From an uncultured Clostridia bacterium (GTDB taxonomy: Bacteria; Bacillota; Clostridia; Lachnospirales; Anaerotignaceae): DNA of 64,000 bases. The notes below the pieces were generated by a model that saw nothing but the letters and a program-made list of their open reading frames with translations, ran no database searches and was not told the DNA's origin. A program made the position numbers and the translations under genes. Positions 1 through 64,000 of the stretch are shown here, piece by piece (within the stretch, counting starts at the first letter, position 1; each line of letters opens with the position of its first letter). The DNA lies in the NCBI GenBank assembly GCA_944381455.1, contig CALWLF010000057.1, forward strand, positions 15,461-79,460, written 5' to 3'.

Positions 1-1759
1 CCGTTTTCTGGTGGAAAAAGTATCAAAAACGGGAGGGCATCTGGCTTCCAATCTGGGGGTTGTGGAGCTGACGGAGGCGCTGCATTATGTGTTTGATGTA
101 ACAAAGGATAAAATTGTCTGGGATGTGGGGCACCAGGCTTATGTACATAAAATTCTGACAGGACGGAAGGAAGGGTTTGACCATCTGCGGCAGCTGGACG
201 GGCTGAGCGGTTTTCCAAAACCAAAGGAAAGCCCTTGTGACGCCTTTGCCACCGGCCACAGCTCCACTTCCATCTCGGCGGCGCTGGGCATGGCCACAGC
301 CAGGGACCTGCGCCATGGCAAGGAACACATCATTGCCGTCATTGGCGATGGATCCATGACAGGAGGGCTGGCCTATGAGGCCCTCAATAATGCAGGGCAG
401 AAAAATACCCAGCTGATGGTGATTTTAAATGACAACGATATGTCCATTTCCGGCAATGTGGGCGCCATGAACCGGCATCTGCGGGATTTGCGGACGGCGC
501 CTTTGTATTTAAATGCCAAAGCCGGCGTCCATGAGCTGCTCTCCAAGGTGCCTTTGGTGGGGGCGCCGGTGGACAAGGGCATGGAAAAGGTGAAAAATAC
601 CATCAAATATTTTTTGGTGCCTGGCGTCATGTTTGAAGAAATGGGCTTTCAATACTTAGGTCCAGTGGATGGGCATAACATAGAAGAATTGCTGGAATTT
701 TTGACCAAGGCCAAACAGATGAAAGGGCCGGTGCTGCTCCATGTGAAAACGAAAAAGGGAAAGGGCTATTCTTTTGCCGAGCAAAACCCCAGCAAGTTCC
801 ATGGCGTTTCTCCTTTTCGGCCCAAAACAGGAGAAGTGCTGGGGAAAAAAGGTGTTTCTTTTTCCCAGGTCTTTGGCGATACTTTGACGAAAATTGCTGC
901 CAAAAACGAGAAAGTGGTGGCCATTACGGCAGCCATGTGCGGCGGCACAGGGCTGGATACCTTTTCCAAAACCTATCCCACCCGTTTTTTTGATGTGGGC
1001 ATTGCCGAGCAGCATGCAGTCACCTTTGCAGCCGGTCTTGCTTCCAGCGGGTATCATCCCGTCTTTGCTGTCTATTCCACGTTTTTGCAGCGGGCCTATG
1101 ACCAGATTGTGGAAGATGTTTGCTTCCAAAACCTGCCTGTCGTCTTTGCCATTGACAGGGCCGGCATTGTAGGGGCAGACGGAGAGACGCACCAGGGGAT
1201 TTTTGACATTGCTTTTTTAAGCCACATCCCTTCTTTGCAGCTGCTGGCGCCCCGCAATGGCGCAGAGTGCAAAACCATGCTGGAAGAAGCATTCAAACAG
1301 CCGGGGCCGGTGGCTATCCGCTATCCAAGGGATCATGTGGAAGAGGATTGGGAAAAAGGCGTCTCTCTGCCTTGGGGCAAGGCAGAATGGGTGGAAGAAG
1401 GAGAAGGCATTGCCATCCTTTCTTGCGGCACCATGTTTGAAACGGCCCAAGGGCTTTGGAAGAAATTAAAAGCAGCAGGCAAAACCCCCATGCTGATTAA
1501 CGCTAGATTTTTGCAGCCGTTGGACCAGGAAATGCTGGAAAAGGCGGCGGCAAGGGCCAAGACCATCATCACCATCGAAGACCATGTTCTTGCCGGCGGC
1601 TTTGGCGATTTAGTGCGCCATGGGCTGGCAGGAAAAGAGGTGCAGGTGCGTTCCTACGGCTTTCCCAATCAATTTATTGAACAGGGCAAGCGGGAAGAAC
1701 TGTTTTGGCGGTATGGCTTAACGGCAGAGGCCATTGCGGCAGACTTGGAACAAGAATAA
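1..1759 (+). CDS. dxs: 1-deoxy-D-xylulose-5-phosphate synthase, 5'-truncated by window edge
   Basis: The reading frame is open from nt 2. Motifs present: GHSSTSISAALG, GDGSMTGG (TPP binding) and transketolase-like C-terminal domains. Stop at 1757-1759. Confidence 0.95.
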   Translation, partial: RFLVEKVSKTGGHLASNLGVVELTEALHYVFDVTKDKIVWDVGHQAYVHKILTGRKEGFDHLRQLDGLSGFPKPKESPCDAFATGHSSTSISAALGMATARDLRHGKEHIIAVIGDGSMTGGLAYEALNNAGQKNTQLMVILNDNDMSISGNVGAMNRHLRDLRTAPLYLNAKAGVHELLSKVPLVGAPVDKGMEKVKNTIKYFLVPGVMFEEMGFQYLGPVDGHNIEELLEFLTKAKQMKGPVLLHVKTKKGKGYSFAEQNPSKFHGVSPFRPKTGEVLGKKGVSFSQVFGDTLTKIAAKNEKVVAITAAMCGGTGLDTFSKTYPTRFFDVGIAEQHAVTFAAGLASSGYHPVFAVYSTFLQRAYDQIVEDVCFQNLPVVFAIDRAGIVGADGETHQGIFDIAFLSHIPSLQLLAPRNGAECKTMLEEAFKQPGPVAIRYPRDHVEEDWEKGVSLPWGKAEWVEEGEGIAILSCGTMFETAQGLWKKLKAAGKTPMLINARFLQPLDQEMLEKAAARAKTIITIEDHVLAGGFGDLVRHGLAGKEVQVRSYGFPNQFIEQGKREELFWRYGLTAEAIAADLEQE

Positions 1760-1771
1760 GGAAAGGAACGG

Positions 1772-2590
1772 ATGCAGACGATGGCCGAGAAAGAAAGACT
1801 GGATGTGCTGCTGGTGGAACAGGGCCTTTGCGATTCCAGAGAAAAGGGCAAGGCGCTGATTATGGCCGGCAAAGTTTATGTGGATGGACAAAAAGAAGAT
1901 AAGGCCGGCACAAAAATTTTGCGCACGGCACAGATCACCGTCAAAGACGAAGGGCCAAAATATGTCAGCCGCGGCGGGCTGAAGCTGGAAAAGGCCATGG
2001 AAGTCTTTGGGGTGGAGCTGAAAGATAAAATTTGTATGGATATTGGCGCCTCCACCGGCGGCTTTACAGACTGTATGCTGCAAAATGGGGCAAAAAAAGT
2101 CTATGCCATTGACGTGGGCTATGGCCAGCTGGCATGGAAACTGCGCAACGACAGCCGGGTGGTCTGTCTGGAAAAAACCAACGTCCGTTATCTGACCGAA
2201 GAACAGGTGCCGGAACTGGCAGACTTTGCTTCGGTGGATGTTTCCTTTATTTCCCTGACGATGGTGATTCCTCCGGCTCTGACGCGGATGAAAGAAGATG
2301 CTGCCATGGTCTGCTTAATTAAACCGCAGTTTGAGGCCGGACGGGAAAAAGTGGGCAAAAAAGGCGTGGTGCGAGAGGCAAAAGTCCATGAGGAAGTCAT
2401 TGTAAAAATCATTGACTTTGCCTTTGATATGCATCTGCAAGTGATGAACATTGATTTTTCGCCCATCAAAGGCCCGGAAGGCAACATTGAATATCTGATT
2501 TTGTTGCAGAGGCAGGGGCAGGGACTGACAAAAGAAGAAGCAACGGCACTGGCCAAAAACATCACCGCTTCTTCCCATGAATTACTTTAA
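1772..2590 (+). CDS. tlyA: TlyA-family rRNA 2'-O-methyltransferase (S4 domain + FtsJ fold)
   Basis: S4-like N-terminus (ERLDVLLVEQGL) and SAM-binding DIGASTGGFTD. It sits in the conserved position after dxs. An alternative start is ATG 1781. Confidence 0.85.
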   Translation: MQTMAEKERLDVLLVEQGLCDSREKGKALIMAGKVYVDGQKEDKAGTKILRTAQITVKDEGPKYVSRGGLKLEKAMEVFGVELKDKICMDIGASTGGFTDCMLQNGAKKVYAIDVGYGQLAWKLRNDSRVVCLEKTNVRYLTEEQVPELADFASVDVSFISLTMVIPPALTRMKEDAAMVCLIKPQFEAGREKVGKKGVVREAKVHEEVIVKIIDFAFDMHLQVMNIDFSPIKGPEGNIEYLILLQRQGQGLTKEEATALAKNITASSHELL

Positions 2591-2611
2591 GCGAAGGCGG
2601 GAATTGGGGAT

Positions 2612-3466
2612 ATGAGAAAAATAGGGATTTTGCCAAATGCAAAAAAAGACAACGGTTTGGCGGCAACAAAAACATTGATTGCAGCACTGCTGGAAGCCAA
2701 CTGCTGCCCCATGCTCAATGAAAACTTGAATCTGCCGCAAAGCATGCGGCAATATGCCACCCGGGAAGATTTGCTGTACCGGGAGGCAGAGTTTTTAATT
2801 GTTCTGGGCGGAGATGGCACCATGCTCAGCTCTGCCAAGCGGGCGGCCAGGTATAACACGCCGCTGATGGGCGTCAACATGGGCCATTTGGGATTTTTGA
2901 CGGCAGCCGGACCGGATGACATGGTGGAAAGTCTTCAAAGCGTGCTCAAAGGCGATTATCAGACGGAAAAGCGGATGATGCTGCGGGCGGAGATTTTTTC
3001 TTCCAAAGAAGGCAAGCGGACGGTGACGGCCCTCAACGAAGTGAGCATTTCCAGGGGCAGCATGGTGGGCGTGGAAGTGAAAGTCAATGGAGACTACATT
3101 GATGATTTTTTTGGCGACGGTGTTCTTGTTTCTACACCCACCGGCTCCACTGCCTATAACTTGGCTGCCGGCGGCCCTATTTTAAAAAGCGACAGCAATG
3201 TGTTGGCCATTACCCCCATCTGCCCCCATATGCTCCATGCCAGAAGCATTGTCATTGGCGGCGGCGACCGGGTGGAGCTGATTGTAAAGCGATTTAGCCG
3301 GCAGAAAATTTTTGCCGTGGTAGACGGGCAAAATATTTGTGCATTGGAAGAAGGGGATTCCATTTCCATTGCAAAAGCCAAGTTTTTTGCCAATATTATC
3401 AAGACAGGCAACACAGGTTTTTACGACGTATTGCGCAACAAATTATTTGGAAAGGGTGACAGGTAG
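2612..3466 (+). CDS. nadK: NAD kinase
   Basis: GGDGTML and TPTGSTAYNLAAGGPI motifs. Confidence 0.9.
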   Translation: MRKIGILPNAKKDNGLAATKTLIAALLEANCCPMLNENLNLPQSMRQYATREDLLYREAEFLIVLGGDGTMLSSAKRAARYNTPLMGVNMGHLGFLTAAGPDDMVESLQSVLKGDYQTEKRMMLRAEIFSSKEGKRTVTALNEVSISRGSMVGVEVKVNGDYIDDFFGDGVLVSTPTGSTAYNLAAGGPILKSDSNVLAITPICPHMLHARSIVIGGGDRVELIVKRFSRQKIFAVVDGQNICALEEGDSISIAKAKFFANIIKTGNTGFYDVLRNKLFGKGDR

Positions 3467-3469
3467 AGG

Positions 3470-3922
3470 ATGAAAGTAGCCAGACAAGCAAAAATTTTGG
3501 AACTGATTGAACAAAATGCAGTGGAAACCCAGGAAGATTTGGCACGCCTTTTGCGAGAAAGCGGCTACAGCGTCACGCAGGCCACCATTTCCAGAGATAT
3601 CCGAGAATTGAAACTGACAAAGATTTCTTCCGATGGCGGCAGACAGCGCTATGCAGCTTTGGCTGCCACCGATGCAGAAATTTCTGAGCGGATTATCCGT
3701 GTCTTTCGCGATGCAGTGGTGAAGCTGGATTATTCCCAAAATATCATCGTCATCAAAACATTAAACGGTATGGGTATGGCCGTGGGGGTGGCCATTGACA
3801 GCATGGAAAATAATGACATTCTTGGCTCCATCGCCGGGGACGATACGGTCTTTTGCGTGGCACGCACCCACAGCCAGGCAGTAGAATTTATGCAGAAATT
3901 AAACCGCATCATCAGTGCGTAA
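3470..3922 (+). CDS. argR: Arginine repressor
   Basis: Winged-helix N-terminus (TQATISRDIREL) and C-terminal oligomerisation/arginine-binding domain (GSIAGDDT). Confidence 0.9.
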   Translation: MKVARQAKILELIEQNAVETQEDLARLLRESGYSVTQATISRDIRELKLTKISSDGGRQRYAALAATDAEISERIIRVFRDAVVKLDYSQNIIVIKTLNGMGMAVGVAIDSMENNDILGSIAGDDTVFCVARTHSQAVEFMQKLNRIISA

Positions 3923-3940
3923 GAAAAAGGAGGTGGGCCA

Positions 3941-5671
3941 ATGCTGCAAAGGCTGCACATCAAAAATGTGGCGCTGATTGAAGAGGCGGAAGTGGACTTT
4001 GGGCCGGGGTTAAACATATTGACCGGGGAAACGGGCGCCGGCAAAAGTATGATCATAGATTCGGTGGGGTTTGTCTTAGGCGAGCGCAGCGGAAAAGACC
4101 TGGTGCGCCGGGGACAGCCCAAAGCCGAAGTGGAGGCAGAATTTGAAGCAAAAGAAGCTGCTGTGAAGGAAGTTTTGCAGGAACTGGAGCTGGAAGAGGA
4201 GGACAGGCTGATTCTATCCCGCACCATGACGGCGGAAGGAAAAAGCACCTGCCGCATCAACGGCACGGTGGTGACGGCATCGGCCATGAAACGGCTGTCG
4301 GAAACGTTAATTGACATCCATGGCCAGCACGCCCATCAGTCTCTGCTGAACCCGGCCCGGCACATCGATTTGCTGGACCATTTTTGCGGCAGTGCCCTGG
4401 AAGAAGAAAAAGAAAAGCTGAAAAAAGCCATGATTTCCTATAAATCGGTGGTCCATCAGATGGAAGCATTGGGCGGTGATGGCCAGCAGCGTGCCAGCCG
4501 GGCGGCCATGCTCAAAGAAATTGTGTCAGAAATTGGCAGTGCCAAAGTGGAAGCAGGCGAAGAAGAAGCACTGCTTTCCCGCCGGGAGTATTGGCTTCAT
4601 GTGGAGGAAATTGCCCACTGTGCAGCAGAAAGTCTGGCGCTGCTTTATTTGGGCAAAGACGGCGAAGGAGGCGCGCTGGAGCTGGTGAGCCGGGCCAGAA
4701 GCCATTTGGACGATTTATACCGGATGGACGAGAAAACCAAAGCGTTATGGGAGCTGATGGCCGAAGTAAATGACGGGCTGCAGGCGCTATGCCGCCAGCT
4801 GAGCCAGTACAGCGAATCCATCCAGCGAAAACCAGAAGCGCTGCAAGAGGTGGAAGAGAGACTGGATGTGCTCTATGGGTTAAAGCGAAAATATGGCGGC
4901 AGTCTCCAAAAGGTGCTGCAAACGAAGGAAGAAGCAGAGCAGCAGTTAAAAGAACTGGCGGCAGGAGCAGTGAAACGAAAGGAACTGGAAGCGCAAAAAA
5001 AAGCGCTGTTGGAAGAAATCGGCCTGCTTTGCAGCCATATGACAAAGCTGCGGATGCAGACAGCCCAAGTGCTTACCAGCCGGATTGAGACACAGCTGCA
5101 TCAGCTGGAGATGAAATATGCCGTCTTTCAAGTTTCTATTACCCAGAAAAACACCTTTAACGCCAGAGGTCGGGATGTGGTGGAGTTTTTGATTTCGCCA
5201 AACTTAGGAGAAGAGGTGAAGCCGCTGGCAAAAATTGCTTCCGGCGGTGAAATGAGCCGGGTGATGCTGGCCCTAAAAACGGTGCTGGCAGAAGCAGACA
5301 CCATTGATACCTTTATTTTTGATGAAATTGACACCGGTGTCAGCGGCACAACGGCAGCCAGAGTGGGAGAAAAGATGTCGGATATTGGCCGGATGCACCA
5401 AGTGCTTTGTATCACCCATTTGCCGCAGATTGCCGCCATGGCAGACCGCCATTTTCTCATTACAAAGCGGACCGAGGAACAAAAAACCATCACCTCTGTC
5501 ATGCCACTGGCAGAAGCAGGCCAGGTGGAAGAGCTTTCCCGGCTGATGAGCGGCGGCAAAGCAAAAGAAGCCTCAGCCACAGCAGCCCAGGAGCTGAAGG
5601 CATGGGCCAAAGGCTATAAACTGGAACAAGAGGCGTTACAAATCAATCCTATGTTGGACAAAAGGCAGTGA
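3941..5671 (+). CDS. recN: DNA repair protein RecN
   Basis: Walker A GETGAGKS, long coiled coil, signature ASGGEMSR, Walker B FIFDEID. Confidence 0.95.
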   Translation: MLQRLHIKNVALIEEAEVDFGPGLNILTGETGAGKSMIIDSVGFVLGERSGKDLVRRGQPKAEVEAEFEAKEAAVKEVLQELELEEEDRLILSRTMTAEGKSTCRINGTVVTASAMKRLSETLIDIHGQHAHQSLLNPARHIDLLDHFCGSALEEEKEKLKKAMISYKSVVHQMEALGGDGQQRASRAAMLKEIVSEIGSAKVEAGEEEALLSRREYWLHVEEIAHCAAESLALLYLGKDGEGGALELVSRARSHLDDLYRMDEKTKALWELMAEVNDGLQALCRQLSQYSESIQRKPEALQEVEERLDVLYGLKRKYGGSLQKVLQTKEEAEQQLKELAAGAVKRKELEAQKKALLEEIGLLCSHMTKLRMQTAQVLTSRIETQLHQLEMKYAVFQVSITQKNTFNARGRDVVEFLISPNLGEEVKPLAKIASGGEMSRVMLALKTVLAEADTIDTFIFDEIDTGVSGTTAARVGEKMSDIGRMHQVLCITHLPQIAAMADRHFLITKRTEEQKTITSVMPLAEAGQVEELSRLMSGGKAKEASATAAQELKAWAKGYKLEQEALQINPMLDKRQ

Positions 5672-5683
5672 GGAGGGGCGTAG

Positions 5684-6112
5684 ATGAAGATATCAACCAA
5701 AGGGCGTTATGCCATCCGCATTATGCTGGACATTGCGCAAAATGGGACAGAGCAGCGTGTTTCCCTGAAAGATATTGCCAAGCGGCAGGATATTTCCGTC
5801 AAATATATGGAGCAAATCATCGGCCAGCTTTGTAAAGCTGGTCTGCTCAAAAGCACCCGGGGCGCACAGGGAGGATACACGCTAACAAAGCTGCCTGCCC
5901 AATATTCCATCGGCGAAATATTACGCATTACAGAAGGAGAATTGGTGCCGGTGGCCTGCTTAGAAGGAGAAAAAAATGTTTGCCCGCGCCGGGATATTTG
6001 TGCCACCCTTGGTTTTTGGGAAGGACTGTACCAAACCATCAATACTTATGTGGATCAGTTTTCTCTGCAGGACTTATTGGAAGAGGAAAAGCAGGATTTT
6101 TGCTGCTTTTAA
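5684..6112 (+). CDS. Rrf2-family transcriptional regulator, IscR/CymR-like
   Basis: Rrf2 wHTH N-terminus (STKGRYAIR) and a C-x7-C-x5-C cysteine cluster (VACLEGEKNVCPRRDIC). Confidence 0.85.
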   Translation: MKISTKGRYAIRIMLDIAQNGTEQRVSLKDIAKRQDISVKYMEQIIGQLCKAGLLKSTRGAQGGYTLTKLPAQYSIGEILRITEGELVPVACLEGEKNVCPRRDICATLGFWEGLYQTINTYVDQFSLQDLLEEEKQDFCCF

Positions 6113-6132
6113 GGATCTGTTGTTTGAAAAAA

Positions 6133-6170
6133 AGCCTTGTCTGTCTTTTGCGGCAGACAAGGCTTTTTTG
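6133..6170 (+). terminator. Intrinsic terminator after the Rrf2 gene
   Basis: Perfect 11-bp stem agccttgtctg/cagacaaggct followed by a T-run. Confidence 0.7.
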
Positions 6171-6181
6171 GTCAGAAAGAC

Positions 6182-6210
6182 TTGACAAAGAAAAAGAAAT
6201 GTGATTAAAT
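6182..6210 (+). promoter_or_regulatory. Sigma-A-like promoter (TTGACA-17-TGaTTAAAT) facing the 3' end of the convergent XRE gene
   Basis: Exact -35 hexamer, 17-nt spacer and an extended -10 TG. No plus-strand CDS lies downstream before 6902. Confidence 0.4.
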
Positions 6211-6251
6211 CATAGTAATCATATATGTTTGCTATGATTTAGAAAGCAGAA

Positions 6252-6275
6252 GAAAAAACCCTTACGGGCTTTTTC
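6252..6275 (-). terminator. Putative terminator of the XRE gene
   Basis: Minus strand reads aaaagcccgtaagggttttttct immediately after the stop codon. Confidence 0.5.
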
Positions 6276-6278
6276 CAA

Positions 6279-6695
6279 TTAAGGTGTTTCTTGTGTTTTG
6301 GATGCAGTTTTATAAGCTGCATGTTTTTGGGCTACTTTTAACTTGCCCGGTTTTGTTTCTTTTTGCGCATTGCTTTCTGAAAGCCAAGTGGAAAGCTGAA
6401 CCAAAACATCCTGCTGCTCCGGTTCCAGCTTGGCCCAATGGGCCAAAAGCAAGGTGGCTTCTGGGGGCAGGGTAGATGGATGATAGGGGTTACGGATGTC
6501 GCTGACGCATAACAAATAGTCCATGGATACCTGAAAACAAGCGGCTATTTTCTTTAGGTCACTGATGGATGGTTCGTTACGGCCGGATTCGTAGTTGGAA
6601 ATGGCAGTATAACCATAGTTGAGTTTTTTGGCCAGTTCTTCTTGGGTGAAGCCAAATTCCTTTCTTAGCATGCGAAGCCGTTCTTTGAATTCCAT
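6279..6695 (-). CDS. XRE-family helix-turn-helix transcriptional regulator
   Basis: N-terminal HTH_3 (LRKEFGFTQEELAKKLNYGYTAISNYESGRNEPS). Start reset to ATG 6695, which has an AGGAGAGGTG RBS. Confidence 0.8.
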   Translation of the reverse strand: MEFKERLRMLRKEFGFTQEELAKKLNYGYTAISNYESGRNEPSISDLKKIAACFQVSMDYLLCVSDIRNPYHPSTLPPEATLLLAHWAKLEPEQQDVLVQLSTWLSESNAQKETKPGKLKVAQKHAAYKTASKTQETP

Positions 6696-6901
6696 GTATG
6701 CACCTCTCCTACCTATCAACATACGTTATCAAAAGACATGGAGGAGTGTAAAGCTGATTTTTGGTGAGACCAAAAGAAATCAGTCGTAAACACTCCACTA
6801 CCTACCAGTTAACAATTATTATAGTAAAAATAGTAGCAAATGGAAACTACATACCATAGTTTAGAAAGACATGTCACAAAATAGAAAGGAGAAAAAAAGA
6901 C

Positions 6902-8092
6902 ATGAAAACCATCTATTTTGATTATGCCGCCACGTCACCTGTGCGCAATGAAGTATTGGAGGAAATAAATCCGTATTTTTCCACTTTTTTTGGAAATCCT
7001 TCCAGTATATATCGACTGGGGCAAGAGGCAAAAAGTGCAATTGAAACAGCAAGAGAGACGGTTGCCCGTGTTCTGGGTGGAAGGACAGATGAGATATTTT
7101 TCACATCTTGTGGAAGTGAAAGTGATAACTGGGCGTTGCGCGGCGTTGCCGAAGCTTGCAGGCAAAAGGGCAATCATATTATAACCACAAAAATTGAACA
7201 TCATGCAGTGCTGCATACGGCCCAATATTTGGAACGTCATGGATTTTCTGTGACCTATCTGGATGTGGATGAAACTGGATTGATTTCTTTAGAAGCACTG
7301 GAAAAGGCCATCACGCCTCAAACCATTTTGATTTCTGTTATGGCAGCCAATAACGAAATTGGCACGGTGCAGCCCTTAAAAGAAATTGGCGCCATTGCAA
7401 GGCGGTATGGAGTGTTGTTTCACACCGATGCTGTGCAGGCAGTGGGCCATGTGCCGTTGGATGTGGAAGAAATGCAAATTGATTTATTGTCTCTTTCCGG
7501 GCATAAATTGGGGGCGCCCAAAGGCATTGGGGCGCTATATATCCGCAAAGGAACGCCCATTGTGCCTTTTCTGCTGGGCGGCGGGCAAGAGAAAAAACAG
7601 CGGGCCGGAACAGAAAATGTGGCGTCCATTGTGGCGCTGGCCAAGGCGATGGCGCTGGCAGCAGAGGAAATGGAAAGAGAAGGAAAGCGGCTGACGGCAT
7701 TACGGGAAAAACTGATCCAGGGGCTGCTGGAGCGGATTCCCCATACAAAAGTGAACGGGCATCGAACCAAACGGCTGCCGGGCAACTGTAACCTTTCCTT
7801 TTCTTTTGTGGAAGGCGAGTCTTTGCTGATGCTGCTGGATGCAGCAGGCATTGCGGCTTCCAGCGGCTCAGCCTGTACGTCGGGCAGCCTCGATCCCAGC
7901 CATGTGCTTTTGGCCATTGGTTTGCCCCATGAACTGGCCCATGGTTCGGTGCGGTTTTCTCTGGGACTTGGGACGACGGAGGAGGAAGTGGAGCAGGTAT
8001 TGGAGGTATTGCCCGATATTGTGGCAAGGTTGAGGGAAATGTCGCCACTATATGAAGATTATTTGAAACAGACAAAGGAGGAATCCATTTGA
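6902..8092 (+). CDS. nifS: Cysteine desulfurase (NifS/IscS class)
   Basis: PLP-lysine motif SGHKLGAPKG and active-site SSGSACTSG. Confidence 0.92.
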   Translation: MKTIYFDYAATSPVRNEVLEEINPYFSTFFGNPSSIYRLGQEAKSAIETARETVARVLGGRTDEIFFTSCGSESDNWALRGVAEACRQKGNHIITTKIEHHAVLHTAQYLERHGFSVTYLDVDETGLISLEALEKAITPQTILISVMAANNEIGTVQPLKEIGAIARRYGVLFHTDAVQAVGHVPLDVEEMQIDLLSLSGHKLGAPKGIGALYIRKGTPIVPFLLGGGQEKKQRAGTENVASIVALAKAMALAAEEMEREGKRLTALREKLIQGLLERIPHTKVNGHRTKRLPGNCNLSFSFVEGESLLMLLDAAGIAASSGSACTSGSLDPSHVLLAIGLPHELAHGSVRFSLGLGTTEEEVEQVLEVLPDIVARLREMSPLYEDYLKQTKEESI

Positions 8093-8511
8093 AGTACAGC
8101 GAAAAAGTGATGGACCATTTTATGCATCCAAGAAACATGGGTTCTTTGGTCCAACCAGATGGCGTTGGCCGGGTGGGCAATGCCAAATGCGGCGACATCA
8201 TGCAGGTGGAACTTTCTGTCCATGATGGCGTCATTGACGATGTGAAGTTTAAAACGTTTGGCTGCGGCGCGGCCATTGCCACCAGCTCCATGGCAACGGA
8301 ACTGGTGAAGGGAAAAACCATTGAGGAGGCAATGCAGGTGACAAACCGGGCGGTGATGGAGGCGCTGGATGGGCTTCCGCCGGTAAAAGTCCACTGTTCC
8401 CTTCTGGCAGAAGAAGCCATCCACGCGGCTCTTTGGGACTATGCCCAAAAAAATGGGCTGGAAATTGAGGGCTTGCGGCAGCCGGTGGAAGATATTGGCC
8501 ATCATCACTAA
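8089..8511 (+). CDS. nifU: Fe-S cluster assembly scaffold (IscU/NifU N-terminal type)
   Basis: Three scaffold cysteines (NAKCGD, TFGCGAAIA, VHCS). TTG start overlaps the nifS stop (TTGA), with an AGGAGG RBS. Confidence 0.9.
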   Translation: MKYSEKVMDHFMHPRNMGSLVQPDGVGRVGNAKCGDIMQVELSVHDGVIDDVKFKTFGCGAAIATSSMATELVKGKTIEEAMQVTNRAVMEALDGLPPVKVHCSLLAEEAIHAALWDYAQKNGLEIEGLRQPVEDIGHHH

Positions 8512-8521
8512 AAAAGGACGT

Positions 8522-8550
8522 TTGTCCAGGGAAAAAGAGTATGGTATAAT
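8522..8550 (+). promoter_or_regulatory. Sigma-A-like promoter TTGTCC-17-TGgTATAAT upstream of mnmA
   Basis: 17-nt spacer and extended -10. It abuts the terminator hairpin at 8551. Confidence 0.5.
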
Positions 8551-8584
8551 AAAGGGCAAGTGCAGGGCATTTGCCCTTTCTTTT
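8551..8584 (+). terminator. Intrinsic terminator after nifS-nifU
   Basis: Stem aaagggcaa/ttgcccttt followed by cTTTT. Confidence 0.6.
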
Positions 8585-8614
8585 GGCAAAAAAATAAGAA
8601 ACGGTGGGATCGGA

Positions 8615-9679
8615 TTGGAAAAAGAAAAAATCATTGTGGGCCTCAGCGGCGGCGTGGACAGCTCTGTGACGGCTTATTTACTAAAACAGCAAGGCTATGA
8701 AGTCATTGGTGTGACAATGCAGACACAAGGCGAAACATCGGGCCAGGGCAACAATTTTCAGGCAGTGGAAGATGCAGCCAAGGTGGCCCGTCAGCTGGGC
8801 ATTGCCCACTATGTGATGGATTTTACGAAGGAATTTCGTCATCATGTGATGGACACCTTCACAGAAGCATATTTCAGCGGCCGTACCCCAAACCCCTGTG
8901 TTGCCTGCAACCGCTATGTGAAGTGGCAGGCATTGCTGGAACAGGGAAAGGCGCTGGGTGCGTATTTGGTGGCTACGGGCCATTATGCAAATGTTGAAAC
9001 ACATCCTGTGACCGGCCGGCTGACGCTGCGGATGTCCAAGGCCAAGGCCAAAGACCAGACGTATGTGCTCTATGATTTAACCCAAGAACAGCTGGCAGCC
9101 ACAAAAATGCCCCTGGGGCAGTATACCAAAGAATCTGTGCGGCAGTTGGCCCAGGAATTGGGCATTGCCGTGGCCGAAAAGCCGGACAGCATGGAAATAT
9201 GTTTTATTCCAGACCATGATTATGCCGCTTTTTTGGAACGGTATGGCAATAAGACTGCTCCCCGCGGTTCTTTTGTGGACCAGGAAGGCCGGGTGCTGGG
9301 CCAGCATAAAGGCATCATCCATTATACCGTAGGGCAACGCAAGGGGCTGGGCATTGCGCTGGGGCGGCCTGTGTTTGTGGGTGAAATTAGGCCAGAGCAA
9401 AATGAAGTGGTGCTTTGCGACAACGACAGCTTGTTCCATTCGGTGGTTTATGCCAAAAACGTCAACTGGATGGGGTGGGCGCCTTTGACAGAGCCGTGCC
9501 GGGCGGAAGCGAAAATTCGATACAGCCACTTAAAGGCAGCCTGTACGGTGGAACGTGTCGGCGATTTGCTTAAATGCACCTTTGATACCCCCCAGCGGGC
9601 CATGACGCCGGGACAGGCGCTGGTGGTCTATGATGGGGACTATGTGGCCTGCGGGGGAACCATTGACAAAACAGAATGA
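8615..9679 (+). CDS. mnmA: tRNA 2-thiouridine(34) synthase
   Basis: PP-loop GLSGGVDSSV and the NPCVACN motif. Start set to TTG 8615 because no ATG lies near the conserved N-terminus. Confidence 0.9.
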   Translation: MEKEKIIVGLSGGVDSSVTAYLLKQQGYEVIGVTMQTQGETSGQGNNFQAVEDAAKVARQLGIAHYVMDFTKEFRHHVMDTFTEAYFSGRTPNPCVACNRYVKWQALLEQGKALGAYLVATGHYANVETHPVTGRLTLRMSKAKAKDQTYVLYDLTQEQLAATKMPLGQYTKESVRQLAQELGIAVAEKPDSMEICFIPDHDYAAFLERYGNKTAPRGSFVDQEGRVLGQHKGIIHYTVGQRKGLGIALGRPVFVGEIRPEQNEVVLCDNDSLFHSVVYAKNVNWMGWAPLTEPCRAEAKIRYSHLKAACTVERVGDLLKCTFDTPQRAMTPGQALVVYDGDYVACGGTIDKTE

Positions 9680-9859
9680 GTAAATAGAATAAAAAAATAG
9701 AGGAAAAAATCAACTTTTTTTCAGTAAATGAAGACAGAAAATTTTTTTTGTTTTTTTTGCAAAAAAACCTTTTCATTTGTATTTTTTTATGATATACTGG
9801 TTCTACGTTTTTTTTAGAAAAACAAATGTATTTCATAAAGGGACAATGGAGGGGTAAGC

Positions 9860-11107
9860 ATGGACTTTACGTGGAAAGATGTGCAGGCAGTGGATCCAGA
9901 ATTGGCGCAGGTCATTGGAACAGAACTGAACCGGCAAAGAAAAAATATTGAGCTGATTGCATCAGAAAACTTTGTCTCCAAGGCAGTGATGGCGGCAATG
10001 GGTTCTCCGCTGACCAACAAATATGCCGAAGGTTATCCTGGAAAACGGTATTATGGCGGCTGCTATGCCGTAGACGTAGCCGAAGAATTGGCGATTAAAC
10101 GGGCAAAAGAACTGTTTGGCTGTGAGCATGCCAATGTGCAGCCGCATTCCGGGGCTTCGGCCAACCTTGGTGTTTATTTTGCCATGCTGGAGCCAGGCGA
10201 TACTATTTTGGGCATGAATCTGGCCCATGGCGGCCATTTAACCCACGGAAGCCCTGTGAACATTTCTGGAAAATATTTCCGTGTTGTGCCATACGGCGTG
10301 GATGAAACGGGTTTCATTGACTATGACGCGCTGGAACAGCTGGCAGTGGAACACAAACCAAAAATGATTGTGGCCGGAGCCAGTGCCTATGCCAGAACCA
10401 TTGATTTTGCCAGAATCAGCGAGATTGCCAAAAAAGTGGGCGCTTATTTGATGGTGGACATTGCCCATATTGCAGGGCTGGTGGTGGCTGGGCTTCATCC
10501 ATCTCCTGTGCCCTATGCCGATTTTGTAACGACCACCACCCACAAAACGCTGCGGGGCCCAAGAGGCGGCATGATTATGTGCAAAGAACAGTATGCAAAA
10601 GCCATTGATAAAGCTATTTTCCCCGGCATCCAGGGCGGTCCGCTGATGCACGTGATTGCAGCGAAAGCCGTTTGTTTCCAAGAGGCATTGCAGCCGGCGT
10701 ATAAGGAATATATGAAACAAGTGGTGAAAAATGCGTCCACATTGGCCAACGCCATGAAAGAAAAAGGATTTGACATTGTTTCCGGCGGCACCGACAACCA
10801 CCTGTTTTTGATGGACCTGCGCCCTGTGGGCCTGACGGGCAAAGCGGCAGAAAAAATGCTGGATGAAGTGGGCGTAACCTGCAACAAAAATGCCATTCCT
10901 TTTGATCCAGAAAGTCCGTTTATCACCAGCGGTGTGCGTATTGGCACGCCTGCTGTCACCAGCCGCGGCATGAAAGAAGCAGAAATGCTGGAAATTGCAG
11001 AAATCATCGCCATGACATTGAAAGACTTTGAAGGGAAGAAAGAAGAAGCGGCCAAACGGGTAGCTGCTTTGACGGAACGGTTCCCACTCTACCCAGAAGA
11101 AGCATAA
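9860..11107 (+). CDS. glyA: Serine hydroxymethyltransferase
   Basis: PLP-lysine motif [13 protein letters not shown]. Full-length SHMT. Confidence 0.97.
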
Positions 11108-11130
11108 GAAGAGGAAACGAGAGACAAAAA

Positions 11131-11171
11131 GCGTTTTCTGCCTGCGATAGGCGGCAGAAAGCGCTTTTTTT
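11131..11171 (+). terminator. Intrinsic terminator after glyA
   Basis: 12-bp stem gcgttttctgcc/ggcagaaagcgc plus T7. Confidence 0.7.
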
Positions 11172-11194
11172 GCTGTAAGAGCTTGTGCAGCGCC

Positions 11195-11224
11195 TTGACA
11201 AGGCGCCTTTGGCCATACTACAAT
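11195..11224 (+). promoter_or_regulatory. Promoter-like TTGACA-18-TACAAT
   Basis: The -35 is embedded in the palindrome gcgccttgacaaggcgc. Confidence 0.45.
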
Positions 11225-11261
11225 AACAAGAAAACGGGTTTTGAAAAGGAGAGGAACATCA

Positions 11262-12584
11262 TTGGTTTTGGAACTGATTGATCTGGTGGTGCTCTTTGTG
11301 TTGTATTGTTTTTCCAAGATGGTGGAGGCAGCCTTTTTGGAAGTCAACGCAAATAAGCTGCGGCTGGATGCAGAAGAAGGCGATGAAAAGGCCATTCGTC
11401 TTTGTGCTTATCTGGAAAAACAGGAGAAGCTGCTTTGTACCATCCGCCTGGTTTCCATTGTCTGCTGTTTTTTATTGATTTTAATTGTGCTGGAATATTT
11501 TTATGGGCCCTTTTGCAGCTGGATGGGGCAGTTTTGGAGCCATCCCTTTGGGGTGCGGCTGGTGTCGATGGTGGTGCTGGTGCTGGTTTCTTCGTTTTTT
11601 CTGCTGCTGTTTGGCAACTGTCTGCCGGAAAAATGGGGGCAAAACAACAGTGAGCGGGTGCTGCTTCATTCCCAAAGCCTGATGCGGGCGCTGATGGTGC
11701 TTTGTACGCCGTTTGTGGCGCTGGCACTGGGAATTTCGGCGTTGGTTGGCCAAGCTTGGGGCATCCGGGAAGAAGAAAACGAGGAACTGGTGACAGAAGA
11801 AGAAATCCGGATCATGGTGGATTCCAGCAAAGGAGAAGGCGCCATCGAAGAGACGGAAAAGGAAATGATCAACAATATTTTCGAGTTCAACAATACCATG
11901 GTGGGCGAAATTGCCACCCATCGAACCGATATTGTGGCCGTTCCCATTACGGCCTCGCTGGAGGACGTGATAGCGGTGGTGAAGGAAGAAAAGTTTTCCA
12001 GAATTCCGGTGTATGATGAAAACATTGACGACATCGTTGGTTTTTTCCGGGTGAAGGACTTGCTGAAGCTTTATATTGGGGAAAAGGACGGCAAGGAAGT
12101 GAAGTTTGGCGATATCATTTTGGAGCCGTATTATGTGCCTTTTTCCAAACCCATTGACCGATTGTTTCAAGATATGAAGCAAAATAAGGTGCAGATGGCC
12201 ATTGTCATTGATGAGTATGGCGGCACGGCAGGGATCGTGACCATGGAAGACTTGCTGGAAGAAATCGTGGGCAATATTTTTGACGAATCTGATGAGGAAG
12301 AGGAAGAAATCCGCATGATTGCCGACAGCCATTTTTTGGTGCTGGGGACGACGGCAGTGGAAGATGTGGAAGATGCGCTGGATGTGACGCTGGAAGACGG
12401 GGAAGAATATGACACCATTGGCGGCTATCTCATCAGCCGTCTGGGCCGGGTGCCCGATGACGGGGAGCGGCCGGTGGTTACCACAGGCCAGCTGGAATGG
12501 AAAGTGGAAACCATTGTGGATAAACGCATTGAGCTGTTGAAGGTGGTAAAAAAACAGCCAGAAGAAGAACAAGAAGAATCATAA
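11262..12584 (+). CDS. CNNM/HlyC-CorC family membrane protein (DUF21 + CBS pair + CorC_HlyC)
   Basis: N-terminal TM region, tandem CBS domains, C-terminal CorC/HlyC transporter-associated domain. Start TTG 11262 follows AGGAGAGG, but the start is uncertain. Confidence 0.85.
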   Translation: MVLELIDLVVLFVLYCFSKMVEAAFLEVNANKLRLDAEEGDEKAIRLCAYLEKQEKLLCTIRLVSIVCCFLLILIVLEYFYGPFCSWMGQFWSHPFGVRLVSMVVLVLVSSFFLLLFGNCLPEKWGQNNSERVLLHSQSLMRALMVLCTPFVALALGISALVGQAWGIREEENEELVTEEEIRIMVDSSKGEGAIEETEKEMINNIFEFNNTMVGEIATHRTDIVAVPITASLEDVIAVVKEEKFSRIPVYDENIDDIVGFFRVKDLLKLYIGEKDGKEVKFGDIILEPYYVPFSKPIDRLFQDMKQNKVQMAIVIDEYGGTAGIVTMEDLLEEIVGNIFDESDEEEEEIRMIADSHFLVLGTTAVEDVEDALDVTLEDGEEYDTIGGYLISRLGRVPDDGERPVVTTGQLEWKVETIVDKRIELLKVVKKQPEEEQEES

Positions 12585-12605
12585 CTGTAATTTTCTCAAC
12601 AAAAA

Positions 12606-12641
12606 ACGGTCTTTTCTAAACAGAAAAGGCCGTTTTTTTTT
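12606..12641. terminator. Bidirectional terminator between convergent genes
   Basis: Stem acggtcttttc/gaaaaggccgt flanked by an A-run and a T-run. Confidence 0.6.
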
Positions 12642-12678
12642 GGACCATTCAGAGATGGAAAATAGAAGCAAAACAAGG

Positions 12679-14469
12679 TTATCCATTTAATTTTTTCCAG
12701 AGGGTGCTGCGGCTGATGCCCAGCCGTTTGGCCGTACGGGACTGATTGCCTTTTTCTTCTTCCAGCACCAGGTGGATAATGTCAAGGGAAATTTCGTCCA
12801 AAGTGCGGGAAAGATCCAGCTGGATGGGGTTTGGCGCAAAGCTGCTGTTTTGGCTGGACTTACTGAGAACTTGGGCAACGTCTTCGGCGTTGATAAATTG
12901 ATGCTTGGCCGAAACCACCAGTTGTTTGAGCACCAGATTCAGCTGTGTGACGCCATAGTCCCAAGGGTAGCTTTGCAGCATCTGCATGGCCTCTGGCTCA
13001 AAGCCCACAATCTGCACCGGCATTTCTTGATTGATGGCCGTTAAAAAAGAGCGGCACAAGGCCGGAATATCTTCGCTGCGCTCATTTAAACTGGGCAGCA
13101 GTACAGGAATGGCAGAGAGCTGATGGAACAGTTCTTTGGAAAACAGATTGCTGGAAATCATATTTTGCATATTGCCGGAAAAGGTGGAAATGATTTTGTT
13201 GCGGGAGGTGAGCATGGAAGAAGTGATATAATAATTTAATTTGTTTTGCGCCTCCTTGGGCAGCAGATTTACCTTTTTCAGCAAAATCGTAACATTATTT
13301 TCAAATAAGGGCGAGCGCTCATCTTCAAACAGCCGCATCATGTTTTTTCCGTCTAAATAGCCGCAATCGATGGAGATGAGGGGGTTATTGGAAAATTTGC
13401 TGGCTGCATAGACAGCATAGGCAAAGGTGGTTTTTCCTGTGCCGCTTCCACCGTAAATCATCACCGGCAGCTTGCTTTTGTTCCATTTTTGCAGCTTTTC
13501 CCAACAGTCGCAAAGAACCATGTTGGATAAAATCAAAGAGGCGCTGTCTTTGGCTTCTTTTAACGGCACCACATCATAACAAGGCGCCTTTTTTTCTCCG
13601 CCATAGAGGGAGCGGCGGATGGTGAAAAGATAGCAGGTTTGGCCATCCATCAGGACGGTTTTCCCCTGGATGTTCCAGTCACTTTCTCCAATGCGCTCTA
13701 AAAAGCTGGCATTTTTCATTTGAGAGACGGCAGGGATAAGCCGCTGCAGCTGATGATGGATGGCGGCAGGAGCCTCATGATGAAACAAGTTGGAATAGAT
13801 GGTTTGGCCTGTGCCGTCCAGAAGGGCCACAGGTGTCTGGGATTGTTCCAACAGGGTGCGGAAAAAGTTTTTGTTGCGGTTATGGAGCCGGTCATGGCGG
13901 ATGATTTCAATGGCATCGTCAATGGCTTTTTCCATGCTTTCCCACCCGGAAGTAATCAATATGGTTTCAGCACCATAAGCCGATGCAAACTCCGTACAGG
14001 CGCCATCACCCATAAAAAGCCGCACGCCTTCTTGTTGATACAGCCGGCCGATGAGCTGGTTCATTTCCTCCGGTGTTGCAGGCGGTGCAGGCAGCAGAAG
14101 CTCTGTTTTCAATTCCAACAGTTCGCTTAAAAACTGTACATTTTGTCTTAAATCTAAATAAGTCACAAAAGCGGCCTTCTGGTATGGTCCATACTGGGCA
14201 AGTTTCAGCCCCCGCAGCAAATCATAGCCGGAAAAGTCCACATTGACCAGGGGCAAATCTGTTTCTTGTTGGAGCATCGTTCCTGTGCGTCCGCGGGAAA
14301 TAATGGCATCAAAGCCGGATAAATCCAGGGTTTTTAGAAGAGAAACTGCATCATCCAAACTGGCAGAATAGACTTCTGCCTCAACATTTGGCCGTTTTTC
14401 AATGGCGTTGAGCAAATACCCCTTGAAGCCTTCATAAGGGGCGATGCCTAATAATTTATATTGTTCCAT
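12679..14469 (-). CDS. PrpR-N / PAS-like / degenerate sigma-54-activator AAA+ / Fis-HTH transcriptional regulator
   Basis: PrpR_N-like N-terminus; Walker A GGSGTGKT; conserved ELFHQLS...LPSLNERSEDI block; C-terminal HTH_8 (SRTAKRLGISRSTLWKKL). GAFTGA and the Walker B DE pair are absent. Confidence 0.8.
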   Translation of the reverse strand: MEQYKLLGIAPYEGFKGYLLNAIEKRPNVEAEVYSASLDDAVSLLKTLDLSGFDAIISRGRTGTMLQQETDLPLVNVDFSGYDLLRGLKLAQYGPYQKAAFVTYLDLRQNVQFLSELLELKTELLLPAPPATPEEMNQLIGRLYQQEGVRLFMGDGACTEFASAYGAETILITSGWESMEKAIDDAIEIIRHDRLHNRNKNFFRTLLEQSQTPVALLDGTGQTIYSNLFHHEAPAAIHHQLQRLIPAVSQMKNASFLERIGESDWNIQGKTVLMDGQTCYLFTIRRSLYGGEKKAPCYDVVPLKEAKDSASLILSNMVLCDCWEKLQKWNKSKLPVMIYGGSGTGKTTFAYAVYAASKFSNNPLISIDCGYLDGKNMMRLFEDERSPLFENNVTILLKKVNLLPKEAQNKLNYYITSSMLTSRNKIISTFSGNMQNMISSNLFSKELFHQLSAIPVLLPSLNERSEDIPALCRSFLTAINQEMPVQIVGFEPEAMQMLQSYPWDYGVTQLNLVLKQLVVSAKHQFINAEDVAQVLSKSSQNSSFAPNPIQLDLSRTLDEISLDIIHLVLEEEKGNQSRTAKRLGISRSTLWKKLNG

Positions 14470-14650
14470 GGGATAACCTCGTTGTATTACTGTTCGATTT
14501 TTACAGTTCCATCATACCTCATTTCCAAAAAAAAACCAATCTTTTTTTCATATTGTTAAAAAAAACAACAGTCGCAAACAGTTTTTGCCTGCATAGAAAA
14601 GAGCAAAGAAGCCACCTTAACCATGAAATCAAGAAAGCAGGTGGAAAATA

Positions 14651-15892
14651 ATGGAACGCAGACGATTGTTATGGAAACGATTGTTGTGGATTGGAATGGG
14701 GCTGTGTGTGGCAATGGGGATTGCGGCAGGCTGGGTTTGGATGCAAATGCCAACCCAGTTTCATCTGGTGGCAGGAAGGGAAGAAGGTCAGCTGTTATCC
14801 TTTCCTTTCGCGGTGGAACAAAACCAAGACCAGGTGATGGTGTCGGAAGGCAGCCAGGCGCCTTTGGAAGAAAACATCGAAAAAACCCAAACTTATGACG
14901 CCACAATCACTTTTTTGGGCATCCCCATGAAAGAAGCGCAGGTGCATCTGGTGCCGGAAAGCCAGCTGCTGGCTGGAGGCAAGGTGGTGGGGATGGCGTT
15001 AAAAACAGAAGGGCTTTTGGTGCTTGGAACGGGCAAGGTCGAGACGAAGGAGGGAAAACAAGTCTGCCCGGCAGCGTCGCTGTTGGAAACGGGAGACATC
15101 ATTTTGCGCTGTAATGGCGTGGCCGTAGAAGAAAAAGAAGCCTTGGAAAAGGCCGTCAAAGAAAGCGGCGGAAAGGCTGTGGAGCTGTGGGTGCGCCAAA
15201 AAGAAGGAGAAAAGATGGTGACAGTGCAGCCGGTGACAGACCAGACAGGACAGTTTCGTCTTGGCATATGGGTGCGGGACAGTGCCCAGGGCCTGGGAAC
15301 GGTGACGTTTGTAGATCCTCTCAATGGCACCTTTGGCGCCTTGGGCCATGGTGTTTATGATGTGGATACGTCAGCCCTTCTTCCGGCAGAAGAAGGCGTT
15401 TTGACAGAAAGCAGCATTGTGGGCTATGCGCCGGGAGAAAGCGGAACACCAGGAGAAATGACCGGCGGGTTAAAAAAACAGCATCAGCTGGGAACCATCG
15501 AGAAAAATACAGAAGTGGGCGTCTATGGAACCGTGAAAAGCAGCGATTACTCTTTGCTTGTTTCCGACAGCTATCCCATTGCCTTTCGCCATGAGGTTAA
15601 AACGGGCAAGGCAGAGATTTTAACAGATGTGCTGGGCGAAGAGGTGGAGGCCTATGATGTGGAAATTACAAGCGTAAACCAAAACGGCTTGGCAGGCCAG
15701 ATGGGAATGGTGGTGCAGATTACGGATAAACGGCTGTTAGAAAGCACCGGCGGCATCATCCAGGGTATGAGCGGCAGTCCCATCATTCAAGATGGCAAGC
15801 TCATTGGCGCCGTTACCCATGTTTTTGTGAAAGATCCCACCAAAGGATATGGCATTTTTTTGGAAACCATGTTGGAAGAAGTGGCGGCCTAG
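14651..15892 (+). CDS. spoIVB: SpoIVB peptidase (S55) with PDZ domain
   Basis: N-terminal TM segment, PDZ domain, and the GALGHGV and GMSGSPI catalytic motifs. Confidence 0.9.
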   Translation: MERRRLLWKRLLWIGMGLCVAMGIAAGWVWMQMPTQFHLVAGREEGQLLSFPFAVEQNQDQVMVSEGSQAPLEENIEKTQTYDATITFLGIPMKEAQVHLVPESQLLAGGKVVGMALKTEGLLVLGTGKVETKEGKQVCPAASLLETGDIILRCNGVAVEEKEALEKAVKESGGKAVELWVRQKEGEKMVTVQPVTDQTGQFRLGIWVRDSAQGLGTVTFVDPLNGTFGALGHGVYDVDTSALLPAEEGVLTESSIVGYAPGESGTPGEMTGGLKKQHQLGTIEKNTEVGVYGTVKSSDYSLLVSDSYPIAFRHEVKTGKAEILTDVLGEEVEAYDVEITSVNQNGLAGQMGMVVQITDKRLLESTGGIIQGMSGSPIIQDGKLIGAVTHVFVKDPTKGYGIFLETMLEEVAA

Positions 15893-15927
15893 AAACTGGA
15901 ACCGGCCGCTTTCTGGCAAAAAAAAAG

Positions 15928-15971
15928 CAGGCTCCATTCCTTTTTTCATGGGAGGAATGGGCCTGTTTTTT
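15928..15971 (+). terminator. Intrinsic terminator after spoIVB
   Basis: Stem caggctccattcc/ggaatgggcctg plus T6. Confidence 0.65.
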
Positions 15972-16014
15972 GTAATAGAATGGAGATCCAAAGGCTGCTA
16001 GAGCTGGTGTACCC

Positions 16015-16854
16015 TTATGCGCCAAGGATGAAATTGTCGATCAATCTTGTTTTGCCAATGAAAACGGCCATGGCAGCCAAGTCGCCAGGTTTTGCCGTGG
16101 ATACAGGCTCCATGGAAATGCCGTCAACCACTTCCACATAGTCGATTCTAGCCAAAGGCTCGGCCAGGATCACTTCTTCCATGGCCTGTTTGATGATTGC
16201 AGCAGAGGTGGTGGCAGCGGAGGCGGCCTGTCCGGCTTTGACAGCGCGGCTTAAGCAAAGGGCGGCCTGCCGTTCTGCAGGGCTTAAATAGGTGTTCCGG
16301 GAAGATTTGGCCAGTCCGTCTGCTTCGCGCACAATGGGGCAGCCCACAATTTCCACATCAAAATTCAAGTCTGCCACCATTTTGCGGATGATGGCCAGCT
16401 GCTGGGCATCCTTTTGGCCAAAATAAGCCCGGTCGGGTGCGGCAATATGCAGCAGCTTGCTGACAACGGTGCAAACACCGCGGAAATGGATGGGGCGGGA
16501 TTTGCCGCAGAGGTGGTCGGAAAGATGGTTGATGTTGACATAGGTGCAGGCGTTTTGATACATTTCTTCCACCTGAGGATGGAAAATCAAATCGGCGCCC
16601 ATTTGGCTGCACAGGGCGCTGTCGTGGTCCAGATCCCTGGGATAAGCATCCAGGTCCTCGTTTTCGCCAAACTGGGTTGGATTGACAAAAATGGAAACGA
16701 TGACGATGTCATTGTCTTTTCTGGCCTGGGCCATGAGGCTTGCATGGCCTTCGTGGAGATAGCCCATGGTGGGCACAAGGCCGATGGTTTTTCCTTCTTT
16801 TTTCCATTGATGCACGCGGGCGCGCACTTCTGCTACGGTGCTTACGATGTCCAT
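16015..16854 (-). CDS. panC: Pantoate--beta-alanine ligase
   Basis: PTMGYLHEGH motif. Full-length PanC. Confidence 0.95.
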   Translation of the reverse strand: MDIVSTVAEVRARVHQWKKEGKTIGLVPTMGYLHEGHASLMAQARKDNDIVIVSIFVNPTQFGENEDLDAYPRDLDHDSALCSQMGADLIFHPQVEEMYQNACTYVNINHLSDHLCGKSRPIHFRGVCTVVSKLLHIAAPDRAYFGQKDAQQLAIIRKMVADLNFDVEIVGCPIVREADGLAKSSRNTYLSPAERQAALCLSRAVKAGQAASAATTSAAIIKQAMEEVILAEPLARIDYVEVVDGISMEPVSTAKPGDLAAMAVFIGKTRLIDNFILGA

Positions 16855-17006
16855 ATTCAGATCCCCCTTGTTGGATAACCGGAATCAACACTGTTTTCCC
16901 TTTTCCGGCCTAATTTGTACCGATTTTAGCACAATCGGCTTTTTTCAGCAAGAAAAATTGCCAAGTTGCTGGAAGCGGCAAAAATTGTATTTCACGACAA
17001 AGAGAG

Positions 17007-17061
17007 AAAAAAAAGTGCCGTTTTTTTGTCTTTTTTGATTGGAGAAAGACAAGAAAACGGC
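17007..17061 (-). terminator. Intrinsic terminator of the amidohydrolase gene
   Basis: About 17-bp imperfect stem gccgttttcttgtcttt/aaagacaaaaaaacggc, followed by T8 on the minus strand. Confidence 0.6.
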
Positions 17062-17133
17062 AAAAAAGAATAGCGTTATTGTAAAATTAAGAAAAAACTG
17101 GGAAAAATCAGATTCTTTCTTTGTGAAATATCA

Positions 17134-18426
17134 TCAATAGACTTGGCTTGTGGAAAACAGCTGCCGTGACAAACGGAACACGGCTTTTTGGATGGAAGGC
17201 AGATCCAGCGTCAAAAATGTTCCGTCTCGATAGAGCATTTGGCCATGGACCATGGTAAAGGCCACATTTTTGGGGTTTGCCGCATAGACGGCCGTTTGCA
17301 GCAGCTGGTTGGCGGGGGCCATATTTTCATCGGTCAGGCGCAGGGCAAACAAATCGGCCCGCTTGCCCACCTTTATCACGCCGCTATCCATGCGCCCCTG
17401 GGCATGAAAGCCGGTGGCGGTGGCCATGCGCAGGGCGTCTTTGGCGGTGAAGATGGTGGGATCTTGATGGAGGGCTTTTTGCAGCAGGCAGCTAAGGCGC
17501 AGATCGCCCAAAAGGTTGAGGGCATCGTTGGAGGAGGCGCCGTCGGTGCCCAGGCAAAGCAAAACACCGGCCTGCTGCAGGGCAGCCAGGTCTGCAATGC
17601 CGCTGCCCAGTTTACAGTTGGAAGCGGGGCAGTGACTGACAAAGACACGGTTTTTGGCCAAAATTGTCCGGTCCTCCTCGGTGAGGTGGACACAATGGGC
17701 CGCTGTCACCGGCAGATCAAACAGCCCCAGGCTTTCAAAATAGCGCACCGGTGTTTTTTGGTGGCGCGCAAGGCAGCCTGCCACCTCATCAGCCGTTTCT
17801 GAAAGATGCAGCTGCACCCGGGCCTGGTGTTTTTTTGCCAGGCCAATCAAAGCAAGGCAGCGCTCAGGCGTTGTGGTATATTCCGCATGGATGCAGAAGT
17901 CGATGGTCAGCCGCTGGGGACAGCGGTCCTGGTTGCGCAGATAAAAATCCTCCAATTCCTCCAGAGAAATGGAAAATCTGTTTTGAAGGGCTGGATCAAA
18001 GGCAAAGCCGTCTAAGGCCACATTGGCGCAGATGCCGCTTTCGACGACAGCCTGACAGACGGCGTCGCTGAAATAATACATATCGTGAAAGGAGGTGACG
18101 CCGCAGGAGAGCATTTCGGCAATGCCCAGCAAAGCGCCATAATAAACGGCTTCTTCTGTCAAATGGTTTTCGGCGGGGAAAATTTGGTTTTGCAGCCACT
18201 GCTGGAGGGGCAGATGGTCGCTTTGCCCCCGCAAAAGCGTCATGGGCACATGGCAATGGGTGTTGCAAAGGCCGGGCAGCAGCAGCAGGCCGCTGCCGTC
18301 AATTACCTCTTCTCCAGGGGCAGCGCTGAGGCAGCCAATGGCGGCAATGGTGTCGTTTTGGATAGAAATATCGGCTTGGGCAATGTCCATCTGTTCGGTG
18401 ACATAGTAAATGTGCGAAAGCAGCAT
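17134..18426 (-). CDS. Amidohydrolase, MtaD-like (5-methylthioadenosine/S-adenosylhomocysteine deaminase family)
   Basis: HxH metal motif NTHCHVPM and full-length similarity to the chlorohydrolase/deaminase family. Confidence 0.8.
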   Translation of the reverse strand: MLLSHIYYVTEQMDIAQADISIQNDTIAAIGCLSAAPGEEVIDGSGLLLLPGLCNTHCHVPMTLLRGQSDHLPLQQWLQNQIFPAENHLTEEAVYYGALLGIAEMLSCGVTSFHDMYYFSDAVCQAVVESGICANVALDGFAFDPALQNRFSISLEELEDFYLRNQDRCPQRLTIDFCIHAEYTTTPERCLALIGLAKKHQARVQLHLSETADEVAGCLARHQKTPVRYFESLGLFDLPVTAAHCVHLTEEDRTILAKNRVFVSHCPASNCKLGSGIADLAALQQAGVLLCLGTDGASSNDALNLLGDLRLSCLLQKALHQDPTIFTAKDALRMATATGFHAQGRMDSGVIKVGKRADLFALRLTDENMAPANQLLQTAVYAANPKNVAFTMVHGQMLYRDGTFLTLDLPSIQKAVFRLSRQLFSTSQVY

Positions 18427-18460
18427 CTGGGTGACCTCCTTTCAAACTCCAAAAGCAGTG

Positions 18461-20233
18461 TTATCCTTGGGCTGGGCGCATGGTTTCGGCCATGGCCCGG
18501 TCGGGTGTGACAAAAAAGGTTTGGTTTGTTTCATAGATGACCATGCCGGGCTTTGCACCGCTTGGTTTTTTCACAAACCGGCGCAGGCAGTAGTCCACGG
18601 GGACTTTGCTGCTGTCTTTGCCCTTGCTGTAAAAAGCGGCCAAGTTGGCGGCTTCCAATAAGGTCTGCTCAGGCACGGCTTCGGGGTGATTATCGGTTGC
18701 GATGATGACGTGGGAGCCGGGCAGGTTTTTGGTGTGCAGCCAGATATCGTTGGATTTAGCAAAGCGCAAGGTCAGCTCGTCATTTTGAAGATTGCTTTTT
18801 CCCACATAAATATGGTAGCCGTCGGAAGAGAGAAAGTGCATGGGGCGGGATTTTTTCTGGCGCTTGTCTTGTTTTTTGCCGCCTTTTTGCCGCAGGAACC
18901 CTTCGGCCGTCAGTTCGTCCCGGATATCCTTGAGGTCGGCTTCTTCGGTACAGGCATCAATGGCCACCAGCACCCCTTCCAGATAGGCCAGCTCCTTGTC
19001 GTTTTGTTCTTCCTGAATGGCCAACGCCGCCAGGGTACGCTTGGCCTTATTATATTTTTGGAAATACCGGGCGGCGTTTTCTGCTGGTGTCAGCGTGGGA
19101 TCCAGGGCAATTTCCACCTGGGGCATGGCTTCGTCATAAAAATTGACGGCCGAAAAGGTGGTGGCATTTTTGGGGATGGCATAGATATTGGCCGTAATCA
19201 GTTCTCCTTTGAGGCGCCACTTTTCCATGTTTTTATTGTCCTGGCGGGTGCGCAGCTGGATTTCTTTTTTCTTTACACACCGCTCGATATTGCTTTGCAC
19301 TAGGCGGCGCATATCATGGGCCTTTTGGCGGATATGGTACATGGTGTCCTTACGTCCGTAAAAGGCTTCCATGAGGGCGGAGATGGAAGAAAAATCTTCT
19401 GTTTTTCCGTTCCAGTTGGTGTAGGGCAGCGGGGAAAAATCGGCCGGCAGCCCCTGTTCGTCATAATAGAGAGCCGGGGCCCAGAGATGTTCCTTCACAT
19501 CGGCCATGAGGGCGCAAAAGGAAGCGGCCAAGGTGTTTTGCTGAAAATCGGTCAGTTCTTCCATCCGGGTTGCGCCGTACAAATCGGCTCGGGTGCAAAT
19601 TTCTGCGGCCAGGGCCGGGCTGATGCCGGTGAAGGATTGATAGATGGCTTTTTCGATGGTTTGCCCCTGTTTTTCAGACAAGATGGATAAAAAGGCGGAA
19701 GGTGTTGCCGAAAGGCCGTCTGCTTTATTTTGGGAGGGAGGCAGCTGATAGGTCTTTCCCGGCAAAACTTCTCTTACGGAGCTGATTTCGTGGGTGACGT
19801 GCTTGATGGAGTCCAGGATGAGCCCCGTCTGCTTGTCCACCAAAATCAAATTGGAATATTTGCCCATCACCTCCAGCACCAGGGTTTTTTCGGCCACATC
19901 GCCCATTTCGTTGCGGCCTTCCGTTTCTAAAAACAAAATGCGCTCACAGCCGGGCTGATGAATGGCAGTGATTTTGTTGCCCGACAGATGTTTTCGCAGC
20001 ACCATGCAAAACATGGGGGCCTGTAAGGGATTTTCTTTGCCTAGGGCAGCAATTTGGGCCCGGGGGTGGCTGGCAGAAGCAGAAAGCAGCAGCCGGTAAT
20101 TGGTGCCAAAACAGCGGATGGTCATGGAAATTTCGTCTTTTTGCGGTTGATGGATTTTATCAATGCGGCCGCCGGTGAGCAGCCGGGATAGTTCGTCGGT
20201 GATGCAGCGCATGGTGATGCCGTCTAATGCCAT
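18461..20233 (-). CDS. rqcH: Ribosome quality-control NFACT protein (RqcH / FbpA family)
   Basis: NFACT-N start MALDGITMRCITDEL and NFACT-R (WLHTKNLPGSHVII). Start reset to ATG 20233, which has an AAAGGAG RBS. Confidence 0.88.
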   Translation of the reverse strand: MALDGITMRCITDELSRLLTGGRIDKIHQPQKDEISMTIRCFGTNYRLLLSASASHPRAQIAALGKENPLQAPMFCMVLRKHLSGNKITAIHQPGCERILFLETEGRNEMGDVAEKTLVLEVMGKYSNLILVDKQTGLILDSIKHVTHEISSVREVLPGKTYQLPPSQNKADGLSATPSAFLSILSEKQGQTIEKAIYQSFTGISPALAAEICTRADLYGATRMEELTDFQQNTLAASFCALMADVKEHLWAPALYYDEQGLPADFSPLPYTNWNGKTEDFSSISALMEAFYGRKDTMYHIRQKAHDMRRLVQSNIERCVKKKEIQLRTRQDNKNMEKWRLKGELITANIYAIPKNATTFSAVNFYDEAMPQVEIALDPTLTPAENAARYFQKYNKAKRTLAALAIQEEQNDKELAYLEGVLVAIDACTEEADLKDIRDELTAEGFLRQKGGKKQDKRQKKSRPMHFLSSDGYHIYVGKSNLQNDELTLRFAKSNDIWLHTKNLPGSHVIIATDNHPEAVPEQTLLEAANLAAFYSKGKDSSKVPVDYCLRRFVKKPSGAKPGMVIYETNQTFFVTPDRAMAETMRPAQG

Positions 20234-20358
20234 AAAATGTGGCTCCTTTCTGTTGGTTCTTTTTCTTATAATACCATAAAAAAGCTTGATTATATAGCCT
20301 AAAATCATATATAATATAAGAAGTATGTTTGCAAAAGGAAAGAACGGGTGAAATGAAC

Positions 20359-21237
20359 ATGACAAGAAGCATGACAGGGTACGGAAAAGGCGAGTTTGAA
20401 CAAAACGGCCGCCGCTTTACGGTGGAGATGAAGTCGGTCAATCACCGCTATAACGACATCACCATCAAAGCGCCCCGGTTTTTAAATCCGCTGGAAGACC
20501 GGATCAGAAAGCGGCTTTCCCAAAGCATTTTCCGGGGTAAAACCGATGTATACATCAATTTTGAGACCACAGCCCAGGAAGATGTGAAGGTGGTGGTCAA
20601 TGAAGCACTGGCGGCCGCCTATGTGGAAAAATTGCAGTTTTTGGAAGCAAAATTCGGCCTCAGAAGCCAGGATACACTGGATTTGGTGGCCAAGTTTCCC
20701 GATGTGATTACCCAAGAAAAGGTGGAAGAAGAGGCCGACGAAACGTGGCAGCTGCTGCTGCCGGCATTGGAAGAGGCGTTGGAGGCGTTTTTGACGATGC
20801 GCACGGTGGAAGGCGAAGCATTGAAAGAAGATATTTTGCAAAAGGCCCAGATCATCGAGGCGCTGACCAAAACGGTGGAAGAGAGAAGTGCTTTGGTGGT
20901 GGAGGAATACCGGCAGAAATTAAATGACCGCCTGAAAGAACTGCTGGACCAGACGCCGGTGGATGAGGGACGCATGGCCCAGGAAATCACCATCTTTGCC
21001 GACAAAGCCTGTGTGGACGAGGAAACCACCCGTTTAAAAAGCCATCTTTGCCAGCTGTCTGATATTTTCTGCCAGGAAGGGACCATCGGGCGCAAGCTGG
21101 ATTTTTTGGTGCAGGAGATGAACCGGGAGGCCAATACCATCGGCTCCAAGTCCAGCGATTTGGTCATCACCAATGCAGCCATTGGGTTAAAGACGGAAAT
21201 TGAAAAAATTCGGGAACAGATTCAGAACATAGAATAA
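20359..21237 (+). CDS. yicC: YicC-family protein
   Basis: MTRSMTGYG N-terminus and C-terminal DUF1732. An alternative start is ATG 20353. Confidence 0.88.
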   Translation: MTRSMTGYGKGEFEQNGRRFTVEMKSVNHRYNDITIKAPRFLNPLEDRIRKRLSQSIFRGKTDVYINFETTAQEDVKVVVNEALAAAYVEKLQFLEAKFGLRSQDTLDLVAKFPDVITQEKVEEEADETWQLLLPALEEALEAFLTMRTVEGEALKEDILQKAQIIEALTKTVEERSALVVEEYRQKLNDRLKELLDQTPVDEGRMAQEITIFADKACVDEETTRLKSHLCQLSDIFCQEGTIGRKLDFLVQEMNREANTIGSKSSDLVITNAAIGLKTEIEKIREQIQNIE

Positions 21238-21260
21238 CGACGTTGAATTGAGGGATTGAT

Positions 21261-21521
21261 TTGGAACATTCTAATTTCATCAGCATCGGCCTTGGCAATG
21301 TGGTCAACACAGATAAAATTGTGGCCTGTGTCAGCCCAGAAAGCGCGCCCATCAAGCGCCTGATTCAAGAAGCCAGAACAAACGGCATCTTGATTGACGC
21401 CACCTATGGCAGAAAAACAAGAAGCGTCATTGTGATGGACAGCGGCCATGTGGTGCTGAGCCTGATTACACCGGAAACGGTGAGCATCCGTCTTTCTGGC
21501 AAGGAGGACAAGGACGAATGA
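21261..21521 (+). CDS. remA: RemA/DUF370 family regulator
   Basis: [31 protein letters not shown] is typical of RemA. TTG start follows GAGGGA. Confidence 0.85.
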
Positions 21522-22126
21522 AACAAAAAGAAGGACTGCTTTTGATTATTTCTGGTCCATCTGGCGCTGGAAAGGGCACTGTGGTGCAAGAGCTCATTGG
21601 AAAGGGCGGCTATGCCCTTTCTGTTTCTGCCACCACCCGCAGCCCCCGCCCCATGGAGCAAGACGGCGTACATTATTTCTTTTTGTCCAAGGAAGACTTC
21701 GAGCAAAAGGTGGCCGAAAACGGATTTTTGGAATACGCTTGTTTTTGCGGCAACTTCTATGGCACGCCAAGAGCCTATGTGGAAGAGCAGATGGCAAAAG
21801 GCACCCATGTGATTTTGGAAATTGAAGTGCAGGGCGCTTTTCAGGTGAAAGAAAAGTTTCCAGAGGCTGTGCTGCTGTTTTTGGTGCCGCCTTCTTTGGC
21901 GGAACTGGAACGGCGGCTGGTGGGCCGGGGCACAGAAGATGCCGAAACCATCCAAAAGCGGCTAAACCGTGCCTTGGAAGAACTGGAACTGATGGAACAG
22001 TATGACTATTTGGTGGTCAATGACACCGTGGCAGAAGCGGCAGAAGATATTGCCGCCATTGTCCGGGCCGAACAGCAAAAATGCAGCCGCCAAAAGGCGT
22101 TTTGGAATGAATTTAAAGGAGAATGA
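21518..22126 (+). CDS. gmk: Guanylate kinase
   Basis: P-loop GPSGAGKGT. Conserved yicC-remA-gmk-rpoZ order. Confidence 0.95.
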
Positions 22127-22130
22127 AACT

Positions 22131-22421
22131 ATGTTAAGACCATCTTATTCTGACTTGTTGGAAAAAATCAATCAGGGCGCCGAGGGCGAAGATGTGGTGG
22201 GCAGCCGTTACACCATTGTCATTGCCGTGGCCAAACGGGCTAGACAGCTCATTGACCATGCGGAACCTTTGACAAAGAACATTAAAGTTGACAAACCCGT
22301 TTCCATTGCTGTTCATGAGTTATATGAAGGAAAAATTTCCATTGTACAAAAGGAAGAAGAGGAAGCAGCAGCCGTGTCTGATGATATGGCAGGGCAGGAA
22401 TCTGTCGTAGAAGAAGCATAA
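22131..22421 (+). CDS. rpoZ: DNA-directed RNA polymerase subunit omega
   Basis: MLRPSYSDLL N-terminus. Start reset to ATG 22131, which has an AAAGGAG RBS. Confidence 0.9.
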   Translation: MLRPSYSDLLEKINQGAEGEDVVGSRYTIVIAVAKRARQLIDHAEPLTKNIKVDKPVSIAVHELYEGKISIVQKEEEEAAAVSDDMAGQESVVEEA

Positions 22422-22446
22422 AAAGGCGCCTTAGAGCGCCTTTTTT
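22422..22446 (+). terminator. Intrinsic terminator after rpoZ
   Basis: aaaaggcgc/gcgcctttt hairpin plus T-run. Confidence 0.7.
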
Positions 22447-22482
22447 GTTCCAGTGTTTTTGAGACAAAAGGAGGGAGCGGTT

Positions 22483-24669
22483 ATGATTGCACAAGTGATA
22501 CTGGATACATCCAGCAGCCAGCTGGACCGGATATTTGACTATGAAATTCCCGTTCTTCTCCTTGCCGATGTGGCGCTGGGGGTGCGGGTGCAGGTGCCCT
22601 TTGGAAATAAAAACGCCACGGCAAAAGGCTATGTGGTGGGGATTACGCCCGACAGCCCAGTGCCCCAGCAAAAACGAAAGCAGATTCAACAGGTGCTGGA
22701 TGGCGCGCCGGTGTTTTCGCCGGAAGAAATCTGGCTGGCCCATTGGATGAAGGAGCGGTATTTTACCACCCTCAGCCGGGCTTTGCAGCTGATGACACCA
22801 ACAAAAGAAAACAGGCTGCGCAGAGAAAAAGCCTATGTTTTGGCCGAAGCCATCGATTTGGAGGCGGCTCTCAGTCAAAGAAAAAATGCCAAAAGCCAAA
22901 GGCAAAGAGAAGTGTTACTGGCGCAGCAAAAACAAGGTTTGCTTACAAGAAAAGAGCTGGAACAAGCAGGGCTTTCCCTCTCGGCGGCAGAAACATTGCT
23001 AAAACAAGGCATATTAAGGGTTCAGATGGTGGAAAAAAAGGAGCAGCTTTCCTATCCTTGCGGGTGGGAAAACGAAAAACCCCATGTGCTGACCGCATGC
23101 CAGAGGGCGGCAGTGGACGCCATTTTGTCCGGCGAGAAGCGGCCGCTGCTTTTGTTTGGCGTGACAGGCAGCGGCAAAACAGAGGTATATCTTTCTGCCA
23201 TCCAACATCTTTTGGGGCAGGGGAAAACGGCCATTGTCTTGGTGCCGGAAATTGCATTAACGCCCCAGCTGTTTGCCCGGTTTGAACATCGTTTTGGCAG
23301 CAAGGTGGCCTGCACCCACAGCCGCATGACAAAGCAGGAGCGGCTTTTGGTGTGGCAAAAGGCAGCCAGGGGAGAAGTGCAGGTGGTCATTGGCCCAAGA
23401 AGCGCTGTTTTTGCGCCGCTGCCAAACCTGGGGCTCATTGTGGTGGATGAAGCCCACGACCAAAGCTATCAAAGCGAGCAGGCGCCCCGGTATGATGCCA
23501 GAGAAGTGGCCCAGGTTTGGTGTCAAAAAAAAGGAGCCAAGCTGGTGCTGGGGACGGCGACGCCGTCGGTGCAGCAATATTTTTTGGCCAAACGGGGAGA
23601 CTATGACATGGTGGAACTGAAAGAGCGGATGGGAAAGGCGGCCATGCCCCGGGTGGATGTGGTGGATATGGCAGAAGAACTGGCAAACGGCAATGCGCTG
23701 ATGTTTAGCCGCCGGCTGCTGTATGCCATGGACCGGGCACTAAAGGCGAAAAAACAAGTGCTGCTGTTTTTAAACAGGCGTGGGTTTTCCACCTTTGTTT
23801 CCTGCCGCAAATGCGGCTATGTGGTCACTTGTGACCATTGCAGCGTTTCTTATACGTATCACGGCAAGGCGCAAAACCTACAATGCCATTACTGCGGCCA
23901 AACGGCGCCGGTGCCCACGGTTTGCCCTGTCTGCGGTTCCAAATACATCCGCTTTTTTGGCAGCGGCACCGAAAAGGTGGAGGCAGAAGTGCGGCGGCTG
24001 TTTCCAGAAGCCAGGGTGCTGCGGATGGATAAAGACACCACCGCAAAAAAACACAGCCACCATCAAATTCTTTCATCCTTTGCCAAAAAGGAGGCAGATA
24101 TTTTGATTGGCACCCAGATGATTGCCAAAGGACATGATTTTGCCGATGTGGTGCTGGTGGGAGTGCTGGCGGCCGATGGGCTTTTGTTTGAAGGAGAGCT
24201 GGGCAGCACCGAGCGGGCATACCAGCTGCTGACACAGGTGATTGGCCGTGCCGGGAGGAAAGAAGGAAACGGCCTGGCTGTTTTGCAGACCTACCAGCCA
24301 AAGCACTATGTGGTGCAGGCGGCGGCCAAGCATGAGGCAGAAGCCTTTTATGAGGCGGAGCTTACGGCCAGGGGCATGATGGACTATCCGCCCTTTTGCG
24401 CCATGGTCTGCCTGATGGCAGTGGGAGAAAGGGAAGAAAAGGTGCAAGAAGCGGCAAAAAAGGTGAAAGAAAAACTGGAAGAGGCGCCAGAGCTTACGGT
24501 GCTGGGGCCTTCGCCAGCCAGGGTGAAAAAAGTGCAAAACCAGTTTCGCTGGCAGGTGTTTGCCAAGGGAAAGGACGAAGAGGCGCTGCGCCGGCAGGTG
24601 AAGGAAACGATGGAAGAGCTGCAAAAGCAATTTGCCGGCAACGTCCACCTTCAGCCGATCTTTCCCTAA
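22483..24669 (+). CDS. priA: Primosomal protein N' (replication restart helicase)
   Basis: Walker [13 protein letters not shown] box (VVDEAHD) and two Cys4 zinc-binding motifs. Start reset to ATG 22483. Confidence 0.93.
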   Translation: MIAQVILDTSSSQLDRIFDYEIPVLLLADVALGVRVQVPFGNKNATAKGYVVGITPDSPVPQQKRKQIQQVLDGAPVFSPEEIWLAHWMKERYFTTLSRALQLMTPTKENRLRREKAYVLAEAIDLEAALSQRKNAKSQRQREVLLAQQKQGLLTRKELEQAGLSLSAAETLLKQGILRVQMVEKKEQLSYPCGWENEKPHVLTACQRAAVDAILSGEKRPLLLFGVTGSGKTEVYLSAIQHLLGQGKTAIVLVPEIALTPQLFARFEHRFGSKVACTHSRMTKQERLLVWQKAARGEVQVVIGPRSAVFAPLPNLGLIVVDEAHDQSYQSEQAPRYDAREVAQVWCQKKGAKLVLGTATPSVQQYFLAKRGDYDMVELKERMGKAAMPRVDVVDMAEELANGNALMFSRRLLYAMDRALKAKKQVLLFLNRRGFSTFVSCRKCGYVVTCDHCSVSYTYHGKAQNLQCHYCGQTAPVPTVCPVCGSKYIRFFGSGTEKVEAEVRRLFPEARVLRMDKDTTAKKHSHHQILSSFAKKEADILIGTQMIAKGHDFADVVLVGVLAADGLLFEGELGSTERAYQLLTQVIGRAGRKEGNGLAVLQTYQPKHYVVQAAAKHEAEAFYEAELTARGMMDYPPFCAMVCLMAVGEREEKVQEAAKKVKEKLEEAPELTVLGPSPARVKKVQNQFRWQVFAKGKDEEALRRQVKETMEELQKQFAGNVHLQPIFP

Positions 24670-24758
24670 AGTTATTGTAACCCCATTGGTTTTGTTGTAA
24701 AATAAAGGTGTTTTTAGTGAAAAAAGCTGAGCTAGGCTTGGAATCAGGGAGGAAAACC

Positions 24759-25223
24759 ATGGCAAAGAGAAAAATTCGGATCAGTACCGATGAAGTGTTA
24801 CGGAAAAAATGCAAGGAAGTTAAGGAAATTACGCCCAATGTGCTGACGCTGTTGGAGGATATGGCAGAAACCATGTATGACGCCAACGGTGTGGGCTTGG
24901 CCGCCCCCCAGGTGGGCGTATTAAAACGGATTGTGGTCATCGATGTGGGCGACGGACTGGTGGAAATGATCAACCCAGAAATTTTGGAAACAAAAGGGGC
25001 TGTGGTGGATTACGAAGGCTGTCTATCCATCCCAGGCCAAAGCGCCCGGGTGGAGCGGCCGCAATATGTCAAAGTCAGAGCCTATAACCGGGATGGCGAA
25101 GCCTATGAAATGGAAGGCTGGGATTTGATGGCCAGAGCCATCTGCCATGAAACAGACCACCTGGAAGGCATTTTATACATCGATAAAGCCCTGCCGGAAG
25201 AAGAGGACGAGGTGGAAGCATGA
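24759..25223 (+). CDS. def: Peptide deformylase
   Basis: EGCLSIPG and HETDHLEG motifs. Start reset to ATG 24759, which has a GGGAGG RBS. Confidence 0.95.
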   Translation: MAKRKIRISTDEVLRKKCKEVKEITPNVLTLLEDMAETMYDANGVGLAAPQVGVLKRIVVIDVGDGLVEMINPEILETKGAVVDYEGCLSIPGQSARVERPQYVKVRAYNRDGEAYEMEGWDLMARAICHETDHLEGILYIDKALPEEEDEVEA

Positions 25224-26155
25224 AAGTGATTTTTATGGGGACGCCGGCCTTTGCCGTGCCGTCTTTGCTGGCCCTGGCAACCCATCACCAGGTGCTGGCG
25301 GTGGTAACCCAGCCTGATAAGCCAAAGGGACGGGGCAAAAAACTGCTTTATTCCGAGGTGAAGGAGGAGGCGCTGAAACTGGGGCTTCCGGTGCTTCAGC
25401 CGCAAAACGCCAAAGATCCGGCATTTTTAGCAGAACTGAAACAATATGATGCAGAATTATTTGTGGTGGCAGCCTACGGCCAGATTTTGACAGAAGAGGT
25501 GCTGTTTTTGCCAAAATACGGCTCCATCAATGTCCATGGCTCCCTGCTGCCCAAATATCGGGGCGCCGGGCCCATCCAGTGGTCCATCATCAACGGCGAA
25601 AGGGAAACGGGTGTCACCATCATGCAGATGGAGCGGGGGCTGGATAGCGGTGATATGCTCTCAAAGGCATCTCTTCCCATCACGGAGCAGGACACCTATG
25701 GCACGCTGACAGAAAAAATGGCAGCGCTTGGTGCTTCACTGCTGCTAAAAACCATAGAAGACATGGAAACGGGCACGCTGAAGCCTAAAAAACAGGTGGA
25801 GGCAGAAAGCACCTATGCGCCCATGATTGCCAAATCCATGGGACAACTGGACTGGACGAAACCGGCCAAAGAGCTGCACTGCCTCATTCGTGGGTTAAAT
25901 CCGCAGCCGGCGGCATATACTATGCTGGAAGGCGCGCCGCTTAAAGTGCTGATGGCCGATGTTTTGGCCGAAGAAAGCGGCCAGGCGCCGGGCACTGTGG
26001 TGGGCAGCGACAAAAAAGGGCTGCTGGTGCAAACGGGCAAAGGCATCCTGCGCCTGACTGAGGTGCAGGCCCAGGGGAAAAAAGCCATGGATGCCGCCGC
26101 CTTTTTGCGGGGCCATGCCGTGCCGGAAGGAACGGTGTTAGAGTCAATCCTTTGA
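25220..26155 (+). CDS. fmt: Methionyl-tRNA formyltransferase
   Basis: HGSLLPKYRGAGPIQ motif. ATGA overlap with def. Confidence 0.95.
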   Translation: MKVIFMGTPAFAVPSLLALATHHQVLAVVTQPDKPKGRGKKLLYSEVKEEALKLGLPVLQPQNAKDPAFLAELKQYDAELFVVAAYGQILTEEVLFLPKYGSINVHGSLLPKYRGAGPIQWSIINGERETGVTIMQMERGLDSGDMLSKASLPITEQDTYGTLTEKMAALGASLLLKTIEDMETGTLKPKKQVEAESTYAPMIAKSMGQLDWTKPAKELHCLIRGLNPQPAAYTMLEGAPLKVLMADVLAEESGQAPGTVVGSDKKGLLVQTGKGILRLTEVQAQGKKAMDAAAFLRGHAVPEGTVLESIL

Positions 26156-26228
26156 CAAAAAAACAGACTTATGAAACGAATCTTCGTACCTAAAGCAAAG
26201 AAGCAAATTTGATGCGAGGAGGAACGCG

Positions 26229-26936
26229 ATGTTTTATTTTAATTTTCAATATCTATATGTGATTTTGCCGGCGCTGCTTTTAACGCTGTATGCCCAGTCC
26301 AAAGTGAGCAGCACATTCCAGAAATATGCGTCTGTGAGAAATGCCTATGGTCTGACGGGAGCCGAAACGGCCCAGCGGCTGTTGACGGCCGCCGGCATCA
26401 ACGATGTGCGCATTGAGCGGGTGAGAGGTAATTTGACGGACCATTATGATCCATCCAAAAAAGTGCTTCGCCTTTCAGAGTCTGTCTATGACAGCACGTC
26501 GTTATCGGCCGTTGGTGTAGCAGCCCACGAAACGGGACACGCCGTGCAGCACGCCATGGGCTATGCGCCGCTGGCACTGCGCAGCGCCATGGTGCCGCTG
26601 ACCAATGTGGGCAGCAACCTGGCTTGGCCGCTGATCTTACTGGGGCTTATTTTTGGCTCCCAGGCCGGATCGGACTTTGGGTATCTGCTGGTGCAGGCTG
26701 GGATCTTGCTCTTTTCTTTGGCGGTGGTATTCTCCCTTGTGACACTGCCGGTGGAATTTAATGCATCCAGCCGGGCAGTGGCCATGCTGGACGATTTTGG
26801 CATTTTATCCCAAAATGAATTGGGGCCGGTGAAAAAAGTCCTGTCGGCGGCAGCCATGACCTATGTGGCCAGTGCGGCCATGGCCGTGGCTCAGTTACTG
26901 CGGCTGGTGCTGTTGTTTGGCAGAAGAAACGATTAA
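26229..26936 (+). CDS. YugP-like membrane zinc metallopeptidase
   Basis: HETGHAVQH zinc motif with N- and C-terminal TM segments. Confidence 0.85.
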   Translation: MFYFNFQYLYVILPALLLTLYAQSKVSSTFQKYASVRNAYGLTGAETAQRLLTAAGINDVRIERVRGNLTDHYDPSKKVLRLSESVYDSTSLSAVGVAAHETGHAVQHAMGYAPLALRSAMVPLTNVGSNLAWPLILLGLIFGSQAGSDFGYLLVQAGILLFSLAVVFSLVTLPVEFNASSRAVAMLDDFGILSQNELGPVKKVLSAAAMTYVASAAMAVAQLLRLVLLFGRRND

Positions 26937-26975
26937 AAAAACCCCTCGGAAACTGGTGTTCCGAGGGATTTTTTT
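26935..26975. terminator. Bidirectional terminator
   Basis: Stem ccctcggaa/ttccgaggg flanked by A7 and T7, shared by convergent genes. Confidence 0.65.
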
Positions 26976-27525
26976 ATGGTTCATAGGTTTGGATAAGGGT
27001 GCCGTTTTCTGCAAGAAATGCCACAACTTCTCTTTGAAATGCCATGCCGCCCAGAGGGGAATAATCGGTCCGGTTTCTGCGAAATCCCATGGGCATATCT
27101 TTGCCAAAGAGAGAAATTTCATATGTGCCCTTCGGCAAGGTGAAATAGATGGTGGCATGGGGATTGAGGGAGATGGAATATCCACTGGCACTGCCGCCGC
27201 CTGCAAGGTTTGCAAATTGTTTCCGGTACCAGGTGGAAGAAAGCAGGTCTAGCAAGGTTTGATATTGTTCCGATTGGGGAAGGATGGTGTATTCTTTCAC
27301 CACCGAATGAGGCCCTGTTTCATCCACTGTTCGGTCGAAATAGGTGATGGAAATGTGCTCTACTTCCTCCGGCGCAAAATCCTTGGCGGCAAGCCAAAAC
27401 GGTTTGGGGAGCAGAAAGGTCAAAAGATAGCAAATCCCCAAAACCAAGAGCACCTTCTGGTACCAAGGACGAGAAGGGGGCAGAACGCCTTGGTTTTTGC
27501 TGGCCGTTTGATCTGTTTTCTGCAT
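26974..27525 (-). CDS. Hypothetical membrane-anchored protein
   Basis: AGGAGGTG RBS and one N-terminal TM segment (VLLVLGICYLLTFLL). I recognise no domain. Confidence 0.6.
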   Translation of the reverse strand: MQKTDQTASKNQGVLPPSRPWYQKVLLVLGICYLLTFLLPKPFWLAAKDFAPEEVEHISITYFDRTVDETGPHSVVKEYTILPQSEQYQTLLDLLSSTWYRKQFANLAGGGSASGYSISLNPHATIYFTLPKGTYEISLFGKDMPMGFRRNRTDYSPLGGMAFQREVVAFLAENGTLIQTYEP

Positions 27526-27748
27526 CGCGCATCACCTCCTAAGAACAAGATAACAAAAAAGGAAAGCCCTTGCAAGGGCAGCTTCGAAAAATTGCCAACA
27601 AGAAAAAGAAGGTTTTTCCTTGGAAATTGCGTTGTAAAATGCTCTTTTTTTTCGTCATTTTTCCCGAAAAGATTTGCGCAATGGGGAAAAATAGAGTAAA
27701 ATAAGATGTTAGTGTGTTTGTGAAAGAAAAAAGAAAGGACTCGGGTGT

Positions 27749-29110
27749 ATGATTGTCATTTCCCCCCGATCGGTGGCGGCCGATGTGCTTTTATCCGTCG
27801 CCCAACAGCAAGAATATAATAACCATGCCCTCAAACGCGCCCTGCGGCAAAACGGCGCCATGAGCCGTCAGGACCGGGCTTTTGTGACAGAATTGGTCAA
27901 TGGCACCCTGCGAAACCAAATTTGTCTGGACTATTGTTTGGAACAGTTTTCCCGCACACCCGTCAAAAAAATGAAGCCTTTGGTGCAGGTGGTGCTGCGG
28001 ATGAGTCTCTACCAAATGATGTTTCTTTCGGTGCCGGACCATGCGGCCATCAACGAGGCCGTTTCTTTGGTGAAAAAAAGAGGCCTTGGCTCTCTGGCCG
28101 GGTTTGTCAACGGCGTGCTGCGCAGTGCGGCAAAGGGCTGGAAGGATGTTGCCTTTCCCGACAAAGAAAAAAATCCGGCGGAATATCTGGAAAAAAAGTA
28201 TTCCCATCCCTTGTGGGTGGTGAAGATGTGGCTGGCCCAATATCCCTTTGTTTTTGTGGAGGACCTTTGTGCGGCCGATAACGAAAAGCCTCCCGTTTCC
28301 ATTGTGGCAAATACCACAAAAATTGCGCCTCAAAAGCTGAAAGAACGGCTGGAAACGGAAGGGGTGCAGGTGGAAAACGGCCGTTTTTTGCCCCAGGTGC
28401 TTTTTATCAAAGGCAGCGCCGATGTGGCAAAGCTGCCTTCCTTTCAAGCAGGGCTGTTTCATGTGCAAGATGAAAGCAGCGCCCTGGCGGCTTCTTCGGT
28501 GGGGGCAAAAGAGGGGTGGCGTGTTTTGGACGTTTGTGCGGCCCCCGGCGGCAAAAGCTTTGCTTTGGCAGAAAACATGAAAAATAACGGCCTGGTGGAT
28601 AGCCGGGATATTTTTCCCCACAAAGTGGAGCTGTTACAAGAAGGCGCTGCCAGACTTTCTTTGACAGCAGTGCAGGCGCATCAGCAGGATGCTTCGGTGG
28701 CCTTAGAAAAAGACAAAGCAGGCTTTGATGCCGTGCTGGTGGATGCGCCCTGTTCCGGCCTTGGGCTTTTGCGGAAGAAGGCCGATATTCGCTATCGCCG
28801 CAAAGGGGAGGACTTGGATCAGCTGATTCCTTTGCAGCGGGAGATTTTAACGGCGGCGGCCCAGGCAGTGCGCCCAGGCGGCGTGCTGGTGTACAGCACC
28901 TGCACCATTTGCAAAAAAGAAAATGAGGGGAACAGGACGTGGTTTTTGGAGAACCATCCCGATTTTGTGGCAGAAGATTTGACGCCTTATTTCCCCCAAA
29001 AAATAGAAAGCGACTCGCTGCAAGAAGGATATATCACCCTTTTTCCGCATATCCATGGAACAGACGGCTTTTTTATCGCCAGATTTCGCAGAAAGGAGGC
29101 AGAAACATGA
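27749..29110 (+). CDS. rsmB: 16S rRNA (cytosine967-C5)-methyltransferase
   Basis: NusB-like N-domain plus DVCAAPGGKS, DAPCSGLG and YSTCT motifs. Confidence 0.9.
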   Translation: MIVISPRSVAADVLLSVAQQQEYNNHALKRALRQNGAMSRQDRAFVTELVNGTLRNQICLDYCLEQFSRTPVKKMKPLVQVVLRMSLYQMMFLSVPDHAAINEAVSLVKKRGLGSLAGFVNGVLRSAAKGWKDVAFPDKEKNPAEYLEKKYSHPLWVVKMWLAQYPFVFVEDLCAADNEKPPVSIVANTTKIAPQKLKERLETEGVQVENGRFLPQVLFIKGSADVAKLPSFQAGLFHVQDESSALAASSVGAKEGWRVLDVCAAPGGKSFALAENMKNNGLVDSRDIFPHKVELLQEGAARLSLTAVQAHQQDASVALEKDKAGFDAVLVDAPCSGLGLLRKKADIRYRRKGEDLDQLIPLQREILTAAAQAVRPGGVLVYSTCTICKKENEGNRTWFLENHPDFVAEDLTPYFPQKIESDSLQEGYITLFPHIHGTDGFFIARFRRKEAET

Positions 29111-30144
29111 AAAAACAAGATGTCAAAAGCATGACATTGGAAGAACTGGAAGTGCTGCTTGGCGCTTTGGGAGAGCCAAAGTTTCGGGCAAAACAGATTT
29201 TTGACTGGCTGCATCAAAAGCAAGTGACAGAGTTTTCTGCCATGACCAATCTTTCCAAATCCTTACGGGAAAAGCTGGAGGCAGAATGTAAAATCTCAAA
29301 ACTGGAAGTGGTGCAAAAGCAAGAATCCAAAGACGGCACCACCAAATATTTATTTGCATTAGAAAATGACAAGCTCATCGAATCGGTGCTGATGCGGTAT
29401 GGATACGGCAATGCCGTTTGTGTTTCCACCCAGGTGGGCTGCCGGATGGGCTGCAAATTCTGCGCCTCCACTTTAGATGGCGTGGAAGGCAATTTATCGG
29501 CAGGGGAAATGCTCTCCCAAGTGTACCACATTCAAAAAGACATAGGAGAACGGGTGGGCAGCGTTGTCTTGATGGGCAGCGGAGAGCCGCTGGATAATTA
29601 CGAGAACACGGTGCGTTTTATCCGCCTGCTCAACGATCCCAAGGGGCAAGCTTTGGGGCAGCGGCACATCACCTTATCCACCTGCGGCCTCATCGAGCGG
29701 ATTCATCAGTTACAGGAAGAAAACTTGCAGATTACCCTGGCCGTATCCCTCCATGCGCCAAACGACGAGATTCGCAACGAAATCATGCCCATCTCCCGCA
29801 AAAACCACATGGAGGAACTGCTGCTGGTTTGTAAACAGTATGGCGACTTCACCAAGCGGAGAGTCACCTTTGAATATGCCCTCATCCGAGGAGTCAACGA
29901 TATGCCTTCTTGTGCGGAAGAATTGGCCGGGCGGCTGCACAATATGCTCTGCCATGTAAATTTAATCCCGGTCAATGATGTCAAGGAGCGCAATTTCTAC
30001 CGCAGCAGCGAAGAAACCATCGAAACCTTTGCACAAATTTTAAGAAGCCATGGCATTGAAACCACAGTCCGCCGGAAACTGGGCAGCGACATCAACGCCG
30101 CCTGCGGCCAGCTGCGCAAAGGCCATCGTGCAGGCGGGAGGTGA
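29107..30144 (+). CDS. rlmN: 23S rRNA/tRNA adenine-C2 methyltransferase (radical SAM)
   Basis: CRMGCKFCAS radical-SAM motif. ATGA overlap with rsmB. Confidence 0.95.
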   Translation: MKKQDVKSMTLEELEVLLGALGEPKFRAKQIFDWLHQKQVTEFSAMTNLSKSLREKLEAECKISKLEVVQKQESKDGTTKYLFALENDKLIESVLMRYGYGNAVCVSTQVGCRMGCKFCASTLDGVEGNLSAGEMLSQVYHIQKDIGERVGSVVLMGSGEPLDNYENTVRFIRLLNDPKGQALGQRHITLSTCGLIERIHQLQEENLQITLAVSLHAPNDEIRNEIMPISRKNHMEELLLVCKQYGDFTKRRVTFEYALIRGVNDMPSCAEELAGRLHNMLCHVNLIPVNDVKERNFYRSSEETIETFAQILRSHGIETTVRRKLGSDINAACGQLRKGHRAGGR

Positions 30145-30148
30145 CAAA

Positions 30149-30871
30149 ATGGAATCAGTTGGCATCAGTGAAATTGGCATGGTGCGGGAAAACAACGAAG
30201 ACGCCGTGTATCAAGACGACCAAAGGGGCATTTATATCGTAGCCGACGGCATGGGCGGCCATAAGGCCGGCGAGCGGGCCAGCTGCCTTGCCATAGAGAC
30301 TTTTTTAACCTCGTTTTTAGCCAATGAAGAAACGGAGGACCTGGCAGATGCGTTGGTGGAAGCCATGGCCAGGGCCAATGAAGCAGTGTATGCAGAAAGT
30401 CAGTTGGAGGAAGCAAAGCAGGGCATGGGCACCACGTTCACCTGTGCCTTGGTGCGGCAAAATAAAGCCGTTATTGGCCATGTGGGCGACAGCCGGGCGT
30501 ATCTATTTCGAAGCGGCGCCCTGCGCCAAATTACCAGGGACCATTCTTATGTGATGGAAATGGTCAAACAAGGCAAACTGACCTTGGCCGAGGCAGCCAT
30601 CCATCCCAAGCGCAATGTGATCACCCGGGCCATTGGCTCCAAAGAGCCGCTGTGCAGCGATGTGTTTTTTGAAGCGCTGCGGGCAGGCGATTTGCTTTTG
30701 CTTTGCTCCGATGGCTTAACGACTATGGTGACGGAAGAAGAAATTGCAACGATTTTGGAAGAAAATCTGCCTTTGCAAGAGGCGGCGCGCCGCCTGGTGG
30801 ACCGGGCCAATTTCTATGGCGGCAAAGATAATATTTCTGTGATTTTAGTGTTATGTGAGGTGGAACCATGA
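30149..30871 (+). CDS. stp: PP2C-family Ser/Thr phosphatase
   Basis: ADGMGGH and GGKDNISV motifs. Start reset to ATG 30149. Confidence 0.9.
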   Translation: MESVGISEIGMVRENNEDAVYQDDQRGIYIVADGMGGHKAGERASCLAIETFLTSFLANEETEDLADALVEAMARANEAVYAESQLEEAKQGMGTTFTCALVRQNKAVIGHVGDSRAYLFRSGALRQITRDHSYVMEMVKQGKLTLAEAAIHPKRNVITRAIGSKEPLCSDVFFEALRAGDLLLLCSDGLTTMVTEEEIATILEENLPLQEAARRLVDRANFYGGKDNISVILVLCEVEP

Positions 30872-33162
30872 ATCTCTCCAATGGTACGCTCCTGGGCGGG
30901 CGGTATGAAATTGTAGAAAAAATTGGCGTGGGCGGCATGGCTACCGTCTATCGTGCCAACGATACCAAACTGGAACGCAGCGTGACAGTGAAGGTGTTAA
31001 AAGAGGAATTTACCGGAGATGAAGATTTCCGCACCCGGTTTAAAACAGAAGCCAGGGCGGCGGCAAAACTTTCCCATCCCAATATTGTAAATGTCTACGA
31101 CGTGGGCGAGGAAAACGGGATTTATTACATCGTGATGGAATATGTCCATGGGGATACGCTCAAACAAGTGATTATCAACAGCGCCCCCTTTGACAACTTA
31201 ACGACGCTGAGCATTGCTGTGCAGATGGCTTCTGCCTTAGAACATGCCCATAAACACGGTGTGGTGCATCGTGACATTAAGCCGCAAAATATTTTAATTG
31301 GCGTCGATGGCACCATCAAAATCACGGACTTTGGCATTGCCCATGCGGCTGCCGATGCCACCGTCACCACCACCAATAACGCCTTGGGCTCGGTGTATTA
31401 TTTTTCTCCAGAGCAGGCCAGAGGCGGTTATGTGGATGAAAAAAGCGATATTTACAGCCTTGGCATTACCATGTATGAAATGCTCACCGGCCGTGTACCC
31501 TATGATGGGGAAACGTCTGTTTCTATTGCCCTGAAACATTTAAACAGCACCCTGCCCAATATGCAAAACTATAATCCGCAGGTGAGCAATATCCTCCAAA
31601 GCATTGTCCGCAAAGCAACGCAAAAGAAAAAAGACGACCGCTATGCCAGCTGTTCTCAGCTGCTCAGCGATTTGCGCCAGGCATTGTTAGAAGAGCGCAG
31701 CGAAATGAAGCAAAAAGCAGAGCTGGAAGAAGATGTGACCATTTATGAACCCCGGAAGGATACTTCGCTGGAAGAAGCCTCTGCCGATGCGGCCACCATT
31801 GGGGTGATGATGGCAGCAGAAAAAGGCGTTACACAGGAAGAAGCGCAAGATGGTATCCAAGTGGAACTGATGGGAAAAAGAAAGGAGTATGACCTGCCGG
31901 AAGAAGGGGTTAGCTTCGACAGGTACAGCAAACAGTTGAGAATTTCCAAAGAAAACGACGATTACGAAACAGATCAATGGGACGAAGAAAGAAAAAGAGC
32001 CGCCCATAAAAAACAGAAACCAAAACAAAAACCGCGTCCCAAACGGGAACGGGGCAAACGCCAGCAGATGGATCCGGAAGAAGAAGCCTACTATAAATCC
32101 CAGGAAAAGAAAGTGACCATTGCAGCCGTGATTACGGCATTGGTTATCATCGGGATCATCACCATTGCCGGGGCCAAGGTGTTAAACGGCGATGGATTAT
32201 TCTCTTTTGGTTCATCCGCTCAGGCAGATACGATGCCAAATTTCTTAGGCATGGAATATGAAAAAGCGGTGACAGAAGCCCAAAAACAAGGCATTACGTT
32301 AAACAAAGCAGATGAGCAGTACAGCGCTGAGTTTGAAGAAGGCCAGATTATGGATCAGTCTGTGGAAGCAGGCACCACCATCACCGAAGGCACAAGTGTT
32401 GATGTGACCGTAAGTCTTGGCTTAAAGAGTTTCCCAATGCCCGATGTGGAGTATGACGAAGAAGATGTGGCAGTGGAAAAAATCAAAAGCGCCGGCGGGG
32501 CAGATCCGGAAAAAGAATATGTCTTTGATGATGTAGTGCCTCAAGGCGTTGTCATCACTCAAGATCCACCGGCCCAAACCCAGGCGGACAGCAGCACAAA
32601 AATTACGCTGACCATCTCCAAAGGCCCGGAAACGCCTACCGTAACCGTCATCAATTTTAAAGGCATGACCATGGGTGAGGCTCAAAGCAAAGTGACAGAA
32701 ATTGGTTTGCAGGTGGGGACCATCACCGTCGATAATAATGCCACCGGCGAAAAAGACGAAATCATCTCCCAGTCTCTGGAACCAGACCAGGAAGTGGAGC
32801 GGGATACGAAAATCGACTTTGTGGTGGTGGGCGAGCAGACGGTAAAACCGGAAGAACCGGAAGAGACGGAAGAAAGTACACCGCAGACACCGGAAAATAC
32901 GACGCCTTCCACCTCTGGCTCCCAGACCTTTAACATTGATGTGCCCACCAGCTATGTGGATGCCAACGCCATCAACGTAAAAATTCTGCGCATTGACAGC
33001 GCCAGCTCCTCGGTGGATGTGGCGTATAATGAAACGAGAGCTTTAAGCGATTTCCCCTTCAGCGTCACCGTTTCCGGTTCTGGACAGATGGAAGTGCAGC
33101 TCTATATTGATAATGTATACCAATGGAACCAGATTGTGGACTTTTCGGGAGGCGCACAGTGA
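30868..33162 (+). CDS. prkC: Ser/Thr protein kinase with extracellular PASTA repeats
   Basis: HRDIKPQNIL and DFGIA kinase motifs, a Lys-rich linker, a TM segment, PASTA repeats and an extra C-terminal domain. Confidence 0.92.
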   Translation: MNLSNGTLLGGRYEIVEKIGVGGMATVYRANDTKLERSVTVKVLKEEFTGDEDFRTRFKTEARAAAKLSHPNIVNVYDVGEENGIYYIVMEYVHGDTLKQVIINSAPFDNLTTLSIAVQMASALEHAHKHGVVHRDIKPQNILIGVDGTIKITDFGIAHAAADATVTTTNNALGSVYYFSPEQARGGYVDEKSDIYSLGITMYEMLTGRVPYDGETSVSIALKHLNSTLPNMQNYNPQVSNILQSIVRKATQKKKDDRYASCSQLLSDLRQALLEERSEMKQKAELEEDVTIYEPRKDTSLEEASADAATIGVMMAAEKGVTQEEAQDGIQVELMGKRKEYDLPEEGVSFDRYSKQLRISKENDDYETDQWDEERKRAAHKKQKPKQKPRPKRERGKRQQMDPEEEAYYKSQEKKVTIAAVITALVIIGIITIAGAKVLNGDGLFSFGSSAQADTMPNFLGMEYEKAVTEAQKQGITLNKADEQYSAEFEEGQIMDQSVEAGTTITEGTSVDVTVSLGLKSFPMPDVEYDEEDVAVEKIKSAGGADPEKEYVFDDVVPQGVVITQDPPAQTQADSSTKITLTISKGPETPTVTVINFKGMTMGEAQSKVTEIGLQVGTITVDNNATGEKDEIISQSLEPDQEVERDTKIDFVVVGEQTVKPEEPEETEESTPQTPENTTPSTSGSQTFNIDVPTSYVDANAINVKILRIDSASSSVDVAYNETRALSDFPFSVTVSGSGQMEVQLYIDNVYQWNQIVDFSGGAQ

Positions 33163-34046
33163 TGCAGGGAACCATTGTCAAGGGCATTGGCGGCTTTTAT
33201 TATGTGGCAGCGGCAACAGGCGTTTATGAATGCCGGGCCAGAGGCAAGTTTCGCCGCATGGCTCTGGTGCCCACAGTGGGGGATCATGTGGAAATTTCTG
33301 TTCAGGACGAGCAGAAGAAAAAGGGCAGTGTGGATGAAATTTTGCCCAGAAAAAACCAGCTGATCCGGCCCAAGGTGGCCAATGTGGACCAGGCAGTGAT
33401 TGTTTTTGCTGCCAAAAGCCCGGATATGAATCTGGATTTACTGGACCGGTTTTTGCTTCTGGGCGAAGAGCAGAAGCTGAAACTGGTGTTTTGCATCAAC
33501 AAAATCGACTTGGATGAAGCAAAACAATATGAGGCGGTGGCAGCCCTTTATGAACAGGCCGGCTTTTCCGTGGTCTGTGTCAGCGGAGAGAAAAAAGAAA
33601 ATCTGGAGGCGCTGCGTGCCCATTTGAAAGGGAAAATTTCTGTCTTTGCCGGGCCTTCCGGCGTGGGAAAAAGCAGCCTGCTCAATGCCCTAAACCCGGC
33701 TCTTTCTTTAAACACCGGCGCCATCAGCGAAAAAATTGAGCGGGGGAAACACACCACCCGCCATGCGGAGCTGATGGAGCTGGAGGAGGGCAGCTTTATT
33801 GTGGATTCCCCGGGGTTTACGTCGCTGAGTCTGGAACATATTTTGCCGGAAGATTTGGCAGGGTTGTTCCGGGAATTTCGCCCCTATCTGGGGGACTGCT
33901 ATTACCGCTCCTGCAAGCATTTGCAGGAGCCGGACTGCGGTGTGAAAGCCCAGGTGGGAAAGGCAATTTCCCTGCAGCGATACGAACGATATGTGACGAT
34001 TTTGTCTGAGTTGGAAGAAATACAAGAGAGGAAGAATTGGAAATGA
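33162..34046 (+). CDS. rsgA: Ribosome small-subunit biogenesis GTPase
   Basis: GPSGVGKSSL and a C-terminal zinc knuckle (CYYRSCKHLQEPDC). GTGATG overlap with prkC. Confidence 0.93.
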   Translation: MQGTIVKGIGGFYYVAAATGVYECRARGKFRRMALVPTVGDHVEISVQDEQKKKGSVDEILPRKNQLIRPKVANVDQAVIVFAAKSPDMNLDLLDRFLLLGEEQKLKLVFCINKIDLDEAKQYEAVAALYEQAGFSVVCVSGEKKENLEALRAHLKGKISVFAGPSGVGKSSLLNALNPALSLNTGAISEKIERGKHTTRHAELMELEEGSFIVDSPGFTSLSLEHILPEDLAGLFREFRPYLGDCYYRSCKHLQEPDCGVKAQVGKAISLQRYERYVTILSELEEIQERKNWK

Positions 34047-34708
34047 AAATTGTGGCTCCTTCGTTGTTGTCGGCAGACTTTTCTTGTCTGGATCGAGAGA
34101 TGGCGCGTGTGGAAGAAGCCGGTGCACAATATTTACACCTGGATGTGATGGACGGCCATTTTGTGCCAAATCTCACCTTTGGGGCGCCGGTCATCAAATG
34201 TCTGCGCAAGCATTCCCAGATGTTTTTTGATGTGCATTTGATGATTGAAAACCCGGAAACATATTTGGAAGACTTTGCAAAGGCCGGGGCCGACTTATTA
34301 AACGTCCATGCAGAAACGGTCAAGGATCTGCCGGCGGTGGTAAAAACCATCCATGACCTGGGCTGTCAGGCAGCTGTGGCCATCAAGCCGGACACGCCCC
34401 TTTCGGCCATTGAATGTGTGCTGGATGAGGTGGATATGGTGCTGGTGATGACCGTTTATCCAGGCTTTAGCGGCCAGAAATTGATTCCAGAAGCGCTGGC
34501 TAAAATCCCGGTGCTGAACCAGATGAGAAAAGAAAAAGGCTATTCCTTCACCATTCAAATTGATGGCGGCGTAGGGCTGGGCAATTTAAAAGAAGTGATG
34601 GAAACGGGCGTGGACATTGTGGTGGCAGGCTCTGCCGTCTTTGGTGCTGCCGATCCGGCCCAGGCCACCAAGGACTTTCTTTCTGTGATGGAGGCGTATG
34701 AAGGATGA
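34043..34708 (+). CDS. rpe: Ribulose-phosphate 3-epimerase
   Basis: HLDVMDGHFVPN motif. ATG 34043 overlaps the rsgA stop. Confidence 0.95.
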   Translation: MKIVAPSLLSADFSCLDREMARVEEAGAQYLHLDVMDGHFVPNLTFGAPVIKCLRKHSQMFFDVHLMIENPETYLEDFAKAGADLLNVHAETVKDLPAVVKTIHDLGCQAAVAIKPDTPLSAIECVLDEVDMVLVMTVYPGFSGQKLIPEALAKIPVLNQMRKEKGYSFTIQIDGGVGLGNLKEVMETGVDIVVAGSAVFGAADPAQATKDFLSVMEAYEG

Positions 34709-35340
34709 AAGCCGTTGTCTTTGGCGGGGCTGAAATCAAAGACTATGCCGTCTGTAAGCCGTATTTAGACGGCGCTTACGTGGTTTGCTGCGATGGCGGC
34801 CTTTCCCATGCCAAGGCATTGGGGATTTTGCCGGACTGCATTGTGGGCGATTTTGACTCGGCCAAACAAGAAGTCGTTGATTTTTTTCTAGACAAAAAAA
34901 TCCCCGTCCGCACCTTTCCCACCCATAAAGATGAAACGGATATGGAACTGGGGCTGGATGCGGCCATGGAGGCTGGGGCCACGGAAGTGGTGATTTTTGG
35001 CGGCATCGGCAGCCGTCTGGACCATACATTGGCCAATGTCCATTACTTATTATATCTGCTGCGCCATGGCGTCAAAGCAAAGCTGGTAAATGAACATAAT
35101 GTGGTGCAGCTGACCGATGGTGTGGTACAGCTGGAAGGAAAGGCGGGAGACCTGGTTTCCACCCTGCCCCTATCTCCCCAGGTGACGGGGATTACCACCA
35201 AGGGGCTGGAATATCCGCTGACAGATGCCACCCTTACGTTGGATGACCGGCTGATTGCCGTCAGCAATGTGATGCTTTCCAGTCAGGCCGAAATTTCGGT
35301 CCAAGAAGGCTATTTATTGGTGATGCAGTGCCGGGACTAA
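34705..35340 (+). CDS. thiN: Thiamine pyrophosphokinase
   Basis: TPK catalytic and B1-binding domains (GDFDS, HKDETD). Conserved position after rpe. Confidence 0.85.
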   Translation: MKAVVFGGAEIKDYAVCKPYLDGAYVVCCDGGLSHAKALGILPDCIVGDFDSAKQEVVDFFLDKKIPVRTFPTHKDETDMELGLDAAMEAGATEVVIFGGIGSRLDHTLANVHYLLYLLRHGVKAKLVNEHNVVQLTDGVVQLEGKAGDLVSTLPLSPQVTGITTKGLEYPLTDATLTLDDRLIAVSNVMLSSQAEISVQEGYLLVMQCRD

Positions 35341-35346
35341 AACAAG

Positions 35347-35387
35347 AAAACCGCTGGCTTTTCCAAAGAAAAGCAGCGGTTTTTTTG
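35347..35387. terminator. Bidirectional terminator
   Basis: Stem aaaaccgctg...cagcggtttt plus T-run, shared with the convergent MATE gene. Confidence 0.7.
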
Positions 35388-35427
35388 ATGGGATGGTTTA
35401 ACAGGGATTGGTCGCCTTGCGATAGCC

Positions 35428-36747
35428 TTAAGCTGTGCCTTGGGAAAGCCGCTTGTTTCGCTCCCGGCGATAACAGGCGATGGCTGCCAAAGAGGTGATG
35501 CCTTCTGTCACTGGAAAGGCCAGCCAGACGCCTAAAACACCAAAGACCATGGAAAGCAGAATGGCCGAAGGCACAATGAGCAAAAGCCCCCGCAAAAGGG
35601 AGAGCAGGAAAGAAGCCTGGGCCACGCCAATGGCAGAAAAGTACACGCAGGTGATGATGTTGGCGCCGGCAAACAAGAATCCGATAAAGTAAACCACAAG
35701 GCCTTCGGAAGCGATGGAAAGCAGGGCCAGATTTTTTTCTTCGTTAAAGGCCATGATGATTGGCTCTTGGAAAAAGACGCAAAAAAGATAAATCAAAGGG
35801 GCGATGAGGAGGGATAACACCAGGCAGAACCGGTATCCATCGGTTACCTCGTCCCAGCGCCCGACCCCGCGGCTTTGGCTGACAATGGGCTGCATCCCTT
35901 GGGAAATGCCGGTGAAGATGGCCAAAATCACCAAAGCAATGTTGGCCAGCACGCCATAGGCGGCCACACCCAAGTTGCCCAACATCCCCAACAGCAGTGT
36001 GTTGAAGACAAGAATGACAATGCCGTTGGAAAATTCTGTGACCAAAGAAGAAACGCCCAGGGACAACAGATTTTTCATTCGCGTCCACCGGGGACGCAGG
36101 CGATAGAGGCGAAATTGGTTCTTTTTGCGGATAAAATGCAGCGACAGCACAGCCATGCTGAAAATGGGCGAAAACCCTGTGGCCAGCACCGCCCCCAGCA
36201 TCCCCATGCCGCAGGGGAAAATGAAGATATAGTCGCAGATGGTATTGGCGAGGCTGCTGGAAAGCATGCCGGCCATGGCCAAATTGGGGCTTCCGTCGTT
36301 TCGGATGAAGGCCAAAAGCAGGTGGTTCATGAGAAAAAACGGTGCAAACAGCAGTACCACCGTCAAATACGTCTGTGTCATGGAAAAGATTTCTTCATTG
36401 GCCTGAAATAACGCTGTGATCTGCCGGTTGGCAAAAAGCCCCAGGCAGACAAACAGCAGGCCGAAAAAAAGCACCAGATAACAAGCCTGGGTAAATAAAT
36501 CGGCACCGCCGCCATCTCGTTCGTTTTTTTCCAACGAATACCGGGTGGCCGCCCCCATGCCAATCATCATTCCCACGCCATAAATCAAATTATAAATGGG
36601 TAACGCGATGTTCAGCGCCGCAAGGCCATTGGAACCCAGCCCCTTGGCCACAAAATAAGTATCAGCTAAAATATAGCAGGAAAGCCCGGCTGTACCCAGC
36701 ATATGAAACGAAATGTATTTGGTCAGTTTTTGATGCACGGCTTTCAT
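35428..36747 (-). CDS. MATE-family efflux transporter
   Basis: Polytopic (about 12 TM) MatE-type sequence. Start reset to ATG 36747, which has an AGGAGGG RBS. Confidence 0.88.
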   Translation of the reverse strand: MKAVHQKLTKYISFHMLGTAGLSCYILADTYFVAKGLGSNGLAALNIALPIYNLIYGVGMMIGMGAATRYSLEKNERDGGGADLFTQACYLVLFFGLLFVCLGLFANRQITALFQANEEIFSMTQTYLTVVLLFAPFFLMNHLLLAFIRNDGSPNLAMAGMLSSSLANTICDYIFIFPCGMGMLGAVLATGFSPIFSMAVLSLHFIRKKNQFRLYRLRPRWTRMKNLLSLGVSSLVTEFSNGIVILVFNTLLLGMLGNLGVAAYGVLANIALVILAIFTGISQGMQPIVSQSRGVGRWDEVTDGYRFCLVLSLLIAPLIYLFCVFFQEPIIMAFNEEKNLALLSIASEGLVVYFIGFLFAGANIITCVYFSAIGVAQASFLLSLLRGLLLIVPSAILLSMVFGVLGVWLAFPVTEGITSLAAIACYRRERNKRLSQGTA

Positions 36748-36883
36748 CTTTTGGCCCTCCTTTTTGGATGGAATCAGCAAAAAAAATCATAGCAAGGCCG
36801 ACAAAAAAAGTCAAGCAAAACGTATCAAGGCAAAAAGAATGGCATACGATGAAGAAAAGAAGAAAAAAAGGGTTGGATATGGG

Positions 36884-37030
36884 ATGGAAAGACAATGGTT
36901 GGGTTTATGCTGCTGTTCGGCGGGCGCCGGGATGCTGGTTGTGATTTTTCTCTCCTGGTGGGGGTTTCTTTTGGCAGTGGGGCTTTTGATTGTGGGTTTT
37001 GTTTTGATGGGAAACAGAAGATGCAGATAA
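36884..37030 (+). CDS. Possible small two-TM membrane peptide (48 aa, CCC motif)
   Basis: MERQWLGLCCCSAGAGMLVVIFLSWWGFLLAVGLLIVGFVLMGNRRCR. Strongly hydrophobic, with a weak RBS and an uncertain start. Confidence 0.3.
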   Translation: MERQWLGLCCCSAGAGMLVVIFLSWWGFLLAVGLLIVGFVLMGNRRCR

Positions 37031-37059
37031 GAAATGGAAAAATTTTCCTTATTTTAGGC

Positions 37060-37093
37060 GGAAAAAAACTCTCAGGCCGAAGCGGTGAGAGTT
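37060..37093 (-). terminator. Intrinsic terminator of rpmB
   Basis: Minus strand: aactctca-N11-tgagagtt followed by T7. Confidence 0.65.
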
Positions 37094-37105
37094 GGTTTCG
37101 CTTTA

Positions 37106-37306
37106 TTAGATGGCGCGGGTAACTTTGCCGGAACGCAGACATCTTGTGCAGATATAGATGGAACGAACAGTGCCGTTATCAACAATCTTCACTTTTTTCA
37201 CGTTTGGTTTCCAGGTTTTGTTGGCGCGTCTGGATACCTGGCTACGGTTAATGCTGATTCTGTGGCCGGTTTGCTGATTTTTTGCGCAAATTTCGCACTT
37301 TGCCAT
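37106..37306 (-). CDS. rpmB: 50S ribosomal protein L28
   Basis: MAKCEICAKNQQTGHRIS... is typical L28. AGGAGGTG RBS. Confidence 0.95.
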   Translation of the reverse strand: MAKCEICAKNQQTGHRISINRSQVSRRANKTWKPNVKKVKIVDNGTVRSIYICTRCLRSGKVTRAI

Positions 37307-37578
37307 TGGGGTTGCACCTCCTTTGTTTCTTTTCCATGACATAACAAATGTATTCTATCAGAATTGCATCCATTTTGCAAGCAGAAAAGAAAAAAAAATA
37401 GAAAAAAACAAAATCAAGGGATTTCTACTTTTATTGCAGGTAAAACAATGGTATAATAAAAACAAATAGTCTGCGCAGCTGGTGTGTGCCGTACAAAATG
37501 CGGTGCAGCAGGCATTTTTTTATGCGCCGGCAAAAAAGCGAAAGTAACATTCACCTGAAGTAAGAGGAGGGTATGAAT

Positions 37579-37932
37579 ATGTCCGTTTGCGTAGAAACTT
37601 CCCTTGGCGTTATTACCATTGAAAACGAAGTGATTGCCAGGATTGCAGGCATGACTGCCATGGAATGCTATGGCATTGTTGGCATGGCAGCCAAAAACAT
37701 GAAAGATGGTTTGTTTCAGCTGCTGAAAGTGGAAAGTTTAACCAAAGGCATCAAAGTGATGGTGGAAGAAAACAGACTGACCATTGATTTTCATGTGATT
37801 GTCGAATATGGCACCAACATTTCTGCCATTGCAGACAACATGATCAGCACAGTCAAATATAAACTGGAACAGACGCTGAATTTAGAGGTTGTGAAAATCA
37901 ACATCTTTGTGGAAGGCGTAAGAGTCGGTTAA
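37579..37932 (+). CDS. Asp23/Gls24-family envelope stress protein
   Basis: Asp23 domain (VIARIAGMTAMECYGIVGM). ATG 37579 has better RBS spacing than ATG 37573. Confidence 0.88.
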   Translation: MSVCVETSLGVITIENEVIARIAGMTAMECYGIVGMAAKNMKDGLFQLLKVESLTKGIKVMVEENRLTIDFHVIVEYGTNISAIADNMISTVKYKLEQTLNLEVVKINIFVEGVRVG

Positions 37933-37945
37933 GGAGGAACAATCG

Positions 37946-39580
37946 TTGAGAGTCATCGACGGGGTATTACTAAAGAAAATGATGATTGCAGGCGCAAACG
38001 AGCTGAATGAAAACAAACAGCTGGTGGATGCGCTCAATGTATTTCCAGTGCCCGATGGCGACACGGGGACCAATATGAGCCTGACGGCGCTGGCGGCCGC
38101 CAAAGAATGCGAAAAAATCACATCCAATCGGATTGACGAGGTGGCAAAGGCCATTGCCAACGGCTCTTTGCGAGGGGCCAGAGGCAATTCCGGCGTCATT
38201 TTAAGCCAGCTGATCCGCGGCTTTGCCAAAGGCTTAAACGGCCGGGAAGCAGCTGATACGGAAACATTGGCCAAGGCCGTGCAGCAAGGCGTGGAAACGG
38301 CCTATAAAGCAGTGATGAAGCCCAAAGAAGGCACCATTTTGACTGTGGCCAGGGCCTGTGCAGAAAGCGCTCAGCTGCACTGGGACGAGATGGAAGATGT
38401 GGAAATGTTTTTAAAACAGATTCTTTCGGACGGCAATGAAATGCTGGCCCAGACGAAGGAAATGCTGCCGGTGTTGAAACAGGCCGATGTGGTGGATGCC
38501 GGGGGCAAGGGGCTTTTGTTTGTGCTTTTGGGCGGGCTGAAGGCGCTGGATGACCAGGCAGAAATTTCTCTGCCGGAAGAAACGCTGCCCAAAACAGAAG
38601 TATCCTTTGAAGCACTGGGCACCGTTGCGGCAGAAGACATTCAGTTTGGATACTGTACGGAGTTTTTTGTGGAAGAAAAAAATGTGCCGGAAGAAACGGT
38701 GGAATCGTTCCGCAATTACTTGTTGACCATGGGAGATTCTCTGGTGCTGGTGGCCGATGAAGAAATGATCAAAGTCCATGTCCATACCAACCACCCAGGC
38801 CAGGTGCTGGAACAAGCGCTGACCATTGGGCCGCTCAACGGCTTAAAAATTGAAAATATGCGGATTCAGCATACCAGCAAAATTGACTTTTCCAACGCCA
38901 AACCGGTGGAACCAAAACAAAAAGAAGTTGGGTTTGTGTCTGTTTCCATGGGAGACGGGCTGTCGGAAATTTTCCGCAATTTGGGTGTGGACCGCATCAT
39001 TGAAGGCGGACAAACCATGAACCCCAGCACAGAAGACATTTTGCAGGCCATTGCTGCTGTGCCGGCAAAGCAGGTGGTGGTTTTGCCTAACAACAAAAAC
39101 ATCATTCTGGCTTCCCAGCAGGCGGCCAAAATGACCAAAGACAAAACAGTGTTTGTGGTGCCCACCAAATCAGTGCCGGAAGGCATGACGGCCATGATTA
39201 GCTTTGATCCATCGCTGGATGTGGAAGAAGCCGTTTCGTTTATGGAAGAACGCTTGGAGACGGTGACCACTTGCTCGGTGACCTATGCGGTGAGAGACAC
39301 GGTTTGGGGCGAAAGCACCATTGCCGAAGGCGACATCATCGGGATGTTAAACGGCCAGATTGTTGCTGTAGACCAGGCGGTGGCAGAATGCACCAGGGAC
39401 CTGGTGGGCAAAGCCGTTAACGACAGCAGCGAAGTGATCTGCATTTATTATGGTGCAGACGTCACAGAAGAAGCGGCCCAGCAGCTGGCAGGAGAGCTGG
39501 AAGAAATTTTCGACCAGTGCGAAGTGGAAGTCCATGCCGGCGGACAGCCGTTATATTATTATATTATTTCTGTGGAATAA
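37946..39580 (+). CDS. yloV: DAK2-domain protein (YloV family)
   Basis: DGDTGTNM motif, DAK2 domain and YloV C-terminal domain. TTG start follows AGGAGG. Confidence 0.88.
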   Translation: MRVIDGVLLKKMMIAGANELNENKQLVDALNVFPVPDGDTGTNMSLTALAAAKECEKITSNRIDEVAKAIANGSLRGARGNSGVILSQLIRGFAKGLNGREAADTETLAKAVQQGVETAYKAVMKPKEGTILTVARACAESAQLHWDEMEDVEMFLKQILSDGNEMLAQTKEMLPVLKQADVVDAGGKGLLFVLLGGLKALDDQAEISLPEETLPKTEVSFEALGTVAAEDIQFGYCTEFFVEEKNVPEETVESFRNYLLTMGDSLVLVADEEMIKVHVHTNHPGQVLEQALTIGPLNGLKIENMRIQHTSKIDFSNAKPVEPKQKEVGFVSVSMGDGLSEIFRNLGVDRIIEGGQTMNPSTEDILQAIAAVPAKQVVVLPNNKNIILASQQAAKMTKDKTVFVVPTKSVPEGMTAMISFDPSLDVEEAVSFMEERLETVTTCSVTYAVRDTVWGESTIAEGDIIGMLNGQIVAVDQAVAECTRDLVGKAVNDSSEVICIYYGADVTEEAAQQLAGELEEIFDQCEVEVHAGGQPLYYYIISVE

Positions 39581-39586
39581 TCCAAA

Positions 39587-39624
39587 GAGGCTTTTCGGAC
39601 CATGGGCCGAGGAGCTTCTTTTTT
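39587..39624 (+). terminator. Putative terminator after yloV
   Basis: 12-bp stem with G-U pairs, gaggcttttcgg/ccgaggagcttc, plus T6. Confidence 0.55.
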
Positions 39625-39643
39625 GGTCAAAGGAGGGATATCC

Positions 39644-41686
39644 TTGGAATGGACAGAGGATGTTTCGGTGTTAAAAAATGTCGGCACCCAGCGATTAAGC
39701 CAGCTGCACGCCATGGGCATTGAAACGGTGGGAGATTTGCTGGAGCATTTTCCCAGAGAATATGAAGACCGGCGGCAGAAAAAGACCGTAGATGAGCTGG
39801 TGCCAGGCCAAAGCAATACCTTTGAGGCCACGGTGCTTTCTGCGGCAGAAAACATCCGCTATCAAAAAAAGGTGCAAACCAGGCTGAAGGTGGGTAACGA
39901 CGACGATAGTGTTACCTGCATCTGGTATGGCATGCCCTATTTAAAAAACAGCTTCCAGGTGGGCGAAACGTATGTGTTTACCGGCCGGTATGAAATCAAA
40001 TATGGCCGCCGCCAAGTTCTTTCTCCAGATTTTGAATCGGTGGAAAAAGAGGTGCTGGAAAACAGCGGAAAAATCATCCCCATCTATCCCACCACCAAAG
40101 GCATGAGTCAAAAAATTTTGCGCAAGCTGATGGCCCAGGCGGTGGAAGGGATGAAAGACCGTCTCAAAGACGGCCTGCCCCAATGGGTGCGCAGGCAGTA
40201 CCAGCTGGCGGAGCGGAATTTTGCCATAGAAAACATCCATTTTCCCCAGGATGAAAACAGCTTTTTTTTGGCCAGACGAAGGCTGGTGTTTGAGGAGCTG
40301 TACTTGTTGCAGACGGCTCTCTTTCGCCTGAAAGAACAGGTGACAGAAGGGAAAACCGGCCCGCTGCTGGACGCAAAAAAAGGCCGGGCCGAAATCGAAG
40401 CCGCCTTACCCTTTTCCCTCACCGATGCCCAAAAGACAGTGCTAGAAGAAATAGAGGCCGACTTTTCCTCCGGGCGGGTGATGAACCGGCTGGTGCAGGG
40501 GGATGTGGGCAGCGGCAAGACGGCAGTGGCGGCAGTGGCCTGTTTTGAAACCATTGCAAACGGCTATCAGGCGGCCTTGATGGCGCCCACAGAAGTGCTG
40601 GCAGGGCAGCATTTTGAGACGTTTTCCCAGCTGTTTACGCCTTTGGGGGTACGGGTTGGGTTTTTGCGTGGGGCCATGAAGAAAAAGGAAAAGCAGGCGC
40701 TTTTGGAGGACATCGCTTCTGGACGGGTGCAGATGGTCATTGGCACCCATGCAGTAATTCAAGAAGGGGTGTTATTTGACCGCTTGGGCTTTGTGGTCAC
40801 CGATGAGCAGCACCGCTTTGGCGTCAAACAGCGGGTGCGGCTGGCCCAAAAGGGGGAAAGCCCCCATGTGCTGGTGATGACGGCTACCCCCATTCCCCGG
40901 ACGCTGGCGCTGATTTTATATGGTGATTTGGATATTTCCATCATCGACGCCCTGCCGGAAGGACGGCAGGCCATTGATACGCTGGTGGTGCCCCCGTCGT
41001 ACCATGAGAGAGTGTATGGTTTTATAGAAAAAGAACTGAAGGCCGGGCGGCAGGCATACTTGGTTTGCCCATCGGTGGAAGAAAGCGAAAAACGGGAGAC
41101 AGAAGCGGTGCTGACCTATGGAGAAAAGATTGCAGAGCGGTTTTCGGCCTATCAGGTGGGCATTCTCCATGGGAAGATGAAACCAGAAGAAAAGCAGCAG
41201 ATGATGGCATCCTTTGCCAAAAACGAAATCCAGCTTTTGGTGGCCACAACGGTGATTGAGGTGGGCATCAATGTGCCCAATGCCACCATTATGGTGGTGG
41301 AAAATGCCGAGTATTTCGGCCTTTCCCAGCTGCACCAGCTGCGGGGCAGAGTGGGGCGCGGCAGCGAAAAAAGCTATTGTATTTTGATTTCTGAAGCCAA
41401 AAACGCCGTCACCAAAGAACGGCTGAAGGTGATGAAGCGGACCACAGACGGTTTTGAAATTGCAGAGACCGACTTGAAGCTGCGGGGGCCGGGAGAATTT
41501 TTTGGCACCCGGCAGCACGGGCTTCCGGTGATGAAAATTGCCAATTTGTATCAGGATATGGAACTTTTGCGCCTGGCCCAGCAGGCGGCCAAAGAAAGCA
41601 AAAACCACCGGCTGCCGCCGGAAGAAGAAGCGGCATTTTTGGCCCAGCTGCGCCGCTTTTTCGGTGGAGACGAAATTGGGATTTAG
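39644..41686 (+). CDS. recG: ATP-dependent DNA helicase RecG
   Basis: Wedge domain, GDVGSGKT, DEQH (VTDEQHRFG) and TATPIPRTL. Start set to TTG 39644 after AGGAGGG, because ATG 39602 lies in the terminator loop. Confidence 0.93.
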   Translation: MEWTEDVSVLKNVGTQRLSQLHAMGIETVGDLLEHFPREYEDRRQKKTVDELVPGQSNTFEATVLSAAENIRYQKKVQTRLKVGNDDDSVTCIWYGMPYLKNSFQVGETYVFTGRYEIKYGRRQVLSPDFESVEKEVLENSGKIIPIYPTTKGMSQKILRKLMAQAVEGMKDRLKDGLPQWVRRQYQLAERNFAIENIHFPQDENSFFLARRRLVFEELYLLQTALFRLKEQVTEGKTGPLLDAKKGRAEIEAALPFSLTDAQKTVLEEIEADFSSGRVMNRLVQGDVGSGKTAVAAVACFETIANGYQAALMAPTEVLAGQHFETFSQLFTPLGVRVGFLRGAMKKKEKQALLEDIASGRVQMVIGTHAVIQEGVLFDRLGFVVTDEQHRFGVKQRVRLAQKGESPHVLVMTATPIPRTLALILYGDLDISIIDALPEGRQAIDTLVVPPSYHERVYGFIEKELKAGRQAYLVCPSVEESEKRETEAVLTYGEKIAERFSAYQVGILHGKMKPEEKQQMMASFAKNEIQLLVATTVIEVGINVPNATIMVVENAEYFGLSQLHQLRGRVGRGSEKSYCILISEAKNAVTKERLKVMKRTTDGFEIAETDLKLRGPGEFFGTRQHGLPVMKIANLYQDMELLRLAQQAAKESKNHRLPPEEEAAFLAQLRRFFGGDEIGI

Positions 41687-41707
41687 TGCTTTTTTGTCAA
41701 ATACCTG

Positions 41708-41736
41708 TTGTCATTTTCCTTGCACTTTGTTATAAT
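41708..41736 (+). promoter_or_regulatory. Sigma-A-like promoter TTGTCA-17-TATAAT
   Basis: 17-nt spacer and consensus -10, upstream of rsmD-coaD. Confidence 0.6.
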
Positions 41737-41777
41737 AAGCGGTATATTGGATGATTTATGAGAATGGGAGGCTTGTT

Positions 41778-42332
41778 ATGCGTGTGATCACCGGAACAGC
41801 CAGAGGGCATAAATTGGTGGCCCCGGAAGGCTTGGAGACAAGGCCGACCACAGACAGAATCAAAGAAACATTGTTTAATATTCTCTCGCCCCATCTTTGG
41901 GACAGCTCGTTTTTAGACTTGTTCAGCGGCAGCGGCGCCATTGGCATTGAGGCGTTAAGCCGGGGGGCAAAGGAGGCCGTTTTTGTGGAACAGGCACCCA
42001 AGGCCCTCTCTGCCATAGAGCAAAACTTGGCCCATACCAAATTGCAGGAGCGGGCAGAAGTGATGAAAACAGATGTGCTGACGGCGCTTGCCCGTTTGGG
42101 CAGTCAAAAGAGACAGTTTGATTTCATTTTTTTGGATCCGCCTTATCAAAAAGGCTTGTATGAGCCGGTGTTGGAGGCCATTGCGAGAGAAAAAGTGCTG
42201 AAAGAAGATGGCATCATCATTGCCGAACACGACTGGAAAGAACCAATCACGCAGGTTGCAGGGTTGAAAATCAGCCGTGTAAAAAAATGTGGCATAACAG
42301 CCATGACGTTTCTGATTTTGGAGGAAGAATAA
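41778..42332 (+). CDS. rsmD: 16S rRNA (guanine966-N2)-methyltransferase
   Basis: DLFSGSGAIGIE and DPPY motifs. Start reset to ATG 41778. Confidence 0.9.
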   Translation: MRVITGTARGHKLVAPEGLETRPTTDRIKETLFNILSPHLWDSSFLDLFSGSGAIGIEALSRGAKEAVFVEQAPKALSAIEQNLAHTKLQERAEVMKTDVLTALARLGSQKRQFDFIFLDPPYQKGLYEPVLEAIAREKVLKEDGIIIAEHDWKEPITQVAGLKISRVKKCGITAMTFLILEEE

Positions 42333-42335
42333 ACC

Positions 42336-42818
42336 ATGATACGAGCAATTTATCCAGGGAGTTTTGATCCCGTTTCCAACGGACACCTGGACATTATCCG
42401 CCGGGCTGCCGCAAAGGTGGACCAGCTGATTGTGGCCATTTTGGTCAACCGAAGCAAAAGCCATTCCCTTTTTACGGTGGAAGAACGGGTGGAGCAGCTG
42501 AAACTGGTGACAAAGGACTTGCCCAATGTGACCATCGACTGTTTCCAGGGGCTGTTGGTGGATTTTGCCAAGGAAAAGGATGCGCAAGTGATTATTCGGG
42601 GCCTTCGCGCTGTCACCGATTTTGAAAGCGAGTTTCAAATGGCCTTAACCAACCGCAGTTTGAGCCCTAATTTGGAGACGTTTTTTATCCCCACCAGCGT
42701 GGAATACCTGTACTTAAGTTCCAGCACCATCAAGGAAGTGGCTTCCTTTGGCGGAGATATTTGCAGCATGGTACCTTGTGAAATCAAGCAGGCATTGATG
42801 GACAAATTTAAGAAATGA
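42336..42818 (+). CDS. coaD: Phosphopantetheine adenylyltransferase
   Basis: YPGSFDPVSNGHLDI (HxGH) motif. Confidence 0.95.
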   Translation: MIRAIYPGSFDPVSNGHLDIIRRAAAKVDQLIVAILVNRSKSHSLFTVEERVEQLKLVTKDLPNVTIDCFQGLLVDFAKEKDAQVIIRGLRAVTDFESEFQMALTNRSLSPNLETFFIPTSVEYLYLSSSTIKEVASFGGDICSMVPCEIKQALMDKFKK

Positions 42819-42829
42819 GGGATTGTGAG

Positions 42830-43336
42830 ATGGACGGAATTGAATCTTTATTAAATGAACTGGAAGACCTGCTGGACCAAAGCAAGGCCCTTCCCTTTTC
42901 CAATAAAGTTTCTGTGGATAAAGAAGAAATGTATGAAATCATTGCAGAAATTCGGCAAAACCTGCCAAAAGAGCTGAAACGCTGCACCGAAATGCTGCAG
43001 GAAAGAAATAAAATCATTCTGCTGGCGCAGCAGGAGGCAGAAGAAATCAAGCAGGAAGCCAATGAACGGATGGCCCGCCTCATCGACCAGCATGAAGTGA
43101 CCAAGGCTGCCTATGAAAAAAGCGCCGAAATCATCGACGCCAGCAAGCGGGACGCCAGAGAAATGCGTATCGGCGCCACAGAATATGCAGATCAGATTTT
43201 GGCCATGGCAGAAGACAGCCTGAAAAAAATGATGGATCAGTTCAGAAACGAATGTACGGCTGTGGATCAGTTCTTTGAAAACAGCCTCGATACCCTTTAT
43301 GAAAACCGCCAGGAACTGAGAGGCATCGATCACTGA
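42830..43336 (+). CDS. Coiled-coil protein of unknown function
   Basis: 168 aa with a charged heptad-like sequence. GAGGGA RBS before ATG 42830. I cannot name the family with confidence. Confidence 0.6.
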   Translation: MDGIESLLNELEDLLDQSKALPFSNKVSVDKEEMYEIIAEIRQNLPKELKRCTEMLQERNKIILLAQQEAEEIKQEANERMARLIDQHEVTKAAYEKSAEIIDASKRDAREMRIGATEYADQILAMAEDSLKKMMDQFRNECTAVDQFFENSLDTLYENRQELRGIDH

Positions 43337-43362
43337 GCCAATTTGCGATCCCAAGAGATATC

Positions 43363-43404
43363 AAAAAAGGAAGCGTTCTTTCCATCTAGAACGGCTTCCT
43401 TTTT
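43363..43404. terminator. Bidirectional terminator
   Basis: ggaagcgttct/agaacggcttcc stem flanked by A6 and T5. Confidence 0.65.
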
Positions 43405-43436
43405 GTGTTTTCAGAAATTATTTTTTAGCAGGTTTC

Positions 43437-44351
43437 TTATGAAAACAGCTGACTGCAGAAAAAAGCCAGCACAGCAGCAAGAATTCCTTTCAAAAGCAAA
43501 GCCAACCCGTAATAAGAAGGACAGGGCAATGTTTTTTGCGTGCTTCTGATCTGCATTTGGGCGGAAAGACCGCCAAAGGAGAGCAAAGCCGAAACGATGG
43601 CCATTTTTACCCCATGGGGCAGCGCCAACTGGCTTAAGGCAAACAGCCCTGTGGTCAGCTCGAAAAAGCCTTCCAGGCAGGCAGAAGAGAGCGTTGCTTG
43701 TTCCGGCAACAGGGATAGGCTGCGCAGCAGCAGCGGGAACAAGGGAAACAGCATCATGCACCCGGCCACCACCACCATCGTTTCTGCCGCCGAAAGCAAG
43801 GCGGCAGAAAACAAAGGCCGCTCTGCCTGGCTTTGTGCCAACAGCGGTTTAGAAACAGGAAAAAACCGCAGCAGCCATAAAGGCAGCAAATTGGCCAGCA
43901 TCTGGCAGCAAAACAGCTGAACACCCACAAAGGCACTGCCAAACAGTCCCGTGCCGGCCACGCCGATGCAAAAGGCAGGGCTTGGCGCATGGCAAAAGCA
44001 AAAAAGGCGCAGGGCCTCGGCTTTGGAAATCAGGTGCTCTTCATACAGCAGTTCCAGCGCAGCTCCGCCGGCGGGAAAACCGGCCAAATGGCCCAAACAT
44101 AACGGGAAAACGGCCTCGCCCGAAAGGCCAAGCCAGGCCTTGGCAGGCCGCCGCAGCCACCGGCCAAGCCGCTGGGGCACGCCCCAGGCAGAAAAAAGCC
44201 CCATGGCTGTCAAAAATGGAAAGAGCGACGGCAGCACCTGCTGATACCAAAGCAGAAGGCCGCGGCGCACCACCTCACAGCAGGCGGCTGTATGGGTGAG
44301 AAAAAAACCGGTCATGACACAGAGCAGACCGGTGCGTACGATTTGTTTCAT
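43437..44351 (-). CDS. ylbJ: Sporulation integral membrane protein YlbJ
   Basis: Polytopic membrane protein with YlbJ-like sequence and the conserved neighbourhood (coaD / ylbM). Confidence 0.8.
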   Translation of the reverse strand: MKQIVRTGLLCVMTGFFLTHTAACCEVVRRGLLLWYQQVLPSLFPFLTAMGLFSAWGVPQRLGRWLRRPAKAWLGLSGEAVFPLCLGHLAGFPAGGAALELLYEEHLISKAEALRLFCFCHAPSPAFCIGVAGTGLFGSAFVGVQLFCCQMLANLLPLWLLRFFPVSKPLLAQSQAERPLFSAALLSAAETMVVVAGCMMLFPLFPLLLRSLSLLPEQATLSSACLEGFFELTTGLFALSQLALPHGVKMAIVSALLSFGGLSAQMQIRSTQKTLPCPSYYGLALLLKGILAAVLAFFCSQLFS

Positions 44352-44410
44352 GGTTCCTCCCAACCAGTTGCTTGTTTATTTCTATGCGCCAGGGGAGGAA
44401 AAATAGCACG

Positions 44411-45637
44411 TCAAAGGCGCAAAAGAGGATGGGTAAAGTCCTGATTGGGAGCACGAAACTGGGCAGAGGGACTGCAAAGGGCAGCAAGGTCCGTGGCCAG
44501 GCACTCTTGCTTAAGCAGCGTTTTGGCAGACACAGGCAAGGTGGCAAGGGCCTCTTTGACGCTGGTAACGACAGGCAGACGGCTGGTTTGATGGAGCTTG
44601 GAGAGGAGAAAGGCAGATTCCTTTCGATAGCCCAGCACCCGCAGATAGGGGGCGCCGCCTTGTTGTTGCAGCTGCTGAAGGAAGGATGTGGTTTGGCCCA
44701 AAAGCACATGGAGCAGCAGGCGGGAAAGCTGGGGGCGGCTATAGCGGCGGTTTTGCAGCAGGCACAACAGGTCATCCCAGTTTTTTGCCTGGGTAAAAAG
44801 CCGCAGTAGCCGGTGTTCCAACCCTTCTTCCACTTCCAATCGTTCTCTTAGGCTTTCCGGCGTTTGCTGCAGCAGGGCATATTGAAGCGCACCAAAAAGC
44901 GATGCCGTGCTGCGAGGAAACTGCCCTTCTTGAAACGCTGCTTGATAGAGCGGAACAAGGGCAGCAGGGACGCCTGCAAAAAAGCGCTCCATCGTTCCTG
45001 CCTGCATGGCGCTGCGCAGGGCAGAGGCGGAAGGATAAACAGAAGAAAGAGACTGGCTGTGGTATCCGGCGCCTTGGCGCAGGAGGGGGAACAAGGCAAG
45101 GGTGCTTTGTTTTTTCAATATTGCTTTTGTGTATTCCAGCGCCAAAATATTGTTGGGTGTTTCCACAAGAGAAGAACAATCCGGTAAAAATTGTCTGATA
45201 GACAGAGACAAAGCAGCAGGGTAGGCCAGTCCTTTGGCCAGTTGTTCCTTTAAAAAATGGGAAAAAGCAGGCGGCTCTTCCAATAAAAAAGAAGCCAGTT
45301 TTTTTAATTTTTTTTCGGTGGCATTTTCCACGCCGAAGGAAAGAAAATCAATCAGGCCGCTGTCGATGAGGCTTTGGACGGCTCCAAAGGCAAAAGAAGG
45401 CGCTGCCGAAAGGGCAAAAATAGCCGGCAGCTCCAGCACCAAATCGGCCCCGCCCAAAAGGGCGGCCTTTGTTTTGGTCCATTTGTCCATGACGGCCACT
45501 TCCCCCCGCTGGACAAAGGAGCCGCTGAGGATGACAACGATGGCCTTACATCCAGTTTCTTCTTTTGTTTTTTGGATTTGATAAGCGTGTCCCAGATGAA
45601 AGGGGTTATATTCTGCCACAATGCCTGCCGTTTTCAT
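44411..45637 (-). CDS. tmcAL: tRNA(Met) cytidine acetate ligase (YlbM/TmcAL nucleotidyltransferase family)
   Basis: AEYNPFHLGH HIGH-type motif. About 400 aa, YlbM family. Confidence 0.85.
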   Translation of the reverse strand: MKTAGIVAEYNPFHLGHAYQIQKTKEETGCKAIVVILSGSFVQRGEVAVMDKWTKTKAALLGGADLVLELPAIFALSAAPSFAFGAVQSLIDSGLIDFLSFGVENATEKKLKKLASFLLEEPPAFSHFLKEQLAKGLAYPAALSLSIRQFLPDCSSLVETPNNILALEYTKAILKKQSTLALFPLLRQGAGYHSQSLSSVYPSASALRSAMQAGTMERFFAGVPAALVPLYQAAFQEGQFPRSTASLFGALQYALLQQTPESLRERLEVEEGLEHRLLRLFTQAKNWDDLLCLLQNRRYSRPQLSRLLLHVLLGQTTSFLQQLQQQGGAPYLRVLGYRKESAFLLSKLHQTSRLPVVTSVKEALATLPVSAKTLLKQECLATDLAALCSPSAQFRAPNQDFTHPLLRL

Positions 45638-45798
45638 AAAAGCCCTCCTTTTCTTTCAGTATAACGAAAAAGAAGAAAAAAGGCAAAGGGTTTTCCAGTT
45701 ACCGGATTCTTACAGTAAAAAAAATTCTTTTTTTTCTTCAAAAAATACAGGCAAAACGGAAAAAAAGCAAAAAACGTCCACAAAATTTTGGAAAAGTA

Positions 45799-45827
45799 TT
45801 GTAACCCTCTGGCGGATTGTATATAAT
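45799..45827 (+). promoter_or_regulatory. Sigma-A-like promoter TTGTAA-17-TATAAT upstream of pta
   Basis: 17-nt spacer and consensus -10. Confidence 0.6.
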
Positions 45828-45924
45828 AAAAACAGTAAGATGAACCTTTTGCGGCAATGTGGTTCGGTTGCCGGAAAGGACCAAAAAGCATATTTTTTTT
45901 ATTTATTGTGGGAGGGTTTTTAAC

Positions 45925-46920
45925 ATGGATTTTTTGAAAATGATGAAAGACAAGGCAAAAACAAACATGAAAACCATTGTTTTGCCGGAATCCTTTGAAG
46001 AAAGAAACCTGCGTGCTGCAGATGCCGTGCTCAAAGAAGGGCTGGCTAACATTGTTTTGGTTGGCAACAAAGAAAAAATTCAGGCCGTGATTCCTGAATT
46101 GGATTTGGAAAAGGCAACGTTCATTGATCCTGAAAACTTTGACAAAATGGACGATTTTGTGGACACCTTCTGCGAATTGAGAAAAAGCAAAGGCGTAACC
46201 AAAGAACAGGCCCTCAAAACCATGATGGATCCTATGAGCTTTGGCGTTATGCTGGTAAAAATGGGCTATGCAGACGGCATGGTTTCCGGCGCTGCCCACT
46301 CCACCGCTGACACACTGCGTCCTGCCCTTCAGATTTTGAAAACCAAACCAGGCACCGAATTGGTTTCTTCTTTCTTTATTATGGTTTGCAAAGACGATAC
46401 ATATGGCGATGACGGCGTGCTGCTGTTTGCTGACTGTGCATTGAACCAGAATCCAAACCCAGCAGAACTGGCCTGCATTGCTGTGGACTCTGCAAGAAGC
46501 TACAAAGCTTTCGTTGGCGGCGAACCAAGAGTGGCTATGCTGAGCCATTCCTCCAAAGGCAGCGCAAAACATCCTGACGTAGACAAAGTGGTAGAAGCAA
46601 CCAAGATTGCAAAAGAAAAAGCACCTGAAATCAAACTGGACGGCGAATTGCAGCTGGACAGCGCTATCGTAGCCAAAGTAGGCGCACAAAAAGCTCCTGG
46701 CAGCGATGTGGCCGGCAAAGCCAACTGCCTGATCTTCCCTGACATTGATGCAGGCAACATCGGCTATAAACTGGTACAGCGTTTTGCTGGCGCAGAAGCT
46801 TACGGCCCTGTGCTGCAAGGCATTGCAAAACCTGTGAACGACCTGTCCCGCGGCTGCTCTTGGGAAGATATCGTAGCTGTTGTGGCTATGACTGCTGTAC
46901 AGGCTCAGATTGAAGGCTAA
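45925..46920 (+). CDS. pta: Phosphate acetyltransferase
   Basis: PTA_PTB domain. Start reset to ATG 45925, which has a GGGAGGG RBS. Confidence 0.95.
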   Translation: MDFLKMMKDKAKTNMKTIVLPESFEERNLRAADAVLKEGLANIVLVGNKEKIQAVIPELDLEKATFIDPENFDKMDDFVDTFCELRKSKGVTKEQALKTMMDPMSFGVMLVKMGYADGMVSGAAHSTADTLRPALQILKTKPGTELVSSFFIMVCKDDTYGDDGVLLFADCALNQNPNPAELACIAVDSARSYKAFVGGEPRVAMLSHSSKGSAKHPDVDKVVEATKIAKEKAPEIKLDGELQLDSAIVAKVGAQKAPGSDVAGKANCLIFPDIDAGNIGYKLVQRFAGAEAYGPVLQGIAKPVNDLSRGCSWEDIVAVVAMTAVQAQIEG

Positions 46921-47000
46921 GATACGATGATTTTTGCCGGTACAAGCTTTTGTACCGGCTGTATCCATTCTAAGAAAACTTGTTTAAAGGAGAGAAAAAC

Positions 47001-48203
47001 ATGAATATTTTGGTATTAAACTGCGGTAGCTCTTCCCTGAAATATCAGCTGATCAACAGCGACACGGAAGATGTGTTGGCAAAAGGCCTTTGCGAAAGAA
47101 TTGGCATCGACGGCAGATTGAAACACGAACCAACCGGCGGCGAAAAATTTGTTTCCGAAAATCCTCTGCCAGATCATACCGCAGCAGTGCAGGCTGTGAT
47201 CGATGCTTTGCTGGATACAGAACACGGCGTGATCAAAAGCGTTTCTGAAATCCATGCCGTTGGCCATCGTGTGGTACATGGCGGCGAATATTTTGCCGGC
47301 TCTGTGCTGATCAATGACGATGTGAAAAAAGCATTGGAAGTTTGCTCCGACCTGGCTCCTTTGCACAACCCAGCAAACCTCATCGGTATTGCAGCTTGCG
47401 AAACATTGATGCCTGGTATTCCTCAGGTAGGCGTATTCGATACGGCATTCCATCAGACCATGCCAGAAAAAGCATACCTGTATGCCATTCCTTACAAATA
47501 TTACGAAAAATACAAAATCAGAAAATATGGTTTCCACGGCACCAGCCACAAATATGTATCTTTGGAATGTGCAAAGATGATGGATATGCCCATTGAAGAA
47601 CTGAAAATCATCACCTGCCACTTGGGTAACGGCGGTTCCATCTGTGCTGTAAGAAACGGTATTTCTGTAGACACTTCCATGGGCTTTACGCCATTGGATG
47701 GTATTGCCATGGGCACCAGAAGCGGCAGCGTAGACCCTGCTGCTGTACTGTACCTGATGAAAAAAGAAGGTCTGTCTGTAGACGAAATGGACCGCATTTT
47801 GAACAAAGAATCTGGTGTGCTGGGTATCTCCGGCGTTTCCAGCGACTTCCGTGACATTGAAGCAGCAGAAAACGAAGGCAATGAAAGAGCTGCAACGGCT
47901 TTGGATACGTTCTCCTATCGTGTGGCAAAAACCATCGGCGAATATGTGGCTTGCATGAAAGGCGTAGACGCCATTGTATTTACGGCCGGCCTTGGCGAAA
48001 ACAGTGCAACCACCCGCCAGGTGATCTGCGATTACTTAAGATACTTGGGCATCCATCTGGACAGCTACAAAAACAGCTTGAGAGGCCAGGCTGTGGAAAT
48101 CACCACCAAACAGTCCAGAGTACCTGTTTTTGTGATCCCTACCAACGAAGAATTGATGATTGCACGCGACACCAAAGAAATCGTAGAGAATTTAAAGAAA
48201 TAA
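47001..48203 (+). CDS. ackA: Acetate kinase
   Basis: [16 protein letters not shown]-terminus. Full-length AckA. Confidence 0.97.
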
Positions 48204-48232
48204 TTGACAAAGATAGCGTCAATCGGTATAAT
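48204..48232 (+). promoter_or_regulatory. Perfect consensus sigma-A promoter TTGACA-17-TATAAT
   Basis: Both hexamers are exact with a 17-nt spacer, immediately upstream of yceD-rpmF. Confidence 0.7.
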
Positions 48233-48260
48233 AAATTGGTGTGACTGTGGGAGTGATGAA

Positions 48261-48770
48261 ATGAAGGTTAATGTTTCCAAAATTTTAAAGACGGTGGGCG
48301 AGAGCCTGGACTTTGAGGTGGAGGGGAACCTTAGCCCTAGTGACATCTATCCTGATGTAAGGGAGTTTCTGTCACCTGTGAAGGTAAAGGGAACTGTTAC
48401 CAGCCAAAAAGATGGCTTTCTTGTCAAAGGTGCAGGAACAGTCAGCGTGATGCTGCTTTGCTGCCGCTGCTTGAAGCCTGTGCCCACAGAAGTGCATTTT
48501 GAACTGGAGGAACTTTTTGCCCTTACAGGCAAGGAAGAAGAAAAAGAGACAGAAACTTTTTCGGGCGATATCATCTGCTTAGATCAGGTGGTGGCGCGCA
48601 GCATTTTGACAGCCCTTCCCATGAAGGTGCTGTGTGAGGACAACTGCAAAGGTCTTTGCCCCCAGTGCGGCAAGGACTTAAATGAAGGGCCTTGTGGCTG
48701 TACTGTCAGCAACATTGACCCTCGCTTTGAAGGTTTGCGTGCTCTTTTTCAATTAGACAAGGAGGTGTAA
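48261..48770 (+). CDS. yceD: YceD/DUF177 family protein
   Basis: Paired CxxC motifs (CCRCLKP ... CPQCGKDL). Conserved position upstream of rpmF. Confidence 0.88.
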   Translation: MKVNVSKILKTVGESLDFEVEGNLSPSDIYPDVREFLSPVKVKGTVTSQKDGFLVKGAGTVSVMLLCCRCLKPVPTEVHFELEELFALTGKEEEKETETFSGDIICLDQVVARSILTALPMKVLCEDNCKGLCPQCGKDLNEGPCGCTVSNIDPRFEGLRALFQLDKEV

Positions 48771-48774
48771 CAAA

Positions 48775-48954
48775 ATGGCAGTACCAAAGGGAAGAGTGTC
48801 TAAGTCTAAAAGAGACAAGAGAAAAGCACAGAGCTGGAAAATCGCAACTCCAACGCTGGTTCCATGCAGCAAATGCGGCGAACTGATGATGCCTCACAGA
48901 GTTTGCAAATCCTGTGGCTCTTACAACAAAAAAGTAATCTTAGACGTAGAATAA
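48775..48954 (+). CDS. rpmF: 50S ribosomal protein L32 (absent from ORF track, 59 aa)
   Basis: Translation is MAVPKGRVSKSKRDKRKAQSWKIATPTLVPCSKCGELMMPHRVCKSCGSYNKKVILDVE. GGAGG RBS. Confidence 0.93.
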   Translation: MAVPKGRVSKSKRDKRKAQSWKIATPTLVPCSKCGELMMPHRVCKSCGSYNKKVILDVE

Positions 48955-48963
48955 GAGAAACGA

Positions 48964-48988
48964 GGGGACAGCGATTGGAGCTGTCCCT
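48964..48988 (+). terminator. Putative terminator after rpmF
   Basis: ggggacagc/gctgtccct hairpin with a weak T tract. Confidence 0.5.
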
Positions 48989-49114
48989 TCTGTTTGCCTC
49001 AAAAGCGTATGTTTTTTTTTGCAAACATTGCAGTTTGTGAAGAAAAAACGCAATTTTCATTACAACAGACCATTCATTGGAAACAAAATTTTTTGCAGAG
49101 AAAGGAGCAGTGCC

Positions 49115-50104
49115 ATGGGAAAGGCTGTCATTGCTGTGGATGCCATGGGCGGCGATCATGCCCCGGGCGAGATTGTTAAAGGCGCCGTAGAAGCGGTGAA
49201 TGAATTTTCGGCCAACATCATTTTGGTGGGAAAAGAAGATGAAATTCGGCGGGAGCTGAGCCGGTATCAGTATCCGGCCAAACAGATTCAAATTGTCCCT
49301 GCATCAGAAGTGATTTCCACAGACGAAGTGCCCACAACGGCCATCCGGCGCAAAAAAGATGCCTCGATGGTGGTTGGCCTGCGCCTGGTAAAAGAAGGAG
49401 AGGCCGATGCCTTTGTTTCTGCCGGCAGCACCGGCGCATTATTGACCGGGGCGACGATGATCATTGGCCGGATCAAAGGCATCGAGCGGCCTGCTTTGGG
49501 CACTATGCTGCCAACGACAAAAGGCTTTACGTTTTTGCTGGACAGCGGCGCCAATGTGGATTGTAAACCCTCCTATTTGGTGCAGTTTGCCAAAATGGCC
49601 TCGGTGTATGTGGAGCATGTGGTGGGGGTGAAACAGCCTTCTGTGGGGCTGGTGAATATTGGAGCGGAAAAAGAAAAAGGCGATTCCCTCTCCAAAGAAA
49701 CCCATGAACTGCTGGAAGAGACAGAGGGCATCCGCTTTGTGGGCAATGTGGAAGCCAGAGAAATTCCTTTTGGAGGGGCAGATATTGTGGTTTGCGACGG
49801 GTTCGTAGGCAATGTGATTTTGAAATTTGCCGAGGGGCTCAGTCTGGCGCTTTTGGGGACGGTGAAAGAAGAGATCACCAAAGGCTGGTATAAACTTGCC
49901 GCAGCTGCCTTGTTAAAGCCGTTTCGCCAGATCAAGCATCGGTTTGATGCCGAGGAGGTGGGTGGGGCACCGTTTTTGGGCTTGAAAGCCCTGGTGGTCA
50001 AAGCCCATGGCTCTTCTAAGGCAAAAGGAATAAAAAATGCCATAAAACAGTGCGAAAGTTTTGTAGAAAATGATATTGTCATAAAAATACAAGAACAGCT
50101 ATAA
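49115..50104 (+). CDS. plsX: Phosphate acyltransferase PlsX
   Basis: DAMGGDHAP motif. Start reset to ATG 49115, which has an AAAGGAG RBS. Confidence 0.95.
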   Translation: MGKAVIAVDAMGGDHAPGEIVKGAVEAVNEFSANIILVGKEDEIRRELSRYQYPAKQIQIVPASEVISTDEVPTTAIRRKKDASMVVGLRLVKEGEADAFVSAGSTGALLTGATMIIGRIKGIERPALGTMLPTTKGFTFLLDSGANVDCKPSYLVQFAKMASVYVEHVVGVKQPSVGLVNIGAEKEKGDSLSKETHELLEETEGIRFVGNVEAREIPFGGADIVVCDGFVGNVILKFAEGLSLALLGTVKEEITKGWYKLAAAALLKPFRQIKHRFDAEEVGGAPFLGLKALVVKAHGSSKAKGIKNAIKQCESFVENDIVIKIQEQL

Positions 50105-50146
50105 TGTATAAAAAACAATATTACCATAAGATGGAGGTTTTCAAAC

Positions 50147-50374
50147 ATGGATAAGTCTCAGGTTATTGCAATTATTGCCGAACAGCTTGGTATCTCTGAA
50201 AACGAAATCACAGAAGAAACCGTATTTGCCGATTTGGGCGCAGACTCTTTGGACCTGTTCCAGATTATTTCCAGCTTGGAAGAAGAATTTGACATTGAAT
50301 TTGACAATGATGAAGTGGAAAAAATCAAAACCGTTGGCGATGCCATCGAATATGTGAAAAACGCAGTGGAGTAA
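50147..50374 (+). CDS. acpP: Acyl carrier protein
   Basis: DLGADSLDL phosphopantetheine attachment motif. Confidence 0.95.
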
Positions 50375-50378
50375 TCAA

Positions 50379-51077
50379 ATGAATATGACAGATGTATCTG
50401 CATTGGAGACAAAGATCGGCTATTCCTTTCAAAACAAGGACTTGTTGACTTTGGCTCTTACCCATAGTTCCTATGCCAATGAACATAAGCTGGGCCGGCT
50501 TTGTTATAATGAGCGGCTGGAGTTTTTGGGCGATGCAGCGCTGGAACTGGTAATCAGTAAATTTATTTATCACCGTTTTACCCAGATGCCGGAAGGAGAG
50601 CTGACCAAATTGCGGGCCAGCGTGGTCTGTGAAGGCTCCTTGGCAGCAAAGGCGAAGGAAGTGTCGCTGGGAAATTTTTTGCGATTGGGTAAGGGTGAGG
50701 AGGCCACAGGCGGGCGCAAGAGAGAATCGGTGCTGGCGGATGCCTTTGAGGCGCTCATCGGCGCTGTGCTGCTGGATGGCGGCATGGAGGCCGTGGAAAA
50801 TTACATTTTGCGCTTGATGACCGATGTGGTGGAAGAAAAGAAACTGCATTTTCGTGATATGGATTATAAAACGAAGCTGCAGGAAGTGATCCAAAAAAAC
50901 AGTAAAATACCGCTGGTCTATGAAATTGTTGGGGAAGAGGGGCCGGACCATGGCAAGGAGTTTTTTGCAACGGTGACCCATGACAAACAGTTGCTGGGCA
51001 GCGGAAAAGGGCACAGTAAAAAAGAGGCAGAGCAAAATGCAGCCAAAGCGGCGCTTGGTGCAATGTCTTTGGCGTGA
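50379..51077 (+). CDS. rnc: Ribonuclease III
   Basis: NERLEFLGDA signature plus a C-terminal dsRBD. Confidence 0.95.
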   Translation: MNMTDVSALETKIGYSFQNKDLLTLALTHSSYANEHKLGRLCYNERLEFLGDAALELVISKFIYHRFTQMPEGELTKLRASVVCEGSLAAKAKEVSLGNFLRLGKGEEATGGRKRESVLADAFEALIGAVLLDGGMEAVENYILRLMTDVVEEKKLHFRDMDYKTKLQEVIQKNSKIPLVYEIVGEEGPDHGKEFFATVTHDKQLLGSGKGHSKKEAEQNAAKAALGAMSLA

Positions 51078-51093
51078 CGGGGGGGGACAGAGG

Positions 51094-51987
51094 TTGAAGG
51101 CAAGATATATCACACCGGCAGTTACGATTTTTGATGCACAAGGAAAAGTGGATGCAGCAGGCAACTGCCGTCTGTATGACCATTTGATTGAAGGCGGTAT
51201 CGACGGGATTGTCATTATGGGCAGCACGGGCGAGTTTTGTTTTATGACAATGGAAGAAATCAAGCGCTTGATTGATGTGTTTTTAGCGCACTGCAAAGGC
51301 CGCACCAAAGCCTATGTGGGTGTAAGCCGCATGATTGCAGAAGAAACCATTGCCTTGGGAAATTATGCCATGGAAAAAGGCGCCGATGGTGTGATGATTA
51401 TCAGCCCCTACTATTTTCAACTGCCAGATGATAGTTTACTGCAATATTTTCAGCAGGTGGCTAACGGCATTGCTGGCCCGATTTACTTATATAACTATCC
51501 AGAAATTACAGGTCATGGCTTGAAGCCGGAAGTGGTTTTGGAGCTGGCGCAAAGACATGAAAACATTGTAGGTATCAAAGATACCACAGCACTGTTTCCC
51601 CATACGAGGGATTTGATCAATTTGGTGCTTCCGGTGCGGCCTGATTTTCAGATATACAATGGCTATGACGAATATTTTGGGCATGTGGCTATGTCTGGCG
51701 GCGCTGGTGTCATTGGGGGATTGTCGAACCTGATTCCAGAAGTATTTGCTCAGTGGGTAGCGGCTGTCAATGAAGGCAATTTTGCCGCAGCCTGTGCCTG
51801 CCAGCAAAAAGTCAACTGTGCTATGAAGCTGTATCAAATTGGTGCGCCCTATATTCCCATCATGAAACGGGCGCTGAATTTATGCGGGCTTTCTCTTTCG
51901 GAAACGGTGCAGCCGCCGCTTATCCCCTGCACCAAAGAGCAGGAAGAACGGCTGGTGGCTTTGATGCATGAATTAGAATTATGTTAA
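51094..51987 (+). CDS. DapA/NAL-family class I aldolase (dihydrodipicolinate synthase family)
   Basis: GSTGE, ISPYY and GIKDT (Schiff-base Lys) motifs. Start set to TTG 51094, just after a G8 tract; the start is uncertain. Confidence 0.8.
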   Translation: MKARYITPAVTIFDAQGKVDAAGNCRLYDHLIEGGIDGIVIMGSTGEFCFMTMEEIKRLIDVFLAHCKGRTKAYVGVSRMIAEETIALGNYAMEKGADGVMIISPYYFQLPDDSLLQYFQQVANGIAGPIYLYNYPEITGHGLKPEVVLELAQRHENIVGIKDTTALFPHTRDLINLVLPVRPDFQIYNGYDEYFGHVAMSGGAGVIGGLSNLIPEVFAQWVAAVNEGNFAAACACQQKVNCAMKLYQIGAPYIPIMKRALNLCGLSLSETVQPPLIPCTKEQEERLVALMHELELC

Positions 51988-52033
51988 AAAAAGAATGTGC
52001 TTGGAAGAGTCCAGGCACATTCTTTTTCTTTTT
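51986..52033. terminator. Bidirectional terminator
   Basis: 12-bp stem gaatgtgcttgg/ccaggcacattc flanked by an A-run and a T-run. Confidence 0.65.
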
Positions 52034-52066
52034 GTGGAAAAAACACTGGATGGGCGGCAAAACAGC

Positions 52067-52831
52067 TTAGCGGAAGGATGGGGTGCGTTTTTGGAAAAAG
52101 GCATCCATGGCTTCTCGATAATTGGCCGTTTCTGTCAGGTCGGCAAAAGACTGGGTTTCTAGAGCCAGGCTTTCTTCCAAAGAGCAGGCGGCAGCATGGC
52201 GCACGGCCTGGGTTGTGGCCCGGACAGCTTCTGGCGCGCTGTTTGCAATGGTCATACAAAACTGTCGGGCTTCTTCCAACAGCTGCTGCTGGGGCACCAC
52301 ACGCTGCACCAGCCCCAGATGCAACGCCTCTTGCGCCGTTATCCGGCGGCCGGTGATGAGCAGATCAAAGGCATTGGCCTTGCCAATGGCCTGCACCAAG
52401 CGATGGATGACGCCGTCTGCCGGCAAAAGCCCCAGGCGCAGGCTGGGCAGGCTTAGTTTGGCAGAATCGGCCGCCCACACAAAGTCGCTGGCCAATGCCA
52501 TGGTAACGCCGCCGCCCAAGGTATAGCCATGGATGGCGCATACCACCGGCACAGGGCAGGAGGCAATGGCATCCATCACCTGCTGCTCCTGCCGGCAGAA
52601 ATCTACGGCCGTCTGGGCAGTCAGCTGGCTTTCTGCCTTCACATCTCCGCCGGCGCAGAAGGCCTTTTCACCGGCGCCGGAAAGCAGCACAACGGCAATG
52701 GTGCTGTCTGTCTGCGGCAGCGATAATGCCTCCACCAACTGCTGCTGCATGGGGGCAGATAAGGCATTTAAACTTTGGGGCTGATTGAGGGTAATATGAA
52801 GCAGGTTGTCTTGTTGGCAAATGGTAATCAT
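52067..52831 (-). CDS. Enoyl-CoA hydratase/isomerase (crotonase) family protein
   Basis: Crotonase fold with AFCAGGD and GGG oxyanion-hole segments. Confidence 0.88.
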   Translation of the reverse strand: MITICQQDNLLHITLNQPQSLNALSAPMQQQLVEALSLPQTDSTIAVVLLSGAGEKAFCAGGDVKAESQLTAQTAVDFCRQEQQVMDAIASCPVPVVCAIHGYTLGGGVTMALASDFVWAADSAKLSLPSLRLGLLPADGVIHRLVQAIGKANAFDLLITGRRITAQEALHLGLVQRVVPQQQLLEEARQFCMTIANSAPEAVRATTQAVRHAAACSLEESLALETQSFADLTETANYREAMDAFFQKRTPSFR

Positions 52832-53115
52832 GAAGGTTCTCCTTTCTCTTCTTCCGGCGCAATGACGTCAATGCGGAAGATTTGCAAAACGTCCGCATCG
52901 GGGCAGGAAAATAATAGCTCGCCTTTGTCATTGGCCGGCAGTGTGCCGCCATAGCGGAGAATATCCACATATGGAAAGGCAACGTGACAGGCCATGGGAC
53001 AAAGCTGCCCACGCTGGGTGTCAAAATCAAAGGAATCCCCAATCCGGTGGCCATGATGGCAGCCTTTGGGGCCACGTTTATCGACGATGGTAAGTCGAAT
53101 GGCTGGTTTTTTCAT
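52828..53115 (-). CDS. TIGR04076-like small Cys/His-rich protein (95 aa)
   Basis: MKKPAIRLTIVDKRGPKGCHHGH...CPMACHVAFPYVDILRYGG...FSCPDADVLQIFRIDVI matches the family architecture as I remember it. AGGAG RBS. ATGA overlap with the crotonase start. Confidence 0.75.
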   Translation of the reverse strand: MKKPAIRLTIVDKRGPKGCHHGHRIGDSFDFDTQRGQLCPMACHVAFPYVDILRYGGTLPANDKGELLFSCPDADVLQIFRIDVIAPEEEKGEPS

Positions 53116-53206
53116 CGGCAACACACTCCTTTTACTTATGATACCAAATAGTGCGGCAAAAAGCCGTTGTTTTTCTAACAAATCAAGGAAAATGGAACAA
53201 AAATGG

Positions 53207-53247
53207 AAAAAGAGCAGCAATCTATTTCCCAAGATTTCTGCTCTTTT
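53207..53247. terminator. Putative terminator after the CsoR-family gene
   Basis: aaaagagcag-N20-ctgctctttt with A and T flanks. The loop is large, so confidence is moderate. Confidence 0.45.
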
Positions 53248-53332
53248 GCAACTGCTTTGGTTTCCGTGGACTGTGGGATATCTGGCCAAACAAACTGGAA
53301 AACATCCAATAGCGGAGCAAAGCAACACGTTC

Positions 53333-53719
53333 TCAACGGATGAATTTATCAATGGCATCATTCAAACTGGAAAGCGCCAGTTGCTGAACAGCAGGATCTT
53401 CTCCGCTATTGGCGTGTATGACACATTCGTTAATGTGGTTTTTTAAAATCAGTTTCCCCAAATTGTTCAAGGAGGATTGCACAGCCGATATTTGAATGAG
53501 AATTTCTGTACAGTCCCGCTGTTCTTCCAGCATTTTTTTGATGGAGGTGGCATGGCCGATGATGATGGAAGTGCGGTGAATCAGCTTCTTATATTCCTCT
53601 GGTGAATGGGCGTGGGCATGGACTGTTCCATCTTCATGGATATGCATACGGAAATCATCAGATGCTTCTGGGGCAGCCGTGACAGGACTAGGCGTCGCCT
53701 TTTTTTTCTGATTACTCAT
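53333..53719 (-). CDS. CsoR/RcnR-family metal-sensing repressor with His-rich N-terminal extension
   Basis: The core IIIGHATSIKKMLEEQRDCTEILIQISAVQSSL...LKNHINEC aligns with CsoR/RcnR. The N-terminus contains MHIHEDGTVHAHAH. Start ATG 53719 has a GGGAGGTG RBS. Confidence 0.85.
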   Translation of the reverse strand: MSNQKKKATPSPVTAAPEASDDFRMHIHEDGTVHAHAHSPEEYKKLIHRTSIIIGHATSIKKMLEEQRDCTEILIQISAVQSSLNNLGKLILKNHINECVIHANSGEDPAVQQLALSSLNDAIDKFIR

Positions 53720-53750
53720 TGAAAACACCTCCCTTTTTGTTTACTATTAT

Positions 53751-53779
53751 ATCATAACGAATTTAAATTATTTTTTCAA
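53751..53779 (-). promoter_or_regulatory. Promoter-like TTGAAA-17-TATGAT for the CsoR-family gene
   Basis: Read on the minus strand, with a 17-nt spacer. Confidence 0.45.
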
Positions 53780-53792
53780 GTGGTTTTCAAAA

Positions 53793-53814
53793 ATAGTCCT
53801 GGGGGTGGGGATAT
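53793..53814. promoter_or_regulatory. Degenerate CsoR-type box overlapping the M20 RBS and start codon
   Basis: atagtcctgggggtggggatat. The minus strand reads ATATCCCCACCCCCAGGACTAT and shares the ATATCCCC half-site with the 54913 palindrome. Confidence 0.3.
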
Positions 53815-54829
53815 GGAACGGCTCATGGCATATCTGATTCGGCTGATGGAATATAATACAACAAGCGATACGGGAAACGAGGCAGCCTGTGCGGCGTTTA
53901 TAGAGCAGACACTGAGGCAATATGGCATAAAAACAAAAATTTGGACCAAGGGGAACCAGCACAGCTCTTTGGCGGCGTGGATTCCTGGCAGGCAGAAAAA
54001 AACGCTGGTGCTCCATGGACACATAGACACAGCGCCATACGGGGATCGGGCAGGATGGCTGTTTCCGCCAGAGCGCCCCAGCAGAAAAAACGGCTGTCTT
54101 TGCGGTCGAGGTGCGCTGGACTGTAAAAGCCAGGTGGCCGTTTGGATGAAGCTGATGATAGAAATACAATGTTCTGGCCAAGTTCCCGAACGGTCAGTGC
54201 TGTTTTTGGCCACTGGCGATGAGGAAAACGGCGGAGAAAATGGACTTTCTTATGTTATAGAGCAGTCGGACTGCCTGGATCATAGTTTTTTAGTGTTGGG
54301 CGAAGGCGGCGGGTTTCCTTTTCCCTTTCAGGATCAACTGTTTTATACGTTTCAGACGGGAGAGCGGACTGATGAATGGACTGCTGCTCCGGAAGAAGAA
54401 AATCCCGTGGAGATACTGGAGGAGGGTATCCGCAAGGGGTATTACAGCGAGGAGGTAAAAGCGTATTTTTCTTACGATTTGAGTGCACAGGGACGCCGGT
54501 TAGAGATGGAGCCGCTCTATCGGGGGATGGGGAAAAATTTTTCATCCATGCCGGATACTGCTGTTTTTTCTCAGTATGGTCCAGTGTTTCAAAGGGCGCT
54601 TTCGGCTTTTGTGCCAGAGGCAAAACTGATGCCTGTGATTACGCCGGGTTTCAGCGACAACCGCTATTTTCGCGGCCTTGGCATCCCTACCATCGGCTTT
54701 TTTCCGCTGGATAGAAAAAACCATTTAAGTGGAATTCACGGCAAAAATGAGTATATCAGTGAGCAGTCACTTTCTCTGGCGGACAAGGTGCTCGGTTGTG
54801 CAGTCAATGAGTTAATTTTAACTAAGTAA
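53813..54829 (+). CDS. M20-family metallopeptidase/deacylase
   Basis: HGHIDT, GRGALDCK and GDEENGG metal and catalytic motifs. Start reset to ATG 53813. Confidence 0.8.
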   Translation: MERLMAYLIRLMEYNTTSDTGNEAACAAFIEQTLRQYGIKTKIWTKGNQHSSLAAWIPGRQKKTLVLHGHIDTAPYGDRAGWLFPPERPSRKNGCLCGRGALDCKSQVAVWMKLMIEIQCSGQVPERSVLFLATGDEENGGENGLSYVIEQSDCLDHSFLVLGEGGGFPFPFQDQLFYTFQTGERTDEWTAAPEEENPVEILEEGIRKGYYSEEVKAYFSYDLSAQGRRLEMEPLYRGMGKNFSSMPDTAVFSQYGPVFQRALSAFVPEAKLMPVITPGFSDNRYFRGLGIPTIGFFPLDRKNHLSGIHGKNEYISEQSLSLADKVLGCAVNELILTK

Positions 54830-54867
54830 AAAAATTTCATTTTTATGAAAAAAATTTGATTTTCATA

Positions 54868-54896
54868 TTGACAGAAGAGAAAAAGAGTGCTATATT
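54868..54896 (+). promoter_or_regulatory. Sigma-A-like promoter TTGACA-17-TGcTATATT upstream of the P-type ATPase
   Basis: Exact -35, 17-nt spacer and extended -10. Confidence 0.65.
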
Positions 54897-54912
54897 CAGC
54901 TCATAAAAAGAA

Positions 54913-54931
54913 TATCCCCTACGGGGGGATA
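54913..54931. promoter_or_regulatory. CsoR-family-type operator palindrome TATCCCC-TAC-GGGGGGATA
   Basis: AT-rich arms flank a C-tract and a G-tract. It sits about 17 nt downstream of the -10, between the promoter and the ATPase start. Confidence 0.6.
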
Positions 54932-55004
54932 AGGACTAATCCAAAAGGAGGGACATCAGGCAGTTGCAGATGGAGGATAGGATGAGTTGAAGGAGGCATG
55001 ACTT

Positions 55005-56933
55005 ATGGGGAAAAAGGATTCTGGTATTAACTTTAGCATGGTTGCATACCCGGCAGCTTGTTTGATTACAATTTTGCTTGGTGCGTTTTTCGATTTTGCA
55101 ATCCCGGGAACGCTCCCGTTCCGCTTCTCCATTATTCCTTTGGTGCTCAACGGCGGCAAATGTGTGATTGATGCCGTGCAGGCAACCATCACAAAACGGA
55201 AGATTACGGCCGGGATGCTGGTGGTATTGGCTCTGATTGGCTGTACCTATGTAGGAGAATATCTCTCCGGCGCCATCACTGCTTTTATGATGATCATTGG
55301 CGAAGTGTTGGAAGACTTTACTATGCTGAAAACGAAAAATGCCGTCAGCGAATTGGTAAAACTGGTTCCAACCACCTGCCGCAAACTGGTTAACGGCCAG
55401 TTCCAGCAAGTATCCATTAAAGAAGTAAGAAAAGGCGATATCATCCAGGTGCAGGCCGGTGAAAAAATCGCCGTTGACGGTGTCATCACCAAGGGCCAGG
55501 CCGCCATCAATGAAGCAGCCATCACCGGTGAATCGATGCCAGTGGATAAAAAAGTAGACGATAAGGTATTTGTTGGTACGTTAAATGAAAACGGCGTCAT
55601 TGAAATTCGGACTGAAAAACTGGGCGGCGACACGGTGCTTGGTAACATCATCAAGACCGTCAAAGCAGCACAGGATAACAAAGGCAATGCTCAGAAAGTT
55701 GCTGACAAATTCTCGGAATTTTTCCTTCCTGTTATTTTGATCATTGCGGCAATCGTATGGTTTGTTACCGGCGAAATCCTCCGCGTGATGACCGTTTTGG
55801 TTATTGCTTGTCCTTGCGCCCTGGTGCTGGCAACGCCAACCGTTGTGATTGCAGCCGTTGGTAACGCAGCAAAGAAAGGCGTTTTGATCAAAGGCGGCGA
55901 CGCCATCGAAAGCGCAGCCAAAGTAACCACCATTTGCTTTGACAAAACGGGTACCATCACAAAAGGAACGCCGCAGGTGGTTTCCACCTTCATTATGGAC
56001 GGTGTAGACAAGAACGAATACTATAAAACCATTGCTATGGTGGAAAAGAACTCCAGCCACCCCATTGGCAAGGCCATCATGAAAAACTTGACGGCAAACA
56101 AATATGTCAATACGGCAGATGTGCCCAATGCGGAATTTGAGATGCTCTTTGGTCGTGGTGTTCGCGCTACTTTGGATGAAAACACCTATGAAGTATCCAA
56201 CAAGAAATGCCTGGCCGATTTGAAAAATGTGCCGGCAAAAATCCAAAGCTATATCAAAAAAGAAGAATCTTTGGGCCGTACCACCATGGTGGTTATTGAA
56301 AACGGCAACGTATTGGGCGGTATTGCAGTAGCCGATACCATCCGCGAAAACGTAAGAGAAACGGTAGAAGAATTCAAGAAACTGGGTGTCAAACATGTGG
56401 TTATGCTGACAGGCGATAATGAATTTACGGCAAAAGCCATCTGTGATGAAGCGGGTATTACAGAATTTCGTGCCAACTTGCTGCCGGAAGACAAATTGGA
56501 AGCCATCCGCCGTTTCAAAGAACAGGGCGAAGTGGTTGCCATGGTTGGCGATGGCGTTAACGACGCACCGGCTCTGGCCCTTGCCGATGTTGGGATCGCC
56601 ATGGGTGCTGTGGGTACTGACGTTGCAGCCGAAGCTTCTAACATCACTTTGATGAGTGATAACATTGGGATGCTGCCATCCACCTTGGCCATCTGCCAGA
56701 AATCTTATGCAATGATTAAACAGAACATCATCGTCTTTGCGGTGTTTGTCAACATCGCCGGTGTGGCGCTGTCCAGCTTGGGCTTCTTAAACCCAATCGC
56801 CGCCGCTTTGGTTCACAATGCATCTTCCATCTTCGTTGTGCTGAACTCCTCCAGAATGTTGTCCTGGAAATATAAAGGCAATGACACTGCCACCATCAAA
56901 CAGGTGCCAAAACAACAAAGACGTGCAGCCTGA
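55005..56933 (+). CDS. P1B-type heavy-metal-translocating ATPase without an N-terminal metal-binding domain
   Basis: TGES, CPC in TM6, DKTGTIT and GDGVNDAPAL. There is no GMxCxxC/HMA segment before TM1. GAAGGAGG RBS. Confidence 0.93.
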   Translation: MGKKDSGINFSMVAYPAACLITILLGAFFDFAIPGTLPFRFSIIPLVLNGGKCVIDAVQATITKRKITAGMLVVLALIGCTYVGEYLSGAITAFMMIIGEVLEDFTMLKTKNAVSELVKLVPTTCRKLVNGQFQQVSIKEVRKGDIIQVQAGEKIAVDGVITKGQAAINEAAITGESMPVDKKVDDKVFVGTLNENGVIEIRTEKLGGDTVLGNIIKTVKAAQDNKGNAQKVADKFSEFFLPVILIIAAIVWFVTGEILRVMTVLVIACPCALVLATPTVVIAAVGNAAKKGVLIKGGDAIESAAKVTTICFDKTGTITKGTPQVVSTFIMDGVDKNEYYKTIAMVEKNSSHPIGKAIMKNLTANKYVNTADVPNAEFEMLFGRGVRATLDENTYEVSNKKCLADLKNVPAKIQSYIKKEESLGRTTMVVIENGNVLGGIAVADTIRENVRETVEEFKKLGVKHVVMLTGDNEFTAKAICDEAGITEFRANLLPEDKLEAIRRFKEQGEVVAMVGDGVNDAPALALADVGIAMGAVGTDVAAEASNITLMSDNIGMLPSTLAICQKSYAMIKQNIIVFAVFVNIAGVALSSLGFLNPIAAALVHNASSIFVVLNSSRMLSWKYKGNDTATIKQVPKQQRRAA

Positions 56934-56965
56934 TATGAGAAGAGACAGAAAGCGAGGCGACCAAT

Positions 56966-57112
56966 ATGCATGAAGGAAAACATGGTATTTTAGATGGTTT
57001 GGAAGACATGGATGAATTGTTTGGCTTGGAAGAAGAGCATGAGGCAGAAAAAGAAACAGAGCCAAAGAAGAAAAAATCCTTTTTAGGATTTGGCAAAAAG
57101 CAGGAGAAGTGA
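56966..57112 (+). CDS. Small MHE-peptide, copy 1 (48 aa, not in ORF track)
   Basis: MHEGKHGILDGLEDMDELFGLEEEHEAEKETEPKKKKSFLGFGKKQEK. GAGGCG-N6-ATG RBS. It has a protein-level paralog at 58316 that differs only synonymously in the conserved blocks. Confidence 0.7.
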   Translation: MHEGKHGILDGLEDMDELFGLEEEHEAEKETEPKKKKSFLGFGKKQEK

Positions 57113-57133
57113 TTGCATAGTAGCTTTCTCAAA

Positions 57134-57185
57134 ATAGAACAAAACCGCGTATCCATGGAAAATGAGGTATGCGGTTTTGTTCTAT
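57134..57185 (+). terminator. Hairpin terminator after MHE-peptide 1
   Basis: Perfect 15-bp stem atagaacaaaaccgc/gcggttttgttctat. There is no clear T-run. Confidence 0.55.
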
Positions 57186-57494
57186 CCAAAGGGAAAAAAC
57201 AATGCACGAAATGTGGAAAAAAATGTTTGTTATTTGACTCTAACCTTCGACTGCCGGTTGTCTTCCTCTTATTGTAATTAGTTTATTTTAACTAACTTAC
57301 AGTCCTATTTTTTGGTTAAAACAACAGAATAAATCTAGTTACAAGACAAAAAATCAATTGTGTATTTTTACTGAACAAAATAAATAAAATGTATTGTTTT
57401 ATGGCTGTTTTATTTTTTGATTATTCGAAATAACGTATTATTTGGAAAGTAGCACATAAAAACAAAAAAATTAAAACTTTTTTCATGAAAATTA

Positions 57495-57523
57495 TTTACA
57501 ATTCTGAAGAAACGTGATAAGAT
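57495..57523 (+). promoter_or_regulatory. Promoter-like TTTACA-17-TGaTAAGAT
   Basis: 17-nt spacer and extended -10, at the end of the AT-rich region upstream of the 224-aa ORF. Confidence 0.5.
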
Positions 57524-57587
57524 GATAACCGTGGTAAGGATATACAAAAAAGGCAAACCGATGGATCAAAAGAGGGGGATGAAAAGT

Positions 57588-58262
57588 ATGTCGAAAAAAG
57601 GCTCGTTTATGTTCATTAAAAATGACAAAATCAAAGCTGTTTACTGCCACCGCAATGCACAGCTGGAAGGGCTTGGCAAACGTGTGGTGAAGATGCTTCG
57701 CTACTTTGACCGGGATGAATTAGATGCGTTGTTTGACTATCTGATTCCGGTGGACGAAGATACGCCCATGACGCCAGAACAAATTGAGGCATACAAGGAA
57801 TATATGCCAGAACAGTGCTGGAAAGAAGATTTGGATTGGACCACGGCTTTGATCTACACCAAAGATCCAACGCAGCCAATCATGGATGGGTTCCCGTATT
57901 TTGTGGACTATGCAGGTTTCCTTCCTTCCTGGAGAAACCGCTACCGCTACATGATCAACCTGGATACCAACACCTTCCAGGTGGCCAAAGCAGGCTTGGA
58001 AGTGATCGGCCAGGAAAGCGAAGAATTTTTCAAAGAAGTGGAATATCCAGATTCCATCGTGCCATATGTTCTGGGTGCTTGGCCGCTGGATGCCATCCCC
58101 GATGACTGGATGGAACAGTGCAAAGAAAAATGGGCACATTCCGTCATTAGATGTTCGCCAGAAGATGGAATTATCATTGATGCAAACCGTTATGACAGCG
58201 ACTATGAAGGCCAGCGGACTTACAGCAAGATTAAATATTATATTGGGATTGAAGGATATTGA
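57588..58262 (+). CDS. Hypothetical cytoplasmic protein (224 aa), no recognised domain
   Basis: Long ORF with a GGGGG RBS 9 nt before ATG 57588 and no TM segment or signal peptide. Followed 53 nt later by MHE-peptide 2. Confidence 0.75.
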   Translation: MSKKGSFMFIKNDKIKAVYCHRNAQLEGLGKRVVKMLRYFDRDELDALFDYLIPVDEDTPMTPEQIEAYKEYMPEQCWKEDLDWTTALIYTKDPTQPIMDGFPYFVDYAGFLPSWRNRYRYMINLDTNTFQVAKAGLEVIGQESEEFFKEVEYPDSIVPYVLGAWPLDAIPDDWMEQCKEKWAHSVIRCSPEDGIIIDANRYDSDYEGQRTYSKIKYYIGIEGY

Positions 58263-58315
58263 TATCATAAAGTCAATCAAAAAATAATATTCATTCATTA
58301 GAGGAGGCGCTTACT

Positions 58316-58465
58316 ATGCATGAAGGTAAACACGGTATTTTAGATGGTTTGGAAGACATGGATGAACTGTTTGGTCTGGAAGATGACCACGATCACGAAG
58401 CAGAGAAAGAAAAAGACACGAAAAAGAAAAAATCTTTCTTGGGCTTTGGAAAAAAAGACAAATAA
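58316..58465 (+). CDS. Small MHE-peptide, copy 2 (49 aa, not in ORF track)
   Basis: MHEGKHGILDGLEDMDELFGLEDDHDHEAEKEKDTKKKKSFLGFGKKDK. AGGAGGCG-N6-ATG RBS. Confidence 0.75.
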   Translation: MHEGKHGILDGLEDMDELFGLEDDHDHEAEKEKDTKKKKSFLGFGKKDK

Positions 58466-58579
58466 TGTAACAAGAGGCCAGGCTCCTTCTTTTTCATAGA
58501 TTAAGAAGAAAGCCTAAAGGCTGAAAGAAAACGCCTGATTCGCGCAGCGATTGCGCCAACAAAGGGTTTTACATACAAA

Positions 58580-58623
58580 AACCGGTGACGACAAAGATTT
58601 TGTTGTTGCCGGTTTTTGTTTTT
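58580..58623 (+). terminator. Intrinsic terminator after MHE-peptide 2
   Basis: 14-bp stem with G-U pairs, aaccggtgacgaca/tgttgttgccggtt, plus TTTTTGTTTTT. Confidence 0.65.
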
Positions 58624-58658
58624 GTCAAGAAGCAGGCGGCTATGAAGAAGCCAGGCTC

Positions 58659-58687
58659 TTGCCAAAAGGGGCGTCATATCGTACAAT
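58659..58687 (+). promoter_or_regulatory. Promoter-like TTGCCA-17-TACAAT
   Basis: 17-nt spacer, upstream of the MBL-fold gene. Confidence 0.55.
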
Positions 58688-58721
58688 GAGAAGACAGACA
58701 AAAAGGAATAGGAGAAACGAT

Positions 58722-59690
58722 ATGGTAACGAAAATTGCAGAAAATATCTATCAAGCACTGGTTCCTTTGCCCAATAATCCGCTGCGGCATATCAATGTGT
58801 ATCTGATCACGGGAGAGAAAAATCTGCTGGTGGACACCGGCTTTAACCGCCCCGAATGCCGGCAGGCGCTGCAAAGCGCCTTTGATGAGCTGAATATCGC
58901 CAAAGCCGATCTTTTTATCACCCATCTCCATTCGGACCATTGCGGCCTCATCTGTCAGTTTGCCAAAGAAGGCTGCACCCTGATGGCAGGGGAAACGGAC
59001 GGGGAGCTGATCAACTTTGAAGCAGGAAATTTGTATTGGCGGATGCTGGATGATTTGTTCTTGAAATACGGCTTCCCCAAAGCTCATTTTGGCCGTAATA
59101 CGGACATTCATCCCGGCAGGAAGTATTGCCATCCCGGTCGGGTGGATTTCACTTATGTGGCGGAAGGCGATGTGCTGCACTATGGCGGCTATGACTGGCA
59201 GGTGGTGGCAACGCCGGGGCACACCCCAGGCCACATGGGGCTTTATAACCGGGAACACAAAATCTATCTCTGCGGCGACCATATTTTAGGCACCATCACA
59301 CCCAATATCTGCATTGAGCTGGGTGTGGAAAACCCGCTGCAAGATTATTTGGACAGCCTCAAAAAAGTGGAGCAGCTGGAAGTGGACTTGCTGTTGACGG
59401 CCCACGGCACGCCGGTGGCAGATATGGCAGGCCGCATCCAGGAGCTTTACCGTCACCATGAACACCGGCTGGCAGAAGTGGTGCAGATTTTAGGCGACCG
59501 GCAGAAAACGGCCTACGAGGTGGCCAAAGACATGACTTGGGAAATCATGTGCAAAGACTGGGACAGCTTCCCGGCGCCGCAAAAATGGTTTGCCACCGGT
59601 GAGGCCATTTCCCATCTGCAATATTTGTTCCATCAAGGCGTTGTCAGCCGCATGGAACGAGACGGCATCTATGTATATCAAAAGAAATAG
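58722..59690 (+). CDS. MBL-fold metallo-hydrolase with C-terminal winged-helix-like tail
   Basis: HLHSDHCG (HxHxDH) plus downstream His/Asp ligands. Start reset to ATG 58722. Confidence 0.88.
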   Translation: MVTKIAENIYQALVPLPNNPLRHINVYLITGEKNLLVDTGFNRPECRQALQSAFDELNIAKADLFITHLHSDHCGLICQFAKEGCTLMAGETDGELINFEAGNLYWRMLDDLFLKYGFPKAHFGRNTDIHPGRKYCHPGRVDFTYVAEGDVLHYGGYDWQVVATPGHTPGHMGLYNREHKIYLCGDHILGTITPNICIELGVENPLQDYLDSLKKVEQLEVDLLLTAHGTPVADMAGRIQELYRHHEHRLAEVVQILGDRQKTAYEVAKDMTWEIMCKDWDSFPAPQKWFATGEAISHLQYLFHQGVVSRMERDGIYVYQKK

Positions 59691-59699
59691 GAGAAAACC

Positions 59700-60410
59700 A
59701 TGACTGGACGTATTTTTATCACAGGCGACAAACACCGGACCATGGTGCCGCTGTTTCGCCTGGCGGAACGGGTGGAGCTGGAACAAAACGATGTGCTGCT
59801 CATTGCCGGAGATGCCGGCTATGTGTGGAATGAGGACTATCCCTATACCGTAAAAAGCCTGGAGCAGATTTTCCCCGGCATCATTGCTTTTATTGATGGC
59901 AACCACGAAAACCACCAGATTTTAAATGCCATGGATGTATCCTGCTGGCAGGGCGGCAAGGTCCACCGGGTGGGGGAACGGGTGCTGCACTGGATGCGGG
60001 GCGAAATTTATACCCTGTATGGCAAAACATTTTTCGCCTTTGGTGGCGGTCAGTCGGTAGACCAGGACCGGCGGGAAGAAGGCGTCAGCTGGTGGAAAGA
60101 GGAGGAGCCCACAGAAGCAGAAATGGCCTATGGCACAAAGCAGCTGGAAAATCATGCCAAGAAAATTGATTATGTCATCACCCACGAACCGCCATTTTTT
60201 GCCAGAAGCCATATTGCCAGACAAAAAGAGTTGGGAGAAAATTATCATTTTCCCCATCTGCTGGAACAATGGTATCGCCAGATGGAGCCGCTGCCCCAGT
60301 TTCAAACCTGGTATTTTGGTCATATGCATGTGGACCAGCAGATTACACCAAAACTGAGGGGGCTGTACCAGGACATTGTGCTTTTGGAAACGGGCCAGTC
60401 CATCTGGTAA
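59700..60410 (+). CDS. Calcineurin-like metallophosphoesterase
   Basis: GDKH, GDAGY, GNHEN, THEPP and GHMH motifs. Confidence 0.85.
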   Translation: MTGRIFITGDKHRTMVPLFRLAERVELEQNDVLLIAGDAGYVWNEDYPYTVKSLEQIFPGIIAFIDGNHENHQILNAMDVSCWQGGKVHRVGERVLHWMRGEIYTLYGKTFFAFGGGQSVDQDRREEGVSWWKEEEPTEAEMAYGTKQLENHAKKIDYVITHEPPFFARSHIARQKELGENYHFPHLLEQWYRQMEPLPQFQTWYFGHMHVDQQITPKLRGLYQDIVLLETGQSIW

Positions 60411-60454
60411 CAGGAAAAAAACGAAGATAGGAAAAAACTGGATTATTTTTTAAA

Positions 60455-60492
60455 CCGGCATCCTGTTTTGACAGAAGGGTGCCGGCTTTTTT
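60455..60492 (+). terminator. Intrinsic terminator
   Basis: ccggcatcc/gggtgccgg stem plus T6. Confidence 0.65.
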
Positions 60493-60583
60493 GGCAGATT
60501 GCTTTTTTGTTGCGGCAAAGGCTGGTGATGCTGGTCTTGTTTCGTAAAAAAGTTCTGTTTTTTCAGAGAAACATGCGAATATG

Positions 60584-60608
60584 TATTTTCCATGATATAA
60601 TGAAAATA
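60584..60608. promoter_or_regulatory. Inverted repeat TATTTTC-N11-GAAAATA enclosing an extended -10 (TGaTATAAT); candidate TetR operator/promoter
   Basis: 7-bp arms bracket TATAAT at 60596-60601, about 160 nt upstream of the TetR start. Confidence 0.4.
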
Positions 60609-60761
60609 TCGAATAGAAGTGATTTTTTATAGGAAAGAAAAATAGGATGCCAATGGTTGATGCTTGATGAAAAGTGCAATATAGTGGGAAGAATTTTGCT
60701 GCCTTTTCAAAAAAATTGGATATATCATTACTGTTTAGGTAGCATAATAGGAGTGGCTTTT

Positions 60762-61346
60762 GTGAAACCCAATCGAAATATAGAACGAGCAACGGAACTG
60801 TTGGAAATTTGTTTTGACACATTTTGCATCTATGGTCTGGAAAAAACAAGTATGCAAAAATTATCTGAAGCCTGCGGCGTATCCAATGCCGCTTTGGTGT
60901 ACTATTTTGAAACAAAGGACAACATTGTCATAGAATCCACGGCCCACTGCATGGCAAAAGTGGAGGATGATTTTATGGCAAAAGCCCCCACCAGCTTTGC
61001 AGATATTGAGCGTTTCCTGCGGGAGATGCCCTATCTGACGGCAAAGCTCCATGGGGCAAAATACCGGTTTATGTATCAGGTGTACTCCAGCCCCCAGTAC
61101 CGGGAGCACGGCAAGGCGTTTTTTCAGGGCGTGAATGTGCGGTATGGGAAATATGCTCGAGAGCTTTCGGCAAAGCTGGCTCTGCCGGCGGAGCTGATCC
61201 AGGGAATGACCTATCTTTTTGTAAGAGCCTGTGTCCATTATGCTATGTTTGAGGATGAGGAATATTTACAGGCTCAGTTAAACGCAATTCGTGCCGCCCT
61301 TGGGGCGATTGCAGGGACAAAACAGAAAAAGGAAGAGCTTCAATGA
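60762..61346 (+). CDS. TetR/AcrR-family transcriptional regulator
   Basis: HTH TSMQKLSEACGVSNAALVYYF. Start set to GTG 60762 after AGGAGTGG. Confidence 0.85.
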   Translation: MKPNRNIERATELLEICFDTFCIYGLEKTSMQKLSEACGVSNAALVYYFETKDNIVIESTAHCMAKVEDDFMAKAPTSFADIERFLREMPYLTAKLHGAKYRFMYQVYSSPQYREHGKAFFQGVNVRYGKYARELSAKLALPAELIQGMTYLFVRACVHYAMFEDEEYLQAQLNAIRAALGAIAGTKQKKEELQ

Positions 61347-61875
61347 GAAAAAGGCTTTGTTCGGCATTGGTCTGTGCGCTTATGATTTTGTCCTGCCTTT
61401 TGTCCATGGCCCTTGCCGGCGGAACAGACGCCGCTGGTTATGCAGAAGGGCGTTGCCAACGCCATACGGCGATGAGGATGCCTGCGGCTACCTAGCGGCC
61501 ACAGAAGAAGCGCCATGCAGCCATGAACACACAAAGGGGTGTTACCAGCCGGTGGCAACATGTGTGCGTGAACATACGGAGGACTGCTATGGCGAAGGCG
61601 GCATAGAGCCGGTATGCAGCCATTTTGAAAAAAGCGGCAAGCGAAAGCGCTTTGTCTCAGACGAAACTGCACCCCATTTGTTGGACAGTATGATATGCTG
61701 CACCACAAGTGGGGTGTTTTTTGCCAAAGGCATGATAAGACGAAAATCGACGGCGGAGTATAATCATAATAGGACACAAAATACTCAGCTGCATTTTCTT
61801 TGCTGCGGCCAGGCACAGCACTACAGCTGGAGGGGTAAAGCTGAAACGATGGAAGCAAGAGACAGATGCGTTTAG
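61343..61875 (+). pseudogene. Frameshifted remnant of a secreted Cys/His-motif protein
   Basis: ATG 61343 (ATGA overlap with the TetR stop) encodes signal peptide MRKRLCSALVCALMILSCLLSMALAGG and stops at 61495. A different frame continues with ...CSHEHTKGCY...CVREHTEDCY...VCSH motifs. The distal part looks non-coding. Confidence 0.45.
61760..61798 (-). pseudogene. 13-codon UvrB-signature relic ([13 protein letters not shown]) in inverted orientation
   Basis: Matches intact Uvr[14 protein letters not shown] (62367-62405) at 12 of 13 residues and 30 of 39 nt, with many synonymous differences. The flanks show no clear UvrB similarity. Confidence 0.5.
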
Positions 61876-62120
61876 AAAAAACAGAAGGAGATAGATTGGA
61901 TTATATGAAGAAGGAACAAATGTTTGCAATTTTTTGCTGTTCCCCTATACTTTCTTCGGAAACTATGCTATACTCTTTATGGTTTGATCTATGGCACCAT
62001 GCTGGCAAAACCATGGATTTTTGAAACGTTATGCTGGTCAGCACATTTGGATAGAGTTTGGTTTTGTGTTGCAGAAATAGAGTTTGCTTTTGAATGAGAA
62101 AAGAAAAACGGAGGGATTCC

Positions 62121-64000
62121 ATGGAACAGGTGTTCAAAATTCATTCGGCCTATCAGCCCACCGGCGATCAGCCCCAGGCCATTGAAACGCTGGCCGAAGG
62201 GTTTTTGCATGGCAAAAAATTTCAGACACTGCTGGGGGTGACCGGTTCCGGCAAAACCTTCACCATGGCCAACATCGTGCAAAAGCTGCAAAAACCAACG
62301 CTGGTGATTGCCCATAATAAGACGCTGGCGGCCCAGCTATATAATGAATTTAAAGAATTTTTTCCAGAAAATGCCGTGGAATATTTTGTCAGTTATTACG
62401 ATTATTACCAACCAGAGGCCTATGTCCCTTCCACCGATACGTATATCGAAAAGGACTCGGCCATCAATGACGAGATTGACAAGCTGCGCTATTCGGCCAC
62501 ATCGGCTTTGATTGAGCGCAGGGATGTGCTGATTGTGGCCAGTGTGTCCTGCATCTACGGCTTGGGGGATCCTTCGGACTATAAAAATTTGATGATTTCG
62601 CTGCGGCCTGGCATGGTCAAAGACCGGGACGAGGTGATGCGTCAGCTGATTGACATTCAGTACGACCGAAACGACATGGATTTCCAGCGGGGTACCTTCC
62701 GGGTGCGGGGAGACGTGCTGGAAATTTTTCCGGTGATGAACAGCGATAAAGCCATCCGGGTGGAGTTTTTTGGAGATGAAATTGACCGGATTACGGAAAT
62801 TGATGTGCTGACGGGAGAAATTTTGGGCACCAGAAACCATGTCAGCATCTTCCCGGCCTCCCATTATGTAACGCCGCCGGAAAAAATGAATCTAGCCATC
62901 CAGCGCATAGAAGCAGAGCTGGAAGAACGGCTGAAAGAACTGAAACGGGAGGACAAGCTACTGGAAGCCCAGCGGCTGGAGCAGCGGACCAGGTATGACA
63001 TGGAAATGCTGCGGGAAGTGGGCTTTTGCAGCGGCATTGAAAACTATTCCCGCCATTTGGCCCTGCGGGAAGCCGGCAGCACCCCCAGCACCCTCATCGA
63101 CTTCTTCCCCGATGATTTTCTCATCATCGTGGATGAAAGTCATGTGACCATCCCTCAGGTGGGCGGGATGTATGAAGGAGACAAAAGCCGGAAGACGACG
63201 TTGGTGGAATATGGGTTCCGGCTGCCATCTGCCCTGGACAACAGGCCGCTCAAATTCAGCGAATTTGAATCGAAAATCCATCAGATGCTCTTTGTATCGG
63301 CCACCCCTTCCAAATATGAAGCGGCCCACAGCGAGCAGACGGCAGAGCAGATCATCCGCCCCACAGGGCTTTTGGATCCGGAAATCACCTTAAAACCGGT
63401 GGAGGGGCAAATTGACGATTTGCTGGGCGAAATCAACTGCACTGTGGCCGACGGCAGCAAGGTGCTGGTGACAACATTGACCAAGCGCATGGCAGAACGA
63501 TTGACAGACTTTTTGCGGGAATCCGGCGTCAAGGTGCGGTATCTCCATTCCGATATTGACACGCTGGAACGGTTGGAAATCATCCGGGATTTGCGGATGG
63601 ATGTCTTTGATGTGCTGGTTGGCATCAACTTATTGCGGGAAGGCTTGGACATTCCGGAAGTGGCCTTGGTGGCCATACTGGATGCCGATAAGGAAGGGTT
63701 TTTGCGTTCGGAAACGTCGCTGATTCAGACCATCGGCCGGGCGGCCCGAAACGCCAAAGGCCGGGTGGTGATGTATGCCGATGTGGTGACCGATTCCATG
63801 CGCCGGGCCATCGACGAAACAAACCGCCGCCGTTCGATTCAGATGGAATATAACGATTTGCACGGCATTGTGCCAAAAACCATCGAAAAGAAGGTCTTTG
63901 ATGTGATTGCCGCCACCCAGACTGTGGAAGAAAAACAGAAATTTGGCTTTACCAAAGAGCCGGAAAGTATGAATGAAGACGAATTGAAGAAGAATATCGA
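62121..64000 (+). CDS. uvrB: Excinuclease ABC subunit B, 3'-truncated by window edge (absent from ORF track)
   Basis: [21 protein letters not shown]..., [29 protein letters not shown] and helicase C motifs. The frame is open to the window end. Confidence 0.97.

What the first reader, a model, noticed from the sequence alone, without database searches (positions are those of the whole stretch)
56966..58465. Two unannotated paralogous 48/49-aa peptides whose differences are almost purely synonymous
Both fall below the 60-aa ORF-track cutoff. Copy 1 (56966-57112) is MHEGKHGILDGLEDMDELFGLEEEHEAEKETEPKKKKSFLGFGKKQEK. Copy 2 (58316-58465) is MHEGKHGILDGLEDMDELFGLEDDHDHEAEKEKDTKKKKSFLGFGKKDK. The first 22 codons encode identical residues but differ at 5 nucleotide positions, all synonymous (gga/ggt, cat/cac, ttg/ctg, ggc/ggt, ttg/ctg). 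The C-terminal KKKKSFLGFGKK block is also identical in protein yet carries 7 synonymous differences. Both copies share the same GAGGCG-N6-ATG ribosome-binding geometry, and each is followed by a strong hairpin. This is the signature of purifying selection on a translated product, not of a recent DNA repeat. One copy closes the P-type ATPase unit and the other closes the unit of an unknown 224-aa protein. I do not recognise the family.
Basis: seen in the sequence. Interest (0 to 1): 0.78.

Follow-up and report, generated by a model that had tools for sequence, protein, structure and literature searches.

The report
Small partner peptide of metal pump
The two tiny genes are real and under strong protein-level selection. 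They belong to an undescribed family of 29-80-residue acidic, often histidine-rich peptides that in Clostridia and spirochaetes almost always sit beside one type of heavy-metal export pump, so they are probably that pump's metal-binding helper.

Summary
Copy 1 (56966-57112) and copy 2 (58316-58465) differ by 17 synonymous and 6 non-synonymous changes. dN/dS is about 0.025 (p = 3e-9) and the flanks are unrelated.

They are not strain-specific. I found 107 protein clusters, all unnamed or "hypothetical", with no Pfam or NCBIfam model and no paper containing the motif. All share an almost invariant start, MHEGKHGILDGLEDMDELFG. An acidic linker follows, then a variable tail: His/Asp repeats (56%), CxC motifs, or a basic-hydrophobic end such as KKKKSFLGFGKK.

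In 17 of 18 species genomes the gene lies in a cluster with one ATPase subtype. This subtype has CPC in TM4, HNxSS in TM6 and no N-terminal metal-binding domain, which matches the "P1B-6-like" type of M. tuberculosis CtpC. The cluster usually also holds an M20 hydrolase, a CsoR/RcnR-type repressor with an H-C-H-C fingerprint and its operator, and sometimes the 224-aa protein. Gene order varies. The minimal loci contain only pump plus peptide.

Best reading (inferred, not shown): a disordered metal-binding accessory of the pump, analogous to but unrelated to mycobacterial PacL1. The roles of the M20 enzyme and the 224-aa protein are unexplained, and in one genome the 224-aa protein is fused to the peptide module.

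The parts
53333..53728 (-). CsoR/RcnR-family (PF02583) metal-sensing repressor with a His-rich N-terminal extension. Its W-X-Y-Z fingerprint is H-C-H-C (InrS-like).
   Evidence: Pfam E = 3e-22.
53813..54829 (+). Divergent M20 (ArgE/DapE-like) metallohydrolase, co-conserved with the pump. Its substrate is unknown.
   Evidence: Pfam PF01546 E = 4.5e-23. It scores below every NCBIfam cut-off. It is present in 15 of 18 species loci, and its reading frame often overlaps the ATPase stop.
54868..54896 (+). Sigma-70-type promoter (TTGACA-17-TATATT, with TG extension) for the ATPase-peptide 1 unit.
   Evidence: 11 of 12 consensus matches.
54913..54931 (+). CsoR/RcnR-type operator palindrome TATCCCCTACGGGGGGATA, lying between the promoter and the ATPase.
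   Evidence: It occurs once in the window and 0 times in 100 shuffles. The same C-tract/G-tract palindrome follows a promoter directly upstream of the peptide or the ATPase in at least 15 other loci.
55005..56933 (+). P1B-type heavy-metal ATPase without an N-terminal metal-binding domain. It has CPC in TM4 and HNASS in TM6 (P1B-6-like, the CtpC type). The best solved relative is the P1B-4 pump sCoaT.
   Evidence: TIGR01525 E = 6e-171. 7qbz E = 1e-99 over residues 15-622. The motifs are invariant in the 18 cluster ATPases that could be read, 17 loci plus the window. N-termini are short and basic.
56954..56959 (+). Shine-Dalgarno GAGGCG of peptide copy 1, 6 nt before the ATG.
   Evidence: Read directly from the sequence.
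56966..57112 (+). Peptide copy 1 (48 aa): N-terminal module MHEGKHGILDGLEDMDELFG, an acidic linker with one His, and the basic-hydrophobic tail KKKKSFLGFGKKQEK.
57134..57184 (+). Strong hairpin/terminator that closes the ATPase-peptide 1 unit.
   Evidence: -36.4 kcal/mol, z = -8.35. It is conserved in L016.
57495..57523 (+). Candidate promoter (TTTACA-17-TAAGAT, with TG) for the U224-peptide 2 unit. It sits in a 475-nt AT-rich spacer with no CsoR-type operator.
   Evidence: The block is conserved in L016. No operator was found within 3 mismatches.
57588..58262 (+). U224: a 224-aa cytosolic protein of unknown function. It is a conserved optional member of the cluster. Its fold is predicted with high confidence but has no relative in the PDB.
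   Evidence: No Pfam or NCBIfam hit. 29 homologues. AF2 pLDDT 93, pTM 0.90. Best Foldseek TM is 0.19 or less. In L031 it is fused in frame behind the peptide's N-module.
58304..58309 (+). Shine-Dalgarno GAGGCG (within GAGGAGGCG) of peptide copy 2, 6 nt before the ATG.
   Evidence: Read directly from the sequence.
58316..58465 (+). Peptide copy 2 (49 aa): the same N-module, a linker with HDH, and the tail KKKKSFLGFGKKDK.
58575..58619 (+). Intrinsic terminator (20-bp stem plus U-run) that closes the U224-peptide 2 unit.

Best explanation
SHOWN. Both ORFs encode a translated, strongly constrained small protein. It belongs to an undescribed family found in Clostridia and Spirochaetota. The family is genomically tied to one subtype of heavy-metal P-type ATPase: CPC in TM4, HNxSS in TM6, no N-terminal metal-binding domain. 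In this window copy 1 sits in the same unit as the pump, behind a promoter and CsoR/RcnR-type operator. Copy 2 sits behind U224 and has its own candidate promoter.

INFERRED. The peptide is a cytosolic, mostly disordered, metal-binding accessory of that pump.
- The invariant His2, Glu3 and His6 (with the N-terminal amine in most members) form a small divalent-metal site like the MHE site of HypA.
- Residues 8-20 (ILDGLEDMDELFG) form a short amphipathic acidic helix. This helix docks on a conserved partner, most likely the basic N-terminus or MB' platform of the pump.
- The acidic and His/Asp/Cys-rich middle collects extra metal in most family members. This part is nearly lost in the window's two copies.
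- The basic-hydrophobic tail (KKKKSFLGFGKK) resembles the MinD membrane-targeting sequence and keeps the peptide at the membrane.
- When metal (probably Ni/Co/Zn-type divalent ions) rises, the repressor releases the operator. Pump and peptide are then made together, and the peptide hands metal to the pump or stabilises or activates it.

This role matches the one shown for PacL1 with CtpC in M. tuberculosis, but it is carried out by an unrelated sequence.
For: Coding and constraint:
- dN/dS is 0.007-0.17 across paralogues and orthologues. The first 20 codons show zero replacements between the four window/L016 copies against 4-6 synonymous changes per pair.
- GGAGG-type ribosome-binding sites precede every family member read except L023.

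Linkage to the pump:
- The ATPase (54-97% identical) is in the locus in 17 of 18 GTDB species.
- Minimal loci hold only ATPase plus peptide (L033, L035).
- Gene order is shuffled (peptide before or after the pump) but the linkage is kept.
- All cluster ATPases that could be read carry IACPCALVLATP and HN[AIC][SA]S, and have short basic N-termini with no metal-binding tail.
- PMC9374683 defines CPC plus HN as the 'P1B6-like' CtpC type, whose members pair with small PacL proteins.
- PMC8880997 notes that no chaperones are known for the HMBD-less P1B-4 pumps and that the MB' platform lacks a known partner.

Metal binding:
- 60 of 107 clusters have at least 4 His after the N-module (up to 16), and 20 have CxC.
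- H2, E3, G4 and H6 are invariant.
- The HypA MHE motif binds Ni(II) through the N-terminal amine, His2 and Glu3 (PMC7055735).

Regulation:
- A promoter followed by a TATCCCC-N-GGGGATA palindrome lies directly upstream of the peptide-ATPase or ATPase-peptide unit.
- The linked repressors all have the H-C-H-C fingerprint.

Disorder and tail:
- AF2 gives pLDDT 64, with a helix only at residues 12-19.
- The tail resembles the E. coli MinD membrane-targeting sequence KGFLKRLFGG (PMC5471200). Family tails include KKGFLKWLFRKK, KGMLGKLFGKK and KKKKFGLFKKK.
Against: - There is no experimental or structural evidence for peptide-pump contact. Complex modelling was not possible with these tools.
- The window's copies have only 1-2 His beyond the N-module, so they would be poor metal collectors.
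- 30 of 107 clusters are N-module plus a polyacidic tail only.
- Four clusters (the Ruminococcus gauvreauii/Lawsonibacter group) carry a 15-18-aa N-terminal extension with Leu in place of Met1. The N-terminal amine therefore cannot be a universal ligand.
- In L031 the N-module is fused to U224, and no ATPase lies within the 14 kb read. This points to U224 or M20 as possible partners.
- The co-conserved M20 hydrolase and U224 have no role in this model.
- The metal is not identified. [quoted passage not shown]
Confidence: 0.5

Rival explanations
1. The peptide works with the M20 hydrolase and/or U224 rather than with the pump. It could be their substrate or carrier (processed into a smaller metal-binding product, or carrying a group that M20 removes). 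It could also be a regulatory or targeting subunit of U224.
For: M20 is present in 15 of 18 species loci, and its frame often overlaps the ATPase stop. In L031 the N-module is fused in frame to U224 next to M20, with no ATPase in the 14 kb read. The ancestral order ATPase-U224-peptide places the peptide right behind U224, as for copy 2 here. A conserved N-terminal 'leader' with a variable C-terminal 'core' recalls peptide precursors. M20 enzymes that act on a small acidic carrier protein exist; the [LysW]-lysine hydrolase family is a weak hit.
Against: Loci with only ATPase plus peptide exist (L033, L035, and apparently L023). U224 is present in only 5 of the 18 species loci. The variable part is low-complexity His/Asp/Lys sequence, not a defined core. 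No other modifying enzymes are conserved in the cluster.
Confidence: 0.2
2. It is a free cytosolic metal buffer or storage peptide, like Hpn or a metallothionein. It is co-induced with the pump but does not touch it.
For: Most members have long His/Asp runs and CxC motifs. It is co-regulated by the metal-sensing operator.
Against: This does not explain the near-invariant 20-residue N-module across two phyla, while the supposed metal-binding part is the most variable and is absent from 30 of 107 clusters and nearly absent from the window's copies. A pure buffer would not need such tight linkage to one pump subtype.
Confidence: 0.15
3. It is a cis-acting leader peptide whose translation controls expression of the downstream ATPase (metal-dependent attenuation).
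For: In about half of the species the ORF is the first gene behind the operator, 26-500 nt upstream of the ATPase.
Against: In the window and at least six other lineages the ORF lies downstream of the pump, and here it is followed by terminators. Selection acts on the amino-acid sequence of the first 20 residues, not on a C-terminal arrest motif. The C-terminal half varies freely in length. No Rfam element is present.
Confidence: 0.05
4. The ORFs are chance reading frames inside a DNA or RNA-level repeat and are not translated.
For: They are short and low in complexity, and they fall below common gene-calling cut-offs.
Against: 17 synonymous against 6 non-synonymous changes (p = 3e-9). The flanks are unrelated. 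107 homologous clusters keep the motif and frame, most intact from the same Met, and every locus read except L023 has a strong ribosome-binding site.
Confidence: 0.02

Closest known systems
PacL1/PacL2/PacL3 (DUF1490) of Mycobacterium tuberculosis, and the related DUF6110 proteins
   Same: Small (about 90 aa), largely disordered, Glu-rich proteins encoded next to and co-expressed with P1B ATPases. The prototype partner CtpC is the same CPC + HN 'P1B6-like' pump type. PacL1 and PacL3 carry a His/Asp metal-binding motif (DLHDHDH, DDGHDH), as in the HDHDH tails of this family. They are membrane-associated and act as a chaperone or scaffold needed for pump function (PMC9374683; PMC13460109).
   Different: No sequence similarity: no Pfam hit to DUF1490 or DUF6110 at E<=10 for 34 members. 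There is no transmembrane helix; at most there is a short basic-amphipathic C-terminal tail. The conserved element is an N-terminal 20-residue module that PacL lacks. The metal-binding region lies in the middle rather than at the C-terminal end. The family occurs in Clostridia and Spirochaetota, not Actinobacteria. The partner pump here has no N-terminal MBD, whereas the CtpC MBD is essential.
HypA N-terminal MHE nickel site
   Same: Met1-His2-Glu3 at the extreme N-terminus, invariant in the family. In HypA this binds Ni(II) through the N-terminal amine, the His2 and Glu3 backbone, and side chains (PMC7055735).
   Different: HypA is a folded protein of about 115 aa with a Zn(CxxC)2 domain and works in hydrogenase and urease maturation. 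There is no homology beyond three residues. Four family clusters have LHE inside a longer ORF.
CopZ/Atx1-type metallochaperones and the N-terminal tails of P1B-4 ATPases
   Same: A small soluble metal carrier encoded with its P1B pump under a metal-sensing repressor. It has an acidic surface proposed to dock on the basic MB' platform. P1B-4 pumps carry Met/Cys/His/Asp/Glu-rich N-terminal tails of similar length (PMC8880997), so this peptide looks like such a tail made as a separate protein.
   Different: No ferredoxin fold and no CxxC motif. The peptide is disordered. No fusion of this module to an ATPase was found among 5.8 billion proteins.
Hpn / Hpn-like histidine-rich nickel-storage peptides of Helicobacter (from my own knowledge)
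   Same: Cytosolic peptides of about 60 aa dominated by His, with some Cys.
   Different: Hpn has no conserved docking module and is not linked to a P-type ATPase. The window's copies are not His-rich.

Membership tests
PacL / DUF1490 (and DUF6110) | Sequence match to Pfam DUF1490 (PF07371) or DUF6110 | tested here: not met
   hmmscan of the window peptides at E<=1 and of 34 family members at E<=10 gave no hit to either family.
PacL / DUF1490 (and DUF6110) | N-terminal transmembrane helix | tested here: not met
   The sequences have no run of 15 or more hydrophobic residues. AF2 predicts only an 8-residue helix at residues 12-19.
PacL / DUF1490 (and DUF6110) | Encoded in an operon with a P1B (P1B-6-like) ATPase | tested here: met
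   17 of 18 species loci, plus L033 and L035. The pump carries CPC + HNxS.
PacL / DUF1490 (and DUF6110) | C-terminal His/Asp metal-binding motif (PacL1 DLHDHDH) | tested here: inconclusive
   HDHDH-type runs occur in 60 of 107 clusters, but they are internal. Window copy 2 has only DDHDHE and copy 1 only EEHE. Metal binding was not measured.
P1B-6-like ATPase (CtpC type), for the neighbouring pump | CPC in TM4 together with H-N-x-(S/T) in TM6 | tested here: met
   IACPCALVLATP and VHNASS are present here and in every cluster ATPase that could be read. The definition comes from PMC9374683 and PMC13460109.
P1B-6-like ATPase (CtpC type), for the neighbouring pump | N-X18-H-N spacing between TM5 and TM6 | tested here: not met
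   By my count on VNIAGVALSSLGFLNPIAAALVHN the spacing is N-X20-HN, two residues longer than the published hallmark.
P1B-4 ATPase (sCoaT type), for the neighbouring pump | SPC in TM4 and HEGxT in TM6 | tested here: not met
   sCoaT is the best PDB match (7qbz, 1e-99). In the alignment SPC aligns to CPC and HEGST aligns to HNASS. Only the His is kept.
HypA-type N-terminal nickel site | Met1-His2-Glu3 at the mature N-terminus | tested here: met
   Present in both window copies. 103 of 107 clusters have M at this position, and 94 of them begin there exactly. Four have LHE inside a longer ORF.
HypA-type N-terminal nickel site | Ni(II) binding by that site | not testable with these tools
   This needs ITC, XAS or NMR on synthetic peptide.
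CsoR/RcnR (DUF156) repressor, for the neighbouring regulator | PF02583 domain with X-Y-Z ligands Cys-His-Cys/His | tested here: met
   PF02583 E = 3e-22. H-C-H-C is conserved in 12 cluster-linked homologues. The metal cannot be deduced from this fingerprint (PMC4235346).

The most novel reading that the evidence does not exclude
The 20-residue MHEGKHG...LFG module is a new, portable 'plug'. It senses a divalent metal (Ni, Co or Zn) at its tip and docks onto pumps that lack their own metal-binding domain. If so, this would be the first dedicated cytosolic metal donor or regulator for the P1B-4/P1B-6 branch of pumps. Together with the novel-fold U224 protein and the M20 hydrolase it would form a previously unrecognised four-part metal-efflux machine in gut Clostridia and spirochaetes.
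Probability: 0.3. Interest if true: 0.8.

Novelty: new variant of a known kind. Interest (0 to 1): 0.66.

Why it matters
How HMBD-less divalent-metal P1B pumps (P1B-4, P1B-6 and relatives) acquire their metal is an open question. The sCoaT structure paper says no chaperones are known for them and that the role of the MB' docking platform 'may need to be revisited' (PMC8880997). The only precedent for a small disordered partner is PacL in Actinobacteria, described in 2022.

This family supplies a second, unrelated and very simple example, as short as 29 residues, with a sharply defined 20-residue module. That makes the question directly testable with synthetic peptides, point mutants and pump assays. 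The family occurs in human and animal gut anaerobes such as Intestinibacter, Ruminococcus gauvreauii, Lawsonibacter and Lientehia. The finding also shows what standard 60-aa ORF cut-offs miss, and it flags two further uncharacterised partners: the novel-fold U224 protein and a divergent M20 hydrolase.

Tried and rejected
- Pfam and NCBIfam scans of both peptides and of U224 gave nothing. A Pfam scan of 34 family members at E<=10 gave only compositional hits (ZIP His-loop, EF-1beta acidic region) and no DUF1490 or DUF6110.
- A PDB profile search with the family gave only a compositional match to the eEF1-delta acidic DLFG segment (E = 0.3). I rejected this as homology.
- A Foldseek search of the U224 model against the PDB found no match (TM 0.19 or less).
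- An Rfam scan of the whole window found no riboswitch or any other family. I had been looking for a NiCo riboswitch.
- A full-text search for MHEGKHG found 0 papers.
- I looked for fusions of the module to ATPases and found none among all hits. The only fusion found is to U224, in L031.
- I looked for a second CsoR-type operator upstream of U224-peptide 2 and found none within 3 mismatches.
- AF2 on the peptide alone gave low confidence, as expected for a disordered peptide.
- Modelling a peptide-pump complex was not possible with the tools provided.
- The leader-peptide, DNA-repeat and pure metal-buffer readings were considered and set aside for the reasons given under the rival explanations.
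Full report
**1. The observation.** A codon-by-codon comparison gives 16 codons with purely synonymous changes and 6 with replacements. The first 22 codons carry 5 synonymous and no replacement changes. The KKKKSFLGFGKK block carries 7 synonymous changes. By Nei-Gojobori counting Sd=17, Nd=6, dN=0.053, and dS is saturated. dN/dS is about 0.025, and the excess of synonymous change has p = 3e-9. The flanking DNA does not align. Both copies have GAGGCG 6 nt before the ATG. Both are followed by strong hairpins: 57134-57184 (-36.4 kcal/mol, z = -8.35) and 58575-58619 with a U-run (within a fold of z = -5.2).

**2. A real family.**
- A search of 5.8 billion proteins with copy 1 found 24 small proteins. 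An exhaustive HMMER search of 1.8 billion representatives found 9. A profile search found 106. After filtering for the motif, 107 clusters remain.
- All are unnamed or 'hypothetical'. None has a Pfam domain, and none is fused to a larger known protein.
- The N-terminal 20 residues are nearly invariant: H2, E3, G4, H6, I8, D10 and D14 are invariant, and K5, G7, L9, D16, F19 and G20 are at least 90% conserved.
- After an acidic linker the sequence varies. 60 of 107 clusters have at least 4 His (up to 16, often HDHDH runs). 20 have CxC motifs (GCGCNC, NCNCGKK). 39 have a basic-hydrophobic tail (KKKKFGLFKKK, KGMLGKLFGKK, KKGFLKWLFRKK, or KKKKSFLGFGKK as here). 30 are only the module plus a polyacidic tail, as short as 29 aa.
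- The window's copies belong to a His-poor, basic-tailed subgroup.
- Every family member read in its locus has a GGAGG-type ribosome-binding site, except L023.
- Neither Pfam, NCBIfam, the PDB nor the literature knows the family.

**3. Genomic context.**
- In 18 GTDB species the peptide gene lies in a recurring cluster. The species include Lachnospiraceae, Oscillospiraceae, Christensenellaceae, Intestinibacter, Wukongibacter, Lientehia and Ruminococcus, plus two Spirochaetota.
- Seventeen of the 18 loci contain an ATPase 54-97% identical to the window's. Fifteen contain the M20 hydrolase, nine a CsoR-family repressor, and five the U224 protein.
- Gene order is not fixed. The peptide is last in M20-ATPase-(U224)-peptide (window, L001, L006, L008, L010, L012). 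It is first, directly behind the operator, in peptide-ATPase-M20 (L018, L020, L021, L025, L027-L029, L032).
- The smallest loci contain only pump and peptide (L033, L035).
- L016, an uncultured Clostridia MAG with a 97.5% identical pump, has the same two-copy layout. Its copy 1 and copy 2 are each closest in their variable linker and tail to the window's copy 1 and copy 2. The duplication is therefore older than the split of these two species.
- Relative to the ancestral ATPase-U224-peptide order, the window has gained copy 1, a terminator and a 475-nt AT-rich spacer with its own conserved promoter (TTTACA-17-TAAGAT, 57495-57523).

**4. The pump.**
- It is a P1B ATPase (TIGR01525). Its best solved relative is the P1B-4 pump sCoaT, aligned over its whole length including helices MA and MB (7qbz, 1e-99).
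- It carries CPC instead of SPC in TM4 and HNASS instead of HEGST in TM6. Both motifs are invariant in all cluster pumps that could be read.
- CPC plus an HN motif is exactly what Boudehen et al. call 'P1B6-like', the type of M. tuberculosis CtpC (PMC9374683; PMC13460109). The published N-X18-HN spacing is X20 here.
- The N-termini are short, lysine-rich and devoid of His or Cys.

**5. Regulation.**
- A near-consensus promoter (54868-54896) is followed by the palindrome TATCCCCTACGGGGGGATA (54913-54931). The palindrome is unique in the window and absent from 100 shuffles.
- The same promoter-palindrome arrangement sits just upstream of the peptide ATG in loci where the peptide comes first, or upstream of the ATPase otherwise.
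- The linked repressors are PF02583 proteins with a conserved HxH at position W and Cys, His, Cys at X, Y, Z. This is the InrS-like pattern.
- The InrS paper warns that this pattern does not identify the metal (PMC4235346).
- No such operator precedes U224-peptide 2, so the two copies may be expressed under different conditions.

**6. Mechanism.**
- Shown: the peptide is coding, constrained, co-inherited with this pump subtype, and (for copy 1 and for most orthologues) in a unit behind a metal-repressor operator.
- Inferred, metal site: His2, Glu3 and His6 make a small metal site. The MHE N-terminus of HypA binds Ni(II) through the amine, His2 and Glu3 (PMC7055735).
- Inferred, docking: residues 8-20 have hydrophobic positions I8, L9, L12, M15, L18 and F19 on one face and Asp/Glu on the other. 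AF2 predicts the only helix at residues 12-19 in an otherwise low-confidence, disordered chain. That pattern fits a short docking motif. The short basic N-terminus and the K/R-rich MB' platform of the pump are plausible acceptors (PMC8880997).
- Inferred, metal collection and membrane contact: the His/Asp/Cys middle adds metal capacity in most species. The basic-hydrophobic tail resembles the MinD membrane-targeting sequence KGFLKRLFGG (PMC5471200).
- The nearest functional precedent is PacL1. It is a small, disordered, Glu-rich, membrane-anchored protein with a DLHDHDH motif, and it is required for CtpC-dependent zinc resistance (PMC9374683).
- The family fails the PacL membership tests (no DUF1490 or DUF6110 match, no TM helix). 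I therefore file it as an analogue, not a member.

**7. What does not fit.**
- The M20 hydrolase is a divergent ArgE/DapE-like enzyme that scores below all NCBIfam cut-offs. U224 is predicted with pLDDT 93 but has no PDB fold match. Both are co-conserved and neither is explained.
- In L031 the N-module is fused in frame to U224. The fused protein starts MHEGKHGIIDEMDDNFELFADDEG, continues through the linker SVRRS into the U224 domain, and is 40% identical to the window's U224. M20 lies next to it and no ATPase lies within the 14 kb read. A role with U224 or M20 therefore remains a serious rival.
- Four clusters carry an N-terminal extension with Leu replacing Met1, behind a good ribosome-binding site. 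The free N-terminal amine cannot be essential everywhere.
- The metal is unknown. Hints towards Ni, Co or Zn are the P1B-4/6 affinity of the pump, the His-rich tails, the H-C-H-C sensor, and Nik/Opp-type ABC importers next to the cluster in L012 and L033.

**8. Verdict.** The peptides are members of an undescribed small-protein family that is a dedicated companion of a poorly understood class of metal pumps. I rate it a new variant of a known kind (P-ATPase-associated small disordered metal-binding partners) and of substantial interest. The function is inferred from context only.

Noticed in passing
window 57588-58262 (U224); homologues P0032-P0060: The 224-aa protein forms a well-conserved family (29 clusters) with no Pfam or NCBIfam model. 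Its AF2 model is confident (pLDDT 93, pTM 0.90) but has no structural relative in the PDB (best TM 0.19 or less). Invariant or near-invariant residues include Y19, H21, R22, D56, E57, M61, T62, Q65, D107, R118 and E138, which suggests an active or binding site.
   Followed up: partly
L031 7001-7813: A natural in-frame fusion of the peptide's N-terminal module (MHEGKHGIIDEMDDNFELFADDEG) to a U224 homologue, next to an M20 gene. No ATPase lies within the 14 kb read.
   Followed up: partly
window 54913-54931, and upstream regions in L018, L020, L021, L023-L029: A conserved C-tract/G-tract palindrome (TATCCCC-N3-5-GGGGATA) sits immediately after a consensus promoter. It is presumably the operator of the H-C-H-C CsoR/RcnR-family repressor. 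L018 and L028 carry a second, weaker copy close to the peptide's ribosome-binding site.
   Followed up: partly
window 57190-57590: The AT-rich spacer between peptide 1 and U224 contains blocks conserved with L016. They include an inverted repeat AATTAGTT-N6-AACTAACT (about 57276-57297) and the motif TATTTGGAAAGTAGCACATAAAA upstream of the TTTACA/TAAGAT promoter. These may be binding sites for a different regulator.
   Followed up: no
L023, L035 (Ruminococcus gauvreauii group); P0026, P0031, P0072, P0075: This subgroup makes a longer protein (69-74 aa). The conserved module is preceded by 15-18 residues, and Met1 is replaced by Leu (TTA in L023, not a start codon). A good ribosome-binding site sits at the upstream ATG.
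   Followed up: partly
L012 1-1826 and L033 6512-11606: Opp/Dpp/Nik-type ABC importer genes (SBP_bac_5, two permeases, two oligo_HPY ATPases) lie directly beside the pump-peptide cluster in two unrelated loci. L012 also has a CDF exporter with an ArsR-type regulator next to it.
   Followed up: no
window 55005-56933 and all cluster ATPases: The pump subtype has invariant CPC (TM4) and HN[A/I/C][S/A]S (TM6), and its TM5-TM6 spacing is N-X20-HN rather than the published N-X18-HN. It aligns best to the P1B-4 structure sCoaT. It may deserve its own subgroup between P1B-4 and P1B-6.
   Followed up: partly
window 1-64000: No Rfam family reaches its gathering score anywhere in the 64-kb window.
   Followed up: no
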